Positions 1 through 40,786 of a DNA stretch of 40,786 nt are shown one piece after another. A program made the translations under genes and the position numbers. Source of the DNA: a virus (lineage: Duplodnaviria > Caudoviricetes); the IMG/VR virus record IMGVR_UViG_3300027986_000005, positions 1 to 40,786 of that record; one strand, written 5' to 3'. Within the stretch, counting starts at the first letter, position 1, and every line of letters starts with the position of its first letter. The notes beneath the pieces are model-generated. The model saw nothing but the letters and a program-made list of their open reading frames with translations, had not been told where the DNA came from and searched no databases.

Positions 1-127
1 CAAAGCATCGCCAATTCTTTATCAGGAGTGCATGTAATTCCAGATGTCCACTCAGAAACTAAGCGATGCTCGGACGCATAATCAATCCACCATTTTTCAA
101 ATGCTCCAGCGCGTTTCACTGACTAAG
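1..127 (+). repeat. 127-bp terminal direct repeat, copy 1
   Basis: caaagcatcg...gactaag identical to 40660-40786. Confidence 0.97.
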
Positions 128-205
128 CTCCTATATGAGAGGGGAGAGGGAGTTCATGTTTATCAGACCGTAGTGCTTTCCATAAGAGTATTGCTAAATT
201 TCATC

Positions 206-652
206 TCAGGCACTCCAGAGTTGCTTTCTTTCAGTCGGGTGCTTATCGACCCTAGAGCGTCCAATGTTGGGGCGGTCCCATGTTCCACCGCCAGCAGATT
301 TCTCAAACTTCCAGCCAGAGGCTTTCAAGGACGCGCCCGATTCACTTTCAAGGATATAAGTAATCACCTTCCGATAACCCATAGCCTTACTAGCTCGAGC
401 TGCGGCGGCATAGAGAATAGAGCAAGCGTTCCGGGTTCCATCAGTGCAGAGCCGCGTTACTTCCGCCGTATAGCCATCATCCAACATGCGAGCTACCGGC
501 CTTCCTACAATCACTACGCCACAAATCTTTAGGTCCGCATCCCTGACGGCAATAGAGAATTTATGTCCCTGCGGAGGCTTATGATGCCGGTGATAGTCAG
601 CAATATACTGCTTAGCATCCGCGAGAGAGATTGGCGCAAGCGTCAGGCTCAT
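206..652 (-). CDS. XF1762-family phage protein (GNAT-like fold)
   Basis: HRHHKPP-GHKFS, GRPVAR-LDDG-TAEVTRLCTDGT-NACS-LY and ITYIL-SE-G-SL-A-GW motifs; start reassigned to ATG 652 (ATGA overlap with the upstream micro-ORF). Confidence 0.75.
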   Translation of the reverse strand: MSLTLAPISLADAKQYIADYHRHHKPPQGHKFSIAVRDADLKICGVVIVGRPVARMLDDGYTAEVTRLCTDGTRNACSILYAAAARASKAMGYRKVITYILESESGASLKASGWKFEKSAGGGTWDRPNIGRSRVDKHPTERKQLWSA

Positions 653-744
653 ATGGGATAATGAGCCCCGAGCCACTGACCAAGAAATACTGCGCCTATG
701 CATAGCAGGATTAGAACAACCCATATTATTTCTCTCGAACTCAT
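649..744 (-). CDS. 31-aa single-TM micropeptide MSSREIIWVVLILLCIGAVFLGQWLGAHYPI
   Basis: TAAGGAG RBS; hydrophobic helix; stop overlaps next ATG. Confidence 0.7.
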   Translation of the reverse strand: MSSREIIWVVLILLCIGAVFLGQWLGAHYPI

Positions 745-843
745 GCAATGCTCCTTACGAATTTACTATATGGAAACTTTAGTCAGACTGCTTCATTCTT
801 ATCGCCCAAAATCTTCTCTCTTAAACACTACTCTCCCATAGGG

Positions 844-939
844 CTACGCATACCTAAAGAAAGCTATTACAGCCGCAGCACACGCTATGATGAATACGCA
901 TGTGATGATTACATGTCCCCAATCTGTTCCGCATGTCAT
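844..939 (-). CDS. 31-aa single-TM micropeptide MTCGTDWGHVIITCVFIIACAAAVIAFFRYA
   Basis: GGAGG RBS 7 nt upstream; hydrophobic helix. Confidence 0.65.
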   Translation of the reverse strand: MTCGTDWGHVIITCVFIIACAAAVIAFFRYA

Positions 940-957
940 TTTCCATCCTCCATAGGG

Positions 958-1116
958 CTATGAGTGGGGCTTGAGGATTTGCCTGACCCTCTCGCGTGAA
1001 ATATCGCCGAACCGCTTACCGATGGCCTCCAAGGTAAATCCTCGGTCTCGTAGGGTCTGCATCTTTGCCCGGCGTTTCGCGGCCCGGGCCTTAAGCCGCT
1101 CTTGATGGTGGTTCAT
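958..1116 (-). CDS. Small HTH regulator (sigma70 region-4-like, Cro-position), probably leaderless
   Basis: GFTLEAIGKRFGDISRERVRQIL HTH signature; ATG 1116 lies about at the predicted +1 of the leftward promoter. Confidence 0.75.
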   Translation of the reverse strand: MNHHQERLKARAAKRRAKMQTLRDRGFTLEAIGKRFGDISRERVRQILKPHS

Positions 1117-1124
1117 TAGAGGGG

Positions 1125-1152
1125 AGTATACAGATGAAATAAAGTCTGTCAA
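1125..1152 (-). promoter_or_regulatory. Leftward sigma70 promoter
   Basis: TTGACA (1152-1147) - 16 nt - TATACT (1130-1125). Confidence 0.75.
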
Positions 1153-1156
1153 CCCA

Positions 1157-1184
1157 TTGACAATGGCCTAGGCTCATATATTAT
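1157..1184 (+). promoter_or_regulatory. Rightward sigma70 promoter
   Basis: TTGACA (1157-1162) - 16 nt - TATTAT (1179-1184); back-to-back with the leftward -35, forming TGTCAA-ccca-TTGACA. Confidence 0.7.
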
Positions 1185-1191
1185 TAGGGGC

Positions 1192-1352
1192 GAGATGGGC
1201 AGCCAGGAAGGACTGGCACCATGACCGGGTTGCTAGGGCACGTTCGGACAGTGCGGTGAAATACTCAGTTAAGTAGCCGGTTAGCTGTTGGGAATCTGGA
1301 CCAAGGCAGTACACGCTAGCAAGCCGGAATCAAGCCCGGCACTATCTCACTA
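1192..1352 (+). ncRNA. Structured, tRNA-shaped leader RNA of unknown class
   Basis: GAGATGG/CTATCTC closing stem, GCCAG/CTGGC, TTGCTAG/CTAGCAA, CAGTTAA/TTAGCTG and GCCGG/CCGGC stems; no ORF. Confidence 0.65.
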
Positions 1353-1368
1353 ATTCAACGGAGGGGTC

Positions 1369-1545
1369 ATGAAACTCGAAGACGAAATCTCGGCTCTCGC
1401 GGATGAATGGTCTAAGCCGACTATCACGGAAGCCAAATCCATTCCCGAAATGGTGAAGATGGCGCGCGAGAATGAAAAAATGCTCTGCGCAATTCAGCTC
1501 AAGACCTTGCTGACCCGGCGCTTGCTCGAAAATTCCGGTAGCTGA
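1369..1545 (+). CDS. Hypothetical protein, 58 aa (MKLEDEISALADEWSK...)
   Basis: GGAGG RBS; open frame below the ORF-track cut-off. Confidence 0.7.
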   Translation: MKLEDEISALADEWSKPTITEAKSIPEMVKMARENEKMLCAIQLKTLLTRRLLENSGS

Positions 1546-1603
1546 GTTAGGGAGATTGGGAAAGTGAGCTGCTTAAAATCCTAGAGCCATAAGGGAGAGA
1601 TTT

Positions 1604-1954
1604 ATGAACACACAGCGAGTAGAAGGGCATACGCCGCGCACGATGGGCGAACTGGTAAAGGCCCATGCCAGCCGAAACACTCTAAGCACTCATCATGGAT
1701 TTGAGATGCTTGAGCTTTCGGGAGCTACCGAACATACGTGTGCCGCTAACACGTACCTTGCTGCGCTCTCAATAATCCGTAAGCAAGAGAAGGTGAATGA
1801 GGCGCTGATGGAATCACTCGCAGAGGCTATAAAATGGATTGAGAATGCTCCCGAGGATGCGTGGGGTTATGCGAATGATGACCATGCCCGCTGGCCGCTA
1901 AGAGACGAATTAGTTTCTAAGCTATGCAAGGCGCTGGCGAAGGAGCCCGCATGA
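1604..1954 (+). CDS. Hypothetical early protein
   Basis: GGAG RBS; ends KALAK as in many phage early proteins; ATGA overlap with next gene. Confidence 0.7.
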   Translation: MNTQRVEGHTPRTMGELVKAHASRNTLSTHHGFEMLELSGATEHTCAANTYLAALSIIRKQEKVNEALMESLAEAIKWIENAPEDAWGYANDDHARWPLRDELVSKLCKALAKEPA

Positions 1955-2346
1955 AAATGCTCGACGGAAATTCAGCGGCTCTCAGTCAGCATGAGGCTTT
2001 GCAGGATGCGCGGCAGAAAACCGGCGACCGCCTGTTGCCGAAGGCCGAAGCACTGTTGCGCGAATGGGTAAGGGATGGCGAGAAAGCCCCGAATCAGTTT
2101 CGTAAGCTCTCTCCGTTCATCCTGGCCGATATGATTACCGATGACCCATATCAGTATGGGCTAGATAATGAACTGGTCGCTAACCTAATTGTAGACCACT
2201 ACATGGCAAAAGATAGCGTCTGCGACGATGTAAAGAGACTCGGGGACAATGCTTACGATGCTTGGCTTCGCACCCCGGAAGCCTCCAATGCCCTAGATGA
2301 CATTGTGGAATATCTTGAGGAATGCGCCCGTGAAGATTCCGATTGA
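1951..2346 (+). CDS. Hypothetical early protein
   Basis: AAGGAG RBS before ATG 1951; coupled to previous gene. Confidence 0.7.
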   Translation: MKMLDGNSAALSQHEALQDARQKTGDRLLPKAEALLREWVRDGEKAPNQFRKLSPFILADMITDDPYQYGLDNELVANLIVDHYMAKDSVCDDVKRLGDNAYDAWLRTPEASNALDDIVEYLEECAREDSD

Positions 2347-2455
2347 CTGTAAGCACGTCACCGCCCACCGTCCCTATCACGATTGGGGTAAGTGGGTAAA
2401 AGAACACTGGTATCTGTTTGCAATTGCCCTTTATGTGGGGCTCGTATATCACTAG
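2330..2455 (+). CDS. 41-aa peptide with C-terminal hydrophobic segment
   Basis: GAGG RBS, GTG start; MKIPIDCKH...WYLFAIALYVGLVYH fills the gap between genes. Confidence 0.5.
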   Translation: MKIPIDCKHVTAHRPYHDWGKWVKEHWYLFAIALYVGLVYH

Positions 2456-2463
2456 GAGGGGTT

Positions 2464-2709
2464 ATGGGACGTATGAGCGACCTAGACATTGAACGGCAGA
2501 TGCACGAAGCGGATTTGCAGGCTGAGTCCGACTGGCAACAGCAAGAGGAACTGCATCGGGACGTTGAACGCGTTGTAGAGCTTGCTTGTAGGTCCCTTAG
2601 TCCTACAGACCAGACTTTGCTCCGCTGGGCTACAGGAATACAACCAGCACAACAAGAGCAGCCGAAAGACTATCCATTGTTCCCCGAAGATGGGAGTGAC
2701 CCTTTTTAA
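2464..2709 (+). CDS. Hypothetical acidic protein ending DPF
   Basis: AGGAGG RBS before ATG 2464. Confidence 0.7.
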   Translation: MGRMSDLDIERQMHEADLQAESDWQQQEELHRDVERVVELACRSLSPTDQTLLRWATGIQPAQQEQPKDYPLFPEDGSDPF

Positions 2710-2741
2710 CCGGGCGATATGCCCTTAATTGGAGAGAGAAG

Positions 2742-3083
2742 ATGAAAGTCAGTGAAGCATTCCCGAATAACTCGAAGTGGCTGTCCGCTTCGGATTTGCA
2801 GGGGCACGAAGTGAAGGTACAGATTACTGCCGTAACGGTTGCTGAGTTTGACAACGGCAACAAGCCTGCCCTTATGTTCGCGGGTAAGCAGAAAGGTTTG
2901 GCGCTTAACCGCACCAATGCCAAGAAGCTTGCCGCATCCTACGGCGACGATATGGATTCCTGGCTAGGTAAGGAAGTCATCATCTACCCGGAAGTTGTAG
3001 AGTTTCAGGGTAAGCAGGTGGATAGCATCAGGGCCCGCCCCGTGTTGCCGAAGGCCGATAAAGACTCGGACATTCCCTGGTGA
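2742..3083 (+). CDS. Putative single-stranded DNA-binding (OB-fold) protein
   Basis: LN-TN...YG-D-D-W-GK family motif; acidic DSDIPW tail; adjacent to exonuclease. Confidence 0.65.
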   Translation: MKVSEAFPNNSKWLSASDLQGHEVKVQITAVTVAEFDNGNKPALMFAGKQKGLALNRTNAKKLAASYGDDMDSWLGKEVIIYPEVVEFQGKQVDSIRARPVLPKADKDSDIPW

Positions 3084-3880
3084 GCCATTTCTACGAACGT
3101 AACAGCGCGGGGGAGATAGTCCCCCGCCACTTCGTCCCGATGGCGAGTCGGCCCGGTGAGCTTCGTCCTACGCGCATAACAGATGCGAGGAAACATGGGT
3201 GGTATGCAAGTGTCACCACAATCCAGGGAATGCTAGACAAGCCGGGGCTTAATGATTGGAGAGTTACCGAGCATTTGAAACAGGCTTATGAGGCTGTGGC
3301 TTATGGGGAACTTACGCCGCAAGTGTTACGCGAGATGGGGGAAGAAGAATATATCAAGCGCGTCAAAGGATGGACACAAGAGCAATTAGACAAAGCTCCG
3401 CAACAGGGTACGGATTTCCATGACATACTGGAAAAATATTTCAGTGATGGCGCGGACATTGAATGGCTCTCTAAAGAGGACCGCTATACCTGCGCGATGG
3501 TAGATGAATTGCTCACTAAGACTTGCGGTAAGCAGGAATGGATTACGGAAAAGTCTTTCGTGCATGACATGGGATTCGCCGGGAAGTGTGACATTCATTC
3601 GCCGGAATGGGTAATAGACTACAAGACCAAGAACGACGCGACGAAGTGGAAGCCAGGTAAAATGGCGTACAGCGAGATGTGCCAGCAACTAGCGGCGTAT
3701 CGCGTAGGGTTAGGACTTCACAACGCCCGATGCGCTAACGTGTTTGTGTGCATCCCCACGGGCGAGGTTGAGTTTCACGAATGGGGTCAAGAGGAATTGG
3801 ATAGAGAATTTGCTAACTTTACGGATTTACTTCGTATCTGGCTGAGAAACGCCATGTATGTACCGGGGAGCGTAAAATGA
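3080..3880 (+). CDS. PD-(D/E)XK (Cas4/RecB-like) exonuclease
   Basis: SVTTI, GTDFH, FAGKCD, IDYKT and QLAAY motifs. Confidence 0.85.
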   Translation: MSHFYERNSAGEIVPRHFVPMASRPGELRPTRITDARKHGWYASVTTIQGMLDKPGLNDWRVTEHLKQAYEAVAYGELTPQVLREMGEEEYIKRVKGWTQEQLDKAPQQGTDFHDILEKYFSDGADIEWLSKEDRYTCAMVDELLTKTCGKQEWITEKSFVHDMGFAGKCDIHSPEWVIDYKTKNDATKWKPGKMAYSEMCQQLAAYRVGLGLHNARCANVFVCIPTGEVEFHEWGQEELDREFANFTDLLRIWLRNAMYVPGSVK

Positions 3881-4131
3881 GCAAGATAGCTGCTGAGGCT
3901 GCCCGGGAGATATGCGAGTTCTTTGATGACCCGGGATATTTTACTGTCCAGTCTGTAAAAGACATTATTTCTGCCGCCCTCTCCCAATCCCTGGCTGCGA
4001 GAGATAAGGAGATAGAGGAACTGGCCGACAACTGGGATTCCGAAACTGATACCGAACTTTGCTCTGTCAGTGAGATGTGCAAGATTCTTGCCGATGAACT
4101 CCGGGCCCTCCTAAAGGGGAAAGCGATATGA
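3877..4131 (+). CDS. Hypothetical protein
   Basis: ATGA overlaps at both ends. Confidence 0.65.
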   Translation: MSKIAAEAAREICEFFDDPGYFTVQSVKDIISAALSQSLAARDKEIEELADNWDSETDTELCSVSEMCKILADELRALLKGKAI

Positions 4132-4310
4132 GCGTGCAGAATAAAATTACGAAGGCATATGCGATTATAAATCCTCAAGGGAAGATAATTTTCAATTCCA
4201 TTAACCCGGAGCGCGGAAAGTGTTTAGTGTTATGGGGATGGGGTGATGGAATCATATATCGCCGTGAGGGCTATCGTTGCCGCCGAATTGAAATCAAGGT
4301 GATTAAATGA
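4128..4310 (+). CDS. Hypothetical protein
   Basis: Coupled start; ends GYRCRRIEI. Confidence 0.6.
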   Translation: MSVQNKITKAYAIINPQGKIIFNSINPERGKCLVLWGWGDGIIYRREGYRCRRIEIKVIK

Positions 4311-4370
4311 GCATACAGTGGCGTACCTTCCAAGAGGCCCGCGCCGCTCTAGCTACCGAGGGAGAGAAAC

Positions 4371-4568
4371 GTGAGTGACCACACTGATGCCTATAATTGT
4401 GACCACTATTGGGACGTACGGTATCTCCCGAATGGTGAGCCTGACTGGCGCGTGGGCGTTCATGGAATTAGGACTCCAGCGGTCCATGCGACCTGTCGCA
4501 AGTGCAATACGCGGACCTATTTCACCGAGGAACAGCTGGCAGCAATTCCTATTCGGAGCGAACCATAA
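4371..4568 (+). CDS. Hypothetical zinc-binding protein
   Basis: C-x-H...CxxC; GGAG RBS. Confidence 0.6.
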   Translation: MSDHTDAYNCDHYWDVRYLPNGEPDWRVGVHGIRTPAVHATCRKCNTRTYFTEEQLAAIPIRSEP

Positions 4569-4569
4569 A

Positions 4570-4905
4570 ATGAATAGAAAAGATGCAGCAGATATAGCCC
4601 GCGATGTGGCGAGCTATCTTGATTCATGGCAAGGAAAGAATTTTGAACGCATCGTGGATGAAATGACGCAGGTGATAGCAAAGTATCCAGATATGAATTA
4701 TTCAGAGCAGCTCACCGCCGAACGCGCTAGGCGAGAAAAGGCGCGAGACGAAATAATTAAGCTTGAGCAGCACCACCGCGCACTTGCCAATAGAGCGAAT
4801 CTGAAAGGCGCTGGGCTCACGTTTGATAAACACGCGCTTGTGGCTGACGTGCTTGAGCAGATTCTGGCCCAATACCCGCGCGTGGAACAGGAGAATGAAA
4901 AGTGA
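4570..4905 (+). CDS. Hypothetical helical protein
   Basis: ATG 4570 directly after upstream stop; GTGA overlap downstream. Confidence 0.6.
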   Translation: MNRKDAADIARDVASYLDSWQGKNFERIVDEMTQVIAKYPDMNYSEQLTAERARREKARDEIIKLEQHHRALANRANLKGAGLTFDKHALVADVLEQILAQYPRVEQENEK

Positions 4906-5270
4906 GCATACGTCGTTTTACAGGCTTTGGAGTTTCAGATGCACAACACGCCCAGGATTTGGCTGATGCCGCCTTACAGGGTAGTAAGGATGCCGCTGAG
5001 GCCGTGGCTAAATCATGGCCGAAGGGTCTATTGCGGAGGATACTCGATGATGAAAAACGACTCGCCAAGGATGAGGATGACCGTATTTCTCGCAAGACCG
5101 CCGACTCTCTAATGTCGTCAATTCGTGAAATGGTACACGCGGAAGTTACCGGAGACGGTGAGCAGTATTCGCGCCATGAAACGGTTGTCAGGAATGAACT
5201 GAACGAATTGTATGGGCGGCTAGGTGCGCTCGAATATTTTGTGAGGCAAAGACTTGAGCGCAAGCCCTAA
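4902..5270 (+). CDS. Hypothetical protein
   Basis: AGGAG RBS; coupled start. Confidence 0.65.
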   Translation: MSIRRFTGFGVSDAQHAQDLADAALQGSKDAAEAVAKSWPKGLLRRILDDEKRLAKDEDDRISRKTADSLMSSIREMVHAEVTGDGEQYSRHETVVRNELNELYGRLGALEYFVRQRLERKP

Positions 5271-5284
5271 TCCGAGGTACTCCG

Positions 5285-5974
5285 ATGAAAGATGATGTGA
5301 CCAAACCGCTGCCGATACAGCATTACAGCAAACTGCCAGTGGTGATTAGCGCCATTCAATGGGATGGAACGCTTGCGGGAGTACGCGGGATAGAAAAGGC
5401 TTTCCCTGAGATGCACACAGCGCGTCTGAGTTCTTACCCTCCCGCTGACATGGTGAGCGCCTGGGCAATCAGCACTCTCGAAGGAACGTCCTATGACGTG
5501 TCCAAGGGAGACTGGATAATCCGTGGCATCAAGGGCGAGTTCTATCCGTGCAAGCCCGATGTATTCGAGAAGACCTACCGTGAGGAACGTGGCTACCCTT
5601 ACAACCTCCCCGAGAACGGCAACGCAATCGCCAGCGAGTCAGGCCGTCCCGCAGAAGATGGGCTCGCACGGGAGCCGGTGAGCTATAGGTATAAATTACA
5701 GCAGGAAACGTATTGGCAGCATGGTGAAGGATTGCCGTCTGACGATTTCGTAGACTTCTGCCGCAGGAGTACAAGGAGTCTGGAATTGCTCTACCGCTCT
5801 CCCCCGCTGGAGCCTTTCGAGCGGCTGGTGAGCGAACTGGAGAAGTTGGAAGCCGAGTTCACGCATACGGGCCGCTCTGCCACCAGCTATGAGGAAGGCT
5901 TCCACGACGGACAGAATCAATGCGCCGACCGCATAGCCGAGCTTCTCAAATCAGCGAGGGGGACGAAGACGTGA
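5285..5974 (+). CDS. Mosaic phage protein with conserved N-terminal domain (TLEG...GDWII-G--GEFYPCKPD-F--TY)
   Basis: Widespread phage domain of unknown function; GAGG RBS. Confidence 0.75.
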   Translation: MKDDVTKPLPIQHYSKLPVVISAIQWDGTLAGVRGIEKAFPEMHTARLSSYPPADMVSAWAISTLEGTSYDVSKGDWIIRGIKGEFYPCKPDVFEKTYREERGYPYNLPENGNAIASESGRPAEDGLAREPVSYRYKLQQETYWQHGEGLPSDDFVDFCRRSTRSLELLYRSPPLEPFERLVSELEKLEAEFTHTGRSATSYEEGFHDGQNQCADRIAELLKSARGTKT

Positions 5975-6177
5975 GCGAATCTCTAGCCGAAGCACTGCCG
6001 AAGGAAATGGCCCGCTGCCGAGAGCTGCTTGGTCAGTATCGAGCTATAGGTCCTAGCGGCATGTTTGGTGCTGCAATGATTGAACAGGACTTGCGCCGCG
6101 CTGATAAAGCTGTGATGGAGGGCGACGTGGTGGCGATGATTCAGGTCTATGAAGCTCTCAAGGAGTATGAATCGTGA
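5971..6177 (+). CDS. Hypothetical protein
   Basis: GTG 5971 in GTGA overlap (MSESLAEALPKEMAR...). Confidence 0.65.
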   Translation: MSESLAEALPKEMARCRELLGQYRAIGPSGMFGAAMIEQDLRRADKAVMEGDVVAMIQVYEALKEYES

Positions 6178-6881
6178 CCACAGACACCGAAGCCCTGAAG
6201 GCTCTCGTAGCCCACGCTACCGAACTGCAAAAGCAGCTTGACGAAGGCGACGGGGCGTACCCGCAGGACTACCACGACATATTTGGCAAGCTGGAAGCTG
6301 CTCTGCCGGCCCTAGAGCGGATGCTGGCTTCGCAGACCCAATCGCAGACCTTCGGTCAAGATATGGTGCTGGTGCCGAGGGAGCCGACGCCTGATATGGT
6401 CGAGGCTGGCATGGCGCATGAGCGGGATTGTTCCGGAACACCATTCCTGGCTAATGTTTACAAGGCGATGGTAGCCGCCGCTCCTGTGGCTTCGCAGATG
6501 GGGGAGCCGCTAGCATGGCTGGTAAAGAACGCTCCCGATACCGAAGGGAACGATGAGCCCTATACAAACTGGAGCCGGGTGAAAGTCCTAATGGATGAGG
6601 GCTACGAGGTAATCCCGCTCTACGCCGCCCCAGCCGCAGGGATGGATGCGGAAGAGGCGGCGAGAGAAATTGTGGCGCGGTTTAGAACCGGCCTCATGTT
6701 CTTGCGGTTTTATAAAGAGGGGATGAATGACGCCCTCAACGGAAGTGTTGAAGGGATAGCTGAAATCATCCGCAAGCACCAGGGCAAACAGTCGGCAGAG
6801 GATGTAGCCATAACGGTTGGCGGTAACGGGGTTGCTACTGGGGTAAATCCCGTGCTAGCCGCAGGGATGGACAAACCATGA
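6174..6881 (+). CDS. Eaa/Ead-like mosaic early protein
   Basis: LVPREPT-DM--AG...YKAMVAAAP and PLYAAP modules typical of lambdoid ea/ead genes. Confidence 0.65.
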   Translation: MTTDTEALKALVAHATELQKQLDEGDGAYPQDYHDIFGKLEAALPALERMLASQTQSQTFGQDMVLVPREPTPDMVEAGMAHERDCSGTPFLANVYKAMVAAAPVASQMGEPLAWLVKNAPDTEGNDEPYTNWSRVKVLMDEGYEVIPLYAAPAAGMDAEEAAREIVARFRTGLMFLRFYKEGMNDALNGSVEGIAEIIRKHQGKQSAEDVAITVGGNGVATGVNPVLAAGMDKP

Positions 6882-7027
6882 ACCCTAAAGCTATAGCTAC
6901 CTTTAGAGAGAATGAAGAAAAAGATTGGGAGAGAAAGAAGAGGCTTAGGATAAAAGTTAACGTGACCCGTAAACTCTGTGAGTGGGCTACCATTAGAGCG
7001 AATGAGATACGGAATGAGCGAAATTAG
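6878..7027 (+). CDS. Hypothetical basic protein, 49 aa
   Basis: ATGA overlap with previous gene; MNPKAIATFRENEEK... Confidence 0.5.
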   Translation: MNPKAIATFRENEEKDWERKKRLRIKVNVTRKLCEWATIRANEIRNERN

Positions 7028-7184
7028 TTCAGCCAAGCAGCGTTCATGGATGAAATTCATTCAGTCTCGCTATGCCGAGAATTGGGCAAAGCTGGACGAA
7101 CCTACTAAAATTGCATTGAAGCAAAGCTGGTGGGCTGGGTATGCGGCGGCGCAGTATCTACTCAGGAACAAACCCAGGAAATAA
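7014..7184 (+). CDS. Hypothetical protein (last gene of plus-strand arm)
   Basis: MSEISSAKQRSW...WWAGYAAA. Confidence 0.55.
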   Translation: MSEISSAKQRSWMKFIQSRYAENWAKLDEPTKIALKQSWWAGYAAAQYLLRNKPRK

Positions 7185-7218
7185 AACAGCCCGGTTGCCT
7201 AACAGTAGGTCCGGGCTG
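7179..7218 (-). terminator. Intrinsic terminator at convergence of the two arms
   Basis: CAGCCCGG...CCGGGCTG stem (7187-7218) followed on the minus strand by TTTTATTT. Confidence 0.75.
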
Positions 7219-7287
7219 CATGAATCCCCTTAGCGCTAGGGGCTCCCCGCACAATTCGCCGGGGGTTGGCCTGATTCATGTTCAGGT
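7180..7287 (-). ncRNA. Candidate ~105-nt small RNA
   Basis: Own promoter, three-way junction (CATGAATC/GATTCATG closing two GC hairpins), then terminator. Confidence 0.55.
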
Positions 7288-7293
7288 GGAATG

Positions 7294-7323
7294 AGTCTAA
7301 ACCTATACTTTATTCGCTGTCAA
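7294..7323 (-). promoter_or_regulatory. Sigma70 promoter for the candidate sRNA
   Basis: TTGACA (7323-7318) - 18 nt - TAGACT (7299-7294). Confidence 0.6.
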
Positions 7324-7361
7324 GCGTGTATATTCATATCGCGTATAAGCCTACGGAATGC

Positions 7362-7610
7362 CTATTTTGGAGGGGTTTGCTGGGGGCTAGGTAAGGTACG
7401 GATTCCTTCCAATCGCCCATTACAGGTCTGTATAGCCGCGTTTAAATCCCCTACCGCACTACCCCACGTCGCCCCAGCAAGGTCTACAGAGATTGGAGCC
7501 GTGAGCGTGGCAGGAACGGGTATCCATGTGGGAACCTGTATCTTTTCCACAACAGTTACAGGTTGGGAAGCGCACCCGGCCAGAATCAGGAATAGGGGGA
7601 GAGCTTTCAA
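7362..7610 (-). CDS. Rz1: o-spanin (Rz1-like lipoprotein)
   Basis: Signal peptide with LAGC lipobox, Pro-rich, CN-RL--IR tail; last gene in lysis cassette. Confidence 0.85.
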   Translation of the reverse strand: MKALPLFLILAGCASQPVTVVEKIQVPTWIPVPATLTAPISVDLAGATWGSAVGDLNAAIQTCNGRLEGIRTLPSPQQTPPK

Positions 7611-7960
7611 GGTAGTTCCGGGGGCTTGGGGACGTTAGCGCAGATATGGGGAAGGTCGGTAGGCTTTGATTTAGCGAGAGCAGCGAGTTTCGCATTGTAC
7701 TGAGCCTTAACCGCTTCCGCATGTGTCTGTGCAGCGTAGGCTTGGGTTACGGCTTTATTCGCACGTTCCTGATTCTCGGCAGCGGCTTTGGCTTCTTGTG
7801 CTTTAGCGTCGGATTCCGCTTTCAGCGCGGCAGTTTGATAACTTGCTTGCAGACTTGAGTATTGTTCATGCCAGTGTTCCGCTGTCCCTCTTTCCCATAC
7901 TCCCCACGAAGCAACCGCCCCAAGTAACACCAAAGCAGCGATAAATCCGTAGGGGTTCAA
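7607..7960 (-). CDS. Rz: i-spanin (Rz-like)
   Basis: N-terminal TM, Ala-rich coiled coil, C-terminal Cys; precedes o-spanin. Confidence 0.8.
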   Translation of the reverse strand: MNPYGFIAALVLLGAVASWGVWERGTAEHWHEQYSSLQASYQTAALKAESDAKAQEAKAAAENQERANKAVTQAYAAQTHAEAVKAQYNAKLAALAKSKPTDLPHICANVPKPPELP

Positions 7961-8364
7961 TGTTTATCCTCCGGCCTCGTTATCATCATTGTGGGGTCAT
8001 CTCCATCCTTGATTCCGGTGATGTTCCCCTGAGCATCGCGCCTGATTATAACCTGTTGTCTTGGTGAAAGTATCGGCCAGCGCCTCGCGCAATATTCCCG
8101 CGCTATCTGCGCCGCTAATGAGGCAGCAAGCCCGACAGTAGGAGCCGCCCATGTGTGCCATATCGAAACACACGCCAAAGGACCGAGTAGGATTGCGACT
8201 AGGTAAATCATCGCCCTTGAACGCTTATCATCCATATCTTGAGGGATGACAAACTCGGCAACCCAAGGCCCGGCGAGTCCAATTACGAAAGCCGCTATTG
8301 CTCCTCCGGCCCATACTGGCAAGGAAAGCAATGTCGTAATCCAACTGTGCAGCGTGTCACTCAT
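7957..8364 (-). CDS. Putative holin (3-4 TM)
   Basis: Multiple hydrophobic helices, charged C-tail; between endolysin and spanins. Confidence 0.6.
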   Translation of the reverse strand: MSDTLHSWITTLLSLPVWAGGAIAAFVIGLAGPWVAEFVIPQDMDDKRSRAMIYLVAILLGPLACVSIWHTWAAPTVGLAASLAAQIAREYCARRWPILSPRQQVIIRRDAQGNITGIKDGDDPTMMITRPEDKH

Positions 8365-8368
8365 AAGA

Positions 8369-8420
8369 GCCCCTCCGGGAGTGTGCTGTCCCGTTTATCC
8401 GCCCTAGCAGAATGAGGGGC
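8369..8420 (-). promoter_or_regulatory. Stem-loop occluding the RBS of the putative holin
   Basis: GCCCCTC/GAGGGGC outer stem contains the GGAGG RBS; inner CGGGA/TCCCG hairpin. Confidence 0.6.
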
Positions 8421-8424
8421 GAAA

Positions 8425-8877
8425 TCATGCGCTATCCTGTATCGTTAGAGTATGACCTGTAGTCATCGGCTCTAAGATTTCCTGTATGGTCGTGAAGGCC
8501 ATTCGTGAATCTGTTACCATCCACAGACCACCCGCTTGCGAACGTCCCATCCCTGGCGCGAAGCAACCCTGAAGTTGCCGGGCAAAGTTTGCCGGATGGA
8601 TTAGACAAGCGAACCGATGCGGGAATTTGCAGTCTGCCGGGATAGGGTCGTCGGGTTCATGCGTAACGCCTAACTCTGGATTGACCATCGCCCATGTCTC
8701 AGGATGAGCAGCAGTATCATGCGGCACTAAGGTATATTCTCCGAGTGGAATACAACTTGCGAACGGTTCGTCATGGTTATCCGGCTGTCCTATGGCGTCA
8801 AAGGTTTGCTCGCCTACGGTCAGCTTATAGAGCGTTTCGTTCGGCGTGGAAGTATCTCGGACCATGATTAGATTCAT
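8425..8877 (-). CDS. DUF5675-family protein, putative endolysin
   Basis: SCIP-GEY and LIHPAN-----GC--PG motifs; occupies the endolysin slot. Confidence 0.75.
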   Translation of the reverse strand: MNLIMVRDTSTPNETLYKLTVGEQTFDAIGQPDNHDEPFASCIPLGEYTLVPHDTAAHPETWAMVNPELGVTHEPDDPIPADCKFPHRFACLIHPANFARQLQGCFAPGMGRSQAGGLWMVTDSRMAFTTIQEILEPMTTGHTLTIQDSA

Positions 8878-9149
8878 AGCACTTTCCCCAATAGCTCACC
8901 GGCCATACCGGCGAGTAACCCGATGATTCCCAAAATAGCTTTGTTCTGCATTGCCTTATCTTTCTATTGCTCTATGTAGATTTCTACTGCTCTAAGTCGT
9001 TTCTCTCTGTCATTACCTGCGGTCATATCACCGTCTAACCTTAGTTTGTTTTCATGGGCTAAGTTTGCAATGTCATGTAGGCGGTCGCCAAGGGTCTTTA
9101 GTCTCGCTTCGCATTGGTCAAGACGGAATGTGGTTTTGGTGTCAGCCAC
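8874..9149 (-). pseudogene. Coiled-coil plus C-terminal TM (XhlA/holin-like) gene interrupted by an in-frame TAG at 8966-8964
   Basis: Frame continues past TAG as KDKAMQNKAILGIIGLLAGMAGELLGKVL to a TGA overlapping the endolysin ATG. Confidence 0.65.
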
Positions 9150-9150
9150 A

Positions 9151-9366
9151 CTACCTATGTTTCCTCGTTGTTACTTCATCATCATGCAATACAGATTTGA
9201 CGGCATCTTTCACATCATCCTTAGTCAATCGGGCAGTCTCGCAACCCTGTATTCTAGATTCATGATTCCACAGTATCGCACCTAATAGCCCTACTGCGAT
9301 ACCGAAAGTCACCTTCAAAGCAGCGAGCCCTAAGTCAAAACTTGCTTGAGCAATCGGCGCATCCAT
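9151..9366 (-). CDS. Small membrane protein (holin/antiholin-like)
   Basis: One TM then charged tail; GGAG RBS; in lysis cassette. Confidence 0.65.
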   Translation of the reverse strand: MDAPIAQASFDLGLAALKVTFGIAVGLLGAILWNHESRIQGCETARLTKDDVKDAVKSVLHDDEVTTRKHR

Positions 9367-9794
9367 GACGTTCTCCGGTGTTCAAGTAAGACCCGATGCA
9401 GTTTCTCAAGCTGAGATATGACGGGCTGACTCCAAATGACTAAACAAATACATTGCGTAAATTCCATACTCCGAATAATGAAAGGGTAATATGGATAAAT
9501 CCATCCATGCGGGAAGATAAGCGATAAACTTCCCGCTAGGATATTTACTGTCGAGGCTCCGATAATCCACGGTCCGACGCGCGGGGCCATGATGAGAGTC
9601 ACCGCGATAATAGCCGTCTCTCCCGATATGCAAAACCAATACCATGCTAGACCAGCTTCTCTCGGCGAAGGCATCGAAAGAGTGAAGAACGCCCATAGAT
9701 AAAAGTAGATGAGACAGAACATCTTATGTCTGTCTTTTGAAATCCCGATGGCGGTCGTCATCAGGAGAGCTTTCAATAGAGGAAAAAAGTTCAT
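9330..9794 (-). CDS. Multi-pass (about 5 TM) membrane protein of unknown function
   Basis: Hydrophobic helices throughout; ATG 9794 in TGATG overlap with upstream peptide. Confidence 0.7.
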   Translation of the reverse strand: MNFFPLLKALLMTTAIGISKDRHKMFCLIYFYLWAFFTLSMPSPREAGLAWYWFCISGETAIIAVTLIMAPRVGPWIIGASTVNILAGSLSLIFPHGWIYPYYPFIIRSMEFTQCICLVIWSQPVISQLEKLHRVLLEHRRTSWMRRLLKQVLT

Positions 9795-9922
9795 CAATGG
9801 GGAGGCTGTTCGCCTGAGCCAATGGTGGCTTTACCGATTTTCAGAATAGTCTTTCGGTGCCAGATATAAACTCCACCACCACCAAGGGCAGCTCCAGCGA
9901 GCAAAGCGATGATTGTAATCAT
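9794..9922 (-). CDS. 42-aa peptide MITIIALLAGAALGGGGVYIWHRKTILKIGKATIGSGEQPPH
   Basis: AAGGA RBS; start/stop overlaps on both sides; N-terminal TM. Confidence 0.75.
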   Translation of the reverse strand: MITIIALLAGAALGGGGVYIWHRKTILKIGKATIGSGEQPPH

Positions 9923-10230
9923 GATGCAATTCCTTGGCCGCAGATGCGGCATGTTGGGTTAGTCCAATCAATCGAAGTCTGCGATGGGTCAATTATCCAC
10001 AAATCATCCGTGAACTCTTCATTGTTCCATGCGTGTGCCTGGGCTCCGGGTAGATGGTCGTCTAGGGTCGCTATAACGTGCCTTATAAGGATTTCAGGTT
10101 CCACAGTAGGGTCGGTAGCCAAATCAGGGTTCGGAGCCATTAGGCCCCTACATTTGACCTGAAAACCCTCATGGACTAATACCCCTTTAGGGTTTATAGC
10201 CTTATAGATAGCATTAGTTAGGGGGCCCAT
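9919..10230 (-). CDS. Hypothetical protein with C-terminal CxxC
   Basis: TAAGGA RBS; heads a coupled run into the lysis genes. Confidence 0.7.
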   Translation of the reverse strand: MGPLTNAIYKAINPKGVLVHEGFQVKCRGLMAPNPDLATDPTVEPEILIRHVIATLDDHLPGAQAHAWNNEEFTDDLWIIDPSQTSIDWTNPTCRICGQGIAS

Positions 10231-10284
10231 CTGTATATCCTTACAGTATTGATTTTAAAGTTAAGTAAGTATAGCGTTGATAGT

Positions 10285-10385
10285 GGCGAGTGCGTGGGGT
10301 TTCTCGCTTTCCCCTAAGCGACCCTGAATTGCTACTGCGTTATCCCTACCGCAGTCCCGTGTAGCGACGGGCCACTCGCTTTCAA
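10285..10385 (+). ncRNA. Structured cloverleaf/pseudoknot 5' leader of the lipoprotein gene
   Basis: GCGAGTG/CACTCGC closing stem; GGGG/CCCC, ACTGCG/CGCAGT, CCCGT/ACGGG hairpins; possible GTAGCGA:TTGCTAC pseudoknot. Confidence 0.55.
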
Positions 10386-10395
10386 GGAGGATTTT

Positions 10396-11076
10396 ATGCG
10401 TATTCTGATTATCAGTCTTTTCGGTTTCCTGGCAGCCTGTAATGGGACTACCATCCAACAGGTTCCTTCCAATGTCCCTAATGAATCTACCCAAGTAGCC
10501 GCGTTGCAAGCTCAAGTGATTGCTTTGCAAAAGCAAATAGATTCGTTGCAGATTATCGGTAAGGTAAGCGGTAAAAGCGAAGATACCGATAATACCCGCG
10601 CTCTTACTACAAATTTCGGTCCTTGCTCCAATATGGGAGTCCTTGTTGGGTTCACGAATGGGACGAATAGTGCTGACCCTCTTACTTCTGATTTCCAAGC
10701 TTTTAAACAATGCACGGGTTATCAATATGAAGTAGGCGTGGGAACCGGTATTATCGCTACTGCTGAGCGTATCTTCTGGGATGGGCCTAATTGCACCGGA
10801 AATATTCTCGAATGGCAAGCGGGCGGAGTTGGATATAATACTCAGACCCTTCAAGGTGGAGTTGTATTTCTTTCTCCGGTTGATAATTCCGAATTGATGG
10901 TACAAGCAGGACAAAATCCTCAGCCTATTATGATTCAATCTGTTTGGGTCAATTCCAATCCTGGCTGTCAGGCCGATGTAGAAACGCAAATGATGTACCA
11001 AGTATCTCCCAATGATACTTCTATAAGCGGAGTCCCTAATTCTGTTTCGGCTAGTTATCAATTAGGTGCGCCTTAA
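10396..11076 (+). CDS. Lipoprotein moron (counter-oriented), unknown function
   Basis: AAGGAGG RBS; LAAC lipobox; short coiled coil then beta-rich domain with 4 further Cys. Confidence 0.85.
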   Translation: MRILIISLFGFLAACNGTTIQQVPSNVPNESTQVAALQAQVIALQKQIDSLQIIGKVSGKSEDTDNTRALTTNFGPCSNMGVLVGFTNGTNSADPLTSDFQAFKQCTGYQYEVGVGTGIIATAERIFWDGPNCTGNILEWQAGGVGYNTQTLQGGVVFLSPVDNSELMVQAGQNPQPIMIQSVWVNSNPGCQADVETQMMYQVSPNDTSISGVPNSVSASYQLGAP

Positions 11077-12305
11077 TCCAAATCGTAAGCAAAAGCAGAA
11101 TTAGCGATGATTCCTTTTGTGCCTGAAGTAGTAAATCCTCCTGTGCCAGCCAAATTTGTCCCGAAGGTCCATGTAGTAGACGTGCCAGTAGTAACTGTAG
11201 GCACGGTAGCTTGAACCATAGTAGTATTATCTTCTAATACTAAAGGTATACGCTTACTTGAAGCGGGAGCGATGATTGTTGGGATTCCGGTCATCGTCAT
11301 ACCGGCAGCATTACTAGTATAAGTAATGGCGGAATTGAACCAGGATTTTACTGCTTTACCATCTTGGCCGATTGCATAATTCACTGTTCCGGAGGGAGTA
11401 GTTGTGCCACCGGTAGCAAGAGTCCCGGTGAAAGAACCTGTTATGCGGGATGGGTTTAAACAAACCCAACCAGTTATGCCAACATCATAAACTATATTGT
11501 ATATTCCTCCAGATTGGAGAGCGCCAGCCGCGAGGGGGGTTACTAAATCAGTATAATAAATAGTTTTTGCTCCAAGAGCATTAAGGTTTAATGTAGGAGA
11601 TGAATTAGTATTTGTATTATTTACATTTATATAGAAGTGAATGCCACTCAGTAATGTAGTCTGAGCCATATTGGCTGTAATCACCAAAGCATTAACAACC
11701 CCAGTATCAGCATAATATCCATCCATTGGTCCTTTCGCTGATTGCATTAAATTCCATTGTGTCCCATCATAAATAATTTGTGCTGGAACTCCTATCTGCA
11801 ATTCCCCACTAGTTAAGGATTTAGTAAGAAAGAATACATTTTTAGCTCCAGTATTATCTACATTTATAGTTGTAGAATCAGTATTTGCAGCAACAGGTAA
11901 GAACCATTGAATAACCCCAATCCCTAATGAAATTGGGACCGCATTAGTTACAATCTGAGCATTAGCAGAACCTGAAGCAGTAGGGAATGAAACAGCTTGT
12001 CCATTCTGAGCGGTTATATTCCCAACCGACCAGAGCTGATTACCGTTAGAGTCTTTCAGCGTGAAGGTATAAGCGACTCCGGTTTGTAGGAATAGCTCTG
12101 AACTTGCCCCAGCAGCGGTAGAAACTTCTCCCCTTGAGTTAAGGGGAATGGGATTCGGTAAAGGCGTAGCTCCCAAAGGGTCGGAATAGGTCGCATAGTT
12201 CACCCCGCCGGATTGGGTCAGGAGTGTCCCACCTACGGCAGGCTTGCCAAGGTTATCGAAAAACTGCAATATCGGGCTTGGCGATAAGGCTATTGAGACA
12301 CTCAT
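11073..12305 (-). CDS. Tail fibre / receptor-binding protein
   Basis: N-terminal head-binding motif QFFDN-G-P--GG-L...TY-D--G-TP--NPI-LN-RG; two tandem fibre domains; AT-rich distal part. Confidence 0.85.
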   Translation of the reverse strand: MSVSIALSPSPILQFFDNLGKPAVGGTLLTQSGGVNYATYSDPLGATPLPNPIPLNSRGEVSTAAGASSELFLQTGVAYTFTLKDSNGNQLWSVGNITAQNGQAVSFPTASGSANAQIVTNAVPISLGIGVIQWFLPVAANTDSTTINVDNTGAKNVFFLTKSLTSGELQIGVPAQIIYDGTQWNLMQSAKGPMDGYYADTGVVNALVITANMAQTTLLSGIHFYINVNNTNTNSSPTLNLNALGAKTIYYTDLVTPLAAGALQSGGIYNIVYDVGITGWVCLNPSRITGSFTGTLATGGTTTPSGTVNYAIGQDGKAVKSWFNSAITYTSNAAGMTMTGIPTIIAPASSKRIPLVLEDNTTMVQATVPTVTTGTSTTWTFGTNLAGTGGFTTSGTKGIIANSAFAYDLD

Positions 12306-12365
12306 ACGTTCTCCGACGAAACAGCTAGGACTTTTCTATTACCGGCATTGGTCGTATTCATTCGT

Positions 12366-14606
12366 TCACTCTTGAGGGGATTGAGGCTGGTTTTTCTTAC
12401 TGTTCATGTTGGATACAACCCCGGCGGTAACGAGGCTAGCAAGCCCTCTCTTACCCTCTCTTTCAATAGACGAGTTCATAAGCGATTTAAGCCCGATTCC
12501 AGGGGTTAGAGCAGAATTAACCGCTCCCTCTTGTGCAGACTGTTTAATCGCTTCCGCGACAGGTGTAATGACCTGTCTCACACCTGGAAGATTTCCAGCA
12601 ACGTTCTTTCCATAGGATTTAACTATGGAACCAGCGGCATTCAAGACAGCAGCGCCTGAACCTGACCTATTCGGAACAGCGGCAGCAGGGAACAACTTGG
12701 CATTACTCGCCGTATCCGAGAGATTCTTGAATGTCTGAAACTGGGGGCTCGGTAAGAGGTTTTCCAAAACGGAAGATTTCTGCGGACTATTCGCCCAATT
12801 CCTAAGTACCGATTCAGACACAGGGGAGTTTTCTGCAGTAGCTCCACCAGTAGCCTGTCGCTTAATCTCAGTGAAGATAGTATCCCCGATGGTCTTTTTC
12901 ATGTCGGGGTCTATCTGTGAAAGAAATTGCATGTTCTTCCCAGCTTGTGACCCGGATTCATTCAGGAAATGGCTATTAAAGATTTTCTCCGGGGCTTGAT
13001 TCCCATAAACGATATCATCAACCAAAGGTTGATAATTAGGATTAGGCATATCATTCAAGAGTTTCTTGGTAACAAGGCTCATCTGTTGTGCGTGGGCTTG
13101 TTTAGCCATCTGGTAGGCTTTCATGGAATCTTGACCTACGTCATCTGAAATATCTGCCTTACCCAAGATTGCCCTAGCCTGATTTATAGCATTAGCGGTA
13201 GAACCGTCGGCAGCAGCGGCATCCTGACCCCAAGATTTATCTAATGTCTGTAGGTTTGAGACGGTAAGGGGGAGTTTCCCATCCTCCATATCTCCTAAAA
13301 CCTGTTTCATTTCAGAAGGAAGGTAATACCAAGCCCCCATACCTTCAGGAGAACCTAGAGTCTCTCTAATCTCTTTCGCAGCCCCAGCACCGTCTACTGA
13401 AGCAGCAAGACCTTGTGAGTTTTTCACCGCATCATAGAGCTGTGTCTTTTGCTGTTGTAGATTCTGCCAGAAACCTTGAACTTTTTGCTGCATCTGTTGG
13501 CCAGTAGAAACAATGTCTTGTTCGCTATCAGCCCCTAAAGCGTCTAGGTTGTCTTTAATACCTTCATTGATACCTTGGACCCTATTACGCAAAGGGTCAC
13601 CGACGCCTTTCAATTGCATCAAGTTAAATTCGTCTGTCATCAGACCGGGGTCTCTGGAAGCCATGCCTCTAGTCAAAGGAATAGGGACTGGGAGGCTTTC
13701 GGCCTTGGCCCGATTAGCGATAGAAGTCGCAGAGATGCTTTCAGGGTCAGCGCCTGAATTTAAAGCATCTTGGACTTCCTTTTTCATTCCTGAGAGGACG
13801 TTTAAATCTACAGAGGAAGGGTCTACGCCTTTAGCTTGGAGAGCTTCATTTACCACTTGTTCTGCGGCGGTAGTCTGTCCTGCATTGGGAAGTTTGCTCA
13901 TCACATATTGAATACCACCCTTAAGCAAGGGAACTGCGCCTTCAATTACTGCGGAAGTAGCACCACCGGCGGCGCCACCAGCAGCCATGCTTTTAGCTTT
14001 ATCCCACCAGAAAGAACCAGGGGTGTTTGGATTGGAATAATTAGCTGCTTGAGCATCAGGTTGAGCTGCATTGATAGCAGCGCCCTGTAATGCGCTTTGA
14101 CCTATACGTCCTGCAACAGTCTCAGCAGCACCACCGGCACCTAAATAGTTAAGTGGGTTCGCAGCTTGACCTCCTAGACGCCACCAATCAATACCAGTCT
14201 GTCCAGCGGCGGAACGGGCTGCCTGATAATCCTGCTCTCTTTGTTGGACAATATTGTCGAAGTCTTGTGCAGTCTTGTCCTCAAACCATTGGTTAGCAGT
14301 ATCAGCTGAAGCACCTCCCGCACGCATAATTCCACGAAGACCGGCTCTAAGCCAGTTCAGAGGTTTCTCTGCGACATGCTCTGCTAGCTGTCCTAACCCA
14401 TATTCTAAGTCTCCAAGTCCAGTGCCGAAGCGTTCTCCAGCAGAAGGGCCTGCGGATGGATTAGGAGGTATAGCAGGGGCTTGCGGAGATGAATCTGGAT
14501 AACTCAAAGACAAAGCATTCTGCACCGGATTAGCAGGAGCTTGTCCGGGATATTGAGTATTGAGGATTCCACTAATATCAGCCACCGGGAACCGCCTGAG
14601 CTTCAC
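12366..14606 (-). CDS. DNA ejection protein (P22 gp16-position)
   Basis: Large Ala/Gly/Gln-rich helical protein, third in ejection cluster; true start probably GTG about 14585. Confidence 0.7.
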   Translation of the reverse strand: MKLRRFPVADISGILNTQYPGQAPANPVQNALSLSYPDSSPQAPAIPPNPSAGPSAGERFGTGLGDLEYGLGQLAEHVAEKPLNWLRAGLRGIMRAGGASADTANQWFEDKTAQDFDNIVQQREQDYQAARSAAGQTGIDWWRLGGQAANPLNYLGAGGAAETVAGRIGQSALQGAAINAAQPDAQAANYSNPNTPGSFWWDKAKSMAAGGAAGGATSAVIEGAVPLLKGGIQYVMSKLPNAGQTTAAEQVVNEALQAKGVDPSSVDLNVLSGMKKEVQDALNSGADPESISATSIANRAKAESLPVPIPLTRGMASRDPGLMTDEFNLMQLKGVGDPLRNRVQGINEGIKDNLDALGADSEQDIVSTGQQMQQKVQGFWQNLQQQKTQLYDAVKNSQGLAASVDGAGAAKEIRETLGSPEGMGAWYYLPSEMKQVLGDMEDGKLPLTVSNLQTLDKSWGQDAAAADGSTANAINQARAILGKADISDDVGQDSMKAYQMAKQAHAQQMSLVTKKLLNDMPNPNYQPLVDDIVYGNQAPEKIFNSHFLNESGSQAGKNMQFLSQIDPDMKKTIGDTIFTEIKRQATGGATAENSPVSESVLRNWANSPQKSSVLENLLPSPQFQTFKNLSDTASNAKLFPAAAVPNRSGSGAAVLNAAGSIVKSYGKNVAGNLPGVRQVITPVAEAIKQSAQEGAVNSALTPGIGLKSLMNSSIEREGKRGLASLVTAGVVSNMNSKKNQPQSPQE

Positions 14607-16167
14607 TCAAAGGTTTATTGAAACCGCCAAGATGATTGATAACCGCCATTTTCGATTTAAAGTCTTCCCATTCTTGTTTAGATGAGAAATTCTTTTTAAT
14701 ATAATCCTGCTGTTCTGAAGGAGACATGCCAATCATGTCATACATTCTTGGGTCAACATTCTGCATGAATTGAGAATCAATGCTGCGTAATCCGACAGTT
14801 GAGCCATTCTTCTGTTTATAATCATTCGCAAGATTCGCTCTAGCTTCTGCTATTTCCTGTTGACCATAGATATACTGAGCCGCTTTATACATAGCATCAT
14901 TAGTCATATTGTCAGGATTAGGAATAGCATGGAGAACCATATCCTTACCTTGGTCTGTTCCATAATTAGAATTTGAAAGAGATAGGGCAAGCTGTTCCAT
15001 ATATTTACCAGCTAACTGTCTGTCTGTAGCCATATCCCCAGCGCCTTTAAAGCCTGGGATGATTTGGCTCAAAGCACCTTCTACAGCAGCGACATTCTGA
15101 GAACCTATACCAGTGAATATCCCGCTCTGCGATAGACGCTCAAGATTAAGAAGCGCGCTCTTGTTTTGCGGAGCAGAATTTCCTGCTGGCAGAATAACCT
15201 TGTTATAAAGGTCTTCATCATTTAGAGCGCTTTGTTTCTGATTTTCAGCAGCGCCCACTGGAAGATAAGCCGGGCCAGCGGGTTTCGCTGGAGTAGCCGG
15301 TGCTGGATTTGATGGATTTGCAGGAGGTTGTCCACCTCCTTTCCCGGCATCCGAAGCGGGCATCATCTCCCTTGGATTCTGAAGATTATAGAACCAAGTA
15401 TTACCACCTTGGTCTTGGAATGAACCATAACCAGCAGGAGGCTTAACAGTCACCGGGGCGGAACTAGTGAGTGTGGGTCCACCGCCTTCCCCAGCCCCGG
15501 CGGCTTGAGGATTCGTATTAACAAGTTTACCGCCCACATTAGTAAGTTCTGGAGCTTGTTTAGAAGCCTGACTCGCAGCATCTTGTGCCTGTAGTTGAAC
15601 ATTGGAAAGATACTGAGCTAATTTCCCCTTAGGGACATTATCCGCTTGAGGGCCATAGATTCCAGCGATACGCGCAGCATCCGAACCTGTAGCGGCATAT
15701 TGATTTATAGCGGTATCCAATTTCTGTCTACCGGCATCGTTATCAGCTATAACGTCCGGGTCGGTACGCAAAGCAGAAATAGCTTCTTGAAAACCCTTCC
15801 TTGCGGAATCATTTACATTGATAAGAGCAGACTTATTCTGTAATTGGCTCTGTTTCAGCTGTGCGAACTGTTGGACAACTTCAGGATATTGGTCTCCAGC
15901 TGCTTTCCTCAAACCAGGGTCTGCAAGGATGGAATTAAGGTCTAATGTTCCATCGGCCGCATTGTGAGAGGCAGGGTCATAGTTCTGTACCCATTGTGCA
16001 ATACTGTAACGCTGAGAAGCAGTCTGTTTCTGCTGCTGTGCTTCAGCTCCAAGAATCTGATTCTGCTGCTGGGCATTTCTAATGCCCATGACAGTAGCAA
16101 GGTTAGTCAGACCTTGAGAAGGATTGTATGTACCAGTATTTCCTACTGGATTTGAAAAGTCAGCCAT
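14578..16167 (-). CDS. DNA ejection protein (P22 gp20-position)
   Basis: Gln/Ala-rich, synteny. Confidence 0.7.
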   Translation of the reverse strand: MADFSNPVGNTGTYNPSQGLTNLATVMGIRNAQQQNQILGAEAQQQKQTASQRYSIAQWVQNYDPASHNAADGTLDLNSILADPGLRKAAGDQYPEVVQQFAQLKQSQLQNKSALINVNDSARKGFQEAISALRTDPDVIADNDAGRQKLDTAINQYAATGSDAARIAGIYGPQADNVPKGKLAQYLSNVQLQAQDAASQASKQAPELTNVGGKLVNTNPQAAGAGEGGGPTLTSSAPVTVKPPAGYGSFQDQGGNTWFYNLQNPREMMPASDAGKGGGQPPANPSNPAPATPAKPAGPAYLPVGAAENQKQSALNDEDLYNKVILPAGNSAPQNKSALLNLERLSQSGIFTGIGSQNVAAVEGALSQIIPGFKGAGDMATDRQLAGKYMEQLALSLSNSNYGTDQGKDMVLHAIPNPDNMTNDAMYKAAQYIYGQQEIAEARANLANDYKQKNGSTVGLRSIDSQFMQNVDPRMYDMIGMSPSEQQDYIKKNFSSKQEWEDFKSKMAVINHLGGFNKPLSEAQAVPGG

Positions 16168-16916
16168 TATGGCCCACCTGGATTATTGGGATTTCCTAAA
16201 TAGGTATTCGAATTTCCACCTCCGCCACCATTAGATAGCAAAGCATAGAGAGGAATATTACTCGCTGCTCCAGCATAAGCATTCGCTGCACCGACTTGTC
16301 CCGCACCGACCGCAGCACCTTGCGCGGCTTGAGCTTGTGCAACACCAGTAGCAAGACTAGAGCCAGTATTACCTAAGTTACCGGCAGCATTCTGACCTAG
16401 CCCGGCAATCTGATTCAGACGGTTAAAGACGTTCTGCTGGTTTGTATAATAATTACCCTGATTAGTCTGATAGTTCTGAAGAGCCTGATTGTAATATTGC
16501 TGTTCGTAAGTCCCAGCGAGACCTTGATTAAATATAGCAAGGTCTTTCAGAGCGGCACCAGAATGCGCGCCTATATTCGCAGCGTCAGTATTCTGTGTAG
16601 CTTGGTCACCCTGCTGTAATTGAAATTGATAACCTGGCATCTTGGAAAGGTTCGCAGGATTGAATGAGAAATCCCCATAGCCTTTATTAAAACTTCCATT
16701 AGGTCCGAAGAGTTTATTTAATCCTGTAGTAGCTCCGTGTCCAGCAGTGATAAAGGGTCTTTCATTACCCTGAATCGTATTGAACATCTGCAATTGCGTT
16801 TGTTGCGCGGCTTCGTCTGCATTAGCTTGAGACTGAGCACCGCTCTTAGCGCCTTGTCCTGAAAGATACCCACCGATTAAAGTACCTGCTCCAACAGCGA
16901 CATATCCCCAAGTCAT
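16167..16916 (-). CDS. DNA transfer/pilot protein (P22 gp7-like)
   Basis: Gly/Ala N-terminus; PGYQFQLQQG...SGAALK...Q-LA motif. Confidence 0.8.
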   Translation of the reverse strand: MTWGYVAVGAGTLIGGYLSGQGAKSGAQSQANADEAAQQTQLQMFNTIQGNERPFITAGHGATTGLNKLFGPNGSFNKGYGDFSFNPANLSKMPGYQFQLQQGDQATQNTDAANIGAHSGAALKDLAIFNQGLAGTYEQQYYNQALQNYQTNQGNYYTNQQNVFNRLNQIAGLGQNAAGNLGNTGSSLATGVAQAQAAQGAAVGAGQVGAANAYAGAASNIPLYALLSNGGGGGNSNTYLGNPNNPGGP

Positions 16917-17446
16917 ACATATACCTCTGCTAAAGCGTTCAGGAGGAACCTATCGTCTATAGGTTCTTCGTTTGCAGCTTCTAGAATAGCGAGTCGTTCT
17001 TGAGTCCTATCAAATCCAAGTTCAGGACTAGGTTCTATGAGTTCTCTTTCAAGGCTTTCCAAATCACGGTTTTCAGTGATATGGATGGTTGACCAAACAG
17101 TGTCTTCGTGGATATAGAGGGCTTTCTGAACACCGGCATCGGAGATGAAAGTCATAGGCCCTTCCATCGTCTCGTGAGTCCCGTCTTCTTTAACGAGAGT
17201 CACTTTCCCTTTCTGGATGATATTGAAGTGTTTAGTCTTATGTATTTTGCCGATTACAATAGAACCGGCAGGCATGAAGATTTCCCTCACATAGACATGA
17301 GGTAAGAAATAGTGTTTAAGGGGGCAATCCACCTGTGGGATGGCGGAGAGTTCTTTCGCTAGACTGGCGACCTTCTCTTTCCAAGAAGGTGCTAAAGAAG
17401 TATTTTCCAGACTCGGACCCATAGCAAGCTCCGTATTTAGGGACAC
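16913..17446 (-). CDS. Cupin-fold protein
   Basis: H-F---VY-REI-MPAG----GKIHK--H...S-AG-QKA-Y-HEDTVW-TIH. Confidence 0.7.
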   Translation of the reverse strand: MSLNTELAMGPSLENTSLAPSWKEKVASLAKELSAIPQVDCPLKHYFLPHVYVREIFMPAGSIVIGKIHKTKHFNIIQKGKVTLVKEDGTHETMEGPMTFISDAGVQKALYIHEDTVWSTIHITENRDLESLERELIEPSPELGFDRTQERLAILEAANEEPIDDRFLLNALAEVYV

Positions 17447-17479
17447 TCGCCATAGGCGTAAAGTAATACTAGATTAAGT

Positions 17480-17839
17480 CTATTGAAAGGTCAAGCCTGA
17501 AACGATGATGATTATATCCGCCCCCGTTCCGGCAGAAGCATGTAATGTAGACCCTGCTGGTATGACCATTCCGGCCAGTTCGGGGCTTATATAAGTCTGG
17601 TTTGCAGGAATAGTTAGGGCATTTATAAGGGTGTTTCCAGCGGCTAAAGTACCCCCAGAAGGGACTAAACCTACGGTCAAAGTAATACCGCTATTGGCTG
17701 TATTTATGAAGACAGCCCGGGTTATCTTGGCTGTGACGTTTCCCGACCCAGTAGAAGTCGTAGAAATCGGGGCAGTGTAATAGACTGCATCCGTATTGGT
17801 TAGAAGCTGTGGCGCTACTAGTTGGGCTAACTGAAGCAT
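17480..17839 (-). CDS. Putative virion protein (beta-rich)
   Basis: YTAP...N......T-TV-LVPSGG...TY-SPEL-G family motif; tail region. Confidence 0.65.
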   Translation of the reverse strand: MLQLAQLVAPQLLTNTDAVYYTAPISTTSTGSGNVTAKITRAVFINTANSGITLTVGLVPSGGTLAAGNTLINALTIPANQTYISPELAGMVIPAGSTLHASAGTGADIIIIVSGLTFQ

Positions 17840-18156
17840 GGGATATACCTAATGATACCGTCTATATCTATCGGAATCCAAGTCACTGGAGAACCGTTAG
17901 AACCAGGTTTATTCGTAGCCGTAAAAGTAGCCGTTGCAGAACCTGTATAACCATGCCCGCCTAAACTGTTTATCAGTTCAATGTCGGAAGTCGCCAAAAA
18001 GTCGGCTTCCGCTGTACCGAGTCCAGACCCAATGGTATCTATATATTGTCTCATCAGAAACTGATACCAAGCCGTCGAAACTGTGATAGTTCCTGCTTCT
18101 TTATTTAAGGTTCCTATCGCAGTCGAAAAATCAGGTATCTGTTTCTGTAGACTCAT
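17827..18156 (-). CDS. Putative tail needle/plug protein (gp26-position)
   Basis: Follows gp10-like gene; AWYQFL N-terminal motif. Confidence 0.55.
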   Translation of the reverse strand: MSLQKQIPDFSTAIGTLNKEAGTITVSTAWYQFLMRQYIDTIGSGLGTAEADFLATSDIELINSLGGHGYTGSATATFTATNKPGSNGSPVTWIPIDIDGIIRYIPCFS

Positions 18157-19994
18157 GAACCCATCGCCCTTAAAGTAGCCCCGACTATATCTCTTTTAAC
18201 CGGGTCTATGATTTCTATTTCAGCAACACTTCCTCTAGTCCAGCCTAACTTACGCCAGATACAACGGTTCATATAGTTACCGATTGCTCCAATAGCTGAA
18301 TAGATAGGTTCACCGTAAGTAGTTCCATAGTCTCTTGAAATACGAAGTCTAGCTTGTGGGTTTGAACCCATATTGATAGCATTTCCTTGCCCTGGTGAAA
18401 ATTCAACCTGTAAAGAAGTCATCTGCACCCTTTGTCTGTTGTCTTTATCCCATATGAAAGGAGAACGTCTCTGACAACGGATAGGCCATCCCGCGTCTGT
18501 ATAAGCGGCTCGGGTCATCTGATACAAAGCACCGTTCTGATAATCCCCGACGACTCTCATTCCACCTATATTCATGAAGCAGTTAGGTCTCTCTCTATGG
18601 AAAGAGTTTGCATAAGGGTCATAAGAAAGTCTCTGTGTCCAAGAAAATTGTGCTGGAACAGTCGCGTCATAAACCCAAGTTCTATCTGCGGAAGGGAATG
18701 TTAAGACATAAAACTCATGCCCATCTTCTTCATAAGAATAACCTATAGCATCTGAGGTTATCGTATAGGTCGAGATAGCATCAGAAATAGCGGGAGTAGA
18801 AACTACTTCAGTAGAATAACCCTTCGTCTTTAATACAATGTTTTCTCCGCGTTCCGACCGTCCTAACCATATCAAAGAGTCTTCTGAACCTGATTTAAGA
18901 CGTGAGATTGAGTTTACAGCTTTACAACCGTATTGCTGCATCGTCCCTGCGAGTCTTTGGAAGGGGAAGTATTGCCCACCCGCGTTGTACCAAATCTCTG
19001 TAGTTCTTTCACCGATTAACCAAAGAAGTTCTTTATTATCTACAGCCGCCATCAAGTTATCTGAAGCACCGTCTTTCAATGCGAAATAGATGGCGTTATA
19101 GGTGCCAGAGTAAATAGGCTGGTTTGTATAGAATGTCTGTGAATTCGGCTGTGTGATGATGAACCAACCGTCTATATAAGCTACGTAAGAAGCACCGGTA
19201 AAACTGGTTAATTGTGGGTCAGTGATTTGTCCAAAGACAGGAATGGTTATTGTAATCGTATCTGCCGCATTCGTATTAGTGGCATTCTTAGACATAGTTA
19301 GTTTAAGAGTGCTTCCGGTAATAGCGGTAAGAGTGGTATTCGCAGGAACGTAACCACTGGTATCGGTTATGGTCGCATTAGGAGTGACTAAAAGAGCAGC
19401 AGGGATACTTGCAACGGTGATAGTCGGAGACCCTGAAGATACACCTCCTGTGAAAGTCACCGTCTGTTGAACGCCTGAAAGAAGATAATAATAGACATTC
19501 GTACCATCTACTATGATAGCCATCCCGCCGTTATTATTATCTCTAATCGTCACTGGACCGCTATTGGTCAATAGAGTACCGACATTCTTAAGAGTGAGAG
19601 TTCCAGGAGTTTGAGTTGCACCTTGTACACCTGCCGTAACTAGATAACAGGTATTCCCTATTACGACTAATCCAGTGCTAAATCCGGGAAGGTTATAAGC
19701 TCCTCTTACTGGAAGATTCGTAACAGAGGAAGGAACGGGCCAAGTGGTAGTCTGATTTCCAGGAGCGCCACCACCTGGGGCAGAAACAAGTTGAATTAAA
19801 CCGGGGCGGCCTAATAGAGCTACCGCAGTCTTAGAAGTAGCGGAAGCTGCTAATCCTTGATAAACAGGAGGCGGAGAAGGAGTGGCTTCGACATACCAGT
19901 TTATGCAGGTCTGAGAATCCTGATACTGGTCAGGAGTCGTATTTTCAGAACCTACGAAACCCCAGTCACCGAATAAATCAAGAGCCACGACCAT
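18153..19994 (-). CDS. Tail hub / packaged-DNA stabilisation protein (P22 gp10-like)
   Basis: INWY-E, YIDGWF, TTEIWYN-G, YEEDGHEFYVLTFP, SRD-G-T, WRKLG motifs. Confidence 0.9.
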   Translation of the reverse strand: MVVALDLFGDWGFVGSENTTPDQYQDSQTCINWYVEATPSPPPVYQGLAASATSKTAVALLGRPGLIQLVSAPGGGAPGNQTTTWPVPSSVTNLPVRGAYNLPGFSTGLVVIGNTCYLVTAGVQGATQTPGTLTLKNVGTLLTNSGPVTIRDNNNGGMAIIVDGTNVYYYLLSGVQQTVTFTGGVSSGSPTITVASIPAALLVTPNATITDTSGYVPANTTLTAITGSTLKLTMSKNATNTNAADTITITIPVFGQITDPQLTSFTGASYVAYIDGWFIITQPNSQTFYTNQPIYSGTYNAIYFALKDGASDNLMAAVDNKELLWLIGERTTEIWYNAGGQYFPFQRLAGTMQQYGCKAVNSISRLKSGSEDSLIWLGRSERGENIVLKTKGYSTEVVSTPAISDAISTYTITSDAIGYSYEEDGHEFYVLTFPSADRTWVYDATVPAQFSWTQRLSYDPYANSFHRERPNCFMNIGGMRVVGDYQNGALYQMTRAAYTDAGWPIRCQRRSPFIWDKDNRQRVQMTSLQVEFSPGQGNAINMGSNPQARLRISRDYGTTYGEPIYSAIGAIGNYMNRCIWRKLGWTRGSVAEIEIIDPVKRDIVGATLRAMGS

Positions 19995-20949
19995 ACCCTC
20001 CGTGGAGGATAAATCCGTAGTCTCCGCGAGGGCTTGAGGTCAACATATTGTCGTAATGCGCCATCATAGCGGGCTGGGCATTGAGAGCTTTGATAGGCGC
20101 TAGAGCATCTGCCGCGTGTTTTGTAAGCATCGGGGGGATTTCCTGACTCACATACTCCGGCCATAATTGTAATGCAAGATTCCATTTCAAAGCTAAGGCA
20201 TAGCCCATAGGTAACTGGAATGTATCCGTCAAAGCTACGTTTGATAGGATGGTATCCGAGAACATATAGAATTGAGCAGAGTTATTAGGCGTCTGGTAGA
20301 CGTTCAAAACCCCATAAGGATACTGAGGATTAAACCATCCAACAGTCGGCCAAGGTCCGGGCTGGGCTTTATACAGGATTGAATTGTATTCATCCTGCGT
20401 AGCGTAAACATCTAGCGTGTAATCCAACTGAGAGAATCGTGTAAACCCGCCTGTGATTCGATTGGGGCGGTTCATAACGAAATCGCCAGGAACTGTATAA
20501 CCGATGCTATCCGTACCCGTGGAAGGCGTAGCGGTCGCGTTAGCGCTCATGGTTATTGTAGTCGCGCCGATGCTTAAGACAGTCGTCCCCGAGGGAATTA
20601 CATTAGCAACATCGATAAGAGTAGACCCTACCGCAAGGTCAGAGGGGATATTCGTGACACTAGAGATAGTCGGAGAACCGCTAGATAGCGTTCCGGTGAA
20701 ATTAGGTTCGCCTAACTGAGCGTTTGTAGGATTACCTATCTTGTAGGAAGCTTGTCCAGGAACCCAGGTGAAGATGTTTACGTTAGAGCCGTAGATATAA
20801 TTCTTATTCAGACTCCAAGAATCCAGCATGAAATTAAGAGCTTCAAGACAATCCGATTGGTCGAACTGCGCGATAGTCTCACCAGATTGATAAGACTGGA
20901 TTCCCCTGAGGGCGGATTTGATGATGCTGAGACCGGATGCAGTTGCCAT
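19978..20949 (-). CDS. Head-to-tail adaptor (P22 gp4-like) with internal insertion
   Basis: II--ALR...GE...D-LEALN-MLDSW and P-GY--AL-WNLA--L-PEY motifs. Confidence 0.8.
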   Translation of the reverse strand: MATASGLSIIKSALRGIQSYQSGETIAQFDQSDCLEALNFMLDSWSLNKNYIYGSNVNIFTWVPGQASYKIGNPTNAQLGEPNFTGTLSSGSPTISSVTNIPSDLAVGSTLIDVANVIPSGTTVLSIGATTITMSANATATPSTGTDSIGYTVPGDFVMNRPNRITGGFTRFSQLDYTLDVYATQDEYNSILYKAQPGPWPTVGWFNPQYPYGVLNVYQTPNNSAQFYMFSDTILSNVALTDTFQLPMGYALALKWNLALQLWPEYVSQEIPPMLTKHAADALAPIKALNAQPAMMAHYDNMLTSSPRGDYGFILHGGYGRGS

Positions 20950-21197
20950 TATGGATATGCTATCGAGAGTTTAGGGTTCCCGACTGAGAGTGTAACAGCA
21001 CTATTAGCCACTATGTTAGTGGTTCCCGAAGAGGGATTTTGAGCAGTTACAACGTCGAAAGTACCGGATAACCAGTTGACGGTTATCGGCCAATTCCCGA
21101 AGTAACCTATTGAAGATGGAACCAGGATGCCAGCATTCGTTAGCGAAGTCTGAGCGTCCTGTAAGTTCAATCCCACCACATTAGGCATGGTGGCCAC
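20949..21197 (-). CDS. Stand-alone PASTA-domain protein
   Basis: MPNVVGLNLQDAQTSLTNAGI...VVTAQNPSSGT...AVTLSVG matches the PASTA consensus; GTG 21197 or ATG 21188 start. Confidence 0.8.
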   Translation of the reverse strand: MATMPNVVGLNLQDAQTSLTNAGILVPSSIGYFGNWPITVNWLSGTFDVVTAQNPSSGTTNIVANSAVTLSVGNPKLSIAYP

Positions 21198-21199
21198 GG

Positions 21200-21883
21200 T
21201 TAGACGGGGACTTCTTCCCAAGTCAGGGTACCGGCGCAGCTTACCGCCACAGGAGTACCAGAACCCAAGAGAGCAATCACACCACCAGGGGGAACCTGGA
21301 AGCATCCATCAAAGTTCTCCACGCCACCCGGAGAGGCCATCTGTAGGCCAGCGGCAGTCTGAAGGGTGGAAAGGTTTGACATGATGGTAGGGAGAGAAGA
21401 ACCGCGAATAGCGGCAAGAGTGCCCGTCATACCTGTAAGAGCAGCACCATTACCAAATACCTTTGCATTTGAACCTGATGCCTGAAGGGTTTTGGCATTG
21501 GTAGGAGTTGCGCCCGTGGTAATAGCGTTATTACCCAAAGACGATGCCCACACATAAGGACCAGGGCCGGTTTCCTGCAAGGCCGTAAGGATAGTGACCA
21601 AACAAGCCTGAAGGATTACGCAGTTGACGTTATTGGAAAGCGGATTCCACAAACCAAGGATAGGGGTTGCGGTAGCACCCGTAGTAGCAATAGTGAAAGT
21701 AGCATTGGTGATTGCCTGAACCGCAGTGCCACCACCATAGAAAACGTTTCCTCTATAAGCCTGCTCATAGAAACGACCATGGAGTTCCGAGACCATGAGT
21801 TCGCCCTGCTTACCACCTCGGGCAGCAGCGGCAATATTCCCATCAGAAGCAAGCTGGGGGCCGGTAATAGGTTGGATAATCAT
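21200..21883 (-). CDS. Putative virion structural protein
   Basis: Ala/Gly/Thr-rich; AAGGA RBS; head-completion region. Confidence 0.7.
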   Translation of the reverse strand: MIIQPITGPQLASDGNIAAAARGGKQGELMVSELHGRFYEQAYRGNVFYGGGTAVQAITNATFTIATTGATATPILGLWNPLSNNVNCVILQACLVTILTALQETGPGPYVWASSLGNNAITTGATPTNAKTLQASGSNAKVFGNGAALTGMTGTLAAIRGSSLPTIMSNLSTLQTAAGLQMASPGGVENFDGCFQVPPGGVIALLGSGTPVAVSCAGTLTWEEVPV

Positions 21884-21894
21884 TTCAGTGTCCT

Positions 21895-22137
21895 TTAATT
21901 AGGGTCTGCGCCAGTATCAGCAAGGGCTATGTTTGTATACATAACCATATACTCAACCCACTGACCTTGGGGTGGGGATGAGGTATTGGCCATAGAAACA
22001 GTATTGTTTCCAGTCCAAATGTAAGTCTTGCCAGTATCGTGTTCGTAAAACTGAGCTGAGAAATCACACAGAGCCGGCTTAGTATCAGACGATAGTCCGA
22101 TAAAAAGCTGATTAGAACGATTCCCTCCGACTACCAT
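21895..22137 (-). CDS. Small hypothetical virion protein
   Basis: GLSSDTKP...FYEHDTGK-YIW motif; likely ATG 22137 overlapping upstream stop. Confidence 0.6.
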   Translation of the reverse strand: MVVGGNRSNQLFIGLSSDTKPALCDFSAQFYEHDTGKTYIWTGNNTVSMANTSSPPQGQWVEYMVMYTNIALADTGADPN

Positions 22138-22871
22138 TAGGAAGCAACTCGTGGGCTGGTATACCACTGTCCGGCCACACCACAGATGAATGTAGTAGAT
22201 GTCAAAGCGGACATGGCATAACCCGCATTAGCCGAAAGAGCATTGATAGTCTCTGTCGTAGTACCACCCGCATTAGGGAACACGGTGATGGTATTCGTCG
22301 CAGAAGTACATGCTACGGTGATGGACATTCCCGGTGCTGAAGCGGGAAGCGTGATGGAATAGTTAGACCCAGCACTGCTTACAAAGTTAAGCAAAGCCGT
22401 TACAGCAGTTCCCGAACCCTGAGTACCCGTCGCATTGCCAGCAATAGAGGCATACTTAAGAGTCTGAAGGCCAGCCTGTTTCGTATAACCCGTGGAAAGC
22501 CCTTCCGAATACCAAGACCCAGCAGTCACGCAGGTATAGATGACCAAAGAGTTGGCCATCTGAGAGACGCCAGTAGCGGTAGCAACGTCATCGATAGTTG
22601 CGCCCTCCTGAAGGTTTCCATATACCTGCATGGCATTCGCGCCATGATTGATGACCATGAGTTCCATACCAGGCTGGGAAGCTGGCAAAGCGACGGAATC
22701 AGCCGCCGTTGCAACCGTGGTGATACGGGAAGTCATAGTGGTGATTGGGAAGGCAGTCGCCTGGGTTCCCGAAGCAGTCGCGGTTATATTATCCTGGAAA
22801 GATTCCAGATAATAATCACCTGACTGAAGAGGAACCCCAGCGGCAAATACACCTAGTGCGCGTCCGACCAT
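22137..22871 (-). CDS. Putative capsid decoration/fibre protein with tandem duplicated domain
   Basis: Two copies of A-GTQ...LPAS-PGM---V......V...I...G-WY. Confidence 0.7.
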   Translation of the reverse strand: MVGRALGVFAAGVPLQSGDYYLESFQDNITATASGTQATAFPITTMTSRITTVATAADSVALPASQPGMELMVINHGANAMQVYGNLQEGATIDDVATATGVSQMANSLVIYTCVTAGSWYSEGLSTGYTKQAGLQTLKYASIAGNATGTQGSGTAVTALLNFVSSAGSNYSITLPASAPGMSITVACTSATNTITVFPNAGGTTTETINALSANAGYAMSALTSTTFICGVAGQWYTSPRVAS

Positions 22872-22880
22872 GTTAGTTCC

Positions 22881-23282
22881 TTACCAGTCCAACTGGTTAC
22901 CAGAGGTAGGAGCGGTCCAGTTCGGCTGAGTACGAAGGACAGTGACCACATAAGTACCCGCAGCAGGAGTCGGGGTACCGGTGGAATTGCTCCAAGTGAT
23001 AGCCAAGGTGTCCGCTGCGGAAACTCGGGCCGACCCAAGAGCCACGTTAGCCGTCTGAGCTCCGGAGTAAGTCACAAAGACAATATCCGTGGTCAGGAGG
23101 CCGATACCCGTCGCAGAGTAGGTCTGTTCAGCGATAGCCGGACCCGAACCCAAAGCGGTAGGGGTCAAACTGAGGTTGAAGTTACCGACTTTCCAGAGGT
23201 TACCTATCGGATACCAAATCTGGTCAGGGGCTAGGACAGTAGTCGGTCCCGGGTTGGAGCCGCTGATGTTAGTGTTAGACAT
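22881..23282 (-). CDS. Putative capsid decoration protein
   Basis: Directly after coat; ARVSAADTLAI-W-N motif; AAGGAG RBS. Confidence 0.65.
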   Translation of the reverse strand: MSNTNISGSNPGPTTVLAPDQIWYPIGNLWKVGNFNLSLTPTALGSGPAIAEQTYSATGIGLLTTDIVFVTYSGAQTANVALGSARVSAADTLAITWSNSTGTPTPAAGTYVVTVLRTQPNWTAPTSGNQLDW

Positions 23283-23293
23283 GTGTTTTCTCC

Positions 23294-24670
23294 TTAACCC
23301 GAGACCCGAACACCCAAGCTACGATAGAGGCTTGCGAATCCGTAAGCCACATCGAGTCGGGTAGGTTCGGCATCATTGTTGATGGTGTACTGAGTGCAGA
23401 TGCGGATGCTCATACCAAGGTCTTCGTCATAGGCTCGGCTTGCTTCAACCGCTGTACGGGGGAGAGGCAGGTCAACCATTGCCAAGGCAAAGGCATCACG
23501 GTGGAAGTATAGATTTTCAGTGGTGGCAGTTGCCAAAGCAGTACCACCGTTCAGAGTCACGGTATACGGTGAGACAGGAGCCGTGCAGTTCTGGAACTGA
23601 CCACCTGAAATCACACACTCACCGATGGTCACAGTCAACAGACCACCACTGGTTGCGGTATAGAGACCCGCATTCGTACCAGTAGCCGTGAAAGTACCGT
23701 GGTTAAGAGTGGCGCTGGCGAACACCGGACCGCCCGGCGAAGCTGCCCCCTGCACCTGGGTATAACCACCCGGGGGCAATACGACAAACTGCTTAAGTAC
23801 GTTACCGTACTGGCTGCGGTTCTGCGGGTTAACAGGATAGACACCCTTAATCTGGATAGTATCACCGACCTTACATGCGGCAGAGCTAGTAGTAAGACCG
23901 GAGAGTTCCAGAGTACCAGTCTGAGCGAAACCAGTCGTCAGGAGTGCAGTACCGCCTGAAGGAGAAGTAGCTGCCGCAAGGACCGGAGTACCCAACAGGG
24001 AACCCGTGGTGTAGTTGGCGATATTGGCATCTTCGAACCAATCCGCACCAGCGGTCTTCTTGGCAATCAGGCCATTCTCATAAGCATCGGCAATCTGAAT
24101 CTGCGGGTTATAGAGACCCTTCACAGAATCAGCCATCGCGCTGTTAGCGAACGGATGAAGGACAGCCGTAGGAGTCATACCCTTTGGCATTCCCTCAGAG
24201 ACCAAGTAGGCTCGGGCATCTGAGAATGATTTAAAAGCAGTCGGCGGAGTACCAGGGGTACCGGTACGGTTCGCAGTGTTCTGCATGGCGAAGTAAGCGC
24301 CGTCAGAATCGATGCGGTTTGCTACAGCTTTACAAGCGGGCATGATGAACCGTTCCGAGAATTCATCAATATCCAGTGCGAAGTTGATAGTGCTGAACTG
24401 CATATCAACGTGGTACTGGTAGAGAATCGAAACGGGGAAGTAATTCTCGACAGCAGCTTCTACGTTAAGAGCCGGGCCGAACGTACCGATATAACGAGGG
24501 GGGACACGGACGTTACACGTACCGCCAATCTTCTCGCCTTTCCTGCCGAATTCCTTATCGTACTGACGGTTAAACTTGTCCGTCAAAATACATTCGTTAG
24601 CAAGGACCGGAAGGGCCTCATTCGTTATCATCGAAATCGTGAGGAGGGTATTTCCCGCCATGGTAGTCAC
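23294..24670 (-). CDS. Major capsid protein (P22 coat-like)
   Basis: N-LLTI-MIT-EAL-VL-N, KIG-T--VR-P, FHRDAFALA--DL, RLDV-YG motifs; start GTG 24670 or ATG 24661. Confidence 0.93.
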   Translation of the reverse strand: MTTMAGNTLLTISMITNEALPVLANECILTDKFNRQYDKEFGRKGEKIGGTCNVRVPPRYIGTFGPALNVEAAVENYFPVSILYQYHVDMQFSTINFALDIDEFSERFIMPACKAVANRIDSDGAYFAMQNTANRTGTPGTPPTAFKSFSDARAYLVSEGMPKGMTPTAVLHPFANSAMADSVKGLYNPQIQIADAYENGLIAKKTAGADWFEDANIANYTTGSLLGTPVLAAATSPSGGTALLTTGFAQTGTLELSGLTTSSAACKVGDTIQIKGVYPVNPQNRSQYGNVLKQFVVLPPGGYTQVQGAASPGGPVFASATLNHGTFTATGTNAGLYTATSGGLLTVTIGECVISGGQFQNCTAPVSPYTVTLNGGTALATATTENLYFHRDAFALAMVDLPLPRTAVEASRAYDEDLGMSIRICTQYTINNDAEPTRLDVAYGFASLYRSLGVRVSG

Positions 24671-24692
24671 TCCGAAACATTAGTTTGTTCCG

Positions 24693-25718
24693 TCAGTGCC
24701 TTTTGCGTAGCCCTAGCTTGACCTTGTGCTTCTCTTGCCAGTGAGACTTGTATTCCTGGAAGGACATTTCACTTACAGGTTTCTCAACTTGCGAAGCACT
24801 GCCGGTTTCTAGCGGCTTGATAGGCTCTGGACGGGCCTTACTCGGCTTGATGCCGTTAGTGCTCGGAGCTGGCTTGGTAGCCTTTCCGTCTTCTAGCTCG
24901 GACTTTGCGTCCGTGGTGGCTTTCTCAGAATTACCCGAGAATGGCTTAAGTGTACTCTCTATTTTACCGATTGCAACAAGCTGTTTAGTAGGGCTCAATT
25001 TCATAATATTATCAAGCACTTCGGGATTCTTAGCGAAGTGATAACCCAACTCCGCGAACATGTCCGATTCTTGCATATAACCGGCGATAGTCTGACTAAC
25101 AGGGTGTTTGTCATCGTCAACCGAAGCCAAGACTTCATCGAAATCAGGCACCAGTTCACGGGCCTTTTCGATACGTGCAATAGCTTGAGCAGCAGCTTCC
25201 CTCTGTAAATCCTCAAGGGCCTTCTTATGGTCCTCGGCTTCCTTAGCTTTAAGCTTCTGGTCTACCCTGAAATCAATCATGGCATCCGCGTATTCTTTAT
25301 CGGTCTTAAAGTTGGCGCGGTCAGGCTCCTTCGCCTCCTCTACTTTCGGAGCGGGCGTGAGCTGTTCGCGGAGCCTCTGTGCCTCACGCTCGGCCTTTTC
25401 AGCACGGCGGTCTGCCAAGATACGGGCGTTATACTGTTCCTCAGCCAGTTCCTCAGCCTCCTTCTTTTCGCGGTGCTTCTTACCGATGGTCTTTTTCATG
25501 TTCTCGGTAAAAGTGGCCTTTTGTTCGGGGGTCAGGCCGTCATCATCTTCCTCCGGCTCTGATTTAGTTTCAGTCTTAACCTCAGTCTTGAGCTCCTCTT
25601 TAGGAACTTCTTTAGGCAACGGCTCTCCCCTTGCTTCGGCCAATACAGCATCAAGATTGGTGTTATCAATCACCACATGAGTAGGCTTAATCTCTACATT
25701 AACCTTTTCGTCACTCAC
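24693..25718 (-). CDS. Scaffolding protein
   Basis: Highly charged helical protein between portal and coat; IGKIE and MS--EY motifs. Confidence 0.85.
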   Translation of the reverse strand: MSDEKVNVEIKPTHVVIDNTNLDAVLAEARGEPLPKEVPKEELKTEVKTETKSEPEEDDDGLTPEQKATFTENMKKTIGKKHREKKEAEELAEEQYNARILADRRAEKAEREAQRLREQLTPAPKVEEAKEPDRANFKTDKEYADAMIDFRVDQKLKAKEAEDHKKALEDLQREAAAQAIARIEKARELVPDFDEVLASVDDDKHPVSQTIAGYMQESDMFAELGYHFAKNPEVLDNIMKLSPTKQLVAIGKIESTLKPFSGNSEKATTDAKSELEDGKATKPAPSTNGIKPSKARPEPIKPLETGSASQVEKPVSEMSFQEYKSHWQEKHKVKLGLRKRH

Positions 25719-27802
25719 TTAGCATCTCCTTCTTTAAGTTGCTGTTGACCAATCATCTCTTTCTCATGGGCGCGGACGTTCTTTGAATCAATCATCTCAG
25801 CACCAGCTTTCAGATGTTCCACGTCAAGTTTATTAGTAGCCTGTAGATGGGCCTTTTCCATCTCAACCGTCTGCCAGCCCTTCTCGGTCTGAGCTTTGAC
25901 CTCAACATCATGGGCCTTAACAGTCGCATCAATATGAGCCTTGGTGACTCCAGTCTTTGCTTCCTGTAGCTGTTGCTGGCAGGCTTGGAGCTGTTTCTGC
26001 AAGGACATGATGATTGCCTTGGCATTATCAGGCATGCCCTCCATAGCCTTCTGTAGGCCGTCCGGAGTCATTGCAGCAAGCCTATCGGCAAGCTGTTGGA
26101 CATAGGGGTCATCGAAGGTACGGAGGATAAGGTCTCCACCAACCTTGGCGATTTCCTCACCTAAAGGCGTGCCCATCAACTGGATTAACTGAGCTTGTCC
26201 TTCCTCACGTTTAGTCTGATAGCCAGGACCGGTATCCATCACAACATCGTATCTACCCACGGTCAGGTCATTCTTTACTTTCTTGACCCCGTTTTCAGTG
26301 GTGGACTGATTAATCTGGATAACTTGGGGCATCCCATCTTCACCGATGATTCTTTGCATCCTCTCTTCTGAGTAGATATAGGGAATCCACTCAAGCATGA
26401 TTCTCCATGTATGAGCTATGGCTAGAGTCTGGTTGTCATAATACTGGAAATGGGATTGGTCGCTAAGGCCCTGTCTGGCGTTAATGGCTTTACCTGATAC
26501 CACTTCACCTTGGGTATCTTGACCTGGGTCATTAGGGGCACCGGCGACAGCATTGAGATTAGCTCTCATGCCTCCTACAAACTCACTGAATCCCTGTTCT
26601 ATAGCAGCGGGGGGTTGTCTCTGAGGAGGCGGTAGAACCTGCTCTCCCTGCTGCGTCATAACGGATACGGCTTTGTAGGTTAGAACAGGATGGGCGCTAC
26701 GATTCGTATCAGCCCACTCGGAATGGCCGTCTAATTGCCCTTCGGCAGCGACCCAAGGCGCTTGTGGGGTAAGACCTAACCTACGAATCTTGGCGACTTC
26801 CCCGAAGTTGACCATCCTCTGAGGGTCCATCATCGCCCTGACCATTCCCCTGCGGTAAATCTGGCCGTCAATATCTACGGCATTACCCTGACAGCGGATG
26901 ATGGGGATATAAGAGCCGGGAACGGTCTGTTTTGATATGACTTTTAGGCCATTCAATTTGAACAATTCGACTGTCTTCCTGGAGGAATCACGCTGGTTGG
27001 TAATAGTCAGACCGGCCTGCTTCATACTCCCTTCGTTAGGCAGTTCGTCCTTCCACTTCTGGAATTTACGTCCGGATGGGTCACTCAGCTCATAAAGCGT
27101 ATCGGTCTTTTCCTTGATGCGGAAATACTCTGCGAGACGTATCTCTTCCTCATTCTGCCAGTCTAATCTCAGGTCATCTTGTCCCGTGACAGTCCAAGCT
27201 ACTTTAGGGATATTCCCATACTTACGGCGGTATTCTGTGAGCTTTTCCTTGACCGTGATTAAACCCCACTGAGCATCAGACCCATCAGGCATGATTGCGC
27301 CTGGGTCTAAATAGACCGTGAAGGCATTGAATATCGGAAGGATGCGTATCTCTTGGTCGAAGCTATCAGGAGCGGCGTATTCGTTGATGATTCTCCAATA
27401 ACCCCAACCCATCGTAGCGGCTAACTCACCGCCATTGTCATATGCAACTGAAGCTGTAGAGCGGTATTCGATATGTCTCCCGATACCATTGATTACGTTA
27501 GCTTTTTCAACGTCTGCCCCATCCCCTACGGGATGACACTTACCCCTAGGTCTTTGCTGCTTCATGTTGTTTACGACACGGCGCACTAGAGGGTCGGTCA
27601 AATTGATAGTCAGCTCAATAGTCTCAAGAGCAGCACTCGTGACCGGACGTTTGTCCCACTGTTCACCCTCACGGAATATCAAGTCAGCTTTGGCTAACTG
27701 CCTATTCTTAGACTCAGCATCAATAGCTATCTTGAGCCGGTCTCTGGCCTCCTCCCATATTTCCTTTTCGTTAAGGGCTAGTTTGTCGTTTTCGTCATTC
27801 AT
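25715..27802 (-). CDS. Portal protein (P22-like)
   Basis: GEQW, GWGYWRI, YIPII, GMVR---DPQR, SGKAI--RQ, G-YDV--DTGP-Y-T-R motifs. Confidence 0.95.
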   Translation of the reverse strand: MNDENDKLALNEKEIWEEARDRLKIAIDAESKNRQLAKADLIFREGEQWDKRPVTSAALETIELTINLTDPLVRRVVNNMKQQRPRGKCHPVGDGADVEKANVINGIGRHIEYRSTASVAYDNGGELAATMGWGYWRIINEYAAPDSFDQEIRILPIFNAFTVYLDPGAIMPDGSDAQWGLITVKEKLTEYRRKYGNIPKVAWTVTGQDDLRLDWQNEEEIRLAEYFRIKEKTDTLYELSDPSGRKFQKWKDELPNEGSMKQAGLTITNQRDSSRKTVELFKLNGLKVISKQTVPGSYIPIIRCQGNAVDIDGQIYRRGMVRAMMDPQRMVNFGEVAKIRRLGLTPQAPWVAAEGQLDGHSEWADTNRSAHPVLTYKAVSVMTQQGEQVLPPPQRQPPAAIEQGFSEFVGGMRANLNAVAGAPNDPGQDTQGEVVSGKAINARQGLSDQSHFQYYDNQTLAIAHTWRIMLEWIPYIYSEERMQRIIGEDGMPQVIQINQSTTENGVKKVKNDLTVGRYDVVMDTGPGYQTKREEGQAQLIQLMGTPLGEEIAKVGGDLILRTFDDPYVQQLADRLAAMTPDGLQKAMEGMPDNAKAIIMSLQKQLQACQQQLQEAKTGVTKAHIDATVKAHDVEVKAQTEKGWQTVEMEKAHLQATNKLDVEHLKAGAEMIDSKNVRAHEKEMIGQQQLKEGDAK

Positions 27803-27990
27803 GATGGGGGATTCCGGGGAACCATAGTGTAAAGATTGGGAATCGTAAGCTTAATTTTTCCATTAAACCTCGCGTCTAATTCCTCAGACCAAGGCTCTTC
27901 ATGCCCGCGTTTAACGCATGAGTAAATATCTCTATTAATTAGATATTGGAGCCACCCAATTGCGCATTTCTGGCATTTGATTACTTTCAT
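27799..27990 (-). CDS. Small zinc-ribbon-like hypothetical protein
   Basis: CxxC...CxxxxH; ATGA overlaps both sides. Confidence 0.6.
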   Translation of the reverse strand: MKVIKCQKCAIGWLQYLINRDIYSCVKRGHEEPWSEELDARFNGKIKLTIPNLYTMVPRNPPS

Positions 27991-29333
27991 TGCTCATACA
28001 TCCAGGAGTTAGCCCCACGGTTTATGCGGGGCTGGATAATCTGTTTAGGGGTTTCTTCGGCTTTCGTAAGCTGGGGGAATAAGTCAGAAAGCGCCCATAT
28101 CATTGCGTCAGCACGGTTAGGACTGTGCTCCCCCATATATCCGTGAGTGGTAAATCCTAATAGCTCATCCTCTAAATCACGGTGATACCCGACCATCCTT
28201 ACCTTACCAGTCTCGAATAAAGCGGCGATGGGTTCTGCACGGACTGTCTTACCCCGTGATGCTTTGACGGCTCGATATGGCGTATTAGGTCTAGCCGTCT
28301 GAATAACATGCTTGACCATCGCCCCGCCAAAGTTATCCTCGCCTACAATCCTATCAGCCATCTCACGCTCATAAGCGTCTGTAGCCACTTTACCCCAAGT
28401 CGCAGGACCTACCTTACAGGTTAGGTCATGGAGGACATATCCATTCCCATCAATACCAAGACCAGCGGCAGAGATACCAATGGCATCATTATCCGCATTG
28501 TCCTTGTCATCAGCCCCGGAAGGGTCAACAGCTATAACGGAGCGGAGCATATCGGGAATAGGCTGGTCAAGGACTCTCCACCGCTCGAATACTTCCTCAC
28601 TAAATAGTGCATTAGGAGCCATGTCCCTAAACTCGCCTTCTAGGAATCGCTTACGAAGTCTTGGGGGGAGGCTTTCGAGGGTCTTAATGTAGTCGGCAGA
28701 TAGATTCTCCTGATTATCGCCAGGATTCAACTGCATGAAAGCATAGTTGTCAGGGTCACCAAGCATTTGTCGTGATTCAGGGTCTTGCTTAAGCTTAAAG
28801 AGCTTATAGGTCCAATGCCCCTTATCGGGTGGGTTCTCATCGTAATAGGCTCTAAGCGGAAGGACGTTACCATCATTGTCAGTGACTAACTGAGCCAGAC
28901 GGGTCATGGCTAGATTTCTGGAGTTATAGGGTATCTGTGAGCATTCGTTGAAATAGATTGTGGCGAATTCAGTACCCAGGATTTTCTCTGTGCGTTCCTT
29001 ATCGTCTAATCCCCCAAACCATATCTCCGCCCCATTCGGAAATCGTACATACCAATCCGATTTACTCAGTTCGTATTTGAGTGTGGGATAAACGCATTGC
29101 ATGACCTTGGGGAAGGTATCTAAGACAATGGACTGTTTAACATGTCCGAAACGGAAGCGAAGGATTGCATGGCGTGAGCCCGGAGCCCGAATAGCTCTGG
29201 TGATGCAAGCAAGGACTAGGAGGAATGTCTTACCTGACCGTGACCCACCAGCGAATAGAGTATGTCTCTGTGGGCCTGCGAGTAACTCAGCGGCTTCGCG
29301 TTGCTTGGTGGTGAGCTTAAACTCCCTCACCAT
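27987..29333 (-). CDS. terL: Terminase large subunit
   Basis: Walker A GGSRSGKT, YFNEC Walker-B-like, ENP motif III, AVDPS and SPNRADA nuclease motifs. Confidence 0.95.
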   Translation of the reverse strand: MVREFKLTTKQREAAELLAGPQRHTLFAGGSRSGKTFLLVLACITRAIRAPGSRHAILRFRFGHVKQSIVLDTFPKVMQCVYPTLKYELSKSDWYVRFPNGAEIWFGGLDDKERTEKILGTEFATIYFNECSQIPYNSRNLAMTRLAQLVTDNDGNVLPLRAYYDENPPDKGHWTYKLFKLKQDPESRQMLGDPDNYAFMQLNPGDNQENLSADYIKTLESLPPRLRKRFLEGEFRDMAPNALFSEEVFERWRVLDQPIPDMLRSVIAVDPSGADDKDNADNDAIGISAAGLGIDGNGYVLHDLTCKVGPATWGKVATDAYEREMADRIVGEDNFGGAMVKHVIQTARPNTPYRAVKASRGKTVRAEPIAALFETGKVRMVGYHRDLEDELLGFTTHGYMGEHSPNRADAMIWALSDLFPQLTKAEETPKQIIQPRINRGANSWMYEQ

Positions 29334-29776
29334 TTATGCGCGACCTCAGCTACCGCGATGGGCCGGTTAGCATCCCCCACATGAGTATTCTCTACCTTGT
29401 CGCCATATTTCTTGGCTAAGAGTCTTGAGGCGACCCATTTACGGGTATCCACACGAAGACGTGAACGGTTGATATGCTCAGGCGCTAACTGGACGAAAGA
29501 ACCCTCACTGCTCTCCCTAACCATGTAATCATTAGTCGCATCATCAGCTATATCCAATAGCTCATCGGCCATATGTTCAGCTTGAGCTTCCCTTGCTTTT
29601 GCGTATTGGTCGCAAAAGGTCTCATGCTTGCCATCAAATAGCCAGCGTAAGACTGTGGATTTATTAGGGAATTGCTCGTTTGAACAGATAGAGCGGAGGG
29701 ATTCGCCCCCGGCTAAACGGATGCAGATTTCTTCGGCAAGCGCGGGGGAATAGATGCTGGGTCTTCCGTCTGACAC
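29327..29776 (-). CDS. terS: Terminase small subunit (Sf6/P22-type)
   Basis: GRPS-YS--LA-EIC-RLA-GESLR-IC...RLRVDTRKW-A--L--KKYGDK; GTG 29776 with GGAG RBS. Confidence 0.92.
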   Translation of the reverse strand: MSDGRPSIYSPALAEEICIRLAGGESLRSICSNEQFPNKSTVLRWLFDGKHETFCDQYAKAREAQAEHMADELLDIADDATNDYMVRESSEGSFVQLAPEHINRSRLRVDTRKWVASRLLAKKYGDKVENTHVGDANRPIAVAEVAHKW

Positions 29777-29982
29777 TCTCGCTCCATTAACTTGACGCTG
29801 GCAGGGGCGTACCACCAGCTTATAAACGCCTGAGCATCTTCACGACTCGAAAAACATAAATATTCAGGTTTCTCGATATCTTGCTCTGTCAGGAGTTTAC
29901 ACCTACTTTGGCCTTTGTCAAATAGCTGATGGTCTAGGAGTTGGCCGCGTTCCCAATGGGAGGGATAATTAGGAATTCTCAT
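29713..29982 (-). CDS. Hypothetical protein
   Basis: ORF in late operon, overlapping terS start. Confidence 0.5.
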   Translation of the reverse strand: MRIPNYPSHWERGQLLDHQLFDKGQSRCKLLTEQDIEKPEYLCFSSREDAQAFISWWYAPASVKLMERECQTEDPASIPPRLPKKSASV

Positions 29983-30046
29983 AATAGATAACTATTCTCG
30001 GCCATAAACCAAAGAGAAGAATTAAATTTATAGCCGCCTAGAATTA

Positions 30047-30316
30047 TCAATGATTTAGGACTCTTTTGACTGCCTTAAAAACAGGCTTCTTTAGATTCGG
30101 CCCGATAAGGGTAATCTCTATGACTATTTCCCCTGTTTCAAGAGTCTTCATACCAAATCCAGTTGACCCACCTTTAAGGGTTGAAGCTACGGAGCTAAAG
30201 ATGAAATGCCTCTGAGCTTGGGTTAAATGGTCTAGCCCTAAATCTATCGCTGCGCGTCCTTCCTCAGACCTTACAGAAAGGGTGATTTCATTCTCATGGG
30301 TCTTGATGGATTTCAC
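30047..30316 (-). CDS. Hypothetical protein
   Basis: AGGAAGG upstream of GTG. Confidence 0.6.
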   Translation of the reverse strand: MKSIKTHENEITLSVRSEEGRAAIDLGLDHLTQAQRHFIFSSVASTLKGGSTGFGMKTLETGEIVIEITLIGPNLKKPVFKAVKRVLNH

Positions 30317-30336
30317 ATTGCCTTCCTGATTTTACG

Positions 30337-30753
30337 CTATGACTTTTCATATACCCCAGCCACGTCAGCCTCCCGGCAAATGATATGGAGCTTATTTCCC
30401 CAATAGAATGTCTGGAAAGAATAACCACCGAACTGTAAACCACCAAGTTCAACTATATCCCCCACCTTTACCTCTGTGGGTTGAAAGTCTTCGGAATCCC
30501 ACATTTCTGTACGTTTGGATTTATCTTGGTGGTCATATTCTTTCGGATAATGACCGGGACCGATTGCTTTTACTAAACCTTTCATAGGTTTATATTCATA
30601 GATGACTTCTATGATTGCGGAAAATACCGTATCCAGAGGTTCTACAATCATATAATCCCGAAGCATCCTTATCGTATGGTCTTCGGGAATAGTCGTAGTA
30701 TCTTTGAAAGATAGTTCAGCGGAATGCCCATGTGGGGCCTCTTTGATTCTCAT
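30337..30753 (-). CDS. groES: GroES/Cpn10-like co-chaperonin
   Basis: R-L-D--IVEP, G-V-AIGPG, EVKVGD-V, I-READV-GV motifs. Confidence 0.8.
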   Translation of the reverse strand: MRIKEAPHGHSAELSFKDTTTIPEDHTIRMLRDYMIVEPLDTVFSAIIEVIYEYKPMKGLVKAIGPGHYPKEYDHQDKSKRTEMWDSEDFQPTEVKVGDIVELGGLQFGGYSFQTFYWGNKLHIICREADVAGVYEKS

Positions 30754-30884
30754 TTCTTCCGGCTCTCACTATATGCCACAGCCAAACGCTGTTTTATATC
30801 GCTAAACTTCTTCTTCATCTTACCATTCTTCACGAACCGGCCTATGAAATGAGCTAGCCCTTCTCCGGATTCTCGTTTAGGCAT
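30750..30884 (-). CDS. Small basic protein, 44 aa (…KQRLAVAYSESRKK)
   Basis: GGAGG RBS; Q--AVAYS motif common in small genes upstream of terminases. Confidence 0.7.
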   Translation of the reverse strand: MPKRESGEGLAHFIGRFVKNGKMKKKFSDIKQRLAVAYSESRKK

Positions 30885-31009
30885 TTGAATTCCTCCAATA
30901 CCAGTTTGATTATCTTACGGGCTAGTCTGTAACCATGCAATCGTTCACCATTTCTGATACGACGCTTTAAGTTCCTTAGTCTCGCTTGACGAATTTCATT
31001 ATCAAACAC
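30854..31009 (-). CDS. Small basic hypothetical protein, 51 aa
   Basis: GTG overlapping upstream gene end; fills gap. Confidence 0.45.
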   Translation of the reverse strand: MFDNEIRQARLRNLKRRIRNGERLHGYRLARKIIKLVLEEFKCLNENPEKG

Positions 31010-31229
31010 TATGGAATCTCAAATGCCTGTTGCTGATGAACCAGATTTCGTTCCTATCGTTTGCAAGCATCATAAGACATTCAGAAGATTCACTTGCATT
31101 ATAAATACCCAATACCTGATAGGTCTTGTTCTTACTGAATCCGTTTTCTAAAGGGGAAGGGGAAAAGATAATCCTCCCTTTATATTCCTCTATTACTACA
31201 GTAAGATTGGGGTTAAAAGCTATACTCAT
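31002..31229 (-). CDS. Hypothetical protein
   Basis: ATGA overlap; ANDRNEIWFISNRH. Confidence 0.6.
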   Translation of the reverse strand: MSIAFNPNLTVVIEEYKGRIIFSPSPLENGFSKNKTYQVLGIYNASESSECLMMLANDRNEIWFISNRHLRFHSV

Positions 31230-31525
31230 ATTTTGGGTTTATTACGGCTCCCGAGGGGCCTGCCGCGCTTTTTCTTGGCTTGTCCTACAATCGCACTAAC
31301 TATGGGAGTGGCGCTCTCAGCTATTACCATTTCTCCTATAGCCTCTTGCAGCCTATCTTGCATTTCTCGCGGAACATCAAAACTACTCTTAGCCCCTCCC
31401 TGGATTTCAGCTATCTCTTTAGCGGTCTCCTCGGGAGTCATCTTTACGCTTGAGATGTTGCCTTTAATCTCGCGCTCTTTCATCTTGCGGGCGAGGATTG
31501 CGTCGTATTCGGGAGTAGTGGTCAT
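31226..31525 (-). CDS. Hypothetical protein with C-terminal AT-hook-like motif
   Basis: KKKRGRPLGSRNKPK; GAGGT RBS; first late gene. Confidence 0.7.
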   Translation of the reverse strand: MTTTPEYDAILARKMKEREIKGNISSVKMTPEETAKEIAEIQGGAKSSFDVPREMQDRLQEAIGEMVIAESATPIVSAIVGQAKKKRGRPLGSRNKPKI

Positions 31526-31539
31526 TTACTTACCTCGAT

Positions 31540-31790
31540 AAAAGTATCTGGCTGGCACTAATTTCTACCGCAGCATTATCTGTTCGTTAGTCTCTGTTAG
31601 CACCAGCCAGATAAAACCATTCCTCTATCCGCCGAAATCTATCTCTCCCTGAAGGAGATTGAGTGAAACTGACTTACCCGCGATTATCCGTTGATACTAG
31701 CGTAACTTTCGCAACGTCTTTTCGGTTACACCGGGTACTAGCTTGCTAGTTGGGGTGACGCCCGAAGGCATGGCCCTAAATCAGCTTCCT
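31540..31790 (-). ncRNA. Large structured late-leader RNA (multiway junction, pseudoknot, long hairpin)
   Basis: Nested stems with G-U pairs valid on the minus strand; cUUCGg tetraloop; no credible ORF. Confidence 0.65.
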
Positions 31791-31905
31791 GAATCTTCCT
31801 CTCCTGAAAGGGCTTACAAGTGCTTTGGTCTATGCGCCAGCGCGGCCAGTAGGCTTCTCCCGCAGCTTAACCTGTTCGTGAGGCTCACCCACTCATAAAC
31901 CAAAG

Positions 31906-31957
31906 CCTTCTAAGTCCTCCCTTAAACCCTCCCTATAACTCCCTTAATCCTCTCTAT
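31906..31957. repeat. Helically phased CTCCCT-like direct repeats
   Basis: CCTTCT 31906, CTCCCT 31917/31929/31939, CTCTCT 31950; spacing 11, 12, 10, 11. Confidence 0.6.
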
Positions 31958-32178
31958 GGGGCCGGGAAGGCGGCTTCCAGAGCCTTAATGTGCCTATCCG
32001 GGACCGAGACCCATTTTGCCACCGCCTGCCGCGTATAGGGCCTACCAGTAAGGGGGTTTATAGGCAGAGCGGCTGCCAGGGCGGAAAGGCTCCCTGAACG
32101 CTTTATAAGGGCTTTCAGGGCCTTGTCCCGTCCCCTCTGGCGCTTAGAGCTGTAGGGGGGGCCGGTTCTCAAATCCAT
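31954..32178 (-). CDS. Cro-like HTH regulator
   Basis: GSLSALAAAL...TRQAVAKW-SVP-RH---LE resembles YdaS/Cro-type HTH. Confidence 0.7.
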   Translation of the reverse strand: MDLRTGPPYSSKRQRGRDKALKALIKRSGSLSALAAALPINPLTGRPYTRQAVAKWVSVPDRHIKALEAAFPAP

Positions 32179-32378
32179 GCCTTCCGGTTGAAATCAGGGT
32201 CGCAAGTCGGGTCGTTCAGGTTAACCATGAACATGTTGCGGTCCTGGGCATAGAGGTAGTCGCCGTAGGGACGGCTCTTATTGGCGCACTGGCCATTATA
32301 GGCATGAGTACCAAGGCCCACGCCGGGGTAAGCCCGGTTCAGGTATTCGCGGTATGCCTTGATTGCGCCTCTCTTCAT
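32169..32378 (-). CDS. Hypothetical protein, probably leaderless
   Basis: ATG coincides with predicted +1; YG-YL---D---F motif. Confidence 0.7.
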   Translation of the reverse strand: MKRGAIKAYREYLNRAYPGVGLGTHAYNGQCANKSRPYGDYLYAQDRNMFMVNLNDPTCDPDFNRKAWI

Positions 32379-32384
32379 GGTTCC

Positions 32385-32412
32385 ATTATAGCTAATGGCA
32401 ACCCTATGTCAA
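32385..32412 (-). promoter_or_regulatory. Consensus sigma70 promoter, leftward
   Basis: TTGACA (32412-32407) - 16 nt - TATAAT (32390-32385). Confidence 0.85.
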
Positions 32413-32458
32413 CCCTTTTAGACCCATTCTAGCCCATAAAATAAAGTTGTCATTCCTG

Positions 32459-32487
32459 TTGACATTAGGATTCCCAGGGCCTATAGT
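32459..32487 (+). promoter_or_regulatory. Sigma70 promoter, rightward
   Basis: TTGACA (32459-32464) - 17 nt - TATAGT (32482-32487). Confidence 0.85.
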
Positions 32488-32515
32488 TATAGTCACTGAA
32501 ACGGAGGAACTAGCC

Positions 32516-32704
32516 ATGAACAAGCACCTAACCGAGAAGCTCATCAACCTGATGCAGGAGCATGGCTCTATGGAGGTCGCGGGAGCCTTCTTCGAGGCCC
32601 TGGCCGAGATGGAGAGGCTCACAAAGGGTACCAAGTACCACCATGAGCATAAGCAGGTGGCCGCCCTGATGGCCCATATCCAGACCTTTAAGAAGGTCGC
32701 CTAA
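32516..32704 (+). CDS. Hypothetical protein
   Basis: GGAGG RBS before ATG 32516. Confidence 0.75.
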   Translation: MNKHLTEKLINLMQEHGSMEVAGAFFEALAEMERLTKGTKYHHEHKQVAALMAHIQTFKKVA

Positions 32705-32758
32705 TATCCCCCTCGGGGTTCCATAGGACCCCATAGACCAACCGATAGAGAAGACACC

Positions 32759-32932
32759 ATGAAAATCGAACCCACTAATAGCAGCTCGGGTAACTGGATT
32801 ATCTGGGATGGCAATACCCCGCACTACTTCATGCGGAAGTCAGAGGCCGTGGCATGGCTGGCAAAGCGTGTAGGGCTGCCGGGGTTCGCAGAGTTCCGGG
32901 CTAATCGCCTTAATCAGGCTCGCCGCGCTTAA
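32759..32932 (+). CDS. Hypothetical protein, 57 aa (MKIEPTNSSSGNWIIWDG...)
   Basis: Purine-rich RBS; fills gap in operon. Confidence 0.6.
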   Translation: MKIEPTNSSSGNWIIWDGNTPHYFMRKSEAVAWLAKRVGLPGFAEFRANRLNQARRA

Positions 32933-32957
32933 TCCCCACCCCTTAGGAGGAACCGAA

Positions 32958-33155
32958 ATGAACACCGAAGACCATGATTTCACTCAGGAATTGCGCGATA
33001 TGCTGGCGGCTTCCGATGCCGGTAAGTTCGACAAGGACGCGGCTCTAGCTCTCTCAGACCGCATCCATGAATATGAAATGGAAGGCGGTGAGATAACAGC
33101 CCTTGAAAGCTTCCTCTGGGGCGCGCTCACTTGCGATATTGAGTCTGCCGCCTAA
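32958..33155 (+). CDS. Small acidic protein
   Basis: AGGAGG RBS. Confidence 0.7.
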   Translation: MNTEDHDFTQELRDMLAASDAGKFDKDAALALSDRIHEYEMEGGEITALESFLWGALTCDIESAA

Positions 33156-33273
33156 CTAATTCCTCCCCAAGAATCAGGGAGATTAGAGAGTTGAGTTACT
33201 AGAGTGTAGTGCTTTCAGTAAAAGAGTGTGATTCTTTACAAGTTGTTCGATTAATCATTACCAAGGAGTATTT

Positions 33274-33393
33274 ATGAACAGTGGTAGCTTTGGACTTTTG
33301 GCCGTCGCGATTACTGGGCTCAATCTCGCATTTTGGGGCGGCCTGATTTATTTCATATTCTGGTGCCTAAAGCATTTCGGAATTATCGCCTAA
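33274..33393 (+). CDS. 39-aa membrane peptide MNSGSFGLLAVAITGLNLAFWGGLIYFIFWCLKHFGIIA
   Basis: AAGGAG RBS; hydrophobic. Confidence 0.7.
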   Translation: MNSGSFGLLAVAITGLNLAFWGGLIYFIFWCLKHFGIIA

Positions 33394-33413
33394 TCCCTAT
33401 CAGGAGCATTACC

Positions 33414-33602
33414 ATGGATAAGTTGCAACAGGCATTAGTACAGGAACTCCGCGAGACCGCAGAGAAATATCGCGCGGCCCTGGAAAAGATTTCTGCTATG
33501 GACCCGGCAGACTTCGATGAGCCCGCTAACGAATGGGGCTATGCGGCAGTCGCCCAGGCGGCTCAGAAAACCGCTAATGAAGCCCTCGGCTATAAACCAT
33601 AA
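33414..33602 (+). CDS. Hypothetical protein
   Basis: AGGAG RBS before ATG 33414. Confidence 0.7.
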   Translation: MDKLQQALVQELRETAEKYRAALEKISAMDPADFDEPANEWGYAAVAQAAQKTANEALGYKP

Positions 33603-33631
33603 TCCCCTCCCCTATAAAGGATGATATACCT

Positions 33632-33892
33632 ATGAGCGCGAAACAGGAATTTGGTGTAACGGTCATCGAGATTACCGGCGATTCGTGGGAACGGCTTGCA
33701 AAGGATAATCTTGCGGAAGCTGAACGCTTACAGGAGCTCAATGAAACGCTCATAAAAGCGCTCGAATATGGTGCGCAAGAATTACAAATTGCTTGGCAGA
33801 ACATAGAATTGCAGGGAGATAAAATTAGGGCTGGTCATATGCGCATAATCTTAAGTAAGATGCGCGCCGCTATCGCTAAAGCCCGCTCCTAA
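33632..33892 (+). CDS. Hypothetical protein
   Basis: AAGGA RBS; ends RAAIAKA. Confidence 0.7.
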   Translation: MSAKQEFGVTVIEITGDSWERLAKDNLAEAERLQELNETLIKALEYGAQELQIAWQNIELQGDKIRAGHMRIILSKMRAAIAKARS

Positions 33893-33996
33893 CTCTTGAG
33901 AGCGGAAGATTTGGAGTCTTGTTTACAAGAGAGCTAGAGTAACTCCGTGCAAGTTGGCGTGAAGTATTCGAGAGTGATTCAACCTGGGAGAGTGAA

Positions 33997-34155
33997 ATGA
34001 AATTCATGTGCAAAAATGGTCATCTGAGAAATTCGTCTGAACTTGTTGATAATTGCTCTGTTTGCAAAAGAAATCAGAAGCGAAGAATCGAGCGAATGCT
34101 TAAGGGAACACTGCGCCAAAAACAGGCTGCTGAGAAAATCCTAGCCTCTCATTAG
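33997..34155 (+). CDS. Small zinc-finger protein, 52 aa
   Basis: CKNGH...CSVC then basic helix; GGAG RBS. Confidence 0.6.
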   Translation: MKFMCKNGHLRNSSELVDNCSVCKRNQKRRIERMLKGTLRQKQAAEKILASH

Positions 34156-34164
34156 CCCTAACCT

Positions 34165-34536
34165 CTACCCCTTAGCTTGCGGCAGGGAGAGAGGACAGCC
34201 GAGCGTAGCGCCCAGGGAATAGAGTTCCTGTTCGATTATGCGCGCTTCGTCCGGGGTAAGTTCGTTCGTCGGAATGGAGCTTTCAATGGTCTTCCCGGCT
34301 ATCACGCGGTCCCGTTTCGGGTAATAGAGCCGGTGGACAATGCCGTTAAATTCCTCATAAGTGATTCCATTGAACGCGGCGAGTTCGCGGACTAGAATTT
34401 TAACACGACTGCGAAGGTTTGTCGGTAGACGCTTCTTGTAAGGCTCTACAGTGACCGTATAGGCTTCACCAGAGGGCAGGCTATCGAGGTAGGCCCGGAG
34501 ATTGTCGCCAGCCGTGGGCCAGATAAACCGCTTCAT
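34165..34536 (-). CDS. NinB-like protein
   Basis: V-VEPYKKR...T-EL---E---I---L---GA-LG pattern; nin-region position. Confidence 0.6.
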   Translation of the reverse strand: MKRFIWPTAGDNLRAYLDSLPSGEAYTVTVEPYKKRLPTNLRSRVKILVRELAAFNGITYEEFNGIVHRLYYPKRDRVIAGKTIESSIPTNELTPDEARIIEQELYSLGATLGCPLSLPQAKG

Positions 34537-34838
34537 TTCAAGGCCGCTTCGATAATCTTTAGGGCTTCGCCTGATTTCACATGCTTCCCAGTGAATCGTA
34601 ATATTCTATAGCCGAGGAGAGCTGCGGCGTTGTACTTTTCGCAATCCCCCTGTAGCCCCATCCCCCGAGTATGCCTTCCCTGTACGAACCCTCCGCCTTC
34701 AATTTCAGCAGCCATAAACTTGGCTGGCCAACAAAAGTCGAATCGCCATCGCCTTGTCGGGTGGAATCTGTATTCTCGCTCATATTTAATCCCTACCGCC
34801 TTTAGTTGATATGCCAGCAATTCCTCTAAATCACTCAT
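34533..34838 (-). CDS. Small PD-(D/E)XK endonuclease (DUF559/Vsr-like, putative resolvase)
   Basis: EYRFHPTRRWRFDF, EIEGG, GRHTRG, DCEKYN-A--LG-R-LRFT. Confidence 0.85.
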   Translation of the reverse strand: MSDLEELLAYQLKAVGIKYEREYRFHPTRRWRFDFCWPAKFMAAEIEGGGFVQGRHTRGMGLQGDCEKYNAAALLGYRILRFTGKHVKSGEALKIIEAALK

Positions 34839-35194
34839 GCGCCTTCATACTTCACAATGCCAAGCTCTATGAGGCGATTGTGGCTCTTCACATACGCCCG
34901 CCAGAAATAGGATTCTAGGGAATCAGAGTTCACCAATGGGTCATGCCTACGACCGTCGAATAGGTCGTGACAGGACTGACAACAGAAACACCCGAACGGG
35001 TCACTTGCCTTTATCCCAGCACCCTTCCCACAGAAGTCATAGTTCGCGTGAGCCCATATAGTCGTTTCAGAGCCATAATCACAACCGGGGGCATTGAAGG
35101 TACAGACTTCCCCCTTAGCCGCCTGGGTGAGCTTCTTACTACGAATGTAAGGATATTTTCTGATTATCGGCCTGTAAGGCTCAGTCTTTTTCAT
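34835..35194 (-). CDS. DUF1364 (YbcO-like) nuclease-domain protein
   Basis: RSKKL--AA-GE-C...C....ET---AH...G-G-KA-D......C--CHD--DGR. Confidence 0.85.
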   Translation of the reverse strand: MKKTEPYRPIIRKYPYIRSKKLTQAAKGEVCTFNAPGCDYGSETTIWAHANYDFCGKGAGIKASDPFGCFCCQSCHDLFDGRRHDPLVNSDSLESYFWRAYVKSHNRLIELGIVKYEGA

Positions 35195-36420
35195 GGCACC
35201 AATAACTCATATTGCCCGTTCCATTCTGTCTTACGCTTTTCCATTAAAGCTAGATAGCGTTTATACCCATCGGATTTCTGTTGAGAGAAACCCAATCCCT
35301 TACACCAATAGTCATTCCGCAAGAGAGATTTACATACTCTGCGCCAGCTAGGAGCGCGTCGAGCGGCTTCCATCTCATATGCGGCTTCGTCCGGGATTCC
35401 TTCGGGATAACCTCTTGCCTTCCACCATCTTTCAAACAGAATCACTTTATTCTGGTAGTGAATCTGTGTTTTAGGCGGCATAGACCCGATTAGAAGTTTT
35501 GCAAAGGACTTCCAAGTATGTCCCGGAGGTTTTGTGATTCCTCGATAGCCGTTTATGTTCCCCCATTCTTGGACATACAAAGCGCCACCGTTAGCTCCGT
35601 TGACGCGGGATACAACCTTAGCCCAAGTCTGTGGCTCAATCAGATGGAAAAGCCACAACCCGCGCCTTTGGTCATCACCATAAGGCTGACAGATACGCAT
35701 ATACCCCATCGGTACCCCAGCTTGATACATGCGGTCATACAATGGATTAGACGGAAGATGTTTGTTTCTAGCGTGATAGGTCCAAAGGTCTGCGGCCTTC
35801 CAATCGTAAATCGGGTAGACGTTATACAATCCCGGCTCTACCAGCGAAGTCCACCGCTTACCCTGATAGGTTTCCTTTTTACTGAGTGCGATTGTTCTAA
35901 ATCGGTTTAGGCTTTCATCGGTACGGATACCTACAAAGCAAGCTGTATTCCTTCCCTTTCCATACCACTGACCGAACAACGGTACAAATTCCTCAAACTC
36001 CATTCCCTTATGGAAAAATGGGAAATAGCTTTCATCTGTAATAGCGCACTCAGGAGGGTTCCGTATCCAGCCGTCCTTAGCGTCTGGGTCCCAGCACATC
36101 CAAAACGGCTCGTACACACTCACAGCATTACGGAGATGGATAGGGAGGCATATCCAATAGAGTTCAATCTGCTCACGCCAAAGGTCTATGCACTTCTGAG
36201 CATGGGCCATCGTCAAAGCATATTGCCCTTCAAGGTCAATAATCATTACCCCGATTTTACGGTTACGCTTTTTTGCTTCCTCGCATACAAGGTGAAGCAT
36301 TACCGTCGAATCTTTACCCGCGCTGAATGAGAGATAGATTTTCTCAAATTCGTCAAACGCGAAAGAGATACGCTCTCTAGCGGCGGTCAATACATCAATA
36401 CCAGAAGGTTCTTTTAGCAT
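35191..36420 (-). CDS. ibrA: IbrA/YbdN-like PP-loop protein (PAPS-reductase superfamily plus DUF3440)
   Basis: SFSAGKDS PP-loop, GIR-DES-NR, YPIYDW---D-W, MRICQPYGDDQR-GL, PSWRR-CK-LL-NDYW. Confidence 0.88.
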   Translation of the reverse strand: MLKEPSGIDVLTAARERISFAFDEFEKIYLSFSAGKDSTVMLHLVCEEAKKRNRKIGVMIIDLEGQYALTMAHAQKCIDLWREQIELYWICLPIHLRNAVSVYEPFWMCWDPDAKDGWIRNPPECAITDESYFPFFHKGMEFEEFVPLFGQWYGKGRNTACFVGIRTDESLNRFRTIALSKKETYQGKRWTSLVEPGLYNVYPIYDWKAADLWTYHARNKHLPSNPLYDRMYQAGVPMGYMRICQPYGDDQRRGLWLFHLIEPQTWAKVVSRVNGANGGALYVQEWGNINGYRGITKPPGHTWKSFAKLLIGSMPPKTQIHYQNKVILFERWWKARGYPEGIPDEAAYEMEAARRAPSWRRVCKSLLRNDYWCKGLGFSQQKSDGYKRYLALMEKRKTEWNGQYELLVP

Positions 36421-36806
36421 AGTTCCAACTGCCTAATGGTTGTATTTTTCTCTAACCATTCGTCTAATACTTCCTGGGCGGCGGTATTAGCCGCATCCTG
36501 CTCTTGTTTATTAAGCATGTGCCAGCCGATGCGGGTGTTTTCCTCCGGGGAACCCACACCAATACAACAACCAGCATGACCTAACCAAGCAAGTCGGTTT
36601 GAATTTTCTACCGTTAGATTATGCGCGGCAGATTTACCCCACTGATTAGCCGCTATCCCCATATAATATTTAAATATGATGGGGTCGCGCATGAGGTTCG
36701 CCGCGTTTTTAGCATTTACCATCCTTTCATCGCCCCGGACAATTCGCCACATACCGGCTTTAAATTCGTCCAATTCCTCATAATGAAAATACTGCCGTTC
36801 AATCAT
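36414..36806 (-). CDS. Hypothetical protein between ibrB and ibrA homologues
   Basis: GAGGA RBS, ATG 36806; overlaps both neighbours; E---GMW, W--S--HNLT----NR-AWLG-A-C, TR-GW--L---Q--AN--A. Confidence 0.8.
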   Translation of the reverse strand: MIERQYFHYEELDEFKAGMWRIVRGDERMVNAKNAANLMRDPIIFKYYMGIAANQWGKSAAHNLTVENSNRLAWLGHAGCCIGVGSPEENTRIGWHMLNKQEQDAANTAAQEVLDEWLEKNTTIRQLELC

Positions 36807-37476
36807 TGGAGTCCTCGAATTGAATGTTATCGAGTTCAGAATCATCCAATGTTCCTGGATTCCAAGCTTCGCTAAACTCCCGGTCTGCGAACATCTCAGC
36901 TAACCCGGAAATCTGAGTCAGCCTTAAAACTTCATCGGGGTCCATACCCAACTGTTTACCAATCTTTTCATCCGACCAATTCCGCCTTTTAAGCTCAATC
37001 ACAATCTCAGACATTCCGTCTACCCGGTGTTTCCCGCGTGCGCGGTTGTGTCTGATAGTAGAAGCGATACGGTCACCACGGTCTTCCTGGGAGGGGTTGA
37101 TAGTCACCACCGGAAGATAGCCGTGTACTCGTTCTTGAATATCCTGACACTCTTTCCCGACGCGGTTTCTATGGAATCCATCAACCACACATCTACCGGA
37201 GGTCTCTGGGAATGTAACGATAGGCTGTGTATACCCATCTGCTGAAATACTCAGCCGCAATAATTCCATCTCAGGCGGAGCTACTGAATTAGGGTTGTAG
37301 TCATTCGCCACAACAGAATCAGCCTTTACCCATTCCACGAAATCAACCGGCTCATTCCTGAACGGCGAGACTTCGTGCAATAGACGCCGGATTGTATTGA
37401 TAGCTCTAATCCGTTCCTCTATCTCCAATTCAGGAAGTTTATTAACGCGCTTGAGAATTTCCCCTAGATTGTCCAT
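36799..37476 (-). CDS. ibrB: IbrB/YbdM-like ParB/Sulfiredoxin-domain protein with C-terminal HTH
   Basis: ANDYNPNSVAPPEM-LL--SI--DGYTQPIV, VDGFHR, STIRHNRARGKH, LGMD-DEVLRL. Confidence 0.9.
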   Translation of the reverse strand: MDNLGEILKRVNKLPELEIEERIRAINTIRRLLHEVSPFRNEPVDFVEWVKADSVVANDYNPNSVAPPEMELLRLSISADGYTQPIVTFPETSGRCVVDGFHRNRVGKECQDIQERVHGYLPVVTINPSQEDRGDRIASTIRHNRARGKHRVDGMSEIVIELKRRNWSDEKIGKQLGMDPDEVLRLTQISGLAEMFADREFSEAWNPGTLDDSELDNIQFEDSND

Positions 37477-37917
37477 TCAGTCCTCCGATACTTTGATGGA
37501 TTCTAAAATCTTTACTTTCCTCTCAATAGCTTTCACATACCCATCCGAGTTTATCTCTACCACACTAGCCAGCCGCGCCGCAGGTATTCCGTAGTGGTAA
37601 GCGTAAACCATCCTGCGCCAAGTATCGGTTTGCTTTCGGCAGTCGAGTAGGTATAACAGGGAGTCACGTAGGTTTCTGGAGTTGTCTTCGGTGAGTTCTG
37701 CGCGGGTAACTTCCGGGTCGTAGAGTCTGGCCGTCGAGCGCTTAAGTCCACCGCAACCCCGGCTCCATCCGTTGACCTTGTTCTGACAATACGAAGATTC
37801 CTGGTAGACGACAGCGGAAAGGGTAAGACCGAGCCCATTTGTTTCTCCTACCTGATAGGCCCTTACGGCCCAGTATTTTTGTGCCGCCGACAGGATTAAA
37901 ACTGCGGCGACTGACAC
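37477..37917 (-). CDS. Lysozyme-like / SLT lytic transglycosylase with N-terminal hydrophobic segment
   Basis: AVVYQESS catalytic Glu, G-GGL, AYHYG and GYV motifs; GTG 37917 overlapping upstream TAG. Confidence 0.7.
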   Translation of the reverse strand: MSVAAVLILSAAQKYWAVRAYQVGETNGLGLTLSAVVYQESSYCQNKVNGWSRGCGGLKRSTARLYDPEVTRAELTEDNSRNLRDSLLYLLDCRKQTDTWRRMVYAYHYGIPAARLASVVEINSDGYVKAIERKVKILESIKVSED

Positions 37918-38126
37918 TACGCTCGTCCTAACATATAGAACCAAACTCCACCGCGCCGGAAGCATTCTACCTGCTTACCGTTCGCTCGAAGCTCGGCTAT
38001 AATTGAATTGACGGCGCACACGTGAGCCTTCCTTATTAAATCCCGCGTCGAATAAGCTCCGCCCCGACGTAAAACGGCCAGGACTCTCTTAAGTCTAGTC
38101 GATTTATTTAGCTTTGCTGCGTTCAT
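37917..38126 (-). CDS. Winged-HTH protein
   Basis: VL-VLR-G---ST-DL......NS-IAELR-NG; TAAGGAG RBS. Confidence 0.7.
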   Translation of the reverse strand: MNAAKLNKSTRLKRVLAVLRRGGAYSTRDLIRKAHVCAVNSIIAELRANGKQVECFRRGGVWFYMLGRA

Positions 38127-38197
38127 ATCTATCTCCTTATTTCCGACAGGTAATCTTGTTCATGTGAGTGAGTCCTTGCACAGAAAGATATGCAGTA

Positions 38198-38398
38198 CTA
38201 GTAAGTTGCTGCCAGTTCATTTTGGATTTCATCTTCTTTCACAATAGGCTCACGGGGAATTCGATAGAAACACCACTCATCATTAGCATGTAGGTAATCA
38301 TGGGATTCCTGCGTTTCCCCATTTTCTACCCAATTACGGATAATTCTATAGAGAGATAGTTGCCCACACTTCTCGCATTGAATACAGGCGGCTTTCAT
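38198..38398 (-). CDS. Hypothetical zinc-binding protein
   Basis: CEKCG...H----C; ATGA overlap. Confidence 0.55.
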   Translation of the reverse strand: MKAACIQCEKCGQLSLYRIIRNWVENGETQESHDYLHANDEWCFYRIPREPIVKEDEIQNELAATY

Positions 38399-38589
38399 TT
38401 TGGCTCCTTCACTATTTTCAGGCTCACGTCCATCCGATTTTCTACAATCTTTTCTATAGCCTCCACTAACTTCATATGCTCATACCATGACCAAGGCGGC
38501 TCTTGGCCTGCATTGATTTTAGCCAGCGCCCATAGTCTTATTTCTCGCAGCATGTTGTCTGTAACTACAATAGGTTTATTCTCCATCAT
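38395..38589 (-). CDS. Hypothetical protein
   Basis: AGGAG RBS; GQEPPW-W. Confidence 0.65.
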   Translation of the reverse strand: MMENKPIVVTDNMLREIRLWALAKINAGQEPPWSWYEHMKLVEAIEKIVENRMDVSLKIVKEPK

Positions 38590-38606
38590 CTATCTCCTAT
38601 AGTGGG

Positions 38607-38909
38607 TTACTTCATCCAGTCCGGCGACTTGTAGAGTTCGTGATAACTAGCCGTCCCGCGCTTTTGTGTTTCGGGAGGCTTGCATCGGCTCCAATTTGAA
38701 ACCAGCGCCGAAATCGTTATCACGCAGCCGGGCGGCATTACTTTCGGATAGTGCTTGGCTCTAGCAATAATATCCTCCGGTGTCGCCCCTATCTCTCTCA
38801 GTTCCTTTAATGCCTTGTTCATCCTTCCGCGTTCACTTGCAGTAAGATTAGGCTTGTCACCATAGCAAGCAGTTAGAGCGGCTTCCCAAAGGAGATCAGG
38901 CTCACGCAC
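38607..38909 (-). CDS. Hypothetical protein resembling the C-terminal domain of phage replication initiators
   Basis: ERGR-NKA-K-L---GATP--I...T--AL---W pattern. Confidence 0.45.
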   Translation of the reverse strand: MREPDLLWEAALTACYGDKPNLTASERGRMNKALKELREIGATPEDIIARAKHYPKVMPPGCVITISALVSNWSRCKPPETQKRGTASYHELYKSPDWMK

Positions 38910-39209
38910 GTTTTAGCCATCCGCGCATAACAGCAACATCACAAAAGAAAGCTATACCACCGGCTTTCTCATCCATCCACTCACACTCAATCCGGCCTTT
39001 CTTGAAGATTCCGGCGTCTCTGGCGCGTCTCTGCCATTTAGCTATATTAGCCGCAGGGAGCCCGGTAAAATCCTGTAGAGCCTTAGCCCCGGTTCCGCAG
39101 AAAGCGGCTGATAGAAGCACGCAGGCCGCCTCCCATCCTTCCGCATCCGTCTTCTCAAGTTTCTTATCCATCTCGCGGATAGTTTTTTGAACTTCCTTGA
39201 AGGTCATTT
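38902..39209 (-). CDS. Hypothetical protein
   Basis: Start near GTG/ATG at 39221-39209 (MTFKEVQK...). Confidence 0.6.
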
Positions 39210-39211
39210 CC

Positions 39212-39415
39212 TTAGCCACGTTCCTGCTCCTCTGTGAATTGAGAGCTATCAACTGATGCAAGGAAAACAGCCATAGCAGCATCAGTCATTTGCTCAGTAA
39301 GATGTTCAGGCCACCAAGCATTAGGCAATGTTTCGGCCTCTGCCCTTTCCTCTAACCATGCTTCTATAACCTCATGGAGAGAATGGGCTAATTCCTTACC
39401 AGTAGATTCTTTCAT
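39212..39415 (-). CDS. Hypothetical acidic protein
   Basis: GGAGG RBS; ATGA overlap. Confidence 0.65.
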   Translation of the reverse strand: MKESTGKELAHSLHEVIEAWLEERAEAETLPNAWWPEHLTEQMTDAAMAVFLASVDSSQFTEEQERG

Positions 39416-39651
39416 TGAGTCCTCCAAACACGGATGCCTTCTGGCAGGTTACGGTATTCAAACTTCTTGGGAGCATGTTTCTTCTGTGCCCTATGGATAC
39501 GGCTAGAAATCGCCTTTTTATGGATTCCCTTAGCCTTGAAAGAATCGCCCACGTCCATCTCGCCCCAAGGATATTCCTCAGGAAGATTATCTAGGCGTCC
39601 AGGCATGGGGATACCCTTTTCAATCTCAACTTTATTCGGCGCTCTACTCAT
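39412..39651 (-). CDS. Small putative DNA-binding protein (IEKGIP-P...YPW--M-VGDSF...GIRVWR family)
   Basis: Recurrent phage motif; AGGAG RBS. Confidence 0.75.
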   Translation of the reverse strand: MSRAPNKVEIEKGIPMPGRLDNLPEEYPWGEMDVGDSFKAKGIHKKAISSRIHRAQKKHAPKKFEYRNLPEGIRVWRTQ

Positions 39652-39706
39652 TTACATATCTCCTGTTTCTATCGGGCAAACCAAGACCCTTTTCCTCTCT
39701 GTCCGA

Positions 39707-40057
39707 CTAGAGAAAATTCCTAGCCCATTGCAGGGAGTCTCTATCCGCTTCGCTTAAATGCGTGGAAGTCATCAAGGACTGCCAACGTTTATCGCTTTGC
39801 ACAATATCCCGTATCTGTTGAATAGCTCCATATCTAAACCATTCACCCTGTAATCTATGCCGCCTAAATTTCCTGTGTAGATATTTTTCCCAATCAAATG
39901 CCTTGGCGCGGCTGTCAAATGGAAACTTGGCGATGACCTTTAATTTCGAGCTATTCCCGGTCTGCAAATCGGCGCAGCGGCTTTCGGGGTCTTTCGATAC
40001 TCCGATTTTCACGGCCCCGTCGCTACTACGCTTCATGAAATACACATAAGCAACCAA
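39707..40057 (-). CDS. GIY-YIG / T5orf172-family protein
   Basis: YVYF, VKIGVS-DP--R---LQTGN, E--LH--F---RL-GEWF; GGAGG RBS before TTG 40057. Confidence 0.85.
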   Translation of the reverse strand: MVAYVYFMKRSSDGAVKIGVSKDPESRCADLQTGNSSKLKVIAKFPFDSRAKAFDWEKYLHRKFRRHRLQGEWFRYGAIQQIRDIVQSDKRWQSLMTSTHLSEADRDSLQWARNFL

Positions 40058-40165
40058 GAGAAGCCTCCGAAAGAAAACAGAAACCGGAATTACAAGCCCC
40101 CCCCTCCCCCCATGCTTAATCTCATGGAGGAAGCTGCCCCATATTTCAGGACAGGAAGACCAAGG

Positions 40166-40210
40166 GCAAGAAAAAGAAAGCCTAAAGGCCCGTGAGGCAG
40201 GCATTTAGGC
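40166..40210 (-). terminator. Intrinsic terminator within the leftward early operon
   Basis: GCCTAAA...TTTAGGC stem followed by TTTCTTTTCTT on the minus strand. Confidence 0.6.
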
Positions 40211-40538
40211 CTTTCTCTTTCCGGCAGGTCAGGCATTTTCGTTGTGGTACAAGTCAGGCGAGATAGGGAATTAACCCTATAGAATCTAGGCGGGACTGAG
40301 ACTATAATTCCCCTTGAGGAACTGCCTCGGCCAGCGCTGAACTCGCTTGGCTCTCCCTCCCGGCATTGCCACACGCGGGAGGGACTTATTTGGGTACCCG
40401 GCGCTGCAACGCCGGAGACCACAGACCTGATTATAGTCAAACCGTTACACATATCAAGTGTTTACCCTAGTCGATTTTCAGGTCTTTCCCCGCAATCCTC
40501 TTTAGCTCAGTGGGGGATTATTGGACCTATCTGTTTAG

Positions 40539-40778
40539 CTACCGGGAACGCTTACCGGATTTAATGCCAGCTTCAAATGCTAATTTTGCCAGTTCCATAT
40601 CTCTACTCAAATCCGGGTTAGGAACTTTCTCTTCGGTTACAGACAAACCATTAGCTATCCAAAGCATCGCCAATTCTTTATCAGGAGTGCATGTAATTCC
40701 AGATGTCCACTCAGAAACTAAGCGATGCTCGGACGCATAATCAATCCACCATTTTTCAAATGCTCCAGCGCGTTTCAC
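40539..40778 (-). CDS. Hypothetical protein spanning the contig junction
   Basis: GTG at 40778 (=119) with TAGGAG RBS at about 128-133 of the contig start; FEKWW...AFEAG. Confidence 0.65.
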   Translation of the reverse strand: MKRAGAFEKWWIDYASEHRLVSEWTSGITCTPDKELAMLWIANGLSVTEEKVPNPDLSRDMELAKLAFEAGIKSGKRSR

Positions 40779-40786
40779 TGACTAAG
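40660..40786 (+). repeat. 127-bp terminal direct repeat, copy 2
   Basis: Identical to 1-127. Confidence 0.97.

What the first reader, a model, noticed from the sequence alone, without database searches (positions are those of the whole stretch)
31540..31790. Pseudoknotted multi-branch RNA in the late leader of a phage with no recognisable Q
Seen on the minus strand: closing stem AGCTGATTT/AAGTCAGTT (31786-31778 with 31675-31667) encloses an ATGCC-TTCG-GGCGT hairpin, an ACTAGC-aa-GCTAGT palindrome and ACCCG/CGGGT. The last contains GTGTAAC/GTTACGC, whose loop CGTTG can pair with downstream CAACG (pseudoknot). A 17-bp stem (31613-31545) followed by CTTTT lies just before the first late gene. 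Several G-U pairs work only on this strand. Known: HK022 put RNAs antiterminate without protein. Inference: an RNA-based late switch, ribozyme or packaging-associated RNA of unknown class.
Basis: partly seen in the sequence, partly recalled or inferred. Interest (0 to 1): 0.72.

Follow-up and report, generated by a model that had tools for sequence, protein, structure and literature searches.

The report
Three-armed phage RNA with twin tips
An uncultured phage has a 430-base gene-free stretch predicted to fold into three long RNA arms, two tipped by the same small hairpin; it matches no Rfam family and likely acts as a protein-bound cutting and control point on the phage message.

Summary
The 428-nt gap between a Cro-like gene and a small-gene cluster (minus strand, 31921-31537) folds into three long-stemmed domains, A, B and C (z -4.2, -3.9, -6.0). 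A and C end in the same 28-nt bulged hairpin. The copies are 23 of 28 identical, with one compensatory pair and three loop changes; 0 of 1000 shuffles reach that repeat score. The pseudoknot is unsupported: its first stem has pairing probability 0.008, and 54 of 1000 shuffles offer an equal one. The element is not HK022 put and has no Rfam match. No homologue turned up in any collection searched, so covariation across genomes is untested. 'Late leader' is doubtful: a second promoter-like site precedes the terminase, and 49 relatives have no such gap. Best reading (0.35): the transcript from a perfect sigma-70 promoter is likely cut by RNase III in the long stems, and the twin tips likely bind a protein, probably the adjacent helix-turn-helix regulator, tuning downstream genes. 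Rivals are a released decoy RNA, plain stabilising hairpins and a new antiterminator.

The parts
32385..32412 (-). Perfect sigma-70 promoter consensus (12 of 12, 16-nt spacer); likely source of the transcript
32459..32487 (+). Divergent sigma-70 promoter-like site (11 of 12) heading small rightward genes
32169..32378 (-). 69-aa ORF of an unnamed phage family; 5 homologues at 45-84% identity
31954..32178 (-). Cro/YdaS-like helix-turn-helix gene; candidate binder of the RNA tips
   Evidence: Pfam YdaS E 0.0086, under cut-off; structure look-alike YdaS, TM 0.65
31537..31921 (-). Whole three-domain structured RNA inside the 428-nt ORF-free gap 31526-31953
   Evidence: z -3.35, 0 of 100 shuffles for 31525-31960; six-frame translation
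31806..31921 (-). Domain A: irregular 26-bp basal stem (6+4+3+13) carrying tip module copy 1
31855..31882 (-). Tip module copy 1: 3 bp, A-G mismatch, 2 bp, AA bulge, 3 bp, 6-nt loop
31792..31811 (-). Linker repeat copy 1 (A/B junction), 75% identical to copy 2
   Evidence: family D9; a short two-copy repeat, may be chance
31652..31801 (-).
31689..31731 (-). Candidate H-type pseudoknot (31731-31725/31706-31700; 31716-31712/31693-31689); possible but unsupported
31636..31655 (-). Linker repeat copy 2 (B/C junction)
   Evidence: family D9
31537..31629 (-). Domain C: 8-bp base that pairs the CUUUU run, 17-bp helix, tip module copy 2; ends just before the GAGG of the next gene
31563..31590 (-). Tip module copy 2, 292 nt from copy 1
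31226..31525 (-). First downstream gene, 99 aa, basic C-terminal tail; family found in 1 of 80 records searched (this one)
29894..29921 (-). Promoter-like site (10 of 12, 16-nt spacer) just upstream of the terminase small subunit; candidate separate head-gene promoter

Best explanation
The 428-base gene-free gap after the Cro-like gene is likely transcribed from the perfect sigma-70 promoter upstream and is predicted to fold into three long-stemmed RNA domains that likely work in cis as a processing and control unit. Shown: the gap, the promoter consensus, the predicted fold, and two copies of a bulged tip hairpin. Inferred steps: (1) host RNase III cuts the long irregular stems, separating the upstream two-gene message from the downstream message and leaving protective stems; (2) the two matching tips are binding sites for one protein, most likely the helix-turn-helix product of the gene directly upstream, in the manner of Aca1/Aca2; (3) binding shifts cutting or the pairing at the base of domain C, which abuts the ribosome-binding site of the next gene, and so sets how much of the downstream small-gene and chaperonin cluster is made.
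For: Three domains fold better than all 200 shuffles each (boundaries chosen after seeing the fold), while three other gaps of the genome give z from -0.7 to +1.35. [quoted passage not shown] The tip module scores 20 against at most 17 in 1000 shuffles and at most 16 in 188 genome tiles; expected by chance 0.01; its 5 differences spare every pair. The tips lie outside the long stems, so cutting alone does not explain why they match. Aca1 binds a bulged RNA hairpin with 3-bp lower and upper stems, and such motifs also occur between genes (PMC13551039, sections 19 and 22). A 12/12 promoter lies about 460 nt upstream with no terminator-like site between.
Against: No homologue exists to test covariation. 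The one compensatory change is not significant by itself (250 of 500 shuffles). Aca RNA motifs lie directly after the transcription start and end about 20 nt before a start codon; here they lie after the regulator gene, and copy 2 ends 38 nt before the start. The protein is Cro/YdaS-like and is not shown to be an Aca; no anti-CRISPR gene was identified. Pairing of the GAGG site changes little across the four fragments folded, so a translational switch is not shown. RNase III box rules were not mapped onto the stems, and the host is unknown. Repeats of 20 in 26 bases are fairly common in 3.5-kb regions of relatives; the case rests on the longer match and its confinement to the gap.
Confidence: 0.35

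Rival explanations
1. A trans-acting phage RNA: processing releases the domains, or the whole 385-nt RNA, as a decoy whose twin tips soak up a host RNA-binding or defence protein early in infection.
For: It sits in a cassette of strong promoter, small unknown gene and helix-turn-helix gene, the layout of acr-aca operons (PMC13551039, passages). A distant homologue of the 69-aa gene also lies just after a TTGACA site in L330 (by eye). The gap and the next gene's family are missing from relatives, as expected of accessory cargo. Domain B is more elaborate than a cleavage site needs.
Against: No target is identified. There is no Rfam match to antitoxin, CsrA-sponge or other RNA families. The 12 GGA triplets counted in the gap do not sit in the predicted hairpin loops. 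The RNA has no terminator-like site of its own.
Confidence: 0.22
2. Plain T7-style processing or stabilising hairpins, possibly with a weak terminator at domain C; the matching tips are the trace of a local duplication with no partner.
For: Long irregular stems between phage genes are the classic form of such sites (recalled; substrate features in PMC1540722). The linker is also duplicated.
Against: The stems below the tips have diverged while the tips are 23 of 28 identical, which points to selection on the tip. The CUUUU run has only four U, is paired at equilibrium and fails the terminator scan.
Confidence: 0.17
3. A protein-free antiterminator or attenuator of a new class that lets RNA polymerase continue into the head genes.
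For: It occupies the slot after a cro-like gene, as putR does. No Q is found. The tip shares CGAAC and CGG with invariant put columns.
Against: The put model gives no hit; the put stem-I pairing and stem-II motifs are absent. There is no excess of terminators downstream and a separate promoter-like site before terminase. Relatives have no such gap.
Confidence: 0.11
4. DNA-level element: the twin module is an operator or other protein site, and the long inverted repeats act as DNA.
For: Folding z-scores are similar on both strands. A DNA-binding protein gene is adjacent.
Against: The same two-base bulge in both copies makes a poor DNA palindrome. The three long helices need G-U pairs and break on the plus strand. 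The module does not occur at the promoters; there are only two copies in the genome.
Confidence: 0.08
5. Domain B is a self-cleaving ribozyme or a ligand-binding pseudoknot.
For: A multi-way junction with a possible H-type pseudoknot.
Against: No Rfam match even at E 10 on 461 nt. Recalled core motifs are absent. The pseudoknot is at chance level.
Confidence: 0.07

Closest known systems
HK022 putL/putR antiterminator RNAs (PMC9378689)
   Same: Cis RNA downstream of a phage sigma-70 promoter; putR follows cro; both contain CGAAC and CGG.
   Different: put is about 70 nt with two stems and a triplex. Here there are 385 nt in three domains, CGAAC pairs locally, and the put model scores nothing in the gap.
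Aca1/Aca2 RNA operator hairpins (PMC13551039)
   Same: Small bulged hairpin with 3-bp stems in an operon with a helix-turn-helix gene behind a strong promoter.
   Different: Aca motifs are about 20 nt in the 5' leader. These are 28 nt, at the tips of long arms downstream of the regulator; the protein is not a recognised Aca.
Phage T7 RNase III sites such as R1.1 (PMC1540722; gene-level layout recalled)
   Same: Long irregular intergenic stems of about two helical turns.
   Different: Three in a row in one gap, one with a multi-way junction; the conserved part is the tip, not the stem.
UG27 ncRNA arrays (bioRxiv 10.64898/2026.09.22.753630, section 9)
   Same: Neighbouring hairpin units of roughly 120-150 nt with shared short motifs, in a phage.
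   Different: No reverse transcriptase in this genome; domain B is not a third copy of the module.
ROOL and GOLLD large phage RNAs (bioRxiv 10.1101/2024.12.08.627333, passages)
   Same: Multi-domain phage non-coding RNA of unknown function.
   Different: Shorter and simpler; no tRNA genes in this genome; no Rfam match.

Membership tests
HK022 put RNA | Scores on a covariance model of put sequences | tested here: not met
   Model R2 from 6 put sequences: putL 97.2 and putR 54.2 bits in HK022 (near-training); best in window 9.6 bits, outside the gap
HK022 put RNA | Stem I motif CGAACGGC...GUCGG and stem II GGCG...CAAU | tested here: not met
   Only CGAAC (twice) and one isolated CAAT; the others are absent
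HK022 put RNA | Lies downstream of an early promoter, after cro for putR | tested here: met
HK022 put RNA | Suppresses termination by binding RNA polymerase | not testable with these tools
   needs in vitro transcription
Aca-bound RNA motif | Bulged hairpin with short lower and upper stems | tested here: inconclusive
   Similar outline, but longer; the Aca consensus letters are in figures I could not see
Aca-bound RNA motif | Located directly after the transcription start, ahead of the first gene | tested here: not met
   Copies lie about 500 and 800 nt downstream of the promoter
Aca-bound RNA motif | Operon encodes a known Aca and an anti-CRISPR | tested here: inconclusive
   Helix-turn-helix is YdaS-like; no named family for the 69-aa gene in PHROGs, Pfam or PADLOC; no Aca library was available
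RNase III processing site (T7 type) | About two helical turns of quasi-continuous duplex | tested here: met
   A 26 bp, B 22 bp; C 17 bp plus 8 bp beyond an 8-nt bulge
RNase III processing site (T7 type) | Proximal and distal box sequence rules | not tested
   consensus figure not visible; host unknown
RNase III processing site (T7 type) | Cleaved by RNase III | not testable with these tools
   needs an in vitro digest or end mapping
Rfam 15 families (ribozymes, riboswitches, ROOL, GOLLD, antitoxin RNAs) | Reaches a family's gathering score | tested here: not met
   0 matches in the window; best in the gap 11.4 bits, E 9.9
UG27 RT-associated ncRNA array | Reverse transcriptase gene in the locus | tested here: not met
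   PF00078: 0 of 1 at E up to 1
Intrinsic terminator (domain C) | Short G+C-rich hairpin followed by at least 5 U in 8 | tested here: not met
   not called by the scan; four U, paired at equilibrium

The most novel reading that the evidence does not exclude
A new class of phage multi-domain RNA that presents two identical protein-binding tips on long arms around a junction core, acting either as a decoy against a host RNA-binding or defence protein, or as an antiterminator unrelated to put.
Probability: 0.27. Interest if true: 0.8.

Novelty: new variant of a known kind. Interest (0 to 1): 0.5.

Why it matters
Phage-encoded structured RNAs with a known function are few. If the adjacent Cro-like protein binds these tips, RNA binding by helix-turn-helix regulators would extend beyond Aca proteins and beyond 5' leaders. 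If the RNA works in trans, or modifies RNA polymerase, it would be a new counter-defence or antitermination device. All parts are short and can be tested in vitro. The limit is that it is a single sequence from an uncultured phage with no known host.

Tried and rejected
Homologue searches, all without a homologue. blastn of the gap: no match in 50,697 phage records or 72,556 plasmids. blastn and nhmmer on 126 loci of terminase and GroES relatives: best E 0.95. Exact patterns in viral contigs: pseudoknot pattern, 0; single module, 12 hits, 11 in stop-free frames over 100 codons and none with a second copy, of which L135 and L138 fit the module's pairing with a 7-nt loop but have no long stem; twin-module pattern, 29 hits, 28 in frames over 150 codons, none similar at E 0.1. 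Module model R1: only its two training copies among 95 sources, 0 of 48 whole records, nothing under E 1.8 in 13 more loci, and 1 of 5 further records at E 0.073, which by eye lies in a bacterial coding region. Domain B model R3: only itself among 100 sources and 49 records. These models rest on one or two sequences and would miss distant kin. A motif shared upstream of GroES in relatives proved to be a small protein gene. Downstream of Cro-like genes in 15 relatives (16 of 22 loci examined, one of them the window's own), an ORF starts within 4-150 nt and nothing resembles the gap; in L006 the next gene looks like a replication protein (by eye). L328 was a false hit. A third module copy in domain B: not found. 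Resemblances recalled from memory (16S helix 24, pistol, SAM-II, ToxI, CRISPR repeats) were dropped because Rfam gave no match. Expression: no RNA holder listed. The one DNA run, which may be the source, shows no variants. Literature: eight searches listed no paper describing this element. A motif search of 6 supplements of PMC10690425 found nothing, but 3 files were not searched, two of them archives too large to unpack, and the main put supplement was too large to read; these could bear on novelty.

Full report
Context. The window is a complete 40,786-base virus record with direct terminal repeats. It encodes terminase subunits, portal, scaffold, major head, DNA ejection and spanin genes and a GroES-like protein. 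The closest cultured terminase is 47% identical, so the host is unknown. There are two divergent sigma-70 promoter pairs, at 1125-1184 and 32385-32487; each leftward promoter leads into a helix-turn-helix gene. The finding lies in the 428-nt gap between the second of these genes (ends 31954) and a 99-aa gene (starts 31525). No Q-family gene was found.

Observation. The exception is the stem that would form the pseudoknot. It has probability 0.008 in the nested ensemble and costs 5.4 kcal/mol when enforced, and an equivalent option appears in 54 of 1000 shuffles. It is possible but unsupported.

The element is larger than reported. Each beats all 200 dinucleotide shuffles (z -4.2, -3.9, -6.0), whereas three other gaps give z from -0.7 to +1.35. 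I chose the domain boundaries after seeing the fold, which inflates these scores. Three of the 12 helices of 12 bp or more in the genome lie here, all on the minus strand. Plus-strand z-scores are similar, so the strand rests on the G-U pairs and the promoter.

The new feature is a repeated tip. A and C both end in a 28-nt hairpin (3 bp, A-G mismatch, 2 bp, AA bulge, 3 bp, six-base loop) at 31882-31855 and 31590-31563. There are only these two copies in the genome. They are 23 of 28 identical; two differences form one compensatory pair and three are in the loop. The repeat scores 20 against a maximum of 17 in 1000 shuffles and 16 in 188 genome tiles. One compensatory pair is not significant alone, and looser repeats are common in relatives. 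A 20-nt linker is also repeated at the A/B and B/C junctions.

Conservation could not be shown. Sequence, pattern and covariance-model searches found no homologue in phage, plasmid, viral-contig or metagenome collections, or in up to 126 loci and 48 whole records of related phages. Among 50 regions of 2 kb upstream of the GroES-like gene, the largest ORF-free stretch is 428 nt here and at most 182 nt in the 49 relatives, by a crude ORF caller. Cro-like genes match in 18 of 49 records, but in the 15 relatives examined an ORF follows within 150 nt. The first downstream gene's family is found in 1 of 80 records, this one. Close homologues of the flanking genes exist on short contigs that I could not fetch. 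The RNA therefore looks like part of a lineage-specific cassette, not a general feature of this phage group.

Late switch. In favour: the position after a Cro-like gene matches putR in HK75, and no Q is found. Against: a put model built from six sequences finds both HK022 elements and nothing here; only CGAAC and CGG of the invariant put letters recur; terminator-like sites over 19.8 kb downstream number 14 against 16.4 in shuffles; and a 10/12 promoter-like site with a 16-nt spacer, like four of the phage's other strong sites, lies just before the terminase small subunit. A consensus match is not proof of a promoter.

Mechanism. I commit to a cis-acting processing and protein-binding unit (0.35). 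The stems are long enough for RNase III (PMC1540722). The tips lie outside the stems yet are the conserved part, which suggests a protein site (inference). The nearest candidate is the helix-turn-helix protein encoded immediately upstream, by analogy to Aca1 and Aca2, which bind bulged RNA hairpins (PMC13551039). The analogy is imperfect: those motifs sit in the 5' leader, and folding did not show a clear switch at the ribosome-binding site. Rivals are a released decoy RNA (0.22), plain stabilising hairpins (0.17), a new antiterminator (0.11), a DNA-level site (0.08) and a ribozyme or riboswitch (0.07).

Papers seen. PMC9378689: abstract, introduction, first results sections and search passages; supplements not read. 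PMC13551039: passages and sections 19 and 22, no figures. bioRxiv 10.64898/2026.09.22.753630: passages and section 9. PMC10690425: passages and a motif search of 6 of 9 supplements. PMC1540722 and bioRxiv 10.1101/2024.12.08.627333: passages. The layout of T7 processing sites and the ribozyme core motifs are recalled.

Verdict. A real, probably selected RNA structure of no catalogued family, larger than reported and with a duplicated tip as its most telling feature. The pseudoknot and the put-like late switch are not supported. It is a single sequence with untested function. Interest 0.5.

Noticed in passing
window 1125-1184 and 32385-32487: Two divergent sigma-70 promoter pairs, each leftward promoter leading to a helix-turn-helix gene; they share short sequences around the -35 boxes, and most strong sites in this phage have 16-nt spacers.
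   Followed up: partly
window about 30765-30920, minus strand: Match to an unannotated short gene family (about 45 codons) that precedes the GroES-like gene in dozens of related phages.
   Followed up: partly
window 30337-30753: GroES-like co-chaperonin gene upstream of terminase, widespread in this uncultured phage group (380 homologues); possibly a capsid-folding helper.
   Followed up: partly
window 206-748 and 35191-37476: Mom-like gene (weak Pfam hit) and a PAPS-reductase plus ParB-like pair: candidates for DNA modification.
   Followed up: no
L321 (G032), about 150-620 nt after its Cro-like gene: A different cluster of strong hairpins after a Cro-like gene in a relative; no similarity to the window's RNA.
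   Followed up: partly
window 32516-34155: Run of small unknown rightward genes from the divergent promoter, converging on the leftward gene block; possible accessory or anti-defence cassette.
   Followed up: no
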